64,000 bases of DNA. Origin: Chamaesiphon sp. (GTDB taxonomy: Bacteria > Cyanobacteriota > Cyanobacteriia > Cyanobacteriales > Chamaesiphonaceae). The notes under the pieces were generated by a model. That model was not told the DNA's origin. It ran no database searches and worked only from the letters and a program-made list of their open reading frames with translations. The DNA lies in assembly GCA_965246715.1 (NCBI GenBank), contig CBDFFH010000015.1:96001-160000 (forward strand), written 5' to 3'. Of this stretch, positions 1 to 64,000 are shown one piece after another. Position numbers and translations under genes: made by a program. How positions within the stretch are numbered: the first letter of the stretch is position 1; each line of letters opens with the position of its first letter.

Positions 1-1
1 A

Positions 2-940
2 CAGCGCTGGATTAGTTTAGGTGGGTTCAACATTCAGCCCTCAGAATTTGCCAAAGTCGGGCTGATTATTACACTCGCAGCTATTTTACACCGTCGTCCA
101 GCGGATACTTTGCCTAGCTTTCTCCGTGCTCTGGCGATTACCATTCCCCCCTGGTTGCTCGTATTTAAGCAACCAGATTTGGGCACATCGCTGGTATTCG
201 GAGCCATTTTATTAGGGATGTTGTATTGGGCAAATGCCAATCCAGGTTGGCTACTGCTGCTAGTATCACCACTAGCAGCAGCAATTTTGGAAAGTGTCAA
301 TGTGCCGGGATGGATCTTTTGGTCGTTATTAATGGGCGTAGTTGGCTGGTTCTCGCTGCCATTTCGCTGGGTGAGTTCGGTACTCGCGATCGGTGTTAAT
401 ATTGGGGCTGGCTTACTCGGCCCAGTATTATGGCACGCGCTCAAAGATTATCAAAAAGATCGGCTGATCGTTTTTCTCGATCCCGATCGGTTTCCCCTTG
501 GTGCTGGATATCACTTGATTCAATCGCGGATTGCGATCGGTTCGGGTGAATTGTGGGGACAAGGACTCAATCAAGGTACGCAGACGCAACTTAATTTTAT
601 CCCCGAACAACATACGGATTTCATCTTTTCATCGATCGGTGAAGAGTTAGGCTTTTTTGGTTCGATGTGTCTGGTGCTAACTTTCTTGTTTGTCTGCTGG
701 CGATTGCTCAGAGTAGCGATGCAAGCTCAAAATAATTTTGGTTCGCTGCTAGCGATCGGTGTATTCTCAATGATAAGTTTTCAAGTCATCGTCAATATCA
801 GTATGACGATCGGCATCGCTCCAGTTACAGGTATTCCACTACCCTGGATCAGTTACGGTGGATCGGCACTGATAATCAATTTCTTTTCGATCGGTCTAGT
901 AGAGTCGGTGGCCAATTATCGGCGGCGGTTTAATTTGTAG
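2..940 (+). CDS. rodA: Rod shape-determining protein RodA (SEDS family), 5' end outside the window
   Basis: Frame is open from base 2 (QRWISLGGFNIQPSEFAK), with QPDLGT, YHLIQSRIAIGSG, PEQHTDFIFS and GIPLPWISYGGS SEDS motifs. Confidence 0.92.
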   Translation, partial: QRWISLGGFNIQPSEFAKVGLIITLAAILHRRPADTLPSFLRALAITIPPWLLVFKQPDLGTSLVFGAILLGMLYWANANPGWLLLLVSPLAAAILESVNVPGWIFWSLLMGVVGWFSLPFRWVSSVLAIGVNIGAGLLGPVLWHALKDYQKDRLIVFLDPDRFPLGAGYHLIQSRIAIGSGELWGQGLNQGTQTQLNFIPEQHTDFIFSSIGEELGFFGSMCLVLTFLFVCWRLLRVAMQAQNNFGSLLAIGVFSMISFQVIVNISMTIGIAPVTGIPLPWISYGGSALIINFFSIGLVESVANYRRRFNL

Positions 941-1131
941 CGTTGAATCTTCATGCTAATGAATTTTTGACAAATGGGATAATTAAGTGGATTTCGAGCT
1001 ACTCAGCCGGAATATTGGCAATTCGGCAATGCCATATGAGTTAACCCAACGTGGTAAGATACTCTACTTGCGTCAATAGAATGCGAGCCAATCGCGGCTC
1101 GTTGACGGTGCAATATGTAGAATTTATATAG

Positions 1132-2157
<1,026 letters not shown>

Positions 2158-2180
2158 TTAATTAGTGGGTGGCGAAGATT

Positions 2181-2224
2181 TACCCACCCCACCCTATCGG
2201 GCACCCCTCCGAGGAGGGGAATTT
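2181..2224. repeat. Small dispersed hairpin repeat (CCCCTCC..GGAGGGG type), copy 1
   Basis: Its reverse complement matches 34694-34737 at 39/44 nt. Confidence 0.85.
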
Positions 2225-2249
2225 TCTCGTTAAATGTAGGTGAATTATT

Positions 2250-2519
2250 GTAGGGGTGCCCCTTGCTGGCACTGTTCGCGTATCGTGGCCTTTGGCGATA
2301 CGAAGTCGTAGCGCAGCGTCTCCGAAATATGGAGAAGTGTGGGTACCCTGCTTGACTAAGGAATGAGAACTAAATAACTTGCAATTCCTCCTTTGGTAAG
2401 GGCAATTCATGAAGCGGCTCCCGCCCGTCGGGTTTCCCGACGCGAAAAGCGGATGGAATCGCGCTGAGGTTTCCTCAGCGTGCGTTCCACCAAGCAGGGA
2501 GACAAGACATTGCCCATAC
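2250..2519. repeat. Two REP-like GTAG hairpins, each interrupted by nested GC-rich micro-elements
   Basis: GTAGGGGTGCCCCTTG(2250)...TGGGTACCC(2348) and GTAAGGGCAATTCATGAA(2396)...TTGCCCATAC(2519), with multi-hairpin inserts between the arms. Confidence 0.7.
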
Positions 2520-2626
2520 CAAAGCTTGGGGCGACGGTAGATCTGGATATTATTAAATCCTCATTCCTAAGCTAAGATATCGATCTATCGATCGCATTCA
2601 GCCATCAATAAAGTAGAAATTGAAGT

Positions 2627-3451
2627 ATGAGTCAATTACCAATTCCAGTCGTCGTCAATGGTGCAGCCGGAAAGATGGGCATAGAGGTCATCAAAGCCAT
2701 CGCTGGTGCGGAGGATATGGTATTGTTTGGGGCGATCGATCGCAACCCCAAAATTCAGGGTGAAGATATCGGCGAGCTAGCTGGTTGTGGTGCGCTAGAA
2801 GTACCGGTAATGAACGATCTTCAAGCGATCCTGGCTGTGGCATCCCAGGAGAAACAACCCGCAGTGATGGTCGATTTTACCCATCCTGATAGTATCTACG
2901 AAAACGTCCGCGCATCGATCGCCTATGGCGTGCGTCCGGTTGTGGGAACTACGGGATTGAGTCCCACCCAGATTCAGAATTTAGCGGAATTTGCTGACAA
3001 AGCGAGTACTGGTTGTCTGATTATCCCTAACTTTTCGATCGGGGTAATATTAATGCAGCAAGCCGCAATTCAAGCTGCCAAGTTTTTCGAGCATGTCGAA
3101 ATTATCGAACTCCACCATAATCAAAAAGCCGATGCCCCTAGCGGTACGGCCATCCAAACCGCCCAATTATTAGGCGAACTCGGCAAAACTTTCAACCCGC
3201 CGAGCGTTACCGAAACCGAGAAGATTGCTGGCGCGAGAGGTTGCACCGCCGATGAAAATATCCGCATTCACAGTGTCCGCCTCCCCGGTTATATCGCCCA
3301 TCAAGAAATTATTTTCGGCGCGCCTGGAGAAATCTACCTGCTCCGCCACGACACTACCAATCGATCCTGCTATATGCCTGGAGTCCTCCTCGCCATTCGC
3401 AAGATTTTGGGGTTAAAATCATTGGTATATGGATTGGAGAAAATCTTGTAG
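2627..3451 (+). CDS. dapB: 4-hydroxy-tetrahydrodipicolinate reductase
   Basis: [39 protein letters not shown]. Confidence 0.97.
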
Positions 3452-3495
3452 GTAGTGAGTAATAAATTCCTAATTAATAATTTATAATTCTTCAG

Positions 3496-3525
3496 ATGCT
3501 CGTTCCGATTACTCGCGCTAAATAA
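3496..3525 (+). pseudogene. Probable 9-codon remnant (MLVPITRAK*) of the conserved hypothetical gene that usually follows dapB in cyanobacteria
   Basis: Resembles the recalled N-terminus MLVPLTRxKFE; its stop coincides with a MITE-end-like sequence TA-ACATCAGTTTGGG. Confidence 0.45.
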
Positions 3526-3797
3526 CATCAGTTTGGGAATTGAATCTCGAACTTGGTGCCGAAATGGGATTTAGCACCAAGATTTCTGTCCCCTTGTAGG
3601 CGGGACGTGCTGGTGTCGCGCCGATTTAAAGTACCAGCATTCCCGAAGGGTATTGTTAAAAAAGATCGATCCATAACTTAATTTGGAAATGTTGGCACTT
3701 TTTACTCGGCTTGTCAATCTACTGTATTAGTCATTACTCAATGATGGCTATTTCGTTAGAATATGTAAGACATTTGCAAGCCGATCGACTTATCTAA

Positions 3798-4652
3798 ATG
3801 ACTAATGCACTATACCAACAAATCCAAGAATTTTATGATGCCTCTAGCGGGCTATGGGAAGAGGTCTGGGGCGAGCACATGCATCATGGGTATTATGGTA
3901 GGGATGGAAATCTCAAACTCGATCGTCGTCAAGCACAAATAAATCTAATTGAAGAACTGCTGACTTGGGCACAACAGAAATCGAGTCCCCAGCCCCAAAC
4001 AATTCTCGATGTCGGCTGTGGAATTGGTGGTAGTAGTCTATATTTAGCCGAAAAATTTGGGTCGAAAGTAACAGGAATTACCCTCTCCCCCGTTCAAGCA
4101 AATCGCGCTAAAGAGCGTGCCAAACTAGCTAGACTGACCGCAACTACCGATTTTCAGGTGGCAAATGCTTTAGAAATGCCGTTTGCCGATAATAGTTTCG
4201 ATCTGGTTTGGTCGCTAGAAAGTGGCGAACACATGCCTGATAAAGTGAAATTTCTTCAGGAGTGTTATCGGGTACTCAAGCCCGGTGGAAAATTAATTTT
4301 GGCAACTTGGTGTCACCGTCCGCTGAGTGAGGCAAATCCGCTATCAATCTACGAGCAAAAAGAGTTACAAGAAATTTATCGGGTTTATTGCTTGCCTTAT
4401 GTAGTGTCGCTTCCAGAATATATCGCAATTGTCGATCGATGTGGATTTAGAGATTTGCATAGCGCTGATTGGTCGCCAGCAGTTGAGCCATTTTGGGATG
4501 TAGTAATCGATTCGGCCATTACGCCGCGATCGATTGTTGGGCTATTTAAGGCGGGTTGGCAGACCATCGAGGCAGCAATGTCGTTGCAATTAATGAGCAA
4601 TGGTTATCGGAGTGGATTGATTCGCTTTGGTTTGATTGCCGCAACGAAATAA
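3798..4652 (+). CDS. SAM-dependent methyltransferase, gamma-tocopherol methyltransferase (VTE4-like)
   Basis: FYDASSGLWEEVWGEHMHHGYY, ILDVGCGIGGS, WSLESGEHMPDK; adjacent to hppD. Confidence 0.88.
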   Translation: MTNALYQQIQEFYDASSGLWEEVWGEHMHHGYYGRDGNLKLDRRQAQINLIEELLTWAQQKSSPQPQTILDVGCGIGGSSLYLAEKFGSKVTGITLSPVQANRAKERAKLARLTATTDFQVANALEMPFADNSFDLVWSLESGEHMPDKVKFLQECYRVLKPGGKLILATWCHRPLSEANPLSIYEQKELQEIYRVYCLPYVVSLPEYIAIVDRCGFRDLHSADWSPAVEPFWDVVIDSAITPRSIVGLFKAGWQTIEAAMSLQLMSNGYRSGLIRFGLIAATK

Positions 4653-4751
4653 GCTTTAAATCATGAATTAGGAATTTATAATTCCTAATTCATAATTATC
4701 GGTTTTCACAAAATATCGAAGATTCAATAATTTTGAATAGAATTTGACTTC

Positions 4752-5822
4752 ATGGAAATCGACAGCATTCACTTTTATGTCAAAGATGCCGCTCGAATGC
4801 GAGACTGGTCGATCTCACAACTCGGTTTGCAAGAATTGGCAAACGATCGCTCGATCGATCCGCACACCAGTACTTACCGAGTTGGTAACGAGCGGCTGTG
4901 TTTGACGATCTCATCGCCGCTCGATCCCAGTAGTCCGATTGCCGAATATCTCCAAGCGCATCCGCCAGGAGTTAGGGATATTACATTTCGCGTGAGGAGT
5001 CTGGACGAGATGCGGCAAAAGCTCGATCGATTGAAGATCGAAATTTTGGCAACCTCGTCCTTCCACGACAACTTACCCTGGCTGAAAGTGCGTGGGTGGG
5101 GCGCGATCGAGCATACAATTATCCAATCACCATCCACTGTGGCTGCTGAGTTTGAACTTAACTCGTCGCCTCGATCGGAGCCTTATCAGCTAGGAGCATT
5201 TACGGGGATCGACCATCTCGTCTTAAATGTGGCGGTAGGTGAATTAGCATCAGCAGTAGCTTGGTATCACAAGCTCTTCGATTTTCAAGTCCAGCAGACA
5301 TTTGAGATTCACACCCCAACTTCTGGATTGGCAAGCACAGCACTAGTTAGCGCCAACGGACAGGTTAGATTTAATATTAACGAACCGAGTTCGGCGAACT
5401 CCCAAATTCAAGAATTTTTAGATGTCAATTGCGGTGCGGGGATTCAACATGTCGCCCTGCATACAGCTGATATCTTTGGTACTGTCGATCGACTGCGCCA
5501 ACAGGGAGTAGCATTTTTGCCGATTCCCAAAACCTATTACACTAGCTTGAAAATGCGCGCTCAGAGCGGTATAGCAGCTCGATTAACACACACGGAATTA
5601 GCTAGACTCGAACAGCTCGAAATTTTGGCAGATTGGTCTGATGCGGCTCCGAAAGCCCTGCTGATGCAGATTTTTACCAAGCCGATTTTTGAGGAACCGA
5701 CATTCTTTTTTGAAGTGATCCAACGTCGCCATCGTGCCCAAGGCTTTGGGAACGGTAATTTTCAGGCATTATTTGAAGCGATCGAACGACATAGCGATCG
5801 GTTGCGACCTGCAAATCGCTGA
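4752..5822 (+). CDS. hppD: 4-hydroxyphenylpyruvate dioxygenase
   Basis: IDHLVLNV, INEP..SQIQEFL..GAGIQHVAL, LMQIFTKP..PTFFFEVIQR..GFGNGNFQALFEAIE. Confidence 0.95.
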   Translation: MEIDSIHFYVKDAARMRDWSISQLGLQELANDRSIDPHTSTYRVGNERLCLTISSPLDPSSPIAEYLQAHPPGVRDITFRVRSLDEMRQKLDRLKIEILATSSFHDNLPWLKVRGWGAIEHTIIQSPSTVAAEFELNSSPRSEPYQLGAFTGIDHLVLNVAVGELASAVAWYHKLFDFQVQQTFEIHTPTSGLASTALVSANGQVRFNINEPSSANSQIQEFLDVNCGAGIQHVALHTADIFGTVDRLRQQGVAFLPIPKTYYTSLKMRAQSGIAARLTHTELARLEQLEILADWSDAAPKALLMQIFTKPIFEEPTFFFEVIQRRHRAQGFGNGNFQALFEAIERHSDRLRPANR

Positions 5823-5946
5823 CAAAAAATCGCTCCCCAGCAGCTCGACTGCGGTAGCGATGCGCTGCGGCATTTTCAGTTAGAGGCTCGACAAGCGACT
5901 AAGCACGGGCGAGAAACAAGTGAATTCGCCCTGGGCAAAGATCGAC

Positions 5947-6822
5947 TCAATTAATTACCGGCCAATTTGGTTGACTCATTTCATTCCAAACTTCATCGAT
6001 CAACATCCCAGAATTTTCTGGTCGCTCGTCGATGTCCTGTAGATTGATAAACTCATGCTGGTCTCCAATCGAGCCATTAGCTTCAAAATCGAGCAGATCG
6101 CGATCGGTGAGATCCAGTCCTAGGTCGGTCAAGTCCAATTCCATCATGCCACTGGAGCCGCTCGTCCCACGATTGTCTTGAGATCGATCGAAATCAAAGG
6201 CAATCTCATCAAAACTTTCGCTATGGATCGTCTTGGAGTCTAGTTGGTATTCTTCGTCTAAGACGGCATCCGCAATCGGGGGCAGCTGCTGCTCGCTCAC
6301 TCCTGCTGGCGCAACAGTCGCAATTGCTACTGTTGCGACACCGCCAGCGACAACGCCGATGGCAGGGATCGCCATCGAGTTTAGCGTGTTATTGGTAAAT
6401 TCCGTGCCGGAATGTTCGCTAATCGGGGAATGGCTCTCTCCCTGGGCAACGGACTCGCTCTGATATACTGGTGGTGCGGGTTGAGCCGATAAGGTTACTG
6501 GGACTGATGCAGCAGAAATACTCGCGCTAGTCGAATGCTGTGCCGAGGCAGTTGCTTCGTCCGGACAAAATTCTAAGCACAATCTAATTCTCCCTTTTTG
6601 CCAACCGTTAGCGCCAAACCTAAGCGCCTCACAATCGATCCCTTCAGGACTGAACCAACCGTTTTTTTCTTCGCTCCATCCAGCGATCGCACTTGCCACC
6701 TGAGCTTTAATCGCATCGCTCAACTCGCCGACTCGAAAGGTGCGATGTCCGCTCAATACTTGTGTGTCGTTTTGGACGGAAACGACTTCCCCGCTGTTCA
6801 ATGGCTCAAAACGGTCGTTCAT
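5947..6822 (-). CDS. KGK-domain protein with a long low-complexity, acidic C-terminal extension
   Basis: GIDCEALRFGANGWQKGRIRLCLEFCPDE resembles the cyanobacterial KGK family; likely start MNDRF at 6822 (the ORF track starts at 6888). Confidence 0.7.
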   Translation of the reverse strand: MNDRFEPLNSGEVVSVQNDTQVLSGHRTFRVGELSDAIKAQVASAIAGWSEEKNGWFSPEGIDCEALRFGANGWQKGRIRLCLEFCPDEATASAQHSTSASISAASVPVTLSAQPAPPVYQSESVAQGESHSPISEHSGTEFTNNTLNSMAIPAIGVVAGGVATVAIATVAPAGVSEQQLPPIADAVLDEEYQLDSKTIHSESFDEIAFDFDRSQDNRGTSGSSGMMELDLTDLGLDLTDRDLLDFEANGSIGDQHEFINLQDIDERPENSGMLIDEVWNEMSQPNWPVIN

Positions 6823-6895
6823 AAAATTCTCCAAGATTATTTGCGAGCTTAATCCAATTTGGTGACGAGAGTTTCCCCCCATCACCAATATATTA

Positions 6896-7903
6896 TTACA
6901 AGAACCACCCGTAACTATGCAGTCCTTTACCCAGTAGATTAACTCCTAAGTAACAAATCCACACGACGACAAAGCCACCCGTGGCTAGCAAAGCTGGTCG
7001 GCGACCCTGCCAACCTTTAGTAATCCGTGAATGGAGATAAGCAGCAAACACCAACCATTCGATCAATGCCCACGTTTCTTTAGGATCCCAACTCCAATAC
7101 GAACCCCAAGCTTCATTTGCCCAGACACCACCGGCAATAATCCCGATCGTTAGCAACGGAAAGCCCAACCCGATAATCCGGTAGCTGATATTGTCAAGCG
7201 TATCGGCGAGACTGAGGCGTTGCGGCGATAGCGCTGCAGTACCTACCATTGTTGTCGGTAATTCTAGCACGGCTGTCGTACTGCTGCTAGCCACACTGAC
7301 AGATTCGATCGCCAGTTCCGTAGTAGCTTCTGGTTGGGTTTTCAGACTGCTAGTTAGGCGATAACCATTGCCACCGAACGAACTCCCGCGCAATTCGACC
7401 TCCTGTCCACGCGTAACGAATAGAAACGCGATCGCGATTAAAGATCCGACCATTAAGGTCGCATCGGCTAGCATCATCACACTTACGTGCATCATCAACC
7501 AGTTGGATTTTAACGCGGGAACTAGTGGTGCCGAAGCTTGCATATCGCCAGGCAGCCGCAATGCGGCAAATGCCGTCACGGCCATCGCGACCGGTGCCGT
7601 TACCACCCCAACTAGCGGACTGCGACTGACATATTCAGCGAACAGATGCATGGTAGTAATCCCCCATGCCAGGAAAAATAGTGATTCGTATAAGTTACTC
7701 AGTGGAAAATAACCAGCTTCGAGCCATCTAGCGCCCAGCAAAGTTGCCATACACAAATTGGCAATAGCCATACCAGTCGTGCCCAGCGTTGGCAAGAAGG
7801 GAATGTTGGGAAAAGCGGCACCTACCCAGTATGCCAACATTGTTAGCAGCAAGACAGCAAACGAGAGGTTATCCAGTTGATTCTGGAGGAGGACGAGATT
7901 CAT
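6896..7903 (-). CDS. ccsA: Cytochrome c biogenesis protein CcsA (system II, ycf5; also called CcsB)
   Basis: [26 protein letters not shown] domain [25 protein letters not shown]. Confidence 0.95.
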
Positions 7904-7948
7904 GTGAATAAGTCGATAGTGAATAGTGGATAGTTGATGGTGACTAAA

Positions 7949-8155
7949 TTAACTCTCCCAATCAGGAATCACCCACTGCGGGGGAGCCGATAATTTTTTG
8001 CGACGGGCTTCCTCCGCAATTTCGTGCATTTTATCTAGGGGAGTTTCATTGATAAATTTAGACGCTGACTGAACGTGGACTTCATTTTGACAGCGATCGG
8101 GTTGGATACAGCCGTTAATGCAAGCCTCACTACAATTAATCGTGTTAGTTTCCAC
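7949..8155 (-). CDS. Small hypothetical protein with an N-terminal 4-Cys cluster
   Basis: 68 aa, C-x3-C-x3-C-x5-C, co-oriented directly upstream of ccsA. Confidence 0.7.
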   Translation of the reverse strand: METNTINCSEACINGCIQPDRCQNEVHVQSASKFINETPLDKMHEIAEEARRKKLSAPPQWVIPDWES

Positions 8156-8411
8156 TGTCTTTTATAAAAAATTTAAATCTTAAACATATTTTAGCTCAAC
8201 CGATCGGCTGCTAGTAAGGCCGCTCGCGGGGATTACCGCGCCGGGCGCGATCGGTAGTTAGTATTTAGCATCGCATCGTCTTTTGCCGCTCGATCGTCAT
8301 TAGTTGCTAATTTTAACAATCTGTAAGATCGATATCTCAACTAAAAAGTCAGCAGCCAGCTGTTAATGCTGACTCCTGACTTTGGGAAATTTAATTAATT
8401 AGCGATTGAGC

Positions 8412-10097
8412 TTAACGTTTGTCGCGGAAGCCTGAAATCCAGTCCCGGAGCTGTTCGGAAGCTACATCGCGACCGCCCAAACCGAAGGAAATCGCGATCG
8501 CGACGGCAATCGCCCCGAGGAGCAAGCCAAAAGCTAAGTTGACGATACTCGAAGCAATCCCCATTTGTTGGAGCGCCATCGCACCGACAAATGCGATGAT
8601 TGCCAACCGCGCGACTTGTCCGAGGATTTGTGATTGGTGGGTACCAGAGCTGCTAACGACTCTTTGAGCCAGATTTGCTAGATATAAACCGATCGCAAAT
8701 ACGACGATCCCAGCGAGTACCTGTCCGGCAATCAGCAGCAAAGCATTAACAAGATTAGTCAGCGAACCAATCCCTAATACGCCAGTAGCGGCTACTGCTG
8801 CTACCAGCATCACGCCCACTCGGGCGACTAATCCAGCGACTTCAGCAGGAGTCTGCTTGGTGCTAGCCGGAACGATCGAACTCCGAATATTCGCGGGATT
8901 GGTAGCATCGACTGGTGGAATCGGATCTGCCAGTGTCGATGCATGTAAGGTGTGAAGTCCCAGCGCCTGGAAGATATTATTAAATCCTAAGCCACTGAGT
9001 AAATTGGTAACTAGCTCACCAATAAACTGACTCACCACATAAGCAACAATTAAAATTCCTGCAGCGGTCAGGATTTGCGGGATCGCATTCAATACTTGTT
9101 GGAGCATTGAAGTCGCTGGTCCAGAAATTGCGGGAATCTGAAGTGCATCTAGGGCGGCTACCGCAGTGGGAATCAAGACCATGATATAAACGATCGTCCC
9201 GAGCAACCCTGAGAGCGATTGACCTGGTGCAGCTCTATTCAGACCAATTTTGGTAGCCAATCTCTCGGTGCCAGCCGCCGCAAGTAAGTTAGTGACCAAC
9301 TCTTTGATGATATTGGCAACAAACCAACCAACAAGACCGATCAGTCCTGCCTTAAAAATATTTGGTAGCGCGCTGAGGATCTCGTTTAACAGGTTTTGAA
9401 CGGGAGCTAACGGGCCAGTCAGATCGAGCACGCCCAGAATTAGTGGCAGGAAAAATAAGAATACAAACCAGTAGAGGGCGTTACCTAATGTTTCACTAGG
9501 TAAAACTTGATTTTCACCCACCGCTAACCGTCGAGACATTGCTGGCATCACCGATCCCGTCGTCCGGATGACAATTTCTCTAACAGCAGTAGCAATCAAC
9601 CAAGCAATACCTGCTAATACAGCCGCTGAAGCTAACTTCGGTACGAATGCAAAAATCTGGTTGAGGACGTTACTTAAAGGTAGCGCGGCACCAGTTAAGT
9701 TGAGTGCGTTGAGGAAGCCTAAGATCGCAAATAGAAAAATTAGCCAGAACACAATGTCTCCGACTAATTTTTCGGTATTCAATTGCGATCTCGGCCCAGA
9801 GATCATCCGCCCCAAGCGGTTATCTAAGTCGGTACGCTTGAGCAGATTGCGGACTACCGACGACACTACAGCTGCTACGATATAGCCGACAATTAAGGTG
9901 ACTAACCCACCAATCAAACTGGGCAAAAAAGCACCGACAGTGCCGCTGGTTTGCTTGACAAAATTTTCGACCCCAGTGGTTGAAAAATTTGTAGTGGTAG
10001 TTGTTACTGGTACTGTGGTCTGAGCGACTAACCAGTTACCAGTGATGAGTTGGTTCGTGCTGGGTAGCGCACTAATAAATTGCCAAGTTTCGTTCAT
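8412..10097 (-). CDS. TM-helix-repeat membrane protein (mechanosensitive-channel-associated / CmpX-like)
   Basis: Four repeats of the 'il.alP.i..A.li..vg..va' unit; C-terminal AIAISFGLGGRDVA. Confidence 0.8.
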   Translation of the reverse strand: MNETWQFISALPSTNQLITGNWLVAQTTVPVTTTTTNFSTTGVENFVKQTSGTVGAFLPSLIGGLVTLIVGYIVAAVVSSVVRNLLKRTDLDNRLGRMISGPRSQLNTEKLVGDIVFWLIFLFAILGFLNALNLTGAALPLSNVLNQIFAFVPKLASAAVLAGIAWLIATAVREIVIRTTGSVMPAMSRRLAVGENQVLPSETLGNALYWFVFLFFLPLILGVLDLTGPLAPVQNLLNEILSALPNIFKAGLIGLVGWFVANIIKELVTNLLAAAGTERLATKIGLNRAAPGQSLSGLLGTIVYIMVLIPTAVAALDALQIPAISGPATSMLQQVLNAIPQILTAAGILIVAYVVSQFIGELVTNLLSGLGFNNIFQALGLHTLHASTLADPIPPVDATNPANIRSSIVPASTKQTPAEVAGLVARVGVMLVAAVAATGVLGIGSLTNLVNALLLIAGQVLAGIVVFAIGLYLANLAQRVVSSSGTHQSQILGQVARLAIIAFVGAMALQQMGIASSIVNLAFGLLLGAIAVAIAISFGLGGRDVASEQLRDWISGFRDKR

Positions 10098-10763
10098 ATC
10101 ATTGCCATGTAAATTGTGAATACTAGAGCGGACTGCGTGTAAGTCAGCAGAAACTAGCTTTGGGTATTGGCGATCGCTCGTCCGAAACAGGGAATATTAG
10201 GATTGCAACACCCACCATTTCCCCTGCCGCGATCGAGTGCGATAGCCGCCGGCGGCAGATGTAAATGGTATCCTCAAATTTGAGTTGGGTCGTACCAATA
10301 TCATCAGCTACGGCAGCATTCAATAATTCTCAGATTAAATATCCCGCTCGAAAAATTGTGTCGATAAATACAATTTTAAGTTAAGGTTTCGTTAAAATTT
10401 AATCGACTAGTTCGCTTGAAACAACTAAATTGGTATTGCAAATATGTAACAAAAGTACATATGAAGCAGATCCACGCCGATGCCATCGGGATTAATGTAT
10501 GAATATAGACATTTTCTACGTTCACCATCGATTAGTCACGATACAGAGGTAGCTTACCATGCTTCCTCAAAAATGGCATCCATCAGTTAACACAATCTGT
10601 GACATTGCAACAGTTCTCCCGTCACAAATCATCGATCGATCTTCAGACAATTATATTTATTAGATATAAAAAACGCTGGCTGTAGATCTACACAAAGATA
10701 GATTTAACCAGAGTTAAACTCAGCTTTGCAGTCAATTTTACCCTGATCGATCTGCTGCGCTAA

Positions 10764-11801
10764 TTAACTGCGTTGGCTCTGTTTAAAGAATTGATACATT
10801 TCTGGTAGCCGATTGACGATCGCCGCAGTTTTGAGCCAAAGTTTGTGGGAAACTGCGGGATAACCAGAGACGATTTCACCTGGTTCGACGTTACTATGAA
10901 TGCCTGTTTTTGAGGAGGCAATCGCGCGATCGCCGATCGTTACCTGATTAGCAACTCCGACCTGTCCAGCAAGTAATACGCCATTGCCCACCTTGACACC
11001 CCCAGCCAAGCCTACTTGCGCGGCGAGGGCACAATTAGATCCGATCGTCGTACCATGTCCGACATGTACTAAGTTATCTAACTTGGTGTCTTTACCGATC
11101 CGGGTTTCACCCATCGCCGGACGATCGACGGTACTGTTGCAGCCAATCTCGACTCCATCTTCTAAGACCGTATGACCGGCCTGTTCCATCTTGAACCAGC
11201 CAGTAGCTGTCGGCACGAAACCAAAGCCCTCTGCACCGATTACAGCGCCACTATGGATGACACAATCGGCACCGATCTGCGTCCGCTCGTGGATGGTACA
11301 GTTGGCATGAAGGATCGTGCGATCGCCGATGTGGACATCGGGATAAATGACAACATTGGGATGGATAACAGCACCATTTCCAATTTTTACACCAGCTTGA
11401 ATTACAACACGAGCGCCGATCGAAATGTTCGTTCCCAACTCGACCCCCGGTTCGACGATCGCACTAGGATGAATTCCCGTTAAGGGGACAAATGGTTGAT
11501 AAAATTGTTTTACGACCTTGGCCAGCAATAGTTTTGGTTCGCGTGCAGCAATCCAAGCAATCCCTCGTGCCTGCGCTCGCGCCTGAATCTCTGCATTCAT
11601 TGGCAATACTAAAGCACTGACGATTGTAGTGTCGACAAACTTCGCAAATTTATCACCTTCAATATAGCTAATCGTCCCAGCGGTGGCTGCATCGATCGGA
11701 GCCAAGCCAGTTAAGATCGGATCGAGATCGGCAGCTGTCTCCAAACTACTGGCTGTGACCGCCGACCCTAGTTTAGTTATCAGCTCGCTAAATTGCATCA
11801 T
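10764..11801 (-). CDS. lpxD: UDP-3-O-(3-hydroxyacyl)glucosamine N-acyltransferase
   Basis: Hexapeptide repeats, IHSGAVIGAEGFGF, DNLVHVGH. Confidence 0.96.
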   Translation of the reverse strand: MMQFSELITKLGSAVTASSLETAADLDPILTGLAPIDAATAGTISYIEGDKFAKFVDTTIVSALVLPMNAEIQARAQARGIAWIAAREPKLLLAKVVKQFYQPFVPLTGIHPSAIVEPGVELGTNISIGARVVIQAGVKIGNGAVIHPNVVIYPDVHIGDRTILHANCTIHERTQIGADCVIHSGAVIGAEGFGFVPTATGWFKMEQAGHTVLEDGVEIGCNSTVDRPAMGETRIGKDTKLDNLVHVGHGTTIGSNCALAAQVGLAGGVKVGNGVLLAGQVGVANQVTIGDRAIASSKTGIHSNVEPGEIVSGYPAVSHKLWLKTAAIVNRLPEMYQFFKQSQRS

Positions 11802-11828
11802 AAAAATTCGGGGATAGATATTACCTAA

Positions 11829-12017
11829 ATGTCAGACCAAGTTGGACTATTACTCAAAATGTTATTACCATCTGTGGCAATCTCGATCGCCATCCACTAC
11901 TTTAGTCCCACTCAGACACCAGTCCCGAACGACTCAATCGTGCTCGTCGCCGTCTTATTACCCTCGGTAACGATCGGAATCGCCTTATTGACTCGGGCCA
12001 AGGCGCTCGGTGAATAA
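11829..12017 (+). CDS. Small two-TM hypothetical membrane protein
   Basis: 62 aa with two hydrophobic segments; fills the gap between lpxD and tpiA. Confidence 0.6.
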   Translation: MSDQVGLLLKMLLPSVAISIAIHYFSPTQTPVPNDSIVLVAVLLPSVTIGIALLTRAKALGE

Positions 12018-12080
12018 CAATACTACTTATCGTAATATCAGGCGATCGGCAAAAAAAGATGAAACGCTTACAGCATCAGC

Positions 12081-12112
12081 ATTCATAATTCATAATTCAT
12101 AATTCATAATTC
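12081..12112. repeat. Short tandem heptamer repeat (ATTCATA)x4.5, STRR type
   Basis: Read directly from the sequence. Confidence 0.9.
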
Positions 12113-12175
12113 GGCAGAGCGGACGATTTATGGGATTATAGATCGCAATCCTGATAAAATAATTTAATTTAGACT

Positions 12176-12901
12176 GTGCGTAAAGTTATTATTGCTGGTA
12201 ATTGGAAGATGTATAAAACTCAAGGTGAAGCCGCTGAGTTTTTGATGGAATTTATTCCCCAAATTGATGAGGCACCAGAATCGCGCGAAGTGGTTTTATG
12301 TGTGCCGTTTACCGACCTTGGGATTGTGAATAAAAGTCTACATGGCAACCGGATCCGGCTCGGCGCGCAAAATGTCCACTGGGAGAATGAGGGAGCCTAT
12401 ACTGGTGAAATTTCTGCCAATATGCTGACAGAAATGGGTGTTAGATATGTCATCGTCGGTCATAGCGAACGCCGTCAATTTTTTGGTGAAACTGACGAAA
12501 CCGTAAATTTACGACTCAAAGCAGCCCAACAGAGTGGATTGATTCCGATCCTCTGCGTCGGCGAAACCAAACAACAACGCGATGCTGGGGAAACAGAGCG
12601 AATTATCTTCAGTCAATTACAAAAAAACTTAATCGACATCGACCTAAATCGGCTGGTAATCGCTTACGAACCGATTTGGGCGATCGGTACTGGTGAGACT
12701 TGCGAAGTAGCAGAAGCCAATCGCGTGATTAAGGCGATCCGCAGCCAGTTGACAAATCCTCATGTCTCGATTCAATACGGCGGTTCGGTGAAGCCGAGTA
12801 ATATCGATGAAATCATGGCTCAGTCAGAGATTGATGGTGTCTTAGTTGGCGGTGCGAGTTTGGCTGCTACAGACTTTGCGCGAATCGTTAACTACAATTA
12901 A
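12176..12901 (+). CDS. tpiA: Triosephosphate isomerase
   Basis: [40 protein letters not shown]. Confidence 0.98.
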
Positions 12902-13083
12902 TCTAGTAGGTAGATTGCCGATCGATCTACTCAAAAAAGACCCCGATCTATCCCTTCCGATCTATAAAAATTAGCGCTGAGTTGGAAGGGAGTAATCGAT
13001 CGAAAATATCATTAACATATCTGCCCCGAAGGTGGTACGATCGGGTAAAATAACTCAGCGTTAAATTAAAAACGAAAGGGCAA

Positions 13084-13995
13084 ATGCCTGAAAAAGCCAT
13101 AAATACGAGAAATGCCACGGGCTTTCTGCTGATTCTCTTACCAGCAGCACTGGCGATGTCCGCGCTATTTATAGCGTGGCCATTTATATTGGGACTAACT
13201 GTACTAGTTGCTGGTGGAAATATCTGGCAAAATTACGAATGGTCGAAGACCGCTCGCTCGATCGATCCATCTTTTCAACAACTAATCGTCCAAAATCGCG
13301 GTGAAATCACGCCGATCGATCTTTCACTCAAAGCAAATATTCCTGGCAAGACAGCCACGCGTTATTTAGTTACCAAAGCGGATGAATTTGGCACTGGTAG
13401 CCGCCAACATCCCGATCGAGGTCAAGTTTTTTACTTTATTTCAGTTAGTACACTTGGCAATATTTTTGACGATAGCGAACGGCAAGAAGCCCCCGCAGCA
13501 ATTATGCCTGCTACTGCTCCAGTCGTCGCTGTTCCAGTAGCAGTCAGAGAACCAGTACTAACAGAATTAGTCGCACCACCGATAGTTCCGGAAGTTGCGC
13601 TAATGCACCAACCTGAAACAGTCACACCGATCGTTTCTGAAGTTGCCCCAACGCACCAAACTACCGAACAGCACACACCTCAATCAGAAATCCAAGTAGC
13701 TCAACAACCTACTTCCGATCTGAGCAATCTAGCTCGATTGTTAGACGAGCAACCAGTTGCCACTAATGTCGAATCGGCAACCGCAGCCGTGCCAACTAAC
13801 GTACCGTCAGTAAATTTACCATTAGTGACGATCCTCCAATCCGAACTAGCAAAACGCCTGGACGTACACTCTAGTACGATCTATAAGCGCCGGAGCGAAC
13901 CAACTTTTACCGACTGGACGCGCAATCGCGATCCTGAGGGACTTGCTTGGGGGTATGAAGACTCAAGTAAGGAATATTATCGAGTAAATACTTAA
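13084..13995 (+). CDS. Hypothetical membrane protein with a Pro/Thr-rich linker and a C-terminal HTH-like segment
   Basis: N-terminal TM hairpin; C-terminal QSELAKRLDVHSSTIYKRR. Confidence 0.75.
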   Translation: MPEKAINTRNATGFLLILLPAALAMSALFIAWPFILGLTVLVAGGNIWQNYEWSKTARSIDPSFQQLIVQNRGEITPIDLSLKANIPGKTATRYLVTKADEFGTGSRQHPDRGQVFYFISVSTLGNIFDDSERQEAPAAIMPATAPVVAVPVAVREPVLTELVAPPIVPEVALMHQPETVTPIVSEVAPTHQTTEQHTPQSEIQVAQQPTSDLSNLARLLDEQPVATNVESATAAVPTNVPSVNLPLVTILQSELAKRLDVHSSTIYKRRSEPTFTDWTRNRDPEGLAWGYEDSSKEYYRVNT

Positions 13996-14124
13996 TCGAG
14001 TTCGAACCTTAAATTTATTAGATTGAAAATCTGTAATGTATGCGAAACATTGCAGATTTTTTATTGTGTTAAATGTCAAGGGGATCGATAGGGTTCTACC
14101 GAGCTTTTGGTGAAAGTGGACGAT

Positions 14125-14148
14125 TCCCCAGGGGAGAGGTTTCACCAA
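14125..14148. mobile_element. 24-nt HIP1-inserted micro-element (SDR5-like), degenerate copy
   Basis: CGAT|TCCCCAGGGGAGAGGTTTCACCAA|CG; 17/24 identical to 31845-31868. Confidence 0.6.
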
Positions 14149-14275
14149 CGAGCGATTCTATAGAAAAAATGAGGCTATCAGTAACATGACAATATGACCA
14201 CACAATTTCTCCCATGCCTACTCCCTGGTTTCAACATGCTGCGGTTGGAACACGAGGCAATTGACACTATGGCAA

Positions 14276-15709
14276 TTACTGTCCTTGCATTTTCAGCACC
14301 ACTGAGAAAGTCCGCAACAAGATCTTCAGATCCAACCATGGCGACCAATGCTTAAGATAGTAAAGGTCGTATTGAAGCTTGATCAGCGCATCTTCAACGG
14401 TACTACCATAACCATAATTAATCTGCGCCCATCCAGTCAGTCCGGGTTTAGCCGCCAACCGCGTCCGATAGAAGGGAATTTCTTTTTGCAATTCTTTGAT
14501 AAATTGGTAGCGTTCGGGGCGAGGCCCTACCATACTCATTTCGCCACGGAGTACGTTTAGGACTTGGGGTAACTCATCTAACCGAGTTTTGCGGATAAAA
14601 TAACCAACCTTGGTAATCCTGGCATCGCCTTTAACCGCCCACTGCGCTTTACCATTGCGTTCGGCATTTTGCACCATCGATCGAAACTTATAGACAGTAA
14701 ATTTTGCGCCATACTGTCCGACACGTTCCTGTTTGTAAAAGATCGGCCCAGGACTGTCGAGTTTGATGGCTAGCGCCACAACCGGGAACACAGCTAACAA
14801 GATTGCCCCAATAATCGTGCCGCACACTAAATCCAATAATCGCTTACCGATCCGATTGAAGGTATCGAAAGGATTTTTCCGCAGCGGGAGCGCGGAATAC
14901 CACTGGCTGCCGATATGCTCTACGGCGACTTTACCCGTGAGTTTTTCATAAAGAACGGGCATCGTCGTGACGACTACTCCCAGTTCATGACAATTAGTTA
15001 GTAGTTGAAGTAAATCGTTATCGATGGGATTACTGATAGCCAGAACGATTTCATCGATGTTGCGACGATCGATTTCGGATAGTAAGGTGTGACGATCTCC
15101 TAAAACTGTCACGCCATCTGGACTTTTACCCTGCAATTGGGGATTGTCATCGATAAATCCGATCGCCTGATAGTGTGGATGCTGCCTGAACACGCCTGCT
15201 AAAATCGCTCCTGTGACACCCGCGCCCACAATTAATACCTGCCGTTTGGCATGACCGACACCTAAGAAAATCGCATAAATCGATCTCCAAATCGATAATA
15301 GGAGGGTTGTCGTCGCGATCGCTAATACCGGTGCGAGTCGCAGTGAGAATAATTCTTCATTCAGTGCTGCTGGAGCTGTAATAAAATAGTAAATTAAATA
15401 GATTGCACTTGCTGTCGCACAGCCCAAAAATATTCTGTGGAGCGTGCGCTTGAGCCGTACCGCAATTCGCAGGTCGTAGAGATCGTTAATAAACATCCAG
15501 ATCAGCCACCCGACTCCCATTGCCACGATCCACAACGAATGGTAGGTTAATAGCTCCCAAGTAAATGCTTTGTTTGCTAAATGAGTCCAGTACCATAGAG
15601 ATGAAATAATCCCACTGGCGATTAGAGCAATATCACCGATCGAAAGTAGTAATTTACGTTCGGAAAATTCCAAGGGGAGTTTTACTTCTGGAAATAAATA
15701 CGCAAGCAT
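14276..15709 (-). CDS. Priming polyprenyl-phosphate sugar transferase (WcaJ/WbaP-like)
   Basis: N-terminal TMs, VLIVGAG domain, KFRSM, DARITKVG..RKTRLDELPQ, SMVGPRPE, KPGLTGWAQI. Confidence 0.93.
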   Translation of the reverse strand: MLAYLFPEVKLPLEFSERKLLLSIGDIALIASGIISSLWYWTHLANKAFTWELLTYHSLWIVAMGVGWLIWMFINDLYDLRIAVRLKRTLHRIFLGCATASAIYLIYYFITAPAALNEELFSLRLAPVLAIATTTLLLSIWRSIYAIFLGVGHAKRQVLIVGAGVTGAILAGVFRQHPHYQAIGFIDDNPQLQGKSPDGVTVLGDRHTLLSEIDRRNIDEIVLAISNPIDNDLLQLLTNCHELGVVVTTMPVLYEKLTGKVAVEHIGSQWYSALPLRKNPFDTFNRIGKRLLDLVCGTIIGAILLAVFPVVALAIKLDSPGPIFYKQERVGQYGAKFTVYKFRSMVQNAERNGKAQWAVKGDARITKVGYFIRKTRLDELPQVLNVLRGEMSMVGPRPERYQFIKELQKEIPFYRTRLAAKPGLTGWAQINYGYGSTVEDALIKLQYDLYYLKHWSPWLDLKILLRTFSVVLKMQGQ

Positions 15710-16413
15710 TGGCAGATCTATAAAAGTATGTGGCTAAAAATTTTTAGGTCAGTTATTTTCGACTCAGACCCACCTCAGAAAAATAACAGTAACTCTTGCT
15801 ATTGACTAACTTCTGAACTGATACTTTAGTGTCTTAGTCCAGTGGTGTACCTGGAGCTTACACTCTATTGTATGCGGTGGCCACCGTATATTAATATACC
15901 CCCAACTACCTTTTGCTCGGTTTACTAGTCTAACATTGATGACTAAAGTGAGAATTTTGAGATATGAAAGGTATAAAATTTATACACTGGAGAAATTTCG
16001 TTAATAAACCTCTATGACTGCCCATGATACGGGATGAATTTTCATGAAGAATCCGCTAATTAACTTAACTGTCAGGGACAAATAGCTGAGTGGTTTATCC
16101 CCGCTCGATCGAAGAGCGTAATATCCAAATTATTGCCAAAAAATATTGACATTCTCCAGATGTATTTAATAAAATGTGACTGTGATAGACGATGTATATA
16201 CGGGTAATGAAATTATTTTTATCTATCTAATATATATCCTCATGACTACAGACTCGATCGAGTCCACATCACAGCTAAATCGACACAACGTCTACTCCGA
16301 AACAGCCAGATACCGAACTGGATTATGGAGACATTAAATATATTATCGAATATCCATGCTGCCGATCGTAATTAACTTGACAAGATGACGAGCATTAGGC
16401 AAACCAGGTTATT

Positions 16414-16539
16414 AAGGGCGCTAGGTAGTCTCGCCATATTTTGGGATATCTATCAGGAGTCAAATAGGTTAAATTTGTTACGCGCTCGAAATCAGTCAAA
16501 TAGCGCAAGTCGATCTATTTTGTCATAACACTACTTACT
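16414..16539 (+). promoter_or_regulatory. Conserved upstream element, copy 1 (before the HAD gene)
   Basis: 16469-16539 aligns ungapped to 18986-19056 at 56/71 nt; a GGTAGTCT block is shared ~45 nt further upstream. Confidence 0.6.
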
Positions 16540-16735
16540 ATCAGTCTAGCTCTTGTTTATGAGGTTTGAGATTAATGGGCAACAATAATACTTTATATGC
16601 CGCTTGACGAAATTCATTCGATCGTTCACCATTCATTTAGGGAGTAAATAAGTTTCTATTTAGCTCAATAGTGGCTCAAGGTATTCTTTTGCTACAATAT
16701 TCTCTTTTTTAGTCTGAACTTCAGCTTAAGTCCTT

Positions 16736-18742
16736 ATGCTCCCAAAAACGTATTCATTTGATATTTTTGATACTTGCTTAGTTCGAGCTTGGGCTAGACC
16801 AACAGATCTACTATGGGAATTAGGTTGTCAATTACAGCAAGAAAATCTAATTAGAATTTCTCCAGATGAGTGGCAAAAGCTGCGAATAGAAACCGAAAAA
16901 TTGACTAGAAAGTCAGTTTTACATGGCGAGATAACGATGGTCGAAATCTATCAACAACTTGGATATTTGTTGGGATGGTCGGTCGAAGAAACAAATTATG
17001 TTTTGCAAAAAGAGTTCAGCCTAGAGCGACAAAGTTTATATCCAGTCCCAGCTATTTGTAAGAAGATTCAAGAGCTTCGATCTAAAGGGCATAAAATTTT
17101 TTACATATCTGATATGTATCTCCTTGAAGAGCAAATTCATCAATTATTAATAGACAATAATATTTGGCATCATCAGGATAGACTATATGTCTCATCTCAC
17201 TGGAAAGCGAGCAAAGCAACAGGGAAATTATTCGCTCTTTGTCTGCAACAAGAAAGTATAGAACCATCGCAAATCAATCATATGGGTGATAACTACCGTT
17301 CTGACGTTTTAATGCCTAAAAAGCTTGGGATTCGATCTGAATTTTTCAATCGAACACATCTCAATCGCTACGAACGGAAACTGGCCGATACTGGTTTAGT
17401 AACAAATAGGTTCCGATCTTTACTTGCGGGGACAAGTAGACTAACTCGATTGTCAGATCCAGACCTCGATCCAGATCGAAAAACTATTTGGGACACTTCG
17501 GCTAATGTTGTAGGACCAGTGTTATTTGGATACGTACATTGGTGCATACAGGAAGCTCAAAAGAGTAATATTCAAAGGCTATATTTCGTAGCTAGAGACG
17601 GACAAATTTTACATAAAATAGCCCAGATTATCTGTAAAAGCTGGGGCTACGATATCGATTGTCGATATCTGTATGGTTCTCGTCAAGCTTGGCACTTTCC
17701 AGCAATTTTACAGGTTGGAGAAACAGAACTAGAGTGGATTTTCGACCCAACTCAATTCTTATCGGTAAGATCTGTTTGTGAGCGAGTTAACCTGACACCC
17801 GATCTCATCGACGCTACTCTACAACAGTTTGAATTTCATGAGTCAATGTGGAATGAGAATTTGACAGCTGACAAAAGAATGATGCTCAAACAGGTATTTA
17901 GTACGCCGCAAGTTGTAGATTTAATCGTTAGTACTGCCGAGACTTATCGAAGAAAAGCGATTGCTTATTTCCTTCAAGAGGGAATGGGCGACTCAATTCA
18001 ATTTGCAATTGTCGATATTGGTTGGCATGGTAGATTACAGCGCTCACTTAGTAAACTACTGACCATCGGAGATTTATATCCTCAATCTGGATTGGTAGGT
18101 TTCTACTTCGGTATTTCAAAACGGATGCAAGAGTGTTCGACCGACCGATTATATGCATATTTCTCCGATCCTGACTTACCGACTAGTCGGGATGCTTTAT
18201 GTAAATTTCGGGAATTACTAGAACTGTTCATGACTGCCGATCACGGTGGAACGATGAAATTCGATCTCCTTAATGGGAAATTTTCTCCAGTGCTACGATA
18301 CGAGCAAAATCATAACGCGATCGACTGGGGACTATTAATCCAGCAACAAGCAATTTGTGAATTTTCTCGACAGTTTACCCAGCAACTAAAACCTAAAGAA
18401 TCGATCGATGCAGATTATTTATTAGTTTCTGAGATATTACTCCGTGAATTTATCTATCATCCATCCTTTAACGAATCAGAAGCATATGGCTCATTTCTAT
18501 TTGCTGAAGATCAAGCAGAAAATATTTTGTACGAGCTTGCTCCAGCTCATCAATTAAAAGACTGTTTCAATCTGATTATTAAAGGTGAGAAGATTCATCA
18601 AAACATCTGGTTTCCTGCTAGTAGAAATCGGAGTAGTAAGCTCGTTCGTCTACTGTTAAATCGAAATATTCTGGTTGTTGTGTTTGTACTCATAGCTATA
18701 AAACGCAGACTCAAAAAATATTTTGTAAAAAATACTAACTGA
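16736..18742 (+). CDS. HAD-superfamily hydrolase-like protein of polysaccharide clusters
   Basis: SFDIFDT motif I, YISDMY, HMGDN..SD, YFVARDG, VDIGWHG. Confidence 0.85.
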   Translation: MLPKTYSFDIFDTCLVRAWARPTDLLWELGCQLQQENLIRISPDEWQKLRIETEKLTRKSVLHGEITMVEIYQQLGYLLGWSVEETNYVLQKEFSLERQSLYPVPAICKKIQELRSKGHKIFYISDMYLLEEQIHQLLIDNNIWHHQDRLYVSSHWKASKATGKLFALCLQQESIEPSQINHMGDNYRSDVLMPKKLGIRSEFFNRTHLNRYERKLADTGLVTNRFRSLLAGTSRLTRLSDPDLDPDRKTIWDTSANVVGPVLFGYVHWCIQEAQKSNIQRLYFVARDGQILHKIAQIICKSWGYDIDCRYLYGSRQAWHFPAILQVGETELEWIFDPTQFLSVRSVCERVNLTPDLIDATLQQFEFHESMWNENLTADKRMMLKQVFSTPQVVDLIVSTAETYRRKAIAYFLQEGMGDSIQFAIVDIGWHGRLQRSLSKLLTIGDLYPQSGLVGFYFGISKRMQECSTDRLYAYFSDPDLPTSRDALCKFRELLELFMTADHGGTMKFDLLNGKFSPVLRYEQNHNAIDWGLLIQQQAICEFSRQFTQQLKPKESIDADYLLVSEILLREFIYHPSFNESEAYGSFLFAEDQAENILYELAPAHQLKDCFNLIIKGEKIHQNIWFPASRNRSSKLVRLLLNRNILVVVFVLIAIKRRLKKYFVKNTN

Positions 18743-18931
18743 TAACAAATATTGATAAATATAGAGGCCATAGCGGAATTTTCTAGAACCTCCCAACGTG
18801 TAGAATCGATCGCTTCATAGGATGCTTTCTTACTACAGCTACCGGATAATTCGCCTGGAATCTTCAATAGGACAGAATATAAACAACCTAAGCCCGATTG
18901 GGTACTATAGATTGAGGGTGCAGATCTGCTG

Positions 18932-19056
18932 AAGGCGAGCTGGTAGTCTGACTAGTTTTTGTTGCCTTAATCGTGTTTCAACATCTTAAATTAGCTACAC
19001 GCTCAAACTCGCTCTAATAGCTCAAATTCATCTGTTTTGTTACAACACTACTTACT
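18932..19056 (+). promoter_or_regulatory. Conserved upstream element, copy 2 (before the flippase)
   Basis: Homologous to 16414-16539. Confidence 0.6.
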
Positions 19057-19165
19057 GACGGCAAAGCTTTGTGGTTATCCTTGATAGAGGTAAGATATTT
19101 TTAAACAAAATTTCTGGTTAAGAGCTTGCAGGATATCCGTGGTTAGATGTCGTATTTAAAGATAG

Positions 19166-20500
19166 ATGTTTAGTAAATTTAAAATTCCCAAAATATCTCA
19201 GCGTATACTTAGTCCTCGGCTGCTAACAGTCGTTACCAATACGGGATGGCTTTTTGCTGACAAAGTTATTCGGATTGGAGTAGGTTTGGTTATTGGTGTC
19301 TGGCTGGCTCGATATTTGGGAGTAGAAGAATACGGATTGTTTAATTACGCTACAGCCTTTGCGACATTGCTAAGTCCTTTGGCAAATTTGGGACTAGACG
19401 GTATTGTAATTCGTTACATGGTTCGCGATGGAGCCAATCGAATGGAAATTTTAGGTACGACTTTTCTATTAAAGTTTCAGGCTGGTACACTAACTCTAAT
19501 CGCATCGATTATCTGTATCTATCTAGTTAGTCCTAACGAAAAATTAACGATCGAGTTAGTAGCAATATTATCAGCTACTGGAATTTTTCAGTCATTCGAT
19601 GCGATCGATCTATGGTTTCAATCGCAAACACAATCTAAGTATACAGTCTTAGCAAAAAGTATCGTTTTTGTCTCGACCAGTATTTTGAGAGTCATATTAA
19701 TTACGATGAAAGCGCCGTTGGTGGCTTTTGCCTGGGTAGCATTACTAGATATCGCGTTGGGGTCGCTGGGTCTGATTTTTATCTATCAACTTCGAGGTTA
19801 TTCAGTGTGGTTGTGGCGGTGGAGCTGGCCTCTAGCAAAAATGCTAGTTAAAGAAAGTTGGCCGTTACTATTTAGTAGCTTTGCCATCTTGATTTACATG
19901 AAGATCGATATGGTTATGCTCAAGGAGATGTCTGACGAGCGCGCAGTCGGGATTTATTCAGCAGCAACGCGGATTTCTGAGGCTTGGTATTTTATTCCGA
20001 TGGTCATTTCTTCCTCGATGGCTCCAGCAATTTATGCTGCCAAAGAAAGTAGTGAGACGCTATTTTACAACTTATCCTTCAGGCTACATCGGTTTATGGC
20101 GTTGCTATCGATCGTTATCTCTATATCGATGACTTTTCTCGCAAAACCCTCGATCGCCTTGCTATTTGGGGATAAGTATGCCGCCGCTACCGATGTATTG
20201 ATCGTGCATATTTGGGCATCGATATTTGTATTTTTAGGCGTGGCTTCATCTACGTGGTTGGTAGCAGAAGATCTAGCTTTCTTCACGCTATCTAGAACGA
20301 TAATGGGTGCGATATTTAACATCGGATTGAATATTGTTTTAATCCCACGTTATGCTGGTGTCGGTGCAGCAATAGCAACATTAATTTCTTATGCCTTTGC
20401 CAATGTTTTTGCAAATCTTCTGAACAAAAAAACTCATAAGTTGTTTTGGATTCAGCTCAAATCATTAAACATGTTGTCGTTTGTCAGTAAGTTAAAATAG
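19166..20500 (+). CDS. wzx: Wzx-type polysaccharide flippase
   Basis: About 12 TMs, LARYLGVEEYGLFNYA, IYMKIDMVML..VGIYSAA, LIPRYAGVGAAIAT. Confidence 0.9.
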   Translation: MFSKFKIPKISQRILSPRLLTVVTNTGWLFADKVIRIGVGLVIGVWLARYLGVEEYGLFNYATAFATLLSPLANLGLDGIVIRYMVRDGANRMEILGTTFLLKFQAGTLTLIASIICIYLVSPNEKLTIELVAILSATGIFQSFDAIDLWFQSQTQSKYTVLAKSIVFVSTSILRVILITMKAPLVAFAWVALLDIALGSLGLIFIYQLRGYSVWLWRWSWPLAKMLVKESWPLLFSSFAILIYMKIDMVMLKEMSDERAVGIYSAATRISEAWYFIPMVISSSMAPAIYAAKESSETLFYNLSFRLHRFMALLSIVISISMTFLAKPSIALLFGDKYAAATDVLIVHIWASIFVFLGVASSTWLVAEDLAFFTLSRTIMGAIFNIGLNIVLIPRYAGVGAAIATLISYAFANVFANLLNKKTHKLFWIQLKSLNMLSFVSKLK

Positions 20501-20582
20501 TGGCAGTGATGACCGATCGAAGTGAGTCCACAGTAGAAATGAAACTATAGATAGCACGCAGTTAAAAATAAGGATTTAAACC

Positions 20583-21854
20583 ATGAAAGTCATTCATATA
20601 AGTAATAGCGATATTTCTGGTGGTGCGGCTCGTGCTGCTTATCGACTGCACCGCAGCTTGCTGCAAATTGACATCGACTCAAGTATGCAGGTTGCATCTA
20701 AATCATCTGGCGATCCGCGTGTAAGATGCCACTCCTCAAAAGCCGGACGGATGGTGACAGAAGCTCGCAGCGGTATCGGGATGTTGGCAACTACGGCACT
20801 GAAAACTATCAATCCAGTTCGTCATTCGCTCTCACTGTTGCCATCGGGTTGGACGAAATCCATAAATTCATCCGATGCAGATGTCATCAATCTACATTGG
20901 ATTGGTGACGAAACGATGTCGATTCGGGAAATCGGCCAGATTTGCAAGCCTATAGTTTGGACTTTTCATGATATGTGGGCATTCTGTGGTGCGGAACACT
21001 ATACAGATGACGGGATCGATGCACGTTGGCGACAAGGGTACAGATCGAATAACCGACCTAGCTACGAATCGGGAGTTGATATCAATTACTGGACGGCGCG
21101 TAGAAAACAACGGCACTGGCAGCAACCGTTTCACCTTGTCAGTCCCAGTCGTTGGCTGGCAGACTGTGTAAAAGATAGCGCACTGATGCGAGATTGGCCT
21201 GTAAGTATCATTCCCAACCCGCTGGATCTCAACACTTTTCGCCCGATCGATCGACGGCTAGCACGACAATTGTTAAACTTACCACAGGATCGACAATTGA
21301 TTTTGTTTGGGGCATTTGGTGGGAGTGACGATCCTCGAAAAGGCAGCGATCTGTTGATGGCCGCTTTAAACTGGTTGAAGACCGTAGGCTCGCAAAATAT
21401 GGAGTTGGTAATATTTGGGCAGTCACCTCCACTGCAAGAGCCTAAACTGGGTTTCCCGATTCGATATACGGGACATCTGCATGATGATATTTCACTAGCT
21501 CTGCTATATTCGGCAGTGGATGTGTTTGTTGCGCCTTCTCGACAAGATAATTTACCAAATACGGTTGTCGAAGCGAGCGCCTGTGGTACGCCGTCTGTTA
21601 CCTTTAAAATAGGTGGAATGCCTGATGTCATCGAACATCAGGTATCAGGATATTTAGCACAGCCTAACGATCTTAAAGATTTAGCAACCGGGATTCGATG
21701 GGTACTAGAACAGCAAACACAACATAACCAATTAGGGATCGCCGCACGTCAAAGTGCAGAGTCAATTTTTCATCCTCGTCTAGTTGCACAACAGTACCGC
21801 GATGTTTATCAAGCAGCAATAACAGCACCAAAAGCTATCTCTCGTCAAAAATAG
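20583..21854 (+). CDS. Glycosyltransferase family 4 (WcaC-like)
   Basis: SGGAARAAYRLH, DVINLHW, WTFHDMW, DNLPNTVVEASACGTP. Confidence 0.9.
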   Translation: MKVIHISNSDISGGAARAAYRLHRSLLQIDIDSSMQVASKSSGDPRVRCHSSKAGRMVTEARSGIGMLATTALKTINPVRHSLSLLPSGWTKSINSSDADVINLHWIGDETMSIREIGQICKPIVWTFHDMWAFCGAEHYTDDGIDARWRQGYRSNNRPSYESGVDINYWTARRKQRHWQQPFHLVSPSRWLADCVKDSALMRDWPVSIIPNPLDLNTFRPIDRRLARQLLNLPQDRQLILFGAFGGSDDPRKGSDLLMAALNWLKTVGSQNMELVIFGQSPPLQEPKLGFPIRYTGHLHDDISLALLYSAVDVFVAPSRQDNLPNTVVEASACGTPSVTFKIGGMPDVIEHQVSGYLAQPNDLKDLATGIRWVLEQQTQHNQLGIAARQSAESIFHPRLVAQQYRDVYQAAITAPKAISRQK

Positions 21855-21938
21855 GTGCCAGTCGCGACTCATCCAGATGCTCGCTCGATAGACTATTTGA
21901 TTTAGTACTATAACCAATCAATTGGTAAAAAACACACA

Positions 21939-23294
21939 ATGCAGATTGTCGATCGAAAGAATACTCATTTATTACATAGAGTATTCATCATGCGGAACAA
22001 ATACCGCCAAATTATCCTAGCAACTTCGCTAGCAATTTGGTGTGTTATTCCCATCTTAGGTATTGTATTTCTGCTAATTTACTCCCAAATAAATCTGTCT
22101 AGTAATTTAGCCGAACAGAAAAAGAAATCTTTTATCAACTTTATCCCAATCTTGTTGGTGGTATTTACAATTGGTACGTATATAGCGACATTTAAGTCTT
22201 TTAACGATACCGACGTGTATATTGGAGTGTACGAATCTCTTGGCAGAGAATCGCCATTTACTTTTCCAGTTATCGATATGGAACCAGGTGCATTTATCCT
22301 GCCCAAGTATATCAGCCTGATGACAGGAGGCAATTCGCTGATTTTTTTGCTGTTTCAATCCTTGACGATGAATATTGCTTTCACTGTTTATGCAGTAATA
22401 TTCATACCTGAGTTTTATCCCTTAATAATATTGATTAATGTTATGAGTCAGGGGTATTACTTTCAATTGTTTTGGATGCGGCAATTATATTCTTTAATTT
22501 TTATTATCCCAGCTATATATACTAATATTTTTGCAGTGAGATGGTTCTTAGTGTCACTGGGATTTTTCACACATGCAGCTTCATTAATTTATGCATTCAC
22601 ATTTAGTATTGTATCGATTAAAGATATTATTGCCAGCTTTCTTGATACAATTCGTAGTAAATTAAATATTCGAAATAAGATCGATAATCATAAGTTTTTG
22701 ATATTGAGTTTGTCATTAGTTATTATCATAGTATTTGGCCCTCTATTGCAGTTTTTACTTCAGAGTATGGGGTTTTTATCATTGCTCACTGGTGATAGTG
22801 TTACCGATCGAGTATCGACATATAGTACTGACGATACCAATATGGCAATTTTCTCACTTGCGAGTCAATTACGAACGATTTTAGACTATGTAACTATTTT
22901 CATATTTGCACTTGCCGCTGACTATAGTAAACAAAATCCTTTATTGACGAGGTGGCTGATCTTATTTGTAACAGTATTTGGATTGTATCTTGGTTCATTT
23001 ATCTCTGGTTTTAACTTGAGAGTTGCTAGTGTATTTTTCTGTTTACCAGGTTTTTTCTATACAATCCCATTACTATCGGGCAAATTTGACAGCGAAGAAA
23101 ATAGTAATAGTCGATCGAATATATATGTTTATATATTATGTGGTTCGATTACAATTAGAATACTATATTTTTTCAATAATTTAATTAGTTCGTATGAAAC
23201 GGAGAATTACCTTACTTTTTGGGGCGGACAAACATTGACAACGCCAATTACTGGATACTTTGAGTTTATCTATAAATGCTTAACTAGTATTTAA
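21939..23294 (+). CDS. Polytopic membrane protein, putative Wzy/EpsG-like polymerase
   Basis: About 10-11 TMs, DTDVY, MEPG, MRQ and FFTHAAS motifs typical of the EpsG family; cluster context. Confidence 0.7.
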   Translation: MQIVDRKNTHLLHRVFIMRNKYRQIILATSLAIWCVIPILGIVFLLIYSQINLSSNLAEQKKKSFINFIPILLVVFTIGTYIATFKSFNDTDVYIGVYESLGRESPFTFPVIDMEPGAFILPKYISLMTGGNSLIFLLFQSLTMNIAFTVYAVIFIPEFYPLIILINVMSQGYYFQLFWMRQLYSLIFIIPAIYTNIFAVRWFLVSLGFFTHAASLIYAFTFSIVSIKDIIASFLDTIRSKLNIRNKIDNHKFLILSLSLVIIIVFGPLLQFLLQSMGFLSLLTGDSVTDRVSTYSTDDTNMAIFSLASQLRTILDYVTIFIFALAADYSKQNPLLTRWLILFVTVFGLYLGSFISGFNLRVASVFFCLPGFFYTIPLLSGKFDSEENSNSRSNIYVYILCGSITIRILYFFNNLISSYETENYLTFWGGQTLTTPITGYFEFIYKCLTSI

Positions 23295-23382
23295 ACGAAA
23301 AAACTTAAATCAACATTAAAAATTAGCTTTCATTTCGAGTTAATACTTTAGAATTCAACCTATTTAACTTACTATATCTGCT

Positions 23383-24150
23383 ATGAATATCGCAATTTCG
23401 ATAGTTACTATTACAAAAAATCATTGTCAAGGTTTAACTCAAACTTTGACATCAGTAAACGAGCAAGATTATCAACAGATCGAGCATATTATCATTGATG
23501 GTGACTCTACAGATGGCAGTAAAGAATTATTAGCATTTTATAATCATTCTAAAGTATATATTTATTTCTCTGAACCAGATCGTGGTATATCTAGTGCTTT
23601 TAATAAAGGAATAGAAAAAAGTAGTGGCGAGCTAATATTTTTCTTGAATTCTGGAGATGTATTAACTTCGCATACGGTTATTTCCGAAGTTTGCGAAAGC
23701 TATCGATTACACAGATGGAAATGTGCTGTCGGCACCACTATTACGACAAACTTCAAAGAGGAACCTGTTTATTATCATCCACCACAGCTTTCCTCAAAAT
23801 TCTTAAAATATTTTATGTTTTTGCCGCATCAAGGATTCTTTTGTGAGACATCAATGCATAAAGAATATCAATATGATGAATCTATCAAAACCTCAATGGA
23901 TTATGAATTATTTTTGAGAATGTTGAAAAATGTCGAAATTTTCTACCTACCGATCGCGATTTCTAACCGAGAAGCTGGGGGGATTTCTAGTCAAGATCGG
24001 AAGCGGATTTTGGAACAGTCAAAAATTAGACTCCAACATGCTAATTATCTTCATGAAAAAGTTATTATCAACATTCTTAATCTGCTGATATCGGTTAAGA
24101 GTAATCTCAAAATTTCTTCGCCTTTCGCAGCTAAAATCCATAACAACTAA
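23383..24150 (+). CDS. Glycosyltransferase family 2 (WcaE/PGL-like)
   Basis: ISIVTIT, IIIDGDSTDGS, SEPDRGISSAFNKG, FLNSGD, PHQG, MDYE. Confidence 0.92.
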   Translation: MNIAISIVTITKNHCQGLTQTLTSVNEQDYQQIEHIIIDGDSTDGSKELLAFYNHSKVYIYFSEPDRGISSAFNKGIEKSSGELIFFLNSGDVLTSHTVISEVCESYRLHRWKCAVGTTITTNFKEEPVYYHPPQLSSKFLKYFMFLPHQGFFCETSMHKEYQYDESIKTSMDYELFLRMLKNVEIFYLPIAISNREAGGISSQDRKRILEQSKIRLQHANYLHEKVIINILNLLISVKSNLKISSPFAAKIHNN

Positions 24151-24188
24151 GTAGCTAACAGAAGAGCCACCCTTGCTTAGTAAATTTT

Positions 24189-25322
24189 ATGAAAATAAAG
24201 CGTCGTAATTTTTTCAGTTTAATTGCTACGTCTGCACTAGCCATTTTTGGTTCGACTTGGCTGAGTATGGCACAGAAAAAATATTTAACGCTTGCACGTA
24301 AGCGGAGCTTACCATTTTTCATCGGGTGGTATGAATTTATCGAAAATTCTGCTGGGCCATCTCAAGTAGCAGGCAAGGGAATCAATCTTGTCATACCTTA
24401 TATCGAAGGCTCAAAGCTGGAAAAAATACAAGTTTTTCTAGATGCTGCCAAAGCTGCACGGATTAAAGTGCTACTTGAAGTCCATCGTCCGCTGGTCGAA
24501 TCTGAAAATCTTACTGGAACGAAAGAGTTTATTCGTACTTATAAAAATCACCCAGCCGTGTATGGTTGGTATCTGTATGATGAGCCAGAGATTAAGAATC
24601 CGACACCGCTTACTCCAGAATTACTTACAGCAGTCTATCAGGCGATTAAGGAAGAGGATAAGTCGAAACCAGTTGCGATCGTATTTTCTGATATTAATAA
24701 AATTGAATATTATAATAATGCAATGGATATTATCATGTGGGACGTATATCCTTGTAACGATAACGTTCCAGAATTTCAGTGGGTGTCATCTTATCGGGAG
24801 TCATTAAATCGAGTTATTAACATTGCTGATGCCAAACAGAAAAAGTTTTGGAACGTTCTTCAAGCATATAGCGGTCATGGTCTTAAAAAACGACCACCAA
24901 CTAAAGCCGAATTTCGCTATATGTTTTATTACTCAATTTTTTCGGGTAGTGATGGATTATTATTTTGGATGCATCCCTGGTCTACCCCGGCCTGGAATAA
25001 ATCAGTTTTATACCCTACTATTAATGAATTTCAACCTTATATTGCAGCAATTATCAATGGACATAAATCGCAAAATATAGCGCCAGTAAATTACACAAAT
25101 ACTGTAGAAGTTAAACTATTTCCGCTACCAAACAGTCGGAAGATTTTAGTAGTTGCGATCAATCACGATCGGTCGCCAGTTAGCATGATGGTGAAACTCG
25201 ATCGAGCGTTAGCTGGCAGATCGGTTGCAACAAACAAAAAAAGGATCGATCGGATATCGTCTCAGTCAAATTTAAAAGTTGTCTTGAGTTCTTATGAAGT
25301 AAGAATGTATGAAATTGGCTGA
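24189..25322 (+). CDS. Tat-signal exported protein, glycoside-hydrolase-like (clan A TIM barrel?)
   Basis: KRRNFF twin-Arg signal; HPAVYGWYLYDEPE, DIIMWDVYP, WNVLQAY, GLLFW. Confidence 0.65.
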   Translation: MKIKRRNFFSLIATSALAIFGSTWLSMAQKKYLTLARKRSLPFFIGWYEFIENSAGPSQVAGKGINLVIPYIEGSKLEKIQVFLDAAKAARIKVLLEVHRPLVESENLTGTKEFIRTYKNHPAVYGWYLYDEPEIKNPTPLTPELLTAVYQAIKEEDKSKPVAIVFSDINKIEYYNNAMDIIMWDVYPCNDNVPEFQWVSSYRESLNRVINIADAKQKKFWNVLQAYSGHGLKKRPPTKAEFRYMFYYSIFSGSDGLLFWMHPWSTPAWNKSVLYPTINEFQPYIAAIINGHKSQNIAPVNYTNTVEVKLFPLPNSRKILVVAINHDRSPVSMMVKLDRALAGRSVATNKKRIDRISSQSNLKVVLSSYEVRMYEIG

Positions 25323-25457
25323 TACAAGTTCCACGATCTAGGTAACTTGTATTTAACAACATCCGATCGCGAATTAATTTTACTGTATTAATAGTAGAGT
25401 TGACTGGTAATAGTTCGACCGCTATAATATTTATTTTTACGATCCACCTTGTCTGAG

Positions 25458-26675
25458 TTACACTATTTCAAATAGATCTTCAAAGCGTTTTACAGCACAT
25501 TCACTAGTGTATTTAGTTTGATATGCATTAAAGGATTTATGACCCATTTCTTGAGTGAGATGACGGTCTTTGTATAAATCCAAGATTGAATTTACCAAAC
25601 CATCAACGTCGCCGGGAGCGACAACTAATCCGCACTGCTCTTCCTTCACAACTAAAGCAATTTCCGAATCAACTGGCACTTGTGCGATTGTCGCTCTCCC
25701 AGAAGCAAGAATTCCATAAAGTTTAGATGGTACGGCAATACCCGAAAGACCCGCTCGCAGGGTAATTAAAGAAACATGGCAACAGGCTAAGCTATCTTCA
25801 AGTTCTTCTTTGGGAACAAAGTCTTTCCAAATAATATTGCTCACATGCCCTTGTTGTGCAAGTTCAACTGCCTCTTGCTTACGCTTACCACCACCAATGA
25901 ATAAAAATTGGATGTCTGGATAAATCTCTAGTTTCTTAGCAGCAAATACAAAAGAGTTAAGATCGTGCCACAACCCCATATTACCTGAGTATTGAATGAT
26001 AAATTTATCCTGGATTGGTAGGGAAGCGTATAAATTACTTGCTAGAATACTTTTGGGTTCGATTGTAGCAGTTGAACTCCAATGCGGAATATAAACAAAC
26101 TTGCGCTTAGGAATAGAATAACTATTTTCGAGCAAAGGTATCATATCCCTACCCAAAACTGGGAGTAAATCTGCTCTTGAATAACTAATATTATTTAAAA
26201 AATGCCAGATCTTGAAAACTATAGATGAGGTATTTATTTTTCCAAGCGCCACCAATCCTTCCGGATAGATGTCTTGGAACATATAATGATACTTTGTCCT
26301 TCGAATCGAGCTAACTAGCCAAAGGATAATGCACAAGAATGGTGGATTAGTAACCCCAAATACGATCGAGTCTCTACTGGTAAACATTAATTTTATCCCA
26401 GCATGAAGTAGAAAAGAAAAATAACAGATCGCTCTGAATAAGTAATTTCCCTTTGATGGTATATCTAGACCACAATGGGAGATTTTAATAGCCGATTTAT
26501 ATTCTACTCGTCTAGGAGACGTGTAATTATCATTCCTAGTTGTCGGAAATCCACAGATTACTTCGATCGATACATCTGGAGCAGATAATTGAGTAAATAA
26601 CTCTGTAAAAAGTTGACTAGTAGCAGTAGTATCAGGATAAAATACTTGGCAAACAAGAATGATTTTCTTTTTCAT
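25458..26675 (-). CDS. Glycosyltransferase family 4 (WbuB/WcaI-like)
   Basis: QVFYPD, TNPP, QDIYPE, YSGNMG, VPSKLYGILASG. Confidence 0.9.
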   Translation of the reverse strand: MKKKIILVCQVFYPDTTATSQLFTELFTQLSAPDVSIEVICGFPTTRNDNYTSPRRVEYKSAIKISHCGLDIPSKGNYLFRAICYFSFLLHAGIKLMFTSRDSIVFGVTNPPFLCIILWLVSSIRRTKYHYMFQDIYPEGLVALGKINTSSIVFKIWHFLNNISYSRADLLPVLGRDMIPLLENSYSIPKRKFVYIPHWSSTATIEPKSILASNLYASLPIQDKFIIQYSGNMGLWHDLNSFVFAAKKLEIYPDIQFLFIGGGKRKQEAVELAQQGHVSNIIWKDFVPKEELEDSLACCHVSLITLRAGLSGIAVPSKLYGILASGRATIAQVPVDSEIALVVKEEQCGLVVAPGDVDGLVNSILDLYKDRHLTQEMGHKSFNAYQTKYTSECAVKRFEDLFEIV

Positions 26676-26764
26676 ATATATGAGGAGGATAATCGAGTGT
26701 TAAGATAAATATTTAGACACTAATTGAAAGATGATGAGCTTCAACTAGATCGATAAATTACATC

Positions 26765-27814
26765 TTAAATAATTAATTTGCTTAGTTTATTATGTAAATA
26801 GGACGCAGAATTGTTTTTATTAAAATAATCGATCGAATCCCAACAACATTCTTCATATTCATCAGGAGTCATCGAAACTAGCTGCTGAATACATGCTAAG
26901 ATTTTATTTCGATCGTTAAAGTCAACCATGAGCACAGATTTTAAATCCTTAAGATGATTGAATGCTGCAATGTTATTGACTACAACAACTTTTCCATAAC
27001 TTAATGCTTCGATAACTACACCACTTTGAGTAGAAAATCGATAGGGGATAACAATAACATGAGTCAAAGATAGTAATAGCTTTTTGGCAGAGTTGGTAAT
27101 ATAGCCAGGGAAGTGAACGATCCGTTCTTTGCTATAGTCTAGTTCTATATCTTTATCCCAACCAGCTCGAATAAACTGCATTCGCTCTGGATACTTTGTA
27201 TTAGCAATATTCGCTAAATCTAAAAATCCTTCAATGTTCTTATCTCGAGCGCCAATACCAAATGAAGAAATCGTCTTTGTCTTGTCCCATGATTGTTTGA
27301 GCTGACTTATATTTTTTGCTAACAGATCGCGATCGTTGCTTGGAAATGTTAAGTTTATTCTGACAATCTTATCTTTCCTGATAAATTCTTCACCCTTCTT
27401 TGCCGCTTGTTCGCTAGATAAAATAATTCGGTCGCTCAAGCGAGATAAGATCGAATTAATCCAGTAGACTAAAAGTGACATTTTTAGCGTCGCTCTGCCT
27501 TTTTCATATTTAGGCTCATGCATCTGATGATAGACTTTAAGATCTCTACGGAGAATAAAACTCCAGCATCGGAGAGTAGCGATCGTTAAAATATATTCAG
27601 GTTGCGTAGAAAATAAAAATACTGACAGCCTGTCGCTCGCTGCTAACTTACCGATCTTCTGGATTAGATAGAAACATGTTATTAGATCTAGACAGCTTAA
27701 TCGCTCTATTTTTGTATCTGCTCGCGCTAACTCAACTTTTAGACCCGTCTCAAATGTATCCGGAGAATGTTTTAGGTTTGGATTTCTAGGATTTACTAAA
27801 TATATATAGTTCAT
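26765..27814 (-). CDS. Divergent GT-B fold glycosyltransferase
   Basis: MHEP, FG...KNIE, IPYRFSTQSGVVIEALSYGK. Confidence 0.75.
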   Translation of the reverse strand: MNYIYLVNPRNPNLKHSPDTFETGLKVELARADTKIERLSCLDLITCFYLIQKIGKLAASDRLSVFLFSTQPEYILTIATLRCWSFILRRDLKVYHQMHEPKYEKGRATLKMSLLVYWINSILSRLSDRIILSSEQAAKKGEEFIRKDKIVRINLTFPSNDRDLLAKNISQLKQSWDKTKTISSFGIGARDKNIEGFLDLANIANTKYPERMQFIRAGWDKDIELDYSKERIVHFPGYITNSAKKLLLSLTHVIVIPYRFSTQSGVVIEALSYGKVVVVNNIAAFNHLKDLKSVLMVDFNDRNKILACIQQLVSMTPDEYEECCWDSIDYFNKNNSASYLHNKLSKLII

Positions 27815-28184
27815 ACTCTATCATTCGAGTTAAGTTCAGACATTGTAAGTAATGAAAATTTAAAGTATTTGTAAATTGGTTAATACTCTTCAAGTTTCTC
27901 ATGTGGAAAGCGAGAAGACTAGTAGAATTTAGAATACGATTAACACTTTATAATATTTGTGAATAAGTTACTACCGGCTAAACAGCTAAAAAGTGGCGAT
28001 TATTTTCTCGATCGATCGATTGATGCTACTCCAGACTATAGTTCCCATTGTCTCAATGAAATTAACACAATACAACATCTATCGTTAAGATTTTAAGGTG
28101 CCAGTGCTTCGATCTAGACTGATGGTAGTAGTGGTGACTGCGGCGATCGTGGCATAATGCGATCGAGCCAATCTCTTCAAAACT

Positions 28185-28976
28185 ATGGATATTTTTCCCG
28201 CGATCGATCTACTAGATGGTAAGTGCGTCCGATTATATCAAGGCGATTACGAGCGGTCGCAGGTATTTAACGACAATCCTGCTGCGATGGCGCAGGATTG
28301 GCTCGAACAGGGTGCCACCAAGTTACATTTAGTCGATCTCGATGGCGCAAAAGCCGGGCAGCCTGTAAATTTAGACGCGATCGCCAGGATCGTGGAAATG
28401 GTTAAAAAAACTGCCGATAAACCGGTACAAATTCAGGTTGGTGGCGGGCTGCGAACTGAAGCGAGCGTTCGGCAACTATTGACAATGGGAGTCGATCGGG
28501 TGATTTTGGGGACGATTGCTGTAGAGCAACCTCAATTAGTTAAAGATTTATGCCAACTCTACCCCCAACAAATTGTTGTGGGCATCGATGCGCGGGATGG
28601 AAAGGTGGCAACTAAAGGTTGGGTGGAAACTTCGACCGTAATGGCGACAGATTTAGCCAAACAGATGGCTAATGATGGTGCGGCGGCAATTATTTACACG
28701 GATATCCACCGCGATGGCACCCTGAGCGGGCCAAATTTGGTGGCATTACGTGAGTTAGCAAATAGTATCGAGATCCCCGTCGTTGCCTCTGGTGGAGTCA
28801 GTTCGTTGCGGGATTTACTCGATCTATTAGCACTCGAACCGATCGGCGTGACTGGCGCGATTGTCGGTCGCGCCATCTATACTGGCGAAGTTAACCTTTC
28901 TGAAGCCATTCGTGCCGTTGGTAACGGTCGCTGGCAAGATGTTCCGCCAGATTTGGGTACGTCTAGTTTTGCTTAG
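28185..28976 (+). CDS. hisA: ProFAR isomerase
   Basis: [47 protein letters not shown]. Confidence 0.97.
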
Positions 28977-29952
28977 AGTTGGAGATAACGCGGTGAAGTA
29001 AGACTACTAGTTCGGTAACTTGCTGACGATTGAAGTTTTGCAAGATCGCTTGAGCGGCACCGCGCACGTCTATCGGAATGGTAATTTGGGCGGGAGTTGC
29101 AGCGACTGGTGCAACGATAGGAGCCGCAGCAGTTGCTGCTTGCTGGAGATTGGCTGAGACGGTAATCTCGCGATCGCGATTGGCGGCCAGGAGATCGCCA
29201 GCTTGTTTCAACTCGCGAATCACTAGGGGCGCGATCGCATTGTAAGTGTTATTGGGGTTAGAGATCGCTCGATCGGTTGCGGCAACTAATGTTTGCCAGT
29301 TGTGAGCATTCGCTTCTACTGCTACGAGCGATTGACAGATCCCGCCCAATTGTTGGCGGGTAGCTGGACTATCCCCTTGCTTGAACTGCACCAACATTTT
29401 TTGGAGTGTTGCAGTAACGGTTGCGACGATATCGATTGGTGGAGCCATCACCGCAGTACCACCGCCGACAGCCTTGGCTGCTACTGGTACGGGAGCTTCT
29501 TTAGTATGGTCTTGGGTCTGAGTATTGGTATTGAGTAATTCCTCGAGATATTCTTGTAAGGCGACAAAATTAGCGGCCGAACCCGATAGCACGGTATCGA
29601 CAACTTCCGGACGCAGGCTCATTGTCGGTGAATTTGCTAGTTCTTCAACCAATGCCTTGAGCGCGTCGTAACCGCCGAGAAATAACGTTTCTAATTTGGC
29701 ATCGATCGGCACGGGATGATCGCGTAAAATCTTAAAGCAATCTTCTAGTTTATGCGCTGTGGCTTGGATGCCCTCAAATCCGAGCATTGCCGCACCACCT
29801 TTGATGGAGTGAGCAGCACGAAACATTTCATTAACACGCTCAGCGTCGGCGATAACTTCCGCTAGGTCTAATAAACCTTGTTCTACTGTCTCTAGATGTT
29901 CCTGAGCTTCTTCGATGAAGTAGTGAATGATCTGCTGCTTGTTATCGTCCAT
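28963..29952 (-). CDS. Stand-alone CheA-type Hpt (P1) domain protein
   Basis: [33 protein letters not shown]; no kinase or CheW domain; 14-bp convergent overlap with hisA. Confidence 0.85.
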
Positions 29953-30840
29953 TTTCCTGTTCCTAAACAGATATTTTTATATCTCAACTCAAGAAAAAGT
30001 TTAAACCGATTTTCTAATTAGTTATCGATTCTTACCTGAGCCGAGTTAGTTAAATCTTGATTTCGCCCGCAGCACTCAAGCCTTGCGTCGGAAGACGAAG
30101 TAACGCTACGGGCAGTTCTCATATATATCGCAATCTTAATAGATATATTATGTTGACAAAATAACGAATGACGCGCTACTACATATTAAATGAGCAAACT
30201 GCATCGATCTTATCTTACCCGCATTCGCCGATATAGATATCAATCAGTAAATCTACGCAAGAGCGATATCGCTCGCTTGTAGACCTTCCCAAGTATCGAT
30301 TTCTACGTCCATATTTCCGCCTTTATCTATATGAAAAATATGCTATAAAAATGCTCGATCGACTATTACCAGTCATTAATAACCATTAAAAGTTAGCTTT
30401 GAATCGGTAGCAGATCGCTTCCACGAGCGTTCATCGCGCAATCTTCATAGTTAAGCACTACCAGTAGCGATACTACCTTGGCGGATTGAGATTAGCACAA
30501 AGCTCGATCGTCTAAACTAGAAGTTAGATTTGAGTCCTTTGGGAGATCTCGATCGCACTGAGATACGATTATAATTCCCACAAATTCTCAAAAACGATCG
30601 TATCTCGAACGGGTAACCAGCCATGCGATTTACGACTTGAGAGATTCTGGTATCGTAACACTCGATATCTTCCCGAACATCCGGTTTGCAAGCCCGAGGA
30701 AATGCAACCTCAACTATACCCGACGATTCGATCGGCACCGCTCGATCGAGGAAGGGTAAAGTATAATGCTTAGCATAGACGTAAAGATCGCGACTATCTC
30801 TACTCATCCTGCACGGGAATCTCTTCCTATGCGCTCTGAC

Positions 30841-31347
30841 ATGAATTTTGCCTTTCAGTATCCCATTTTCGGCCCAGAGATTCAGTGTCCTCATTGTCGG
30901 CAAATTATTCCCGCACTCACACTGACAGATACTTATTTATGCTCTCGACATGGGGCTTTTGAAGCCGACCCGCAAACTGGCGAACTGGTGCATCTGCAAT
31001 CCAGCCGAAATTGGTGTCTGTGGAATGGTGAATGGTATCGTCAGCATACACATCCCGACGGGATTCGGTTTGAAATTCACGATGCGCTCGACAAGCTCTA
31101 TACTCAAGGCTATCGCGCAACTAAAGTAATTATCGCCGAACGTTATCGAGATCTGATCGGCAGTTATCTCGATCGGCATCACCCGTGGATGGGCAATCCC
31201 GATCGACCCACGCCTCGGCTATTTGGTTTACCTGTGGAGTTTAGTCCTCAACCTACCGACGAGCCTTGTTGGAAGGTGATTAATTTTGAGTTGGAGAAGG
31301 AGCCGGGGATTCCAGTGCAGTATCCTTATTTTCGGATGTCTCCTTAG
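30841..31347 (+). CDS. Conserved cyanobacterial zinc-ribbon protein (TIGR02652-like)
   Basis: QYPIFGPEIQCPHCRQIIPALTLTDTYLCSRHGAFEADP; likely start ATG at 30841. Confidence 0.8.
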   Translation: MNFAFQYPIFGPEIQCPHCRQIIPALTLTDTYLCSRHGAFEADPQTGELVHLQSSRNWCLWNGEWYRQHTHPDGIRFEIHDALDKLYTQGYRATKVIIAERYRDLIGSYLDRHHPWMGNPDRPTPRLFGLPVEFSPQPTDEPCWKVINFELEKEPGIPVQYPYFRMSP

Positions 31348-31488
31348 TGCTTAGACTTTAGGCATTAGGGCAAGACACGTTTTGCGGAGTAGAAGATCGG
31401 GACTTACCGCAGTAACATCCGCTAGCTATACTGTCCCTGAATCCGATCGAGCTGTGCTTCCACGCGGCACCATCAAAAGTTGCGATTT

Positions 31489-31631
31489 CAGCAATTCTCA
31501 TTATGGAAATTGTTCACCTATTTTCGATCGCAAGAATGGTTGTAAGCCCGATTCTGTCGTTGATGATTGTAGTGTTGAATGGCCGATAAACACTTAAAAA
31601 TAGTACAAAAGTTTTAAAATGAGAATTGCTG
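31489..31631. mobile_element. MITE-like element, 143 bp
   Basis: Perfect 14-bp TIR CAGCAATTCTCATT/AATGAGAATTGCTG, flanked by a near-perfect 9-bp direct repeat TTGCGATTT/TGGCGATTT. Confidence 0.8.
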
Positions 31632-31706
31632 TGGCGATTTCGAATCGGGCGATCTGGGGCGATAAAATGGTAGTCGATCGAGCGAAAATATCTTGTACCG
31701 ATACGA

Positions 31707-31965
31707 TTAACCCCCTTTTAGAACTCGATCGACCATCAAATTCATACTTTCCAAGACGTTTGACTCGATCTTAGTATCCCCCACCAATACCTTCTCTTCA
31801 CACAAACCCTCCACCCATTCCAACACCGTCACTTTTTGGGCGATTCTCCCTTGGAGAGGCTCCGCCAACGGATCGACACTCCAACATTCGGCCGCTGGAT
31901 GTATCCAAGATAATTCTAAACACTGATAAAGTAACATGATGATAGTCCTACGTGCGATCGCTACG
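31707..31965 (-). pseudogene. Degraded C-terminal fragment of a Uma2-family (DUF820) endonuclease gene
   Basis: ECWSVDP..IAQKVTVLEWVEGLCEEKV resembles the Uma2 EYWIVDP..KVTVLELVEGLYEE; no intact 5' part. Confidence 0.65.
31845..31868. mobile_element. 24-nt HIP1-inserted micro-element (SDR5-like)
   Basis: GCGAT|TCTCCCTTGGAGAGGCTCCGCCAA|CG; removing it restores GCGATCG and the peptide VDPIAQKV. Confidence 0.8.
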
Positions 31966-32164
31966 ATGGGGATCGACGCTCGAGATCGACATACCCTCAC
32001 ACAAATAAAGATTTTAGACAACGAGATTAAGACACTTTACGTTCTGTCACACCAGAGCGCCGATCCCATCCCCGCACCAGTTAATCTATAAGTATCGAAC
32101 GCGCTAGATGCAGCAATCCAACGCATTTTAGCCATGAAAATTTTGTGTATAGAATAAATAAATT

Positions 32165-34114
32165 ATGTCAACTTCTACATTACCTAACTACCCCTATCAA
32201 ATCAGCGAGATCGAACGGCAAAATATCAGCAAGACGATCGATTATACCCAGATCGATTCTATTTCCGAAATCTGGTCGATCGTGGTAGCTAAATGTGGCG
32301 ATGTCATCGCACTCGATGCCCCCCACCTAAAGACTCCAGTTAAGTATACTTATCGCCAATTAGCGACCGAAATTCATCGATTTGCCGCAGGATTGCAAAC
32401 GTTGGGTGTGCAGCCGCGCGTGGGTGTAGCTTTATTTGCGGATAATAGTCCCAGATGGTTGATTGCCGATCAAGGCATCATGTTAACTGGGGCATTTAAT
32501 GCCGTACGGAGTTCACAAGCAGAAACTCAAGAGTTACTTTCGATCTTAGATAATAGTGAGGCGAAGGCACTTGTGGTTGAAGATCTTAAAATACTCAAAC
32601 GGTTGATTGCGGAGATTCCTACGCAACAGATCGAATTAATTATTTTATTGTCCGATGAAGCGATCGAGCTTGAAACATCCTTCAAAATTGTTAACTTTAC
32701 CAACGTTATCGAATTAGGTACCGATCGAGAATTTACACCTACAAAGATCGCCAAGTCGGATTTAGCCAGCCTGATTTATACCTCTGGCACTTCCGGCAAT
32801 CCCAAAGGCGTAATGCTCTCCCACGCCAACCTGCTCCATCAGGTAACTACCTGCGGGACGGTAATTCCCGCTTTCCCTGGCTTGAGAGTATTGAGTATCC
32901 TCCCCTCTTGGCATTGTTACGAGAGATCGTGCGAATACTATCTGCTCTCGCAAGGATGTACGCAGATCTACACGAATATTCGCTACTTCAAGCAGGATTT
33001 GAAAGAATACAAACCTCAGTGTATGGTCGCGGTTCCCCGCATCTGGGAATCAATTTATGAAGGCATTCAGAAGCAATTTCGCGAGCAGTCTCCGCGCCAG
33101 CAAAAACTCGTCGATACGTTGTTGGATCTGAGTCAAAAATATATCATGGCACGTCGGCTCGTCCAGGGATTGGACTTGGCATGTCTGAACCCCAGTGTGG
33201 GTCAGAAGTTGAATGCGCGAATTCAGATGGTGGCGCTGGCTCCAATTTACGCGATCGCGGATAAGCTAGTGTTTAATAAAATTCGATCGGCCACTGGCGG
33301 CGAAATTAAATACATCATCAGCGGTGGCGGTTCGCTCGCCAAGCATCTAGATTTATTTTTTGAGACTGCTAAAGTTGATATTTTGGTCGGCTATGGCTTG
33401 ACGGAGACAGCACCGATTACCAATGTTCGTCGCCCTTGGCACAATCTCCGGCTCTCATCTGGGCCACCATTACCAGGTACCGAAATTCGGATCGTGGATC
33501 TCGAAACGCGGAAAACTCTACCCGTCGGCCAAAAAGGACTGGTATTGATTCGCGGGCCGCAAGTCATGCAAGGATATTATCGCAATCCCGAAGCTACCGC
33601 TCAAGCGATCGATCCCGATGGCTGGTTTAATAGTGGCGATTTGGGAATGGTCACACCGAGTAACGATTTGGTGATTACCGGACGTGCCAAAGATACGATC
33701 GTGTTGAGCAATGGCGAAAATATCGAACCACAACCGATCGAAGATGCCTGTCTGCGGAGTAAGTATATCAGTCAAATCGTCCTCGTCGGTCAAGACCAGA
33801 AATCCCTCGGAGCCTTAATCGTACCCGACTTAGAAGCATTACAACCGTGGGCGATCGATCGCAATATCAAACTCGATCTCGCTACACCTACCAACCCCGA
33901 TCTCAGTCAAGTTATCGATCTATTTCGCGACGAACTCAACCGCGAAGTCAAAAACCGTCCTGGCTATCGCGCTGAAGATCGCATTGCCGTAATTAAGCTA
34001 ATTTCCGAGCCATTCTCGATCGAAAACGGACTGCTCACGCAAACTTTGAAAATTCGTCGTCCGGTTGTGATGGAGCGGTATCACGATATGATTAACGAGA
34101 TGTTTAAACAGTGA
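32165..34114 (+). CDS. aas: Long-chain fatty acid activating enzyme (cyanobacterial acyl-ACP synthetase, Aas)
   Basis: IYTSGTSGNPKGVMLSHAN, VGYGLTET, GWFNSGDLG, GRAKDTIVLSNGENIEP; followed by a YlqD-like gene. Confidence 0.88.
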   Translation: MSTSTLPNYPYQISEIERQNISKTIDYTQIDSISEIWSIVVAKCGDVIALDAPHLKTPVKYTYRQLATEIHRFAAGLQTLGVQPRVGVALFADNSPRWLIADQGIMLTGAFNAVRSSQAETQELLSILDNSEAKALVVEDLKILKRLIAEIPTQQIELIILLSDEAIELETSFKIVNFTNVIELGTDREFTPTKIAKSDLASLIYTSGTSGNPKGVMLSHANLLHQVTTCGTVIPAFPGLRVLSILPSWHCYERSCEYYLLSQGCTQIYTNIRYFKQDLKEYKPQCMVAVPRIWESIYEGIQKQFREQSPRQQKLVDTLLDLSQKYIMARRLVQGLDLACLNPSVGQKLNARIQMVALAPIYAIADKLVFNKIRSATGGEIKYIISGGGSLAKHLDLFFETAKVDILVGYGLTETAPITNVRRPWHNLRLSSGPPLPGTEIRIVDLETRKTLPVGQKGLVLIRGPQVMQGYYRNPEATAQAIDPDGWFNSGDLGMVTPSNDLVITGRAKDTIVLSNGENIEPQPIEDACLRSKYISQIVLVGQDQKSLGALIVPDLEALQPWAIDRNIKLDLATPTNPDLSQVIDLFRDELNREVKNRPGYRAEDRIAVIKLISEPFSIENGLLTQTLKIRRPVVMERYHDMINEMFKQ

Positions 34115-34115
34115 G

Positions 34116-34168
34116 TAGGGAATAGGGAATAGGGAATAGCCACTAGCCACTAGCCAGCCACTAGCCAC
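34116..34168. repeat. Heptamer tandem repeats (TAGGGAA)x3 and (CCACTAG)n
   Basis: Read directly from the sequence. Confidence 0.85.
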
Positions 34169-34200
34169 CAACTTTTATTAACAGCTAGAACTACGCCATC

Positions 34201-34650
34201 ATGGATCTACCAGACTCTCAGTTAATGCTCAAACGGGTGATTGCGATCAAAGCAGTAGTCACCCAACGCTGGAAAGAAGAAACACAGCAACTACTCCAAA
34301 CCCAAATTAGCGAACTCGACGGACAACTCCAACAACTCGAAATCCAAGGACAAAGAGCGGTTGCTGAAATCCAAAAGCAAAGCCTCCAACCCCCTGGGCC
34401 ACAAGTAATGCAGCAAATTGAAAGCATCCAAGTGCAAGTCAATCAGCAGAAGAGCGAACTGTTGGAGCAGAAGAACATGGCTCTACAACAACTCCAACAG
34501 GTGCAACTCCTCGAACTCAAGCAGGAAGTCAACCAAGGTCAAGTCGAAGGCTACTTCACCGTCAAACTCGGCGATAACCTCATTTCCAAGATGAACGTCG
34601 AAGTGCTACTCCACGATGGAGTCGTAATGGAAATCCGAGGCGTGATCTAG
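34201..34650 (+). CDS. YlqD-family coiled-coil protein
   Basis: LKRVIAIKAVVT..WKEE, Gln-rich coil, QGQVE..V..GDNL..M.VEVLLHDGVV.EIRG. Confidence 0.8.
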   Translation: MDLPDSQLMLKRVIAIKAVVTQRWKEETQQLLQTQISELDGQLQQLEIQGQRAVAEIQKQSLQPPGPQVMQQIESIQVQVNQQKSELLEQKNMALQQLQQVQLLELKQEVNQGQVEGYFTVKLGDNLISKMNVEVLLHDGVVMEIRGVI

Positions 34651-34693
34651 GGAATAGGCTTTAGGGGTTAGGTAATAGGGAATAGAGAATAGT

Positions 34694-34737
34694 AAATTCC
34701 CCTCCTTGGAGGGGTGCCCTTCAGGGCGGGGTGGGTA
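34694..34737. repeat. Small dispersed hairpin repeat, copy 2 (inverse of 2181-2224)
   Basis: 39/44 identity to the reverse complement of 2181-2224. Confidence 0.85.
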
Positions 34738-34852
34738 ATATCTACGCATCTCACTAGTTGCCCCACCATCCCCCTATCCCTGAGTCCTACTCGTAAGCTA
34801 AGATGATAAGTCGCAAGCTCAACCTAAACCGTTCGATTCGAGAAGATTCCCC

Positions 34853-36124
34853 ATGGCAATACGCGAAGTTTTCATGCCTGCTCTAAGTTCCACTATGACT
34901 GAAGGCAAGATTGTCTCCTGGCAGAAATCACCAGGTGATAAAGTCGCAAAAGGTGAAATTGTTGTCGTGGTGGAATCTGACAAGGCAGATATGGATGTCG
35001 AAACCTTCTATGAAGGCTTCATTGCGACGATTATCGTTCCCGCTGGCGAATCCGCACCTGTCGGATCGGCAATCGCCTTAGTGGCAGAAACCGAAGCCGA
35101 AATCGAGATTGCCAAACAGCAAGCAAATGGCAAATCTCCAGCTACCGCAACCCCCACAGTCACCCCCGCTACAACTCCCACCACTACTCCTGTCGCCGCA
35201 GTAGTCGCAACTGCAACCGTACTGAGAAGCGATCGACCGGTAGTTTCCCCCCGTGCGAGGAAATTAGCTAAAGAATATGGTGTAAGCGTCGAATCATTAC
35301 ATGGTACTGGCCCAAATGGACGAATTACTGCTGAAGATGTCGGTAATGCCGCAGGTAAACCCGTTGCCGTCACCGCTCCACCGGTAACTCCAGTCGCCGT
35401 ACCTGCTCTTACACCGCCACCAGCACCCAGCCTGCCTGTCAATGTACCCGCCGCGCAAGTCGTACCCTTTAACACGCTCCAATCCGCTGTCAACCGCAAT
35501 ATGGTCGCCAGCCTTGCCGTACCGACCTTCCATGTCACCTACACGATCGAAACCAATAACCTCGATAAACTCTACAAGCAAGTCAAATCCAAAGGTGTCA
35601 CCATGACCGCACTGCTAGCTAAAGCAGTCGCTATGACCCTCGCCAAACACCCCACCGTCAACGCTAGCTATTCCGATGCCGGAATCCGCCATCCAGGGAC
35701 GATTAACATTGCCGTGGCGGTTGCCATGCCCGATGGCGGTTTGATTACCCCCGTCCTCCAAAATGCTGACAAACTCGATCTCTACTCCCTCTCGCGAGCT
35801 TGGAAAGATTTGGTCGATCGAGCGCGGCTCAAGCAGCTACAGCCCCAAGAATACAGTTCAGGCACCTTTACTATCTCTAACCTCGGCATGCTCGGAGTCG
35901 ATACCTTCGACGCGATTTTACCTCCAGGTACGGGTGCGATTCTTGCCGTCGGTGCTTCCCAGCCACAAGTCGTAGCAACTGAGGAAGGTAGCTTCTCGAT
36001 CCGCCGTCAAATGAAGGTAAATATGACAGCCGATCATCGGGTTATTTACGGTGCTGATGGTGCGAATTTCCTCAAGGATTTGGCACTATTACTCCATACC
36101 AACGTCCAATCATTGACGATGTAA
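34853..36124 (+). CDS. pdhC: Dihydrolipoamide acetyltransferase (PDH E2)
   Basis: Lipoyl domain MPALSSTMTEG..ESDKA, E3-binding domain SPRARKLA..GTGPNGRI, catalytic DHRVIYGA. Confidence 0.96.
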   Translation: MAIREVFMPALSSTMTEGKIVSWQKSPGDKVAKGEIVVVVESDKADMDVETFYEGFIATIIVPAGESAPVGSAIALVAETEAEIEIAKQQANGKSPATATPTVTPATTPTTTPVAAVVATATVLRSDRPVVSPRARKLAKEYGVSVESLHGTGPNGRITAEDVGNAAGKPVAVTAPPVTPVAVPALTPPPAPSLPVNVPAAQVVPFNTLQSAVNRNMVASLAVPTFHVTYTIETNNLDKLYKQVKSKGVTMTALLAKAVAMTLAKHPTVNASYSDAGIRHPGTINIAVAVAMPDGGLITPVLQNADKLDLYSLSRAWKDLVDRARLKQLQPQEYSSGTFTISNLGMLGVDTFDAILPPGTGAILAVGASQPQVVATEEGSFSIRRQMKVNMTADHRVIYGADGANFLKDLALLLHTNVQSLTM

Positions 36125-36231
36125 GTCTTTGATTAGTTACATTTATCCCTGTCAGTTTTGATGGGGGTTTTTGCTGTCGTTTTTTAGCGACTGCATCCTG
36201 ATATTCGATCGAAATGTTGAAAATTCTCATC

Positions 36232-36273
36232 GATGTGTTCGATTACTTAGATTTGTTGTGTTGATGACAATCG
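36232..36273 (-). pseudogene. Fragment of a second copy of the antitoxin at 40896-41147
   Basis: 38/42 nt identical to 41067-41108 (RLSSTQQI*VIEHI vs RLSSTEQIQVIEHI). Confidence 0.75.
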
Positions 36274-36313
36274 CACAATACATCACAGGTAGTCGAGCTG
36301 GAGTCTTGTTAGT

Positions 36314-36405
36314 CGATCGAGTCTTCAATTTAGCGAGCGCTTGTTCCAATAACTCAGTCGTACAGATCGGTTTAGATATAGTCCATCTGGTCTAATTTTA
36401 TTTTA
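36314..36405 (-). repeat. Module A copy 1: -10 box, leader and truncated 'TELLEQALAKLKTR' ORF (start mutated to ACG)
   Basis: Homologous to 37009-37140, 40313-40445 and 41177-41336; ends at CGATCG 36314-36319. Confidence 0.85.
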
Positions 36406-36486
36406 GTTGGAATCGATATGTAATCGAATCGATCGAGCATAATATAAGTACAGCATAAATCGATCGATTCGATCGTCATAGTCAAT

Positions 36487-36681
36487 ATGAGTACACCCGT
36501 AAAAGAACAGTACATCATTGATGCCGAAGGGAATAAGACAGCCATCATATTGTCCATCGAGCAATACGAACAAATGTTAGAAGATCTCCACGATCTTGCT
36601 ATTGTTGCCGAACGTCGTACCGAACAGCCAGTCAGCCTCGCCAACATGCAAGAGTGGTTAAAAGAAGATGGAATCTTATGA
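36487..36681 (+). CDS. Type II antitoxin (RelB/Phd-like)
   Basis: 64 aa acidic, QYIID..GNKTAIILSIEQYE..LEDL.D; overlaps the downstream toxin. Confidence 0.8.
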   Translation: MSTPVKEQYIIDAEGNKTAIILSIEQYEQMLEDLHDLAIVAERRTEQPVSLANMQEWLKEDGIL

Positions 36682-36934
36682 AATTGAATTTCAGCCATCG
36701 GTACGCAAGGATTTTCGGAAGCTGTCGCCAGATAATGCTAGCCAAATTTTACCAAGGATTGAAGAATTAGCTAAACATCCTTTTCCCCCTCAATCTATTA
36801 AGCTGAAAGGGAGCGAACGACTATATCGAATTAGGGTTGGTGATTACCGAATTGTGTATGAAGTCGATGTAGATGCCTGCCGGATTTTAATTTATCATGT
36901 CAGACACAGACGCGAAGTTTATCGCGATTTATGA
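36668..36934 (+). CDS. relE: RelE/ParE-family toxin
   Basis: YEIEF..V.KDFRKL, P.P.S.KLKG...YRIRVGDYRIVY, VRHRREVY. Confidence 0.92.
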   Translation: MESYEIEFQPSVRKDFRKLSPDNASQILPRIEELAKHPFPPQSIKLKGSERLYRIRVGDYRIVYEVDVDACRILIYHVRHRREVYRDL

Positions 36935-37008
36935 TTGCTACAATCTTTTAGCTTACTTGTTGGTATAGTAGATTCAATGAGAAATCGAGCGATCCACAAC
37001 TCAAGTTC

Positions 37009-37140
37009 TTATTTAGGATCGATCGATCTCGAATCTCGATCGCTAATCGATCGAGTCTTCAGTTTGGCAATAGCTTCTTCCAGTAACTCAGCCATACAAA
37101 TCAGTCTAGGTATAGTTAATCTAGTCTAGTTTTATTGTAA
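37009..37140 (-). repeat. Module A copy 2 (28-aa ORF MAELLEEAIAKLKTRSISDRDSRSIDPK, 37009-37095)
   Basis: TACAAT -10 box, conserved leader; flanked on both sides by module B (36991-37025, 37147-37188). Confidence 0.85.
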
Positions 37141-37195
37141 TCGATCGATCGACAACTCAAAGCACCAAATTATTGTCTAGGAGCGATCGTCAAAA

Positions 37196-37495
37196 CTAAC
37201 TTTTATCTGATGAATCATCCGTGTTGCTTTGTCCTGGTGGTAAGCGTAAACGGTTTTCTTGTTCCAGTAGTGCATTTTTCAGTTGTAAAACTAGATTTTC
37301 TTGTTTGAGCTTTTCTTTCTCTCGTTCGTTGTTTGCTCTGTCTTCATTTCGTTGAACTACTCGTGCCAAATTATCAACAGCCGATGTCAAATCTTTCAAA
37401 TCTTACCTGAGTTCTTTGATATCTGCTGTATTCTTTTCAACTTGTCCCTTGAGAGTGAGAATATCTTTGCCGAAGCTATATAGTTTTTTCCACAT
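37196..37495 (-). pseudogene. Small coiled-coil gene with a premature TAA at codon 31
   Basis: MWKKLYSFGKDILTLKGQVEKNTADIKELR*DLKDLTSAV...RLPPGQ; frame continues through the stop at 37403-37405. Confidence 0.75.
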
Positions 37496-37519
37496 TATTT
37501 GATGAATGATGTCAAGTTG

Positions 37520-39007
37520 CAGGGTGAACGCATCAAAACAGGATTTATTTCGATCGAGAGCCACTAAAATAGGCGATTAATGATATTCGATTGCTTAACT
37601 ACAATTACGACAATATCAATAAAATCGAAACCAAAGACGAGGTTAAATTAACTCAATTTAGTCCGGCAAAAGTGCGGCTAAAGATATTTAGCCAAATTCA
37701 TACTCTGGGGTTAGTTAAATTTAGGCTAAAATAGCCTCTAGAAGTTCGCGCGAATATTCTTCATCAAGGCTCGCAAGAAATCGCTTCTTCCTAACACTTA
37801 GTTTTCGACTCTTGTTCTGACTCATTATATTAACTGCTATATGTCTTAAAACAGCAAAATTAGCTGGAGCATTATCTTTTCTAATTCGACTAATGTCTTC
37901 TTTGAAAATAACATCAAGTACCCAATGGAGTGAATTTTCTATCGACCAATGACCTCTGATTGCTTCTGCTAGTTTTTCAACATTATCTTCTAAGCTACTG
38001 ATGAAATAACGAGCTTCTACGCTGGTTTTTTCATTGACAACTCGAACTGATTCTACCATGCAAATACTAGTCAGATTTTGCCATTTTAGCAATGGATCTA
38101 TTGATGTTGCAATGTCTGATATCATTAGGTAATTACGAGTTTCCTCTCTACCTCTATTCATCTCTCTACTGCTGAAGCTATGCGTTTTCAGACTTTCACC
38201 ACGAGTTTTAATCGCCTGTTTGAATAGCTGTTCTACCCTTTCATATAAACTTGGTTGATTCTTTTTGACAGCAATTACATAATCTGCTTCTTTTTTGACA
38301 ATTTTCTTGACTATTTCTCGCTGACATCCCATTGCATCAATTGTCACTATACATCCAGCTAGATCTAAGGCATTAATCAACTCAGGCAATGCAGTAATTT
38401 CATTTGATTTACTCTCGACTTTTGTTTGTCCTAATACTAATCTATTACTTGCTGCCCAAGCACTGACCGTATTAATTACTCCTTTACCATTTTTTTCGTC
38501 TCTTGAATTTCGAGATTGTTTTCCATCAAATGCGATTATCTCTCCTGCTGTTATTTTACTTATTCCTTTAATCCAATGCAGGAAAGATTTATTGAATTCT
38601 TCAGGATTAATTTGTGAAAATACCCGTGCAAATGTATCGTGAGATGGTATCCCATTCGGTAATTCTAGAAATTCCTCCAGCCATTTTTTTCTGGTGATGC
38701 CATACAGCTCTATGTCTTCCCATCCATCTGCTCCACATACTACTGCACAAATCGAGATCGTGATAATATCGATTAGTTTGTGTTTTTTCCCCCGTTCAAT
38801 TCTAATGTCTTTTATGTCACCAAAGTGTTCTGCGATACTATGCCTTGGCTTTAGCTTCATTTGACGCGATCTGAATTTCCAATAAATATAACATAATTAA
38901 CTGGCTATACTTGTTTACCATTAAAGCTTTCATACTTTTCGTAATTCAAATCTGCAACTGATTTGCGAGGATTTTAAATAGTAGGAAATTTAAGTGCGTT
39001 CACCCTG
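37520..39007 (-). mobile_element. ISAs1-family insertion sequence, 1488 bp, complete
   Basis: 13-bp TIR CAGGGTGAACGCA; 10-bp TSD TGTCAAGTTG at 37510-37519 and 39008-39017. Confidence 0.95.
37721..38860 (-). CDS. ISAs1-family DDE transposase (H-repeat-associated)
   Basis: GIPSHDTFARV, IAFDGK, KSNEITALP, VTIDAMGCQ, HWSIENSLHWVLDV. Confidence 0.96.
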   Translation of the reverse strand: MKLKPRHSIAEHFGDIKDIRIERGKKHKLIDIITISICAVVCGADGWEDIELYGITRKKWLEEFLELPNGIPSHDTFARVFSQINPEEFNKSFLHWIKGISKITAGEIIAFDGKQSRNSRDEKNGKGVINTVSAWAASNRLVLGQTKVESKSNEITALPELINALDLAGCIVTIDAMGCQREIVKKIVKKEADYVIAVKKNQPSLYERVEQLFKQAIKTRGESLKTHSFSSREMNRGREETRNYLMISDIATSIDPLLKWQNLTSICMVESVRVVNEKTSVEARYFISSLEDNVEKLAEAIRGHWSIENSLHWVLDVIFKEDISRIRKDNAPANFAVLRHIAVNIMSQNKSRKLSVRKKRFLASLDEEYSRELLEAILA

Positions 39008-39196
39008 TGTCAAGTTGGCAATCATCTTTCTTGTATCTACTTTCAATCTGTCGATCTCTGCCCGATCTGCTTGAATACGAAGATCGCTGAGTTTTATCTG
39101 GGCAAGGATATTATCGATCTCCTTCTCTTTTATTTCTTGCTCATGGGTGTCTTTCTCTTGCGAAAGCTCTAGTTCGGTGGGAAAGGCTGCTTCCAT
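38990..39196 (-). CDS. Small coiled-coil protein whose last codons were replaced by the IS end
   Basis: Removing the IS gives ...IANLTSFIK* with a TAATG overlap onto the 37495 gene. Confidence 0.7.
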   Translation of the reverse strand: MEAAFPTELELSQEKDTHEQEIKEKEIDNILAQIKLSDLRIQADRAEIDRLKVDTRKMIANLTQGERT

Positions 39197-39416
39197 CTAT
39201 CAATATCTCCGTTGTTCTCTCAATACTACGATCGAGTCTCGATGCTACTATTATAAGCTATGTTTCAATCTAGGCAATAATTCTATCTCGATCGCTAGTA
39301 TGCTAGAATTCGATCGGGTCTATCCCTTTGCAAACTCGATCGAGAGATACTTTCCATTCTTACCAAGTTTCTGTCTACTCTACCAGAAGCTATAATTATA
39401 TCGCTGATGTTAAGAG

Positions 39417-39872
39417 TCAAGTTTGAGTGAATATATCTTTCTTAAGGTATATAATGTTAACAAATTCATCGTGTAGATGCTGAAAATTTTTGTCCATTGT
39501 TATCAAGTTGCATTCATAGAATGAAGCTGTTGCTGCAATCCATAGATCATTTTTCCCCATTGTAATTGCCGAGAAATTACCGACTAAGTTAAGATGCTTT
39601 CTTTTGCTGTAACAATCTATATTGACATATCGCTCGAGAATATCTGGCAAATTGATATCTAGGATTGGGATCTCGGTCAAAAATTCTTCCATATTTTTGA
39701 GATTCTTTTTTCCCCAATTAAACTGAATTGCTAGAGATCGAATTTCGGCTACCGTAACAATAGATATGTATTCGTCTAAATATCTAGCTTTCAAATGAAT
39801 TTGCAATTTGTCGATCGAATCTGCTCTACGCAGAATGTAGAGAATGACATTTGTATCGTATAGAACTCGCAA
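39417..39872 (-). CDS. vapC: PIN-domain (VapC) toxin
   Basis: LYDTNVI, ISIVTVAEI, MGKNDLWIAATA..LITMDKNF. Confidence 0.9.
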   Translation of the reverse strand: MRVLYDTNVILYILRRADSIDKLQIHLKARYLDEYISIVTVAEIRSLAIQFNWGKKNLKNMEEFLTEIPILDINLPDILERYVNIDCYSKRKHLNLVGNFSAITMGKNDLWIAATASFYECNLITMDKNFQHLHDEFVNIIYLKKDIFTQT

Positions 39873-39874
39873 TT

Positions 39875-40081
39875 CTATTTATCTTCCTCTAGTTCCTTTA
39901 ACATTGCTACAAACTCTGCATCAGTAAATTCTAGGCTTCCTGCATATTTAGATGCGATCGAGCGATTGGTATTGGTTTCCGATCGATCGGGTGCAGATTG
40001 GAGGTATGTTAGTAGATCTAGTCTTTCTTGTGGTGACAGCGTTGCCGCTCGGTCGATTAGCTCAGTTAGTTTGGGTGTCAT
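39875..40081 (-). CDS. Putative antitoxin of the adjacent VapC
   Basis: 68 aa, LSPQERLDLL, acidic tail; ends 2 nt before the toxin start. Confidence 0.75.
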   Translation of the reverse strand: MTPKLTELIDRAATLSPQERLDLLTYLQSAPDRSETNTNRSIASKYAGSLEFTDAEFVAMLKELEEDK

Positions 40082-40312
40082 ACTCTAGTTGCGCTCCTAT
40101 CGATCGAGCCATTTTTAGCTCTCGACTCTACTATTATAAACTGCTCGATCGTTGATTAAAAGCACTTTCCTCTCGATCGAGTCAGCTTGGCGCGGGCTGT
40201 AGCGATTGGGGATCGATCCCAGAGGTGGAGTCGATGGAGATCGATAGTATGCCAGAATTCGATCGAGTCTATACCCTTGCAAACTCGATCGATCGACAAC
40301 TCAAATTCTCAT

Positions 40313-40445
40313 TTAGGATCGATCGATCGATATCGAATCTTGCTCGCTAATAGGACGAGTCTTCAGTTTGGCAATAGCTTGTTCCAGCAACTCGGTCATA
40401 CAAATCAGTCTAGGTATAGTTAATCTGGGCTAGCTTTATTTTAAG
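40313..40445 (-). repeat. Module A copy 3 (28-aa ORF MTELLEQAIAKLKTRPISEQDSISIDRS, 40313-40399)
   Basis: TAAAAT -10 box and conserved leader; joined via CGATCG runs to modules B and C. Confidence 0.85.
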
Positions 40446-40449
40446 TAAT

Positions 40450-40896
40450 TTACAGTGTTAGCTCACTTACTACGATCGATCGAATTTCTGTCACTTTACT
40501 TAACGCGATATCATTGGTCAAAAAAGCGTCACAATTAGAAACGATTGCCGTAGCAATTTGAATTGCATCTGGTAACTTCAATCCATATTTGACTCTCATT
40601 TTTACTGCTTCAATTGCTACTAGTTCGTCGGTGATTCTAAATATCACACTTTCATTCCGTATCAAAGCATCTGCAAAATCTTGTTGCAGTTCTAACAATC
40701 CCTGTCGATAGGGTACGATCGAACATTCAGCTAGAGTTATGGGCGAACTTACTGCTAGTAAATCTCCATCACTCAAACTCTCAAATATCGGTCGTACCAA
40801 TGGAAAAAAAGTTGGGTGTCGCTCGATATAATAAATAACTGGAGCCGTATCTAAAAATATTAGCTTCACCCCTGCAATCGCTTGTTCTATTTTCAT
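40450..40896 (-). CDS. vapC: PIN-domain (VapC) toxin
   Basis: IFLDTAPVIYYIE, SSPITLAE, YGLKLPDAIQIATA..FLTND; start MKIEQ coupled to the antitoxin stop (TGATG). Confidence 0.92.
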   Translation of the reverse strand: MKIEQAIAGVKLIFLDTAPVIYYIERHPTFFPLVRPIFESLSDGDLLAVSSPITLAECSIVPYRQGLLELQQDFADALIRNESVIFRITDELVAIEAVKMRVKYGLKLPDAIQIATAIVSNCDAFLTNDIALSKVTEIRSIVVSELTL

Positions 40897-41147
40897 CAGT
40901 CTGTCAGGATCTGTTCTTCCCGCTGCGACCAATCATTTCGCTCTCTATTCACCCATGCTTGAGCATCTTCACCATTCAATAAATTGGGTGCAATTCCCGC
41001 CAATTCTCGCCAGGATTTGCTTTTTCTGGGCGGTGTAGTTGTTACTACTTCTTTGAGATTGACTGTGATGTGTTCGATGACTTGGATTTGTTCTGTTGAC
41101 GACAATCGATCGATCTCGGTCAGTATTTGTTGTAATTGAGGACTCAT
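40896..41147 (-). CDS. Putative antitoxin of the adjacent VapC
   Basis: LS..EQIQVIEHI..SWRELAG.AP....GEDAQAWV..ER..W; AGAGG RBS. Confidence 0.82.
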   Translation of the reverse strand: MSPQLQQILTEIDRLSSTEQIQVIEHITVNLKEVVTTTPPRKSKSWRELAGIAPNLLNGEDAQAWVNRERNDWSQREEQILTD

Positions 41148-41176
41148 CTTTCTACCTCTGAATACTTGTCTCTATT

Positions 41177-41336
41177 TTAACTTGGGTTTCGATCGCATGT
41201 ATGCCTTGTAAAATCGATCTCGATCGAGTTTTGCTCACTGATGGGACGAGTTTTCAATTGTGCGATCGCTTCTTCCAGCAATTTAGTCATACAAATCAGT
41301 CTAGGTATAGTTAATCTGGTCTATTTTTATTCTAAT
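41177..41336 (-). repeat. Module A copy 4 (37-aa ORF MTKLLEEAIAQLKTRPISEQNSI..., 41177-41290)
   Basis: TAGAAT -10 box; homology to the other copies stops at CGATCG 41221-41226; module B follows at 41342-41381. Confidence 0.85.
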
Positions 41337-41408
41337 CGATCGATCTCCAACCCAAAATACTAAATTCTTGTCTAAGATCGATTGAGATACAACTATATTG
41401 AAAGTCTA

Positions 41409-41720
41409 TCAGGATACATATTTAAAACCATTTCCATAAACAATCACTTCTGCACCCCCGGTAACTACGCTTGGATTAGCAATTTTTACTCCTATTACTC
41501 CATCATAACCAGCCTTTTTAGCTTTTTTATCTAACTCTTGCAATGCTATATCTATAGCCTCTTGGATCGTATCTTCATAATGATTCATCCGTCCACCTAT
41601 CAAATCTTTTATGTTTGATCGAATATCCTTAACAACGTTTGCAGAATTGACAATAACAATTGTCAGTAATTCACCAATTTCAATTCCTGGATTTTGCAAA
41701 GAATCTAGACTAACTAGCAT
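41409..41720 (-). CDS. YbjQ/UPF0145-family protein
   Basis: [38 protein letters not shown]; overlaps the 3' end of the upstream gene. Confidence 0.85.
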
Positions 41721-43536
41721 TTGATTCACCTAATATTTTTTGTGATTGAGTAGTCCGTTTCCATTGATAAAGTAAGACCAACGGTAATATAGCCAGAATG
41801 ATGAGCAAGGCAGACAAGAAAGCCATTGGAATAAAACCAAATTTGTCAGCCATTAATTCCCAGGAGATAGCACCTGTCGATAGCTTAAAGATTCCATCAA
41901 ATATCAAGAATTGATTATTTGGGGCTTCCCAAAATTCTATCGCAGCATTAATATTACCGCTTTTTACAATATGTGCCATGACGCTATTGTTTTTAATTAT
42001 TGAAGGATCTTCGTTAATTAAAAACTTTACAAGTTGATTTCTCTGTGGTTGTTTAAGCTCTTTTAAATAGCCTGCTAATCTTTCCAGATCGCTAGCTGAT
42101 AAATGCACAGAAAGTGATAGCAAGTTTTTCTTGGGTATCGACAGCAAGCTGCGAATAGAGTCAGTATTTAGAAGTGTAACTTTAGATATTGTAGAAGAAT
42201 CCTTTATCTCTAAAATATCTAGCAAAAGCTTGCGATCTAAATTTTCAAGGGGTAAATTTTTGTATAGCTCTAGCTCTATAACTTCTTTAATTTGATTGCC
42301 TGCTAAGTTATGCCACTCAACTAAGTCAGATAAGTTATGAGTAGTTTCAATCATTTTATAGCTAACTTCTGGCAATGATAGTGCTCGAGTAAATGTACCA
42401 TCTTTAATGGATTCCATTAGTTGGCTACGACCCATATTGTTTAAGGCAATACCTATCAGCAGAGATATTCTTGGTATATTATCTTCATTTAATATTTCTT
42501 TAAATTCAGGTAGCTCCCTAGCGATACTTAAAGTATCTCGAAAATCTTTCTGAAAATCCAGCCATGAAGCATAGACATCATTAGAAATTTCTCTAGCAAT
42601 TTGAGGAATTTCAGTCTGAACTTCTTTTTCTATAGTAGAGACTATTCCTTTTTGAATAGTTTGTTTTATATCTGGATTTTTCAGGGATTTCTGGATTGTT
42701 GGTAATGCTCCATCAAAACTTTTTATTAATTCAGTTCCAATTAGAGAAAGGCTAATAATCTCACCAATACCTGGAATTAATCCACTCCCAAAGCGACTTA
42801 GAACTCGCTCACTTAATTGTTGAAAAACTCTATTAGCAATTGTACCAACAACTTTTTTCCTGAGCTTTGCTGTAATCGAGGTAGCAAGGAAAGCACCACC
42901 ACCCATAAATCCAAATTTATGTTGCTCGATATATTGAATAGTATCTGGCTTTAAAGAACCTATTGCATCAGAATCTATATCCGAAGATTTGATTTTTTTA
43001 CTAAATGTATTTACGAATGCTTCTGAGTACTGGCGATTAACAAATTTCTGGAGACAATCGATAGCATAGGATGAAGATTTTGCGGAAGTCACTTCTAACT
43101 TGTCTGAAAGTGTTTCAGACACATTTTTAGATAATTGATTCAATTTTCCCTTTAACAATGGTGCATTGAATGCAATTTCAGTAACCTCATTAGCCAATTC
43201 TTCTGCTTTAGAGGGCATCCAACTGCTTTGAAATCGATTCATTAAGCCAGTATTATCATTAACCATCAGTACTGCATTATCAATTTCAGAATCAATAACC
43301 GAGTCAAGCTTTAATGTTCGCCATTCCCTATGAACTATGTCTCCAAAGTCCACATTGGTTTGATCTTCAAGAAAGTCCTGTATGCTAAGATTCAGATCTA
43401 GCCGTAATTGTGCCTCGCTAATTTCTTCGCACTTAGAAGGAAGATGATATACCTGTTCAGCAATTGGTGCTGCATATGCGACCGTATTGTTTATCATTAA
43501 ACAAAATATAAGGCACCATGTTAGTAATCTTTTCAT
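41710..43536 (-). CDS. Hypothetical 608-aa protein with a signal peptide and a C-terminal TM anchor
   Basis: Long AT-rich ORF, AxA-type cleavage (AYA-A), central Gly-rich hydrophobic stretch, C-terminal TM. Confidence 0.8.
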
Positions 43537-43738
43537 GGAAAATAAGATGCTGAATATTAATTAAATATGTTGTATGCACGGCAAAGTAGCCCTGTAGGTT
43601 TTAGCCAATTTTATACTGCGCTACTATAGTTAAATTAAGTATTCCCTGAATCACCTCCAAAACAGCAGTAACTAGAATTAAATTTTAGTTACTGCTACGG
43701 TAATTAGGACGTTCGAGATGAATGAAACCGATAGATAA

Positions 43739-43780
43739 AAAAATGAAGCAGAGTGGATCGATCCACTCTGCTTCATTTTT
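43739..43780. terminator. Perfect 42-bp palindrome downstream of glsF (likely terminator)
   Basis: AAAAATGAAGCAGAGTGGATC|GATCCACTCTGCTTCATTTTT. Confidence 0.75.
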
Positions 43781-43793
43781 ACAGCATCACGAC

Positions 43794-46700
43794 CTAAGCA
43801 CTCACAGCCTGTTTAGCACTAGTCTCCGGTGTTTCCGCCTCCGAAGGAGGCACCAACTGCCAGAACTTAGGCAGATACTCCGCCCACCGACTCAAGATTT
43901 CCTGCGCCTTCTGACTCCCCGTTTTCGCACCATGCGCCGCAATTAGATCCTTCAATTGCTTCTCACCTGCCGCTGTTTCTACCCGTTGCCATTTGACGAT
44001 TTCGGGATTGATTTTGGCGATGAAAGTGTCATCCTCGTCGAGGAAATAACCCAAACCGCCTGTCATCCCCGCACCGACATTCCGCCCGACTTGACCGAGG
44101 ACGACTACTACGCCGCCGGTCATGTATTCACAACAGTGATCGCCAGTACCTTCGACTACTGCGGTGGCGCGGGAGTTGCGGACGGCGAAGCGTTCGCCTG
44201 CTCGTCCGTTGGCGAAGAGGTAGCCGCCGGTGGCTCCGTAGAGGCAGGTATTACCGATGATGACGTTGCGGCTGGTATCGAAGGTAGTGCCTGTGTGGGG
44301 TTTGATGACGATTTCGCCGCCATTGATGCCTTTACATACGTAGTCATTGCTTTCGCCTGTGAGGATCAGGCTGACTCCTTCGTGGTTGAATGCGCCGAAG
44401 CTTTGTCCGGCTGCCCCCTCGAAGTTGAGCGTGAGTTGACCTTCAAAGGCGCTGTCGCCATATTTGAGGGCAATTGCACCGGAGATGCGTCCGCCAACAG
44501 ATCGATCGGTATTAATAATCTTCCAGGATTTACTTGCCACGCCTTGATTTGCGATCGCGGCTTGAATCTCGCTATCTGCTAGAATTTCATCATCCAAGAC
44601 GGTGCCATTGGTATGTACATCGCCGTGCGTGAGGAAGGATCGATCGACCTTCGTAGCTGGTAACTGTGTCAAGCAGTCGAGGTTGAGTGTTTTGACTTTA
44701 GTTAACACCACATCTGGACGCATGGTAAATAAATCTGCACGTCCGACTAGTTCGTTCAACGATCGATAGCCGAGCCGAGCTAAAATACTTCGCACTTCTT
44801 CGGCGATAAAGTAGAAGAAATTTACTACCTGTTCGGGGATGCCAGGGAAGCGCGCGCGTAAGTCTTCGCGCTGGGAAGCTACGCCGACGGGACATTTATT
44901 GGTATGACAGATGCGCGCCATGATACAACCTTCAGCGATCATCGCGATCGAACCGAAGCCATATTCTTCCGCGCCCATTAACGCAGCGACGATAATATCC
45001 CAGCCGGATTTTAACCCACCATCGACGCGGAGTAAGACGCGATCTCGTAAGTTATTTTCCATTAGCACTCGGTGAACTTCAGTTAGACCGAGTTCCCATG
45101 GGCTGCCAGCATGTTTGATAGAGGATAGGGGCGACGCACCCGTACCGCCGTCGTGACCAGAGATCTGGATGATGTCGGCGTTGGCTTTGGCTACGCCTGC
45201 GGCGATAGTACCGATGCCGATTTCGGCGACGAGTTTGACGGATACTCGGGCTTTCGGGTTGATTTGGTGGAGATCGTAGATTAGTTGCTCTAGATCTTCG
45301 ATCGAGTAAATATCGTGGTGCGGTGGTGGGGAAATCAGCATTACCCCTGGTTTCGATCGCCGCAACATGGCGATGTATTGGCTGACTTTTGGCCCTGGTA
45401 ATTGTCCGCCTTCACCTGGTTTTGCACCTTGGGCGAGTTTGATTTCGATCTGTTTGGCACTCATCAGGTATTCCGGTGTCACCCCAAAGCGTCCCGATGC
45501 TACCTGTTTGATCGCACTCATGGCGGTGTCGCCATTCCGCAAGCCATTTAAGTGCGGGAGAATAGATGATTTACCATTGACAGCATCATCGATCGTTTTA
45601 TAACGTACCGGATCTTCGCCGCCTTCGCCGCTATTAGATTTAGCACCGAGGCGATTCATCGCGATGGCGAGGACTTCATGAGCTTCCCGTGACAATGCGC
45701 CGAGGGACATCCCCCCAGTGCAAAAGCGTTTGACGATATCGCTTACCGACTCGACTTCTTCGAGACTAATGGGATTTCGATCGCTTTTGAAGTCCAGCAG
45801 GTCGCGTAGCGCCGTTAAGGGGCGTTCCTGAAGATATTTTTTATAGGTATCATAGTGGTCGTAACCCGCCTGAGTCTGGTAAGCATCTACCGCTTTGTGC
45901 AGTGCTTTGGCCATTTGGGGGCTATTCATGTGATACTCGCCACTGGGACGGTAGTTGAAGAAGCCGAGGTTTTCCAGCTTGCGGAGTTCTTGGGGGAACG
46001 CCTTGTGGTGGAATGTCATGGTTTCCTGGGCTACGTCGGCGATAGTCAAACCACCGATGCGGGAAGTCGTTCCTTTAAATGCGAGATCGAGTAATTGCCG
46101 ACCGATGCCGATCGCTTCAAAGATTTGCGCTCCTTGGTAGGATGATAATAAGGAGATCCCCATCTTCGAGAGAATTTTGAGCAAACCATCTTCGACGGCT
46201 TTGCGGTAATTAGCTTGCGCTTTGTCGATCGTCACTTTCAGTTCGCCGCGCGAAATTGCCGCTTGCGCTTTACTCGAATTCCACCAACTCCGGACGGATT
46301 CCCAAGCTAGGTACGGACAGACAGCCGAAGCACCAAAGCCAATCAGACAGGCGAAATGATGTGTGCTCCAGCACTGCGCGGTATCGACAATCAGCGATAC
46401 TCGACTGCGTAAGCCCCGATCGATCAGATAATGATGCACTGCACCGACAGCAACTAATGGTGGAATGTAGGTAATTTCCTCGGTTAAGCCGCTTTCCGAC
46501 CAATCGCTGAGCACGATAATCTGATTGCCTGAATTAACGTTATCGAATGCAGCGGCGCACAATCGCTCGATCGCAGGTTGCAATCCATTTGCGCCAGCCG
46601 CGACGGGATAGAGGGTGGATAAAAACCCACAACCGAGGGAGGAAGCTTTAATTACTTCCAATTCGGCTTCATTTAGCACGGGACTAGTTAATTTCAAGAA

Positions 46701-48392
46701 ACCAGCCGCTTCGGGTTTGGCTTCGAGTAAATTGCCTTTTTTCCCCAGACTGACATCGAGCGACATCACGAGTTTTTCGCGCAACGGATCGATCGCGGGA
46801 TTTGTTACCTGCGCGAACCGCTGTTTGAAGTAGTCGTAGAGCGGATGCGCTTTCTCTGACAATACCGCCAGGGGAATATCGTCGCCCATGCAGAAGGTTG
46901 GCTCCTTACCATTTTCCGCCATATCATTGACGATCGCCGTAATATCCTCTTCCGTGTAGCCGAAGGCGGTTTGCTGGCTCAGCAGTCCCGACTCGATCCG
47001 ACAACTAGTTTCAAACGTTTGTGCGGTGAGGGTTTGACGGTGCTCCTTGAGCCATGCGCCGTAGGGATGAGTTTTGGCGATGCGCTCTTTAACTTCCCAA
47101 TTATGTAAAATCTCTTGAGTTTCCAGATCGACGACAATCGTTTGGCCTGGGCCTAAGCGACCTTTTTCGACAATCTCGCTTGCAGGTAAATCGACGACTC
47201 CTGCCTCGGAGCCGACATATAGATAGCCATCTTTGGTAATGCAATACCTCGCTGGACGCAAACCATTGCGATCGAGTGTCGCGCCGACGATTTTGCCATC
47301 ACTAAACGAGAGCAACGCAGGGCCATCCCAAGCTTCTTGCAAACCGCTATAGTATTCATAAAAATCGGTAATCTCTGGATAATTCTCCAGTTCCGGCTGA
47401 TTTTTATATGCCTCTGGCACCATCATCATCAACCCCTCGATCGGACTCCGCCCCGATCGCACGATCAGTTCTAAGACATTATCTAATGTCCCCGAATCAC
47501 TATTATCCAGATTTAAAATCGGTTGCAATTCCCGCAACCTGTCCTTCCAAATCGGATGATTCAAATCGCCTTCCCGCGCGGTCATCCCATTAATATTTCC
47601 CAACAGGGTATTAATTTCCCCATTGTGTCCCAACATCCGCATCGGCTGTGCCAGCGGCCATTTTGGTAAGGTATTCGTACTAAATCGACGGTGATAGACC
47701 GCAAATGCCGCCGTAAATAGCGGATTGGTTAAGTCACTATAAAACTCGCCCAATACCGCCGATCGCACCATGCCTTTATACACGATCGTCCGACCAGACA
47801 GCGAACAGATATAGAAATCATCCCCAGGCTTAACCGTACCCTGTGATTGCAAGGCTTTGACAATTTTGCGCCGTACCAAATAAAACTGGCGTTCTAGCTC
47901 GTCGCCAGTAGCCGTTCCCGCGATAAATACTTGCTCGATACAAGGCTGATTTTCCCGCGCTTGCATCCCCAATGTCTCTGGATTGACAGGTACTTCCCGC
48001 CAGCCAATGAGTTGACACCCTTCGCGCTCGATCGTGTCAGCAATGATGCCCTTCGCAACACTCCGCTTGTATGCGTCTTGGGGTAAAAATACCATCCCCA
48101 CGCCCAATTGAGAGCGATCGCCCTGTGCGTACTCCCCAAACAACTCCCACGGAATACTCGTCAAAATCCCCGCCCCATCGCCAGAATCGCGATCGGCACT
48201 GCAACCACCGCGATGCTCCATACAAGTCAGCGCTGCCAAAGTTTGCTGGATTAATTTATGACTGGTCTTTCCCGCCGGACTAGCGATAAACCCCACCCCA
48301 CAAGCATCCCGCTCTTCCACGAGCCAGCGAGGTCCCAGGTAAGGAATATTATTAGCTTCAGGAGTATGCCAATGACTGTCAGATTGGTTCAT
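43794..48392 (-). CDS. glsF: Ferredoxin-dependent glutamate synthase
   Basis: ERDACGVGF (Ntn Cys), [48 protein letters not shown] repeats; no gltD nearby. Confidence 0.95.
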
Positions 48393-48561
48393 GGTGGGGG
48401 AGTCGAAATAATGTTATGAGGATGGGTAGCGGCAATAGTTGGTGTTGTTTCCAACCCAAAATAATCATTCAAGACTCAAACAGCCAAAACGTTTGAGTCA
48501 GTTTAGGAAAGTCAATTATATTACCTAATTGTTGAGATATTATAGAGTTATTTTCTTGTTT

Positions 48562-48604
48562 AGCGTAAGGGTAGCAATCTATGCATTATGTAGCTATAGA
48601 TACA
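48562..48604 (-). promoter_or_regulatory. NtcA-activated-type promoter oriented toward glsF
   Basis: TGTA-N8-TACA at 48589-48604, then 22 nt, then a TAN3T box (TACGCT on the minus strand, 48567-48562). Confidence 0.7.
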
Positions 48605-49137
48605 GATTGCTGCTTAAACTCGATCTATTGGCAAGAACTTCTCGATCGGGTACTTTTAACTTAGAACATACGCATACCGATTTTAATCCAATCGATCTAT
48701 TAACATATCACCAAATTTGGCATAATATCGACTCCTGTTAAATAGAATCGATCGCTTTAGCGAAAGTTATCCAGTTTCTTCCTCCGAGATTGTCCTGCAC
48801 GTCCTGGTGTATCGGTTGGAAATATGTCTTGGGGCAAGCTGCGAGAAAACAGATCGACTATTTGTAAACAATAAATGAGAGTAACCACTCATCTCAAGGT
48901 GTAATTTAGCAATCGAGACAGTCCAAAGCTCGGAAAATAGGTAAATTTCTAAGCGATCGAGTCAGCCAGGATCGCTAAATCGCCTACTTCCTAGCAAAAA
49001 ATATGAAATTTCTCATTTAATCGACAAACAGATGACAAATGTTATCCAGTAAGGATTACCCGCATCGATCCCTCTGTGGAATGCCTGCAAAATCGACCGA
49101 TTTGAGTCAATTTAGATCGATCGAGTAGAGAAAACCC

Positions 49138-49166
49138 TTTACAAAGCTCAACATATGCTCTAATAT
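49138..49166 (+). promoter_or_regulatory. Sigma70-type psbA promoter
   Basis: TTTACA-17 nt-TAATAT, ~63 nt upstream of the ATG. Confidence 0.75.
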
Positions 49167-49229
49167 GAAATGCATAGGGGTCGAGGCAATCGAACCCGTA
49201 CCTAGAAAATTCATCGCCATCATAAACAA

Positions 49230-50312
49230 ATGACTACTACCTTACAACGTCGCGAAAGCGCAAACGTATGGGAAAAGTTCTGTAGCTGGGTCACATCCAC
49301 CGAAAACCGCATTTATGTCGGTTGGTTCGGTGTATTAATGGTTCCTACATTACTCTCCGCCACAATCTGCTTCATCATCGCGTTCATCGCGGCACCTCCA
49401 GTAGACATCGACGGCATCCGCGAACCAGTCGCTGGTTCCTTAATGTTCGGTAACAACATCATTTCTGGTGCAGTTATTCCTTCATCCAACGCTATCGGTC
49501 TGCACTTCTACCCAATCTGGGAAGCAGCTTCCCTCGATGAGTGGTTGTACAACGGCGGCCCTTACCAACTAGTAGTATTCCACTTCTTAATTGGAATCTT
49601 CTGCTACATGGGTCGTGAATGGGAACTCTCCTACCGTTTAGGGATGCGTCCTTGGATCTGTGTTGCTTACTCCGCTCCCGTAGCAGCAGCAACCGCAGTA
49701 TTCTTGATCTACCCAATCGGTCAAGGTTCGTTCTCTGACGGTATGCCTTTAGGTATCTCCGGTACGTTCAACTTCATGATCGTCTTCCAAGCAGAGCACA
49801 ACATCCTGATGCACCCCTTCCACATGTTGGGAGTAGCTGGTGTATTTGGTGGTTCGTTATTCTCCGCAATGCATGGTTCCTTGGTAACTTCCTCTTTAGT
49901 TCGTGAAACAACTGAAGTTGAAAGCCAAAACTATGGTTACAAATTCGGTCAAGAAGAAGAAACTTACAACATCGTTGCAGCTCACGGCTACTTCGGTCGT
50001 TTGATCTTCCAATACGCTTCCTTCAACAACAGCCGTTCGTTGCACTTCTTCTTGGGTGCATGGCCTGTAGTTGGCATCTGGTTCACTTCTTTGGGTGTAT
50101 CCACGATGGCGTTCAACCTCAACGGTTTCAACTTCAACCAATCGGTTGTCGATGCTCAAGGTCATGGAATCAATACCTGGGCTGACATCATCAACCGCGC
50201 TAACCTCGGTATGGAAGTAATGCACGAGCGCAACGCTCACAACTTCCCACTCGATTTAGCTGCTGGTGAGTCTACTCCTGTTGCTTTAGTCGCTCCTTCG
50301 ATTAACGGTTAA
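49230..50312 (+). CDS. psbA: Photosystem II D1 protein (Glu130, D1:2/high-light type)
   Basis: 360 aa; Y161, D170, E189, H190, H332, E333, H337, D342 and A344 all present; MGREWE gives E130. Confidence 0.99.
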
Positions 50313-50333
50313 TTCCGACTGATTGAATGATTT

Positions 50334-50369
50334 AAAACCCCCCTCACTATCACTAGTGAGGGGGGTTTT
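50334..50369 (+). terminator. Intrinsic terminator of psbA
   Basis: AAAACCCCCCTCACTA-tcac-TAGTGAGGGGGGTTTT. Confidence 0.85.
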
Positions 50370-50382
50370 GTGTTGGGAATTC

Positions 50383-50415
50383 GATCCCTGACTTTTTCCA
50401 AAAAGTCGGGGATCT
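50383..50415. repeat. REP-like hairpin GATCCCTGACTTTTT-cc-AAAAAGTCGGGGATC
   Basis: Near-perfect inverted repeat of a type common in cyanobacterial intergenic DNA. Confidence 0.6.
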
Positions 50416-50466
50416 CTCCACTCTGGGTTATTATAAAATTGGATAAATAAGATCTGGATAATTACT

Positions 50467-51003
50467 GTGGATTTGCATCCTTATGATGGTGTCAACCGTC
50501 GTTTTCTCCATACAGATATCGATCGAACGGCTGGATTTGATGTCATAGCCAGGATACTCCGCTTACCCATATCTTTGTTGAAAAACGATATTCTCTACGA
50601 TCTTTCATTTTATAGTGGTGGCGTTGGTATTATCGATCGGCTAGCAATATCGCTCCCTGCCGATGTTACTCTCTGGGCAAGCATTATAGATAAACTAGGA
50701 GCCAAGACAATTGAAGCTGCAAACCAAAATTCAGATTGGGCTTCAGATCTGGCTTGGCTTGTTTCTGATGGAGAAGATGATGAGGAAGAGGAAAATGAGC
50801 TAATAATCGTGGATCGTGAAGCAGCGATTAAGTTTGTCAATGGCGAGCGTTATAAGTTTCAAACATCATGCAAAACGATCGATAGGATTTACTTTACCGA
50901 GGAAAGTAATGTCAATTCTTGGTGTGCTTTATGGGGGGAGGATCGAAATATTAAGGCTCTTCACTACTTAGTATGCCAAGTTAATGATTGGGATGCCAAT
51001 TAA
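50467..51003 (+). CDS. Hypothetical acidic protein
   Basis: 178-aa ORF with a GTG start; no recognised motif. Confidence 0.55.
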   Translation: MDLHPYDGVNRRFLHTDIDRTAGFDVIARILRLPISLLKNDILYDLSFYSGGVGIIDRLAISLPADVTLWASIIDKLGAKTIEAANQNSDWASDLAWLVSDGEDDEEEENELIIVDREAAIKFVNGERYKFQTSCKTIDRIYFTEESNVNSWCALWGEDRNIKALHYLVCQVNDWDAN

Positions 51004-51006
51004 GTA

Positions 51007-51339
51007 ACGTCAGTTCGGGTTAAGCAAATTGCGATAATCTAGTGATGGCTGGACTTGTGAGGGAATTAATTCTCAATATTAACTTACTCCTCACTAACAA
51101 CCTACCGTTGAGTAACTGCCGAAGGCAATCCACGCTAGCACCCTAGCAATCCATTCGCAGGGGAGTCTGAGGGGCGGCGACCCGCTGTCTTGACCCAAAC
51201 GCACGCTGAGGGAGCCTCAGCGCAATTTGGGTCGCTCCTCAGCGGGGGGCCTGGGGGTCGGTACCCCCAGATCCGGGTTTTTGCTTCTACCAATAACATT
51301 TGCACTTCTCAACGATCGATTCTTCTCCCGAACTGACGT
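51007..51339. mobile_element. TA-targeting MITE-like element (333 bp) with internal GC-rich hairpins
   Basis: Perfect 13-bp TIR ACGTCAGTTCGGG/CCCGAACTGACGT, flanked by TA at 51005-6 and 51340-1. Confidence 0.8.
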
Positions 51340-52334
51340 TAGTCAGCTAATTTAGCCAACAAAGAACGGACATCTGCCGTTGCCATCCGCGCACCCAACG
51401 TCGTTACAACTTGAGCAGAAGCTAGCGATCCCAACCGACCCGCACTCGCCCAATCCATGCCGTTAGTAATGCCATAGAGTACTCCACCAGCATACATATC
51501 ACCAGCACCGACAGTATCGATCGCTTTCACCGGAAATGGTTCGATTTGAATTAATTCTTGCCCATCAAAGATCATCGAACCTTTCGATCCCAATGTAATT
51601 GCAAATGTCTCAGCCAGCGTTTTGAAATGAGCGATAGCTTCAGTTAGATCTTGCGTTCCTGACAACTCGAATGCTTCGCTTTCATTAGCAAATAACAAAT
51701 CGACACCACCCCCAATCATCTCCAGTAGTCCTTGTTTGAAGAATTTCGCCATATTCTGGTCGGAAAGGGTCAGTGCGACCTTTTGACCAGCTGCTGCGGC
51801 GATCTCTCTGGCTTTGATTGCGGCTTGCTTGCTAGTTTCACCTGTCACGAGGTAGCCCTCGATATAAGTATAAGTTGCATTGGCGATCGCTTCAGGCGCT
51901 AGTTCGGCTTCCGAAAAGCTGGAAGAGATGCCCAGAAAGGTGTTCATCGTTCGATCGGCATCAGGAGTCACCAGTACCAGACATTTACCTGTAATCCCCG
52001 CTGCGGCGGTGTTGTGCTGGAGATCGAGATCGACACCGCATTGACGCAACTCGTCGAGATAATAAGCTCCAGGTTCGTCGTTGGCTACTTTGCATGAGTA
52101 GAAAGCTTTACCACCAAACTGACTGACAGCCACGATCGTATTTGCACCAGAACCGCCACTGGTGCGTTTGGTTGCGCGATCGCCCAACCGCGCTAAAATT
52201 TTGTTCTGACTCTCTTCATCGAGCAGCGTCATCACCCCTTTGTCGATGCTCAATTCATCAAGCACTGTTGGCGCTACTTCGCATTCTATATCTAGTAAAG
52301 CGTTACCGAGTCCATATACGTCGTAGCGTGTCAT
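51339..52334 (-). CDS. PfkB-family carbohydrate/adenosine kinase
   Basis: GLGNALLD, SGGSGANT, ADRTMNT.LG, FANESEA, IDTVGAGDMYAGG; likely start MTRYDV at 52334. Confidence 0.92.
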   Translation of the reverse strand: MTRYDVYGLGNALLDIECEVAPTVLDELSIDKGVMTLLDEESQNKILARLGDRATKRTSGGSGANTIVAVSQFGGKAFYSCKVANDEPGAYYLDELRQCGVDLDLQHNTAAAGITGKCLVLVTPDADRTMNTFLGISSSFSEAELAPEAIANATYTYIEGYLVTGETSKQAAIKAREIAAAAGQKVALTLSDQNMAKFFKQGLLEMIGGGVDLLFANESEAFELSGTQDLTEAIAHFKTLAETFAITLGSKGSMIFDGQELIQIEPFPVKAIDTVGAGDMYAGGVLYGITNGMDWASAGRLGSLASAQVVTTLGARMATADVRSLLAKLAD

Positions 52335-52416
52335 AAAATTCCTCACCAAGCAAGTTAACAAATAAGATCGAATTCCCTTCATCAAGAATACCTGTTTAAC
52401 CGCCCCCTCAACCGAT

Positions 52417-52440
52417 TCTCTCACACAGAGGCTGCGCCAA
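52417..52440. mobile_element. 24-nt HIP1-inserted micro-element (SDR5-like)
   Basis: CCGAT|TCTCTCACACAGAGGCTGCGCCAA|CG; removing it restores CGATCG. Confidence 0.75.
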
Positions 52441-52473
52441 CGACCCAGTAATTAGCGTAACTTTACAATCTCA

Positions 52474-52516
52474 TGTATCTTAAATCACAAAAAAGATCTA
52501 AGATTAACCGTAATAT
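52474..52516 (+). promoter_or_regulatory. NtcA-activated-type promoter of urtA
   Basis: TGTA-N8-CACA (one mismatch), then 22 nt, then TAATAT. Confidence 0.7.
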
Positions 52517-52558
52517 CACAGCCAATAAATTCTGTGTGAAGAGTAGAGTTAAAAATCA

Positions 52559-53887
52559 ATGGCAAATCAATTTGGACGTAGAAGATTCATCATTTTGGGT
52601 GGAGCTGGGTTAGCAGGCACGATGCTGCTCAAAGCTTGTACCAATCCCGCCTCGACTCCTACAGCTAGTCCGAGTGCATCGCCAACTACTGCCGAAAGTC
52701 CGAGCACCTCACCTGTCGCTGCTAATGGTAACACGGTCAAGGTGGGAATCTTACATTCCCTCAGTGGTACCATGGCAATCAGTGAAAAAAGCGTCGTCGA
52801 TGCCGAACAACTCGCGATCGCGGAAATCAATGCCAAAGGTGGCGTATTAGGCAAGCAAATCGAAGCCATCGTCGAAGATGGTGCGTCTAACTGGGACAAA
52901 TTTGCTGAGAAAGCCAAGAAATTGATCGACCAAGATAAAGTAGCCACTGTCTTTGGTTGCTGGACTTCTGCAAGTAGGAAAGCCGTCTTACCTGTATTTG
53001 AAGAGAAGAAGCACATGCTGTGGTATCCCGTGCAATATGAAGGCCAAGAATGTTCGCAAGACATCTTCTATACGGGTGCGGCACCAAACCAACAAATCGA
53101 ACCTGCGGTTGACTGGTTGTTGCAAAATAAAGGCAAAGAGTTTTTCCTCGTTGGCTCTGACTATGTATTCCCACGCACTGCTAACACCATCATCAAAGCT
53201 CAACTACAAGCTAAAGGTGGTAAAACAGTCGGTGAAGATTACTTACCATTAGGCAACAATGAGGTTACGCCGATTATTGCCAAGATCAAAAAGGCTTTAC
53301 CTAAAGGTGGAGTCATTTTTAATACCCTCAATGGTGATAGTAACGTTGCGTTCTTTAAACAGATGCAAAGTGCTGGTTTAACCGCCGATAAATATCCGGT
53401 AATGTCAGTAAGTGTGGCCGAAGAAGAAGTCAAAGCGATCGGGGTAGAATATCTCAAAGGTCACTATGCTTCGTGGAACTATTTCCAAACCGTTAATACG
53501 CCAGCGAACAAAACTTTTGTTGAAAGCTTCAAGAAGAAATACGGTAACGATCGGGTAGTTAACGATCCGATGGAAGCTGCCTATATCATGGTCTACATGT
53601 GGAAAATGGCCGTCGAAAAAGCGAAGACTACCGAAATCGAAGCTGTGCGTAAAGCAGCCTTGGGCTTAACTTTCGATGCACCAGAAGGTAAAGTTACACT
53701 CGAAAATAACCATCACCTTTCCAAATTCGTTCGCATCGGTGAAATTGGAGCCGACGGAATGTTCAAGATCGTTTCTGAATCCAAAACAGCCGTCAAACCC
53801 ATCCCCTGGAACCAGTATGTAGCTGAAACCAAAGGCTATGCTTGCGACTGGTCAGATCCAGCCAAAGGTGGTAAGTACAAAGGCTAA
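52559..53887 (+). CDS. urtA: Urea ABC transporter substrate-binding lipoprotein
   Basis: GRRRF signal plus LKAC lipobox; [33 protein letters not shown]. Confidence 0.96.
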
Positions 53888-53931
53888 TGAATTATAAGCT
53901 ATGAATTCATAATTCATAGCTTATAGTAATA

Positions 53932-54130
53932 AGTTGTAGGGTGGGCACTGCCCACCACTTAAGTTTTGAGAATATTACCAAACCTAGTTTTTTATTTATT
54001 AAGTAGGTAGTCACGAATATTTGTAATTCAGCAATAGGTTCAAACCCTTTAATAACAAGTTGTAGTTGTAGGGTGGCAGTGCCCACCTCTTAGGATTTGG
54101 GAAATATTACCAAACCTAATTTTTTATCTA
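53932..54130. repeat. Duplicated ~67-bp unit containing the REP-like GTAGGGTGGGCACTGCCCACC
   Basis: Copies at 53932-53998 and 54064-54130. Confidence 0.8.
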
Positions 54131-54210
54131 TATACTTAGCGCAAACTATAAAGAAACAGAATACCCATAATTCCCTAGTCACTATCCACTATTCACTATC
54201 CACTAAAAAA

Positions 54211-55371
54211 GTGCTAACAGGATTATTAGAAGCCATCTTTAATGGCATGAGCATTGGGGCTGTATTGCTCATCTCTGCATTGGGACTCGCGATCGTCTTT
54301 GGTTTGATGGGCGTAATCAATCTCGCACATGGCGAGTTAATGATGTTGGGGGCGTACACCACCTTCGTCGTCCAAAACTTGTTTAAATTGCTCCCTGCGC
54401 CCCTATTTGAGTTTTATATCTTCTTTGCTCTAATTGCTGCTTTTCTGGTCTCCGCCGCTGCGGGATTAGTGTTAGAGCGCGGAGTTATCCGCTTCCTATA
54501 TGGACGACCGTTAGAAACGCTGTTGGCAACTTGGGGCGTGAGTCTGATCCTGCAGCAACTAGTGCGGAGTATTAGTTGGGTGCTGACGATCGCGATTATA
54601 CTCTTCTGTTTGCTATTTTTCGGCGGGATGTCATCGATCAAACGTCGCCCGAATTTCGAGCGGATGCGTACCTTAGCGATCGCAATTTTACTACCACTGT
54701 CGATCGCCATTAGTAGTGTAGTGGGGATCGTACTCAGCCAAAAATTTCAACTTGCCATTACACAGCCGTGGTTTGGTGCCCAAAACGTGGATGTCACCGC
54801 ACCTGCTTGGCTACGAGGCGGATTGCCAATTGGTGATTTTCAATTACCTTACAGTCGGCTATTTATTATGGTAATTACCGCGCTCTGTTTGGTCGGTATC
54901 TATCTATTTTTACAGCGCACCAATTGGGGACTAAGGATTCGTGCCGTCACCCAAAATCGCAATATGAGTGCTTGTTTGGGGATTCCGACCGCTCAGGTTG
55001 ATGCCTTTACATTTGCCCTCGGCTCGGGGTTGGCAGGTATCGCTGGTTGTGCGATTAGTTTGCTAGGCTCTGTCGGGCCGAATACCGGACAAAACTATGT
55101 CGTCGATACCTTTATGGTCGTAGTCGTCGGTGGTGTTGGGAAATTAGTCGGGACGATTATCGCTGCTCTAGGGATCGGTACTGCCAACTACTTAATCGGT
55201 TCTGGCAGTCTTGTATCATTGTTTGCATCCATCCAACCTGTTGCTGATTTCTTCACCTTTTTTGCAACTACTAGTATGGCAAAAGTGATGGTATTTGCCT
55301 TAATTATCACCTTTCTCCAAGTTCGTCCGGGGGGGATATTTCCTCAAAAAGGTCGCAATGTGGAATTATAG
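54211..55371 (+). CDS. urtB: Urea ABC transporter permease
   Basis: ALGLAIVFGLMGVINLAHGE, LYGRPLETLLATWG; likely GTG start at 54211. Confidence 0.94.
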   Translation: MLTGLLEAIFNGMSIGAVLLISALGLAIVFGLMGVINLAHGELMMLGAYTTFVVQNLFKLLPAPLFEFYIFFALIAAFLVSAAAGLVLERGVIRFLYGRPLETLLATWGVSLILQQLVRSISWVLTIAIILFCLLFFGGMSSIKRRPNFERMRTLAIAILLPLSIAISSVVGIVLSQKFQLAITQPWFGAQNVDVTAPAWLRGGLPIGDFQLPYSRLFIMVITALCLVGIYLFLQRTNWGLRIRAVTQNRNMSACLGIPTAQVDAFTFALGSGLAGIAGCAISLLGSVGPNTGQNYVVDTFMVVVVGGVGKLVGTIIAALGIGTANYLIGSGSLVSLFASIQPVADFFTFFATTSMAKVMVFALIITFLQVRPGGIFPQKGRNVEL

Positions 55372-55416
55372 CCACGGTTCTGTGAGGGTAGGTCGATGCA
55401 AATTAATATTGATAAT

Positions 55417-55545
55417 TGCTACTCCCTTCCTGCTCAAAGACTATAGATTAGCTTTTTCTTTATGCCCTCTGCGGTTAAAAAAAGATCTCTGACAGTAATA
55501 GGGTAAAAGTATTATCTATATTTTTCTGGCGAGAAGGGAGTAGCA
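55417..55545. mobile_element. MITE-like / long-hairpin element between urtB and urtC
   Basis: 13-bp perfect IR TGCTACTCCCTTC/GAAGGGAGTAGCA, extending imperfectly to ~40 bp. Confidence 0.6.
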
Positions 55546-55620
55546 TCGCTCGATAAAACCCGACCTCTTGACGCTGCTGAATCGACTAATTATAAAATAC
55601 AAACGATCGATCGCGAATTT

Positions 55621-56748
55621 ATGATAACTATTACATCAAAGAAAAGCCGGGGCAAACCATTACTTGTAGAAGCTGGGATTGTCGGGACGATCGTGTTAAC
55701 GCTAATTTTAGTCGTACCCTGGTTGCTAACTGATTTTCGACTCAGTTTGTTAGGCAGATTTTTAGCACTTTCGATCGCGGCGTTAGGTATCGATCTGATC
55801 TGGGGATATACCGGTCTGCTCAGTCTGGGACACGGAGTATTTTTTGCTCTAGGCGGCTATTTGTTGGCGATGTATCTCAAGTTGCAGATTCCCGCAGATG
55901 CTAGCAATCAACTCCCAGAGTTTATGAACCTCTATGGATTGACTGAGTTACCAGCATTTTGGCAGCCGTTTAATAACTTTGGCTTTACAATTTTTGCGAT
56001 CTTATTTATCCCTACGATTATCGGTGGATTGCTCGGTTATTTAGTCTTTCGTAACCGGATTCGCGGCGTTTATTTTTCGATTCTGACGCAAGCTGCTACC
56101 GTCGTCTTTTTCAACTTCTTTAACGGTCAACAAAAACTATTTAATGGTACCAACGGTCTGACTGACTTCAAAACGATCCTCGGTGCTGATGTCAATCGAT
56201 ATCAATTTACATTTTATATTCTGACGATCGTTTTTCTAGTTTTAGCTTATGTACTCTGCCGCTGGTTGACGAGCGGGAGATTTGGCAATCTTTTAGTTGC
56301 CATTCGCGATGACGAAAATCGGTTGAGATTTTCTGGCTATAATCCGACTGGATTTAAAGTTATCGTCTTTGCTGTTTCTGCCGCACTCGCGGCAATTGGG
56401 GGAGCATTCTATACCATTCAAACCGGAAGAGTTTCCCCTCAACTAATGGATATCGGCTTCTCGATCGAAATGGTCATTTGGGTGGCAGCAGGCGGTCGTG
56501 CGACCCTGATCGGCGCAATTTTGGGTACTTTACTAGTTAACTTTGCCAAAAGCTTACTCAGCGAACAATTTCCAGAAGTTTGGCTATTTTTTCAAGGGGC
56601 GTTATTCTTACTAGTTGTAACGGTATTGCCCGACGGTATTGTCGGTCTCAAGAAACTATTTCAACGTCAAAGAGCGGTTGTTAATACATATCCAGATATC
56701 GATTTAGATCCAGAGGTACAAAGTGAACGAGAGCATCTTGGCAACTGA
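55621..56748 (+). CDS. urtC: Urea ABC transporter permease
   Basis: DLIWGYTGLLSLGHG, RIRGVYFSILTQA, AIRDDENRLRFSGY. Confidence 0.94.
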   Translation: MITITSKKSRGKPLLVEAGIVGTIVLTLILVVPWLLTDFRLSLLGRFLALSIAALGIDLIWGYTGLLSLGHGVFFALGGYLLAMYLKLQIPADASNQLPEFMNLYGLTELPAFWQPFNNFGFTIFAILFIPTIIGGLLGYLVFRNRIRGVYFSILTQAATVVFFNFFNGQQKLFNGTNGLTDFKTILGADVNRYQFTFYILTIVFLVLAYVLCRWLTSGRFGNLLVAIRDDENRLRFSGYNPTGFKVIVFAVSAALAAIGGAFYTIQTGRVSPQLMDIGFSIEMVIWVAAGGRATLIGAILGTLLVNFAKSLLSEQFPEVWLFFQGALFLLVVTVLPDGIVGLKKLFQRQRAVVNTYPDIDLDPEVQSEREHLGN

Positions 56749-57466
56749 AAATTTAACTAAAGATTTTGATGGATTTAAGGCTATTAATAATCTCAATTTT
56801 AGCATGGCTCCTGGAGAGCTGCGGGTAGTTATCGGCCCGAATGGTGCTGGCAAAACCACATTTCTCGACTTAATTACGGGCAAGGTTAAACCAACCACCG
56901 GACAGGTTTTATTTAAAGGTAAAAATCTGTTGCGCTATTCGGAAGAACAAATTTCGCGATTGGGCATCGGGCGGAAGTTCCAAACCCCAAGAGTGTATCT
57001 CAATCTCACCGCCAGAGAAAACTTAGAACTAGCGGCAAATCGGACTAAAGATGTCTGGGGCACATTATTTAAAAAACTATCGAAGTCAGAACGCGATCGA
57101 GTGGGTATATTATTAGAAACGATCGGCTTGATCTCCAAAGCCGATCGGTTGGCTGATTTGCTCTCCCACGGCGAAAAGCAACGGTTGGAAATCGGGATGC
57201 TAGTCGCTCAATCGCCAGACTTATTACTAGTTGATGAACCTGTTGCTGGGTTGACAGATGAAGAGACTGAAAATGTTGGAAATTTACTACTTACATTATC
57301 TGAAAGTCACGCAATTTTAGTAATCGAACATGACATGGAATTTGTTCGACAAATCGCGAGAAAAGTTACGGTTTTACATGAAGGAACGGTACTCTGCGAA
57401 GGATCGATCGATGAAGTTCAACACGATCCGAGAGTCATTGAAGTGTACCTCGGGCAACCGCAGTAA
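56723..57466 (+). CDS. urtD: Urea ABC transporter ATPase
   Basis: IGPNGAGKTT, GRKFQTP, LSHGEKQRLEIGM. Confidence 0.95.
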   Translation: MNESILATENLTKDFDGFKAINNLNFSMAPGELRVVIGPNGAGKTTFLDLITGKVKPTTGQVLFKGKNLLRYSEEQISRLGIGRKFQTPRVYLNLTARENLELAANRTKDVWGTLFKKLSKSERDRVGILLETIGLISKADRLADLLSHGEKQRLEIGMLVAQSPDLLLVDEPVAGLTDEETENVGNLLLTLSESHAILVIEHDMEFVRQIARKVTVLHEGTVLCEGSIDEVQHDPRVIEVYLGQPQ

Positions 57467-57513
57467 ATTAATAATTCTTATATCCTTATCCTCTATTCAT
57501 TAGCCACTAAATT

Positions 57514-58212
57514 ATGCTCGAAATCTCCAATCTCAACGTTTACTATGGCGAGAGTCATATTCTACGTAATGTCGATTTACACGTTCCAGCAGGAAAGATT
57601 GTATGTCTGATCGGCAGAAATGGCGTAGGTAAGACTACATTAATGAAAAGTATCATCGGCTTACTTACCCCCCGCACTGGTGAAATTATCCTTGACGGCG
57701 AGAGAATTAACGATCGATCTCCCGATCTGCGTGCCAGAAAGGGGATCGGATATGTCCCCCAAGGACGAGAAATTATTTCCCGATTGACTGTAGAAGAAAA
57801 CCTCCTGCTCGGATTAGAAGCGCGGCGTAACAGTCATCGCTCGACCAAAATTCCCCAGGATATTTTTGAACTATTTCCAGTGTTAAAGACCATGCTCTCC
57901 CGAATGGGTGGCGACTTGAGCGGGGGACAACAGCAGCAATTAGCCATCGCCCGCGCGCTGATGGGCAAACCCCGTTTACTCGTCTTGGACGAACCTACAG
58001 AAGGCATCCAGCCCTCGATTATCTTGGATATCGAGGCAGCAGTAAAGCGAGTAGTCGAGACTACGGGAGTATCGGTATTGCTGGTGGAACAACATTTGCA
58101 CTTTGTGAGACAAGCTGACAGTTATTATGCAATGCAAAAGGGTGGCATTGTAGCTTCGGGGGCGACTAGTGAATTGAGCCAGGATGTGATTCAACGCTTT
58201 TTAGCGGTGTAA
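57514..58212 (+). CDS. urtE: Urea ABC transporter ATPase
   Basis: GRNGVGKTT, YVPQGREI, LSGGQQQQLAIARAL, DEPTEGIQPSI. Confidence 0.95.
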   Translation: MLEISNLNVYYGESHILRNVDLHVPAGKIVCLIGRNGVGKTTLMKSIIGLLTPRTGEIILDGERINDRSPDLRARKGIGYVPQGREIISRLTVEENLLLGLEARRNSHRSTKIPQDIFELFPVLKTMLSRMGGDLSGGQQQQLAIARALMGKPRLLVLDEPTEGIQPSIILDIEAAVKRVVETTGVSVLLVEQHLHFVRQADSYYAMQKGGIVASGATSELSQDVIQRFLAV

Positions 58213-58486
58213 CTCGGACAAATGACACTTGAATAACGCCCTCTCAGCCAACGGATACCATCACCTGTAGCCAATTGACCTTGACAATCGGTAGATAACC
58301 CGTGTTATTTGAAGTATTTTGAGACAAATATTGATAAGTTTTAATAATTAAAAAAAGTCGATCTAACGTAGCTACTGACTAGTAATTAGTATAAAAATTT
58401 TAAAGTTTCAAGATTCGGTTTTCCCACCACAATGGTGACAGTCATAGGTGACAATAAGAAGGTTAGACCTGAGAAATTGGATTAAT

Positions 58487-59014
58487 ATGGAAGCAACCAC
58501 GATCGTTTCTAAATGGCGTAAAGCCCTAATGCCGATCTTATTATCGGCAGTCTTGCTCTTCTCTGCATGTTCGAGTAAAGCACCCTCACCCTACGCTCAA
58601 ACTCAAAAAGAGACTTCCGGCAGAAACGCTCCCGCCGCCGTCGCCAAGAATGCCGAAGCTGGTGGCGATTTTAATAAATTCTTCCCTCAAGGTAGTGCTG
58701 GCTACTCCCGTGTATTCTCCCAAGAGAAGAAAGGCTTTGCTGAAGCTAAGCTAAATAAGGCCGGGAAAAATGTCGCTGTTCTCTCGATCAGTGACACGAT
58801 TAGCCTCCCCGCTGCGGCTAAGAAATATGAAAATAGTATCAGCAAACTCAATAACTATCCACTGATAGATAACACTCAGCTCAAAAGTACTTCGGTATTA
58901 GTCAATAACCGTTACCAAGTTAAAGTAGCCTCTCGCGATCCTTCATTTACGGCTGAAGATCGTCAAATGTGGCTTCAAAAGTTTAACCTCGGCGGATTAT
59001 CCACACTCAAGTAG
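58487..59014 (+). CDS. Hypothetical lipoprotein
   Basis: LLFSAC lipobox; FNKFFP..QEKKGFAEAKL; likely start MEATT at 58487. Confidence 0.75.
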   Translation: MEATTIVSKWRKALMPILLSAVLLFSACSSKAPSPYAQTQKETSGRNAPAAVAKNAEAGGDFNKFFPQGSAGYSRVFSQEKKGFAEAKLNKAGKNVAVLSISDTISLPAAAKKYENSISKLNNYPLIDNTQLKSTSVLVNNRYQVKVASRDPSFTAEDRQMWLQKFNLGGLSTLK

Positions 59015-59050
59015 TCGCTTAATAATTGTAATTATCTTCAGGAGTCAACT

Positions 59051-59938
59051 GTGAGCAAAGCAATTTTTGAACTAGTAGACGAGTTGCCCACTGGGGGATT
59101 GACCGTCATGTCATTGAATGCCTTGGATTTCGTCATCCCCGGACAATGGCAGAATATCGTTGGCTTCGACAACACCATTAAAATCGTGACTGGCACTGAC
59201 GACCCCGACTATATTCAAGCGATCGGCGAACGCGCGGTAGCTTTATATAATGACAAAGGCGAAGGTTATCAAACTGCCATGTGGCTCTACAACACTGTAG
59301 ACTCCGGCTCCAGCGCCCTCGGTGCAGCAGCAATGGCCAATAAACTCGGCGAAAGTTTCTCGATGTTGGGCTTTTTGGGAAATATTACCCCCAAAGCCGA
59401 AACCGCCCAAACGATCGACCTCAGCGTCAAATTAGTCGCGGAAATCGTGGCATTCTGCCAGATCAACGGTATTCCTGGCGATAGCGTTGGTGACTTCCTC
59501 GCCGCACTCGGCGACTACGGCGGCGAATCCCTGATGCGGATGTGCGCGTTGATTTGTTTCGATGGCTTGATCCCGCTCGGCCCCGATTTTATCGGTATGG
59601 TGACGGATAAAATGGGTGGCATGAGTCCCAAGGAGCTAGAAGGCAACCAAACCTTCAAAGGCATCAAAGACCAAATTCCTGGCGGCGATACGGGCGGACA
59701 ACTGGGCTTTATTACCCAAAGTTTTGGTTCTGTCAGCGGTTGGATGAGCGATTTTGTAACTTCGCGTGGTTTGACCCCCGAATCAGTTGTCGGCAATCTC
59801 CGCAACTTTGTGGACATTACGGATGATAAATTAGATTATCTGGGCGCATTCCTCGATGTGAGTACCAATTATTATGCGCATACTGGTACTCAGACGCTAG
59901 CCAGACGATTGATCGAGCGGGCTGCTGCTGAAATGTAG
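59051..59938 (+). CDS. Conserved hypothetical protein (acidic, helical)
   Basis: 295-aa ORF with an AGGAG RBS, 36 nt after the lipoprotein gene. Confidence 0.8.
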   Translation: MSKAIFELVDELPTGGLTVMSLNALDFVIPGQWQNIVGFDNTIKIVTGTDDPDYIQAIGERAVALYNDKGEGYQTAMWLYNTVDSGSSALGAAAMANKLGESFSMLGFLGNITPKAETAQTIDLSVKLVAEIVAFCQINGIPGDSVGDFLAALGDYGGESLMRMCALICFDGLIPLGPDFIGMVTDKMGGMSPKELEGNQTFKGIKDQIPGGDTGGQLGFITQSFGSVSGWMSDFVTSRGLTPESVVGNLRNFVDITDDKLDYLGAFLDVSTNYYAHTGTQTLARRLIERAAAEM

Positions 59939-60057
59939 AAATCTGGCGATCGCTCGTGATGGGCGATCTCGGATTGGGGGATATCCTGCTGGGATACCCC
60001 TTCACATTTAAATATCGATCCGATTCATTATCCAGTGCCAGCAGTTTCTCAAAGATC

Positions 60058-60816
60058 GTGCAACGTATAACCATAAGCCCCGCCCAAATTCAGCAAAACT
60101 CGATCGATCTTACTCCCGAACAACATCACTATCTCACCCGTGTTATTCGCCTCCACAACGGCTCCAAGTTTCAGGCGATCGATGGTACTGGAAATCTCTA
60201 CCTCGCCGAACTAACTGGCAATACTGCCCAGATTATCGAACTAATTACCAGCCAAGATTTGGGACTCCCCCAAACAGTTACCCTCATTTGTGCCCTACCC
60301 AAAGGCAATAACTTCGACGATATCGTCCGCGCTTGCACCGAACTCGGCGTAACCGAAATCATCCCGGCCATCAGCGATCGCACCCTGCTCCAACCGAGTC
60401 CCCAAAAGCTCCAAAGATGGCGCAAAATCGCCCAAGAAGCCACCGAACAGTCCGAACACCTCACAATTCCGACGATCGCCGAACCACAATCGCTCCAGGC
60501 TATTTTTGCCCAACTTCCAGATCGGAGTCATAAATATCTCTGCGAAGCACGCGGCGAACAGCCACACCTGCTGACCTGTCTGCAATCTGACCCATCCGAT
60601 CGCCCAATTATTATCGCGATCGGGCCTGAAGGCGGCTGGACGGCTGAAGAAATCGATTTGGCACTCCAACATGAATTTAAATTAGTATCATTGGGTAAGC
60701 AAATTCTGCGGACGATCACTGCTCCAATAGTGGCATTATCGATCGTCTCTGCTGTCGCAAACACAACACCCACAGACATATCTGGTTTCAGCAATAATGA
60801 TGTATCGAGTGGGTAA
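60058..60816 (+). CDS. rsmE: 16S rRNA m3U1498 methyltransferase
   Basis: HHYLTRVIRL, TELGV, EATEQS, IAIGPEGGWT..E, LGKQILRTITA; likely GTG start at 60058. Confidence 0.92.
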   Translation: MQRITISPAQIQQNSIDLTPEQHHYLTRVIRLHNGSKFQAIDGTGNLYLAELTGNTAQIIELITSQDLGLPQTVTLICALPKGNNFDDIVRACTELGVTEIIPAISDRTLLQPSPQKLQRWRKIAQEATEQSEHLTIPTIAEPQSLQAIFAQLPDRSHKYLCEARGEQPHLLTCLQSDPSDRPIIIAIGPEGGWTAEEIDLALQHEFKLVSLGKQILRTITAPIVALSIVSAVANTTPTDISGFSNNDVSSG

Positions 60817-60857
60817 AGCCATCCCATAGAATGGAGACAATGATCGCCTGTAAACCA

Positions 60858-61002
60858 ATTTTGGATTTTGGATTAACCCTATACCTGAAGGCAGGATCTT
60901 TAATTAAAAAATTTAGACTTTGAATTTATTCTACGAATTAATTCGGGAGATTGAAGCCTGTTTAGATTTTAGATTGCAAATCATCAATCCAAAATCCAAA
61001 AT
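60858..61002. repeat. Element bounded by inverted heptamer repeats
   Basis: 17-bp perfect IR ATTTTGGATTTTGGATT / AATCCAAAATCCAAAAT. Confidence 0.65.
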
Positions 61003-61045
61003 CCGATCGAGAATTGAAAAATTGCCCCATTTAACAAATCGATGT

Positions 61046-61639
61046 ATGGACAACCTATTTAAATCCAACTACTTCTGGTTGTTTTACTCGATTAGCCTCA
61101 CCTTATTTTCGTTTAGCCTATTTTTACAATGGGGGCTGATGGTGGGGATGCTATTCCTGATCTTTTTCTGTTTTCGCTGGACTCGATTAGAGACAGACCT
61201 TTCGCTCGTGCAATGGCGTAGTTATCTCTTGGCAATCTTTTTATATCCACCTGCTGAAACGACTATTATACTGCTCCGCATCAAAGGCAAGATGCCCCAA
61301 GATTTCGATCTAATCAATCGTGGGGAGCATTTTTGTTGGGCGATCGCGTTGATATTCTTTTTTCTACCATTAATTGCGGGATTTTGGAAGTCACTTAACG
61401 GTTGGCAGAATCTGATTTTTATTCTTGGCTTTGTTTGTTTGTTGGGAAATTTTAATGAGTTTCTAGAATATCTCTTCCGCATCCAACCATCATCGAGAGA
61501 TAACGCATTATTCGCTTCCTTTTATCACGATACGATTCTCGATATGACGATGAATTTATTGGGGGGATTGGTGGGATTTGCGATCTTGACGCGACTATTT
61601 GCCAAACCTCGATCGGCTCAGATTGCGATCGATCGTTAG
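61046..61639 (+). CDS. Polytopic membrane protein (DUF2238/VanZ-like motifs)
   Basis: About 6 TMs with EH, NEFLEY and DT..D...N..G motifs; likely start MDNLF at 61046. Confidence 0.65.
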   Translation: MDNLFKSNYFWLFYSISLTLFSFSLFLQWGLMVGMLFLIFFCFRWTRLETDLSLVQWRSYLLAIFLYPPAETTIILLRIKGKMPQDFDLINRGEHFCWAIALIFFFLPLIAGFWKSLNGWQNLIFILGFVCLLGNFNEFLEYLFRIQPSSRDNALFASFYHDTILDMTMNLLGGLVGFAILTRLFAKPRSAQIAIDR

Positions 61640-61669
61640 TAATTAAAGTCTACTCTGACAAAAATAATA

Positions 61670-62962
61670 TTACCTGAAACTATTTAACGCAGGGGAGTTC
61701 GTTTGCAGTACGCGTTCGACAATATCCGCAGCATACTTAACTCCTCCTGCCCGATCGATCGCTACACTTAATTTCTGGGCATTATCACGATAACTACGCT
61801 CTGTGAGTACCCGATCGATCGCTAGTCGCAATTTTGGTACATTCAGCTTGGCTAGGGGAACTACTTCACCCGCACCAGCTCGTGCGACTCTAGCTGCCAT
61901 CCCTGGCTGATCGGTGGTAATCGGAATGGCAACCATCGGCACGCCACTACTCAAACAACTTACTGCCGTGCTACCTGCATGAGTAATTACCAAGTCAGCA
62001 CGGTTAATCAATTGCTGATGGGGTGGAAATGCAACTACTAGTGGGTTGCCAGGAAAATCCGTCTGTGCGGGATCTGCATTGGGATTTCCGAGCGAAATGA
62101 CTAACTGGGCATCGATCTCCAGACAGGCTGTAGCAATGCACCGAAAAATCTCCCAATTGTGGCTTTGCAAAGTGCCTAGATTTGCATATATTAACCGTTT
62201 ACCGTTGAGTTTTTCCCATGGAAAATCCTGCCGATCTAATGAAACAGGCTCTAGATCCGCAGGACTTTTCAGCAACCCTACGTAGTGAAACCAGGGGACG
62301 AGTCGTTCGCGGGGAAAATCGAGTTCCTGTGGCAACTGAGCGATTTGAGCGAGTTGCGAATAGCCATCGTCTCGGTTTTGGTGTGGTGGCAATTGCCACA
62401 ATTGCCGCTGCCGCACCAGTACATCCCAAATCGATCGGGTAAGATAAGCGAGTAGAGAGTGACCCAATTGATTTCTGCGTCTAGCCCACCAGACATTTTC
62501 ATAACTCCAGGAAGTAAAATTAGGTGGGACTCCAGGTTCGCGATTTATCGGTAATGCGTTGCAAACTGTGATAAACGGTAAGTTTAGGTAATCGGCGATG
62601 GTGCCCCCAGCATTTGTGAGCTGATCCACCAGCAGTAAGTCGATCCCAGCCTGCCGAATCGCTTCAGGAGCATCGCGGAACAACATCTTCGCTTCCCGCT
62701 CGAAAAACTCAATGGCAAATTTCAATCCTGCCAATCCGGTCAAGCGTCCTAGTTCTGCGTACATCGTTGCGATGCTACCAGGCGGGAAATCGCTAGCCCC
62801 AATTTCATAAAATTCTAAGTTGGATCGATCGATTTTTTCGGCTACTTCTGGCACACCAAACAATGTAACTTTGTGACCGCGCCGCATTAGCTCCATCCCC
62901 AAGTTGCACATGGGGTTGAGATGTCCGATCGCTCCAGGGCACAAAATACCAATGTTAGACAT
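61670..62962 (-). CDS. Family 1 (MGT/CrtX-like) UDP-glycosyltransferase
   Basis: GHLNP, LLLVDQ, YANLGTLQ, VITHAG, GVPMVAIPITTDQPG.AAR. Confidence 0.9.
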   Translation of the reverse strand: MSNIGILCPGAIGHLNPMCNLGMELMRRGHKVTLFGVPEVAEKIDRSNLEFYEIGASDFPPGSIATMYAELGRLTGLAGLKFAIEFFEREAKMLFRDAPEAIRQAGIDLLLVDQLTNAGGTIADYLNLPFITVCNALPINREPGVPPNFTSWSYENVWWARRRNQLGHSLLAYLTRSIWDVLVRQRQLWQLPPHQNRDDGYSQLAQIAQLPQELDFPRERLVPWFHYVGLLKSPADLEPVSLDRQDFPWEKLNGKRLIYANLGTLQSHNWEIFRCIATACLEIDAQLVISLGNPNADPAQTDFPGNPLVVAFPPHQQLINRADLVITHAGSTAVSCLSSGVPMVAIPITTDQPGMAARVARAGAGEVVPLAKLNVPKLRLAIDRVLTERSYRDNAQKLSVAIDRAGGVKYAADIVERVLQTNSPALNSFR

Positions 62963-63180
62963 GCTGATTTAGTGTTTGAGAGAGCATTTCGATTAGTATC
63001 CGATCGATTTTGACTACTGCCATTATCGGCCTTTAATGGCTGCAAAGATTGATTTTGGTTACAGCAAGATCGTTGCTGTCGAAGTAAACACCACACCCGT
63101 CCCCAAGTGTTGATATAATAGCGACCTTCAGGTGGTGTAGTCACCCCGATACTCGTCCATCGCTGAAACAGGGTGCCAAG

Positions 63181-64000
63181 GTGCAGATAAACTTTTTAGA
63201 TCGAGTCAGATTGGGCATTGCGGTATTGACAGCCAAAACAGTCACCGCCGCGATTCGCACATTGAAAATGGGTGCCGCCAGCGTCCTCCCTGGTACCATC
63301 AGCAAGCGGCTTCACCCGCAAATTTTATCCCTCCTGTCCCAACAAATCAAATATGGAGTTATCGTCGTCGCTGGGACTAACGGCAAAACTACTACCTCGC
63401 TCCTGCTTCGCAGCATCTTAGAAAAAGATGGGTGGAAAGTCGTCCATAACGAGGCGGGAGCTAACCTAGTAAATGGATTGATTACCACGTTATTAGAACG
63501 CACCAGTCTGACGGGACGACTCAAAGCAGACTACGGGATCTTAGAAATCGATGAAAATGTCATCCCGCTGGTTTTACCCCAGCTCAAGCCCAAATATATT
63601 CTCGCCCTAAATCTGTTTCGCGATCAACTCGATCGCTATGGCGAAGTCGATACGATTATTTATCGCTGGCAAAAAGTAATTGCCGATCTCGATAGCGATA
63701 GCGTCTTAGTAGTCAACGGTGACGATCCAGCTTTAGCTTACCTCGGACAACAACTCGAAAAAGGCGCAAAACCCAAGCAAGTTAAATATTTTGGTCTGAC
63801 AGAGCCAGAACTATATTTAGATGAAATCCCTCATGCTGTAGACTCGATTTACTGTCCGAGTTGTGGAACAGCCCTTACTTATCAAGGCGTATATCTGTCT
63901 CACCAAGGAGATTTTGACTGCCCGAAATGTAGCTTTACAAAAAGCGAACTCTCGATCGAGAGTAAAGCTTGGCCGCAAGTCCTGATCGGTGTTTATAACA
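63181..64000 (+). CDS. MurT-like Mur ligase (DUF1727 type), runs off the window end; missing from the ORF track
   Basis: GTG at 63181: ..GAASVLPG..VAGTNGKTTTS..GANL..G..LEIDE..NLFRDQLDRYGEVD..NGDDP..CPSC..CPKC. Confidence 0.88.
   Translation, partial: MQINFLDRVRLGIAVLTAKTVTAAIRTLKMGAASVLPGTISKRLHPQILSLLSQQIKYGVIVVAGTNGKTTTSLLLRSILEKDGWKVVHNEAGANLVNGLITTLLERTSLTGRLKADYGILEIDENVIPLVLPQLKPKYILALNLFRDQLDRYGEVDTIIYRWQKVIADLDSDSVLVVNGDDPALAYLGQQLEKGAKPKQVKYFGLTEPELYLDEIPHAVDSIYCPSCGTALTYQGVYLSHQGDFDCPKCSFTKSELSIESKAWPQVLIGVYN

Follow-up and report, generated by a model that had tools for sequence, protein, structure and literature searches.

Homology-facilitated illegitimate recombination, known from natural-transformation laboratory assays in other phyla, brings in foreign DNA through one homologous anchor and a short-homology joint; we know of no case in which it builds iterated arrays with a compositional footprint. 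Hotspots of horizontal gene transfer, as Oliveira et al. are said to have described in 2017, are flanked by recombining core genes, with two conserved flanks. A close precedent for the locus described here is insertion with long target duplication. In the report by Furuta, Abe and Kobayashi (2010, PMC2853133), defence genes lie between long, variable direct target repeats with no other mobile gene; the species are mostly naturally competent, with one Microcystis case, and the mechanism of release or invasion is unproven. The cases described there are single restriction-modification insertions, with repeats of ~45-420 bp among those listed. Acquisition of chromosomal toxin-antitoxin (TA) spots is tied to transposases and integrases by Belot et al. 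(2026, PMC13617665), and two further papers describe SDR5 as a dispersed Nostocaceae repeat (Elhai 2015, PMC4390886; PMC5861425).

The window, a stretch of 64,000 nt from the genome termed G000 (other G numbers are compared genomes), contains an array of small cassettes between pdhC and glsF. We read it, with a probability of about 0.6, as an integrase-free, genus-wide cassette stack on the glsF 3′ end, filled by host homologous recombination with DNA from genus members. The features are as follows.

34853..36124 (+): pdhC (pyruvate dehydrogenase E2), the distal flank in G000 only; other genes elsewhere
36232..36273 (-): internal piece of the 83-aa antitoxin-like gene, beginning at that gene's GATCGAT
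36310..36405 (-): module A1, promoter plus a 5′ stump, without start codon, of a 72-aa antitoxin-like gene
36487..36681 (+): RelB-like antitoxin (PF18506)
36668..36934 (+): predicted ParE/RelE-family toxin (PF05016)
36982..37028 (-): module B1 (short form), a GATC-bounded hub
37029..37140 (-): module A2, ~24 codons, then a GATCG run as its end
37143..37190 (-): module B2 (long form)
37196..37495 (-): 99-codon gene of no assigned family, interrupted by an internal stop; its G006 and G008 copies are 94% identical
37520..39007 (-): ISAs1-family insertion sequence (IS), 1488 nt, DDE transposase, 10-bp target duplication
38990..39196 (-): 68-aa gene of no assigned family, its 3′ end struck by the IS; common in the genus pool
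39237..39343 (-): modules D1 (TATAAT box) and C1, the region upstream of the 68-aa operon
39417..39872 (-): predicted PIN (VapC-like) toxin (PF01850)
39875..40081 (-): 68-aa putative antitoxin, by position
40120..40142 (-): module D2 (TATAAT box)
40239..40444 (-): modules C2, B3 and A3, with GATC runs as joints
40450..40932 (-): predicted PIN (VapC-like) toxin (PF01850)
40896..41147 (-): 83-aa putative antitoxin, by position
41213..41385 (-): modules A4 and B4, the boundary between the shared pool and unique glsF-proximal cargo
41409..43536 (-): YbjQ-family gene and 608-aa gene, absent from every other array examined
43739..43780 (-): terminator-like hairpin 3′ of glsF
43797..43982 (-): glsF tail, nt 4411-4596, G/T-rich third codon positions (0.79)
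44133..44492 (-): glsF nt 3901-4260, C/A-rich third codon positions (G/T 0.17), unusually similar between species
43794..48392 (-): glsF, glutamate synthase large subunit (NF008730), the array's anchor genus-wide

Three pairs have the gene order of a type II TA system, a small gene directly upstream of a toxin-family gene. The first-pass annotation had counted three intact pairs; both members of the RelB-like/ParE pair and the two PIN toxins are backed by Pfam, but the 68- and 83-aa PIN partners match no family and are labelled antitoxins by position. The RelB-like/ParE pair is 92% identical to that of G015 over 611 nt, and the N-terminus of the 83-aa protein is reused across the genus with differing C-termini and toxins. 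The antitoxin fragment at 36232-36273 shows 90% identity to 41067-41108. The IS-split operon stands as described, with the IS at 37520-39007 inside its target duplication, and the operon's downstream gene additionally carries the internal stop. Many identical copies of this IS occur across the genome, and in the array it is a passenger. The YbjQ-family and 608-aa genes are likely the newest cargo.

All recurring blocks of the mosaic were recovered, namely the antitoxin fragment, module A four times (36310-36405, 37044-37139, 40348-40443 and 41239-41334), module B four times (36982-37028, 37143-37190, 40282-40328 and 41338-41385), module C twice (at 39290 and 40239) and module D twice (at 39237 and 40120; 23 nt, 87% identity, TATAAT on the minus strand). 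In the first-pass annotation, copies 2-4 of module A had been started 20-60 nt ahead of the aligned block. Copies of A are 76-80% identical to the first, and copies 2 and 3 are 88% identical to each other. Module A comprises a promoter and ~20 codons of an antitoxin-like gene (the 72-aa source of A1 is intact in G010 and G016), and module B is a ~45-nt hub with GATC runs as borders. What had been taken for spacer blocks are instead leftovers of TA-operon promoters and 5′ ends, not purpose-built spacers. By blastn, modules A, B and C occur essentially at this locus alone in the genome (1-2 weak matches of 26-39 nt elsewhere); they are locus-specific rather than scattered, which rules out dispersed repeats. 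Modules A-C were found in 19 of 24 same-genus genomes and in none of 16 from other families. With 0-1 differences, contigs of run X1, which may be the source sample, align to 36070-36585, 36670-37277, 39148-39891 and 41353-43768; several joints are therefore not artefacts of this assembly, this support coming in pieces, with no contig or read covering the whole array.

Comparison across the genus places the anchor on one side. In 14 of the 19 module-positive genomes the array shares a contig with the glsF 3′ end; four of the other five have no assembled glsF tail, and in one the contig breaks 300 nt past it. By contrast, no array of this kind follows pdhC in the 21 other genomes examined, which rules it out as the anchor. 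The array's locus is the glsF 3′ end; the first-pass annotation had overlooked the 3′ end of the host gene itself as the likely main anchor. Its proposal of a variable cassette hotspot was supported: cassette content and order differ among genus genomes, mostly fragmented assemblies of which several carry 5-8% contamination, shared cassettes are permuted between them, and the locus-specific modules recur in changing order. Unique defence-type cargo (DNA methylase, GmrSD, DndB, NucS, T5orf172, XisH/XisI) mostly adjoins glsF; methylase or restriction-type genes occur in the arrays of G024, G020, G022 and G003 and not in that of the window. The sequence after the glsF stop is of several unrelated types across the genus. 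Genes behind pdhC and before glsF also differ between most genomes, so we do not claim, from its differing far neighbour, that the array is a special rearrangement hotspot. Outside the genus, no glsF hotspot was seen in 17 outgroup genomes (three stretches shortened by contig ends), which argues against a phylum-wide one. By eye, two outgroup glsF stretches hold small TA-looking ORFs.

Cassettes move between species. Those of G000 are 92-94% identical to those of G006, G008 and G015, whose pdhC is only 77-78% identical, whereas against the closest relative, G011, the cassettes are 85-89% identical and pdhC 95%. Cassette identity above the backbone between distant species and below it between close ones already largely refutes a one-time ancestral island shaped by local duplication and lineage-specific decay with no continuing exchange. 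Such an island fits the many truncations that are plain deletions with 0-5 nt overlap and the near-empty alleles of G009, G021 and G042, which keep only fused cassette stumps, but not the unique cargo beside glsF in most genomes or the mosaic glsF 3′ end, and we regard it as very unlikely.

The last ~700 nt of glsF and the sequence past its stop are likewise swapped between species. The G000 and G011 genes share 90-100% identity through nt 3600, after which three of the four following 200-nt windows show 81-85%, and the G011 and G009 genes are 98% identical at nt 4001-4200 versus 66-90% elsewhere. The segment from nt 3901 to 4260 is likely the crossover zone; its rise in fourfold-site identity is partly a by-product of composition, with 64% C at third positions. 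Pieces of the glsF 3′ end lie within the arrays of G006 (890 nt), G024 and G022; fragments were confined to 3 of 25 stretches examined plus the G006 flank, and none was found in the window's own array. Competence genes of the ComEC and DprA families are present.

The C/A-to-G/T flip at the glsF 3′ end is the strongest in the genome (rank 1 of 2677 ORFs); it occurs in all 19 genus copies of glsF with data and is absent in 17 outgroup genomes. The second glutamate synthase gene (gltB), metH and acnB of G000 show the same flip together with cassette stacks, in which cassettes are separated by copies of the gene's own 3′ end, and metH has the same anatomy in G011, with three 3′ copies downstream, and in G020, both near-complete assemblies. 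Downstream 3′ duplicates accompany 6 of the top 21 flip genes versus 32 of the remaining 2656. Cargo lies between direct repeats of the target at metH, gltB and acnB in G000 and at glsF in G006, G024 and G022, and not in the window's array. A specific hairpin between the C/A-rich and G/T-rich arms found no support in four genes (folding z from -2.2 to +0.9 against synonymous shuffles; for glsF, +0.5 and +0.9).

Repeats of gene, cargo and 3′ fragment, an altered sequence after the stop and newest cargo beside the intact gene would also be expected if integrative elements aimed at the glsF 3′ end, and bringing a replacement gene end, had accreted in tandem, their integrase having been lost or acting in trans. 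Tyrosine recombinases do exist elsewhere in the genome (22 matches over the cut-off, with integron remnants too). Against such elements, the duplicated pieces measure ~35 nt to 1.4 kb and come from several unrelated genes, with numerous starts that spread over more than 1 kb; no invariant dyad-symmetric core is evident by eye in the glsF alignment; and no recombinase lies at any of the glsF, gltB and metH loci retrieved, those of near-complete genomes among them. Two starts recur (gltB nt 4429-4430 twice in G000 and once in G010; metH nt 2177-2179 in G000 and G011), and the varied ones may stem from later deletions hiding a fixed crossover. Overall, we consider integrative elements an improbable source of the array.

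No recombinase was matched at the array loci or in the window by 23 queries from G000 and G007, a search that very distant types could escape and in which several loci end at contig breaks. The inserts contain no mobility genes besides IS transposases, which are internal insertions with their own target duplication. The integron integrase IntI scores above its family threshold in 7 of the 27 genomes of the genus, with fragments in G000, and has no match at the array locus or in the window. Since attC sites also exist in the genus, with up to a dozen attC-like matches in G000, the locus could be an integron cassette array without its own integrase (CALIN), served by a genus IntI in trans. However, a profile built from seven genus attC sites, which recovered an eighth left out of its building, found none in 25 glsF stretches even at E<=1; modules A-D were not found in genus integron arrays; and the cassettes have variable, stump-like ends and are not precise units. 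The first two results rule out an attC array, making a CALIN origin exceedingly improbable, and the original observation that neither integrase nor attC is visible holds.

The HIP1 core, CGATCG, is the commonest hexamer of the genome (4.6/kb) and is concentrated in the array spacers, with 27 copies in 1472 nt (18/kb) versus 5.2/kb across all intergenic DNA of the genome; the array has one full octamer GCGATCGC, and the local form TCGATCGA has 22 copies. The first-pass annotation had placed most junctions at CGATCG and proposed that cassettes are gained and lost there, perhaps with module homology as an anchor. In its strong form, this would make a cutting or recombining activity at (methylated) CGATCG the primary engine, swapping segments between neighbouring cores. 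Module B, with 30 copies in 15 genomes, carries GATC/CGAT at 30/30 left and 28/30 right edges, the search pattern having contained the right edge's CG, and has 13 left and 20 right partner clusters, which are over-split; in contigs of other runs, alternative joints fall on the same module edges. By a stricter test against simulated chimeras, in which junction events are non-independent, 92 of 275 intergenic junction types lie at CGATC/GATCG (14.4% simulated), and both partners are at the core in 160 of 546 intergenic pair ends (6.3% simulated). HIP1 also raises transformation efficiency in Synechococcus PCC 7002, according to a recent report (10.1101/2024.09.10.611283). Junctions are nonetheless not confined to the core: 183 of the 275 intergenic types and 113 of 136 genic types, or two thirds and five sixths, fall elsewhere. 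Cruder tests showed weak enrichment (124 of 921 ends, or 13.5%, versus 9.3% simulated, and 27 of 165 junction classes, both weakened by the drift of BLAST alignment ends to shared motifs; 14 of 96 in-gene breaks versus 4% of positions, redundant references included). A motif found every ~215 bp cannot account for the confinement of the modules to a single locus, and core-directed shuffling leaves the glsF anchor, the gene-tail copies and the flip unexplained. The earlier proposal survives in its enriched joints: CGATC/GATCG is a frequent and favoured, non-exclusive joint, with most junctions lying off-core. That HIP1 cores drive the array seems unlikely to us.

For the glsF-anchored stack, we infer the following mechanism of filling. 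DNA from other genus members would be taken up by the host and pair within the glsF 3′ ~700 nt on one side and, on the other, within a duplicated glsF tail or a resident module or cassette (A, B or shared TA genes). Double crossover would then insert or replace cargo beside glsF, pushing older cassettes outward and multiplying modules. New neighbours may first be joined by short-homology (illegitimate) joints, with the CGATC/GATCG core as the commonest single site. Unselective deletions would wear old cassettes down until promoters and gene stumps are left, with addictive TA pairs presumably persisting longest. The flip could have been left by repeated strand-asymmetric exchange at both arms, with deamination of single strands or the better pairing of invading strands rich in G/T as candidate causes. 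More tentatively, and in our judgement doubtfully, the 3′ ends of both glutamate synthases, metH and acnB might have become dedicated platforms for two-armed recombination that bear the synonymous-site flip as their mark, a recombinase-free integron analogue in which the GATC-bounded 45-nt hub takes the role of attC and HIP1-core joints capture defence and TA cassettes that spread between species by transformation.

The array supplies a natural junction set for testing the long-open question of HIP1 function, and the synonymous strand flip is a sequence-only marker of such hotspots, here found at top-ranked genes, for which further genomes could be scanned. Should the arm model be true, it suggests a marker-stacking site for cyanobacterial engineering. 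In the literature searched, mostly open papers, we found no description of this array, of cyanobacterial TA stacks anchored on gene tails, or of the flip.

Among known systems, integrons and CALINs share the polarised array with newest cargo at one end, TA cassettes with their own promoters and an interspecies pool; here, there is no intI, attI or attC at the locus, joints are imprecise, and a host coding tail is exchanged. TA spots and transfer hotspots likewise cluster TA genes in high-turnover sites eroded by deletion and pseudogenisation, whereas this array has only one conserved flank and no recombinase alongside. HIP1-associated recombination and SDR5 (PMC4390886, PMC5861425) offer CGATCG-core joints and a very short core-bounded element comparable to module B, which unlike SDR5 is confined to one locus; the octamer GCGATCGC is all but missing here, and the genus uses its derivative TCGATCGA. 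By analogy, the proposed filling would resemble homology-facilitated illegitimate recombination in its single anchor and short joint. Our best reading is that the array represents insertion with long target duplication carried to an extreme by iteration: target repeats surround cargo with no other mobility gene in both, but here the events pile up at the end of one core gene throughout a genus, cargo is mainly TA pairs, promoter modules form a second repeat, and the target gene carries the strand-composition flip.

The repeats listed by the first-pass annotation were all confirmed between pdhC and glsF, the gene for the large subunit of glutamate synthase: spacer modules A and B occur four times each and C and D twice each, together with a 42-nt antitoxin fragment. 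The interval and its borders comprise the following features.

34853-36124, + strand: pdhC, one border of the array in this genome (G000)
Between pdhC and glsF: RelB-like/ParE pair
Between pdhC and glsF: two PIN genes, with a small ORF ahead of each
Between pdhC and glsF: two-gene operon of no known family, interrupted by an ISAs1 element
37520-39007: ISAs1 element, with a 10-bp target duplication
Between pdhC and glsF: YbjQ gene and 608-aa gene
43794-48392, - strand: glutamate synthase large subunit (glsF; NF008730), the other border of the array

Individual joints are backed by reads, with the whole array not spanned. Within G000, modules A-C are restricted to this locus, as are close homologues of the pool genes, the small gene pairs common to arrays of the genus. 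The HIP1 core CGATCG is the most frequent hexamer of the genome (4.6/kb), and its density reaches 18/kb in array spacers versus 5.2/kb in intergenic DNA. The local HIP1 form is TCGATCGA, listed as a derivative for Chamaesiphon and Geminocystis by Elhai 2015 (PMC4390886), and the genus is accordingly taken as probably Chamaesiphon-like; the octamer GCGATCGC occurs just once in the array. A 37-nt piece of the glsF tail (43837-43873) was also seen inside unrelated sequence in contigs of sequencing runs X1 and X2, which probably represent the array of another strain.

A query of modules A and B found matches in 19 of 24 genomes of the genus, almost always in a single cluster per genome, and in none of 16 genomes of other families. 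In relatives the module cluster sits behind glsF and not at pdhC. Cluster and glsF 3′ end share a contig in 14 of the 19 module-positive genomes; in the other five, the glsF tail is unassembled (four) or the contig breaks 300 nt past glsF (one). No array match was found behind glsF in 17 outgroup genomes, and a single A remnant, in G007, lies at another site. For array comparison, 25 stretches from 22 genomes were put in a common orientation; most of the relatives' assemblies are fragmented, contamination is 5-8% in some of them, and contig breaks at the glsF tail are common. As the annotation had proposed, the locus is variable, with arrays of ~350 nt to >10 kb whose pool gene pairs are permuted. 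Cargo particular to one genome (methylases, GmrSD, DndB, NucS, T5orf172, XisH/XisI and many unknowns) mostly adjoins glsF, and fused stumps are present even in near-empty alleles. In one such allele, in G042 (L059:1101-1614), stumps of XisH and of an HTH gene directly flank a ~137-nt palindromic element. The glsF-proximal cargo of G006 includes a Mab-21-like fragment (L061:2870-5663, L108), and a methylase-looking gene lies ahead of a duplicated glsF tail; L061 and L108 are separate, unjoined contigs.

The G000 blocks are 92-94% identical to those of G006, G008 and G015, while pdhC is 77-78% identical, and 85-89% identical to those of the nearest relative, G011, while pdhC reaches 95%. These identities argue against the decay of one ancestral island, a very unlikely origin; cassettes pass between species.

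Module A spans the promoter of an antitoxin-like 72-aa gene plus its initial ~17-24 codons; the gene is whole in G010 and G016, with a ParE-like toxin behind it, and the A copies in the window stop at or near an internal GATCG of this gene. Modules C and D correspond to the upstream regions of other operons, and B is a 24-32 nt core with a GATC run on either side, present in 30 copies from 15 genomes. Its partners form 13 left and 20 right clusters in 26 combinations (the clusters being over-split), and GATC/CGAT marks its left edge in 30/30 copies and its right edge, which is partly built into the search pattern, in 28/30. Where new cargo borders the old pool, A or B is found in most cases. 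In two stretches (L032:10195-10470 and L048:1585-1860), the N-terminus of an 83-aa gene is joined in frame to the C-terminus of the 72-aa gene, with a RelE toxin as partner in both genomes; this chimeric antitoxin-like gene represents domain shuffling inside the pool.

Sharp breakpoints within 3 nt of CGATC/GATCG were counted as HIP1 junctions, with simulated chimeras as control; junctions are inherited, so the counts are not independent events. Of the 275 intergenic junction types, 92 (33%) lay at these sites; the share was 14.7% for shared intergenic positions and 14.4% for the 443 simulated joints. Pair ends with a core at both partners amounted to 160/546 versus 6.3%, and genic junction types at a core to 23/136 (17%) versus 9-11%. 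Looser tests were weaker: 124/921 versus 9.3%, 27/165, and, for in-gene truncations, 14/96 versus 4% of positions, with redundant references included. The annotated placement of most junctions on HIP1 cores therefore stands as an enrichment only: the core is the most frequent single joint site, yet the majority of joints lie elsewhere. We regard a HIP1-directed engine driving the shuffling as unlikely.

The description of an integrase-free array lacking attC held up, as a profile built from seven attC sites of the genus matched none of the 25 glsF stretches. The genus has genuine integrons, with IntI over the cut-off in 7 of 27 genomes and typical attC sites, which would favor a CALIN; this reading is highly improbable given the empty profile and the absence of the modules from the integron arrays of the genus. 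Integrative elements that lost their integrase are an unlikely source, since 23 recombinase queries (tblastn) gave no match on the window or the fetched glsF, gltB and metH loci; among tyrosine or serine recombinase matches in G000, none fell on contig C15, which carries the window at 96001-160000. True chromosomal integrons with attC were seen in the genus at L069, L068, L072, L070 and L071, with intI often broken, and up to a dozen attC-like sites are scattered in G000 (C5, C21, C27, C37, C51).

Downstream of the glsF stop, several unrelated sequence types occur across the stretches. Within the gene, G000 and G011 are 90-100% identical up to nt 3600 and 85, 81, 92 and 84% afterwards, and the distant pair G011/G009 reaches 98% over nt 4001-4200. 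At fourfold sites, identity rises from 0.43-0.63 upstream to 0.76 in nt 3901-4200, in part because of biased composition there; pdhC, aas and ylqD give 0.40-0.63. Third positions at nt 3901-4260 are 8-28% G/T in 19 genus copies and 38-67% in 17 outgroup genes; over the last 62 codons, the values are 55-79% (20 genus copies) and 45-74% (17 outgroup genes). This flip from C/A-rich to G/T-rich third positions draws on a C>T as well as an A>G preference, and its score places glsF first among 2677 ORFs (0.56; mean 0.14, sd 0.06). Three other arrays contain parts of the glsF 3′ end, with 890 nt in G006 and shorter pieces in G024 and G022; none was found in the window's own array.

The next-highest flip genes are a second glutamate synthase, metH, a gene that we take from its sequence to be alaS-like, and acnB. 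A copy of the gene's own 3′ end lies downstream of 6 of the top 21 flip genes versus 32 of the other 2656, and short copies mostly start immediately downstream of the flip. In G000, three of these genes are followed by stacked small gene pairs, with 3′ copies of the host gene between them, at the following positions.

C2:213433-233888: stack behind the second glutamate synthase
C2:150000-164984: stack behind metH, holding a 1371-nt 3′ copy, 99.6% identical
C51:3944-18997: stack behind acnB

In G011, metH is followed by three copies of its 3′ end, and a 4.4-kb metH cargo, gene included, is common to G000 and G013 (92% identical). Base-pairing between the C/A-rich and G/T-rich arms was tested and showed nothing special. 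In two genomes, the acnB stack has a truncated integron integrase and cassette region at its far end (G000:C51:367-2600; L073, G014:C160), with a G000 attC at C51:2511-2595. For the gene at G000:C44:106398-108593, a 758-nt copy of its 3′ part (99.2% identical) lies 4.8 kb downstream, a further recent insertion with target duplication. Small gene pairs also form a second, denser array of local repeats behind an htpG-like gene (G000:C2:235177-245878; L130/L131); its spacers are a separate CGATCG-rich family, and it holds a single weak attC-like remnant at C2:237223 (E 0.06); neither a 3′ duplicate nor a strong flip was found for this gene. Extreme C-ending codon windows (0.92-1.0) without a terminal flip occur at G000:C21:153874-154941, C2:30429-32777 and C12:35562-37169.

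We infer that the array is probably filled by homologous double crossover anchored in the 3′ part of the host gene. A donor with the form gene-cargo-repeat would enter through ordinary double crossover, with the 3′ part of the gene as upstream arm and a duplicated tail or resident module as downstream arm. Such an event would place cargo beside the gene, swap the gene end and terminator, and multiply modules, making an integrase unnecessary. New cargo may initially be attached via short-homology joints, frequently at CGATC, and old cassettes would then be worn down by deletions, with addictive pairs outlasting others. On both sides of the flip, the 3′ end of the G/T-rich strand points away, as might be expected of an invading or single-stranded strand, and the flip could stem from deamination of single-stranded DNA or arise because G/T-rich strands pair better. 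As candidate competence genes, members of the ComEC and DprA families are present. In Synechococcus PCC 7002, HIP1 reportedly increases transformation (10.1101/2024.09.10.611283; PMC13756078).

Overall, the repeats first observed are confirmed, and their interpretation is partly supported and then extended. In the literature covered, the main text of freely available papers, no description was found of the glsF array, the flip or cyanobacterial toxin-antitoxin stacks anchored on gene tails. Toxin-antitoxin spots with turnover and erosion have already been described (PMC13617665). The glsF array behaves like an integron, but both defining tests of an integron were negative; the nearest known system is instead insertion with long target duplication (PMC2853133).
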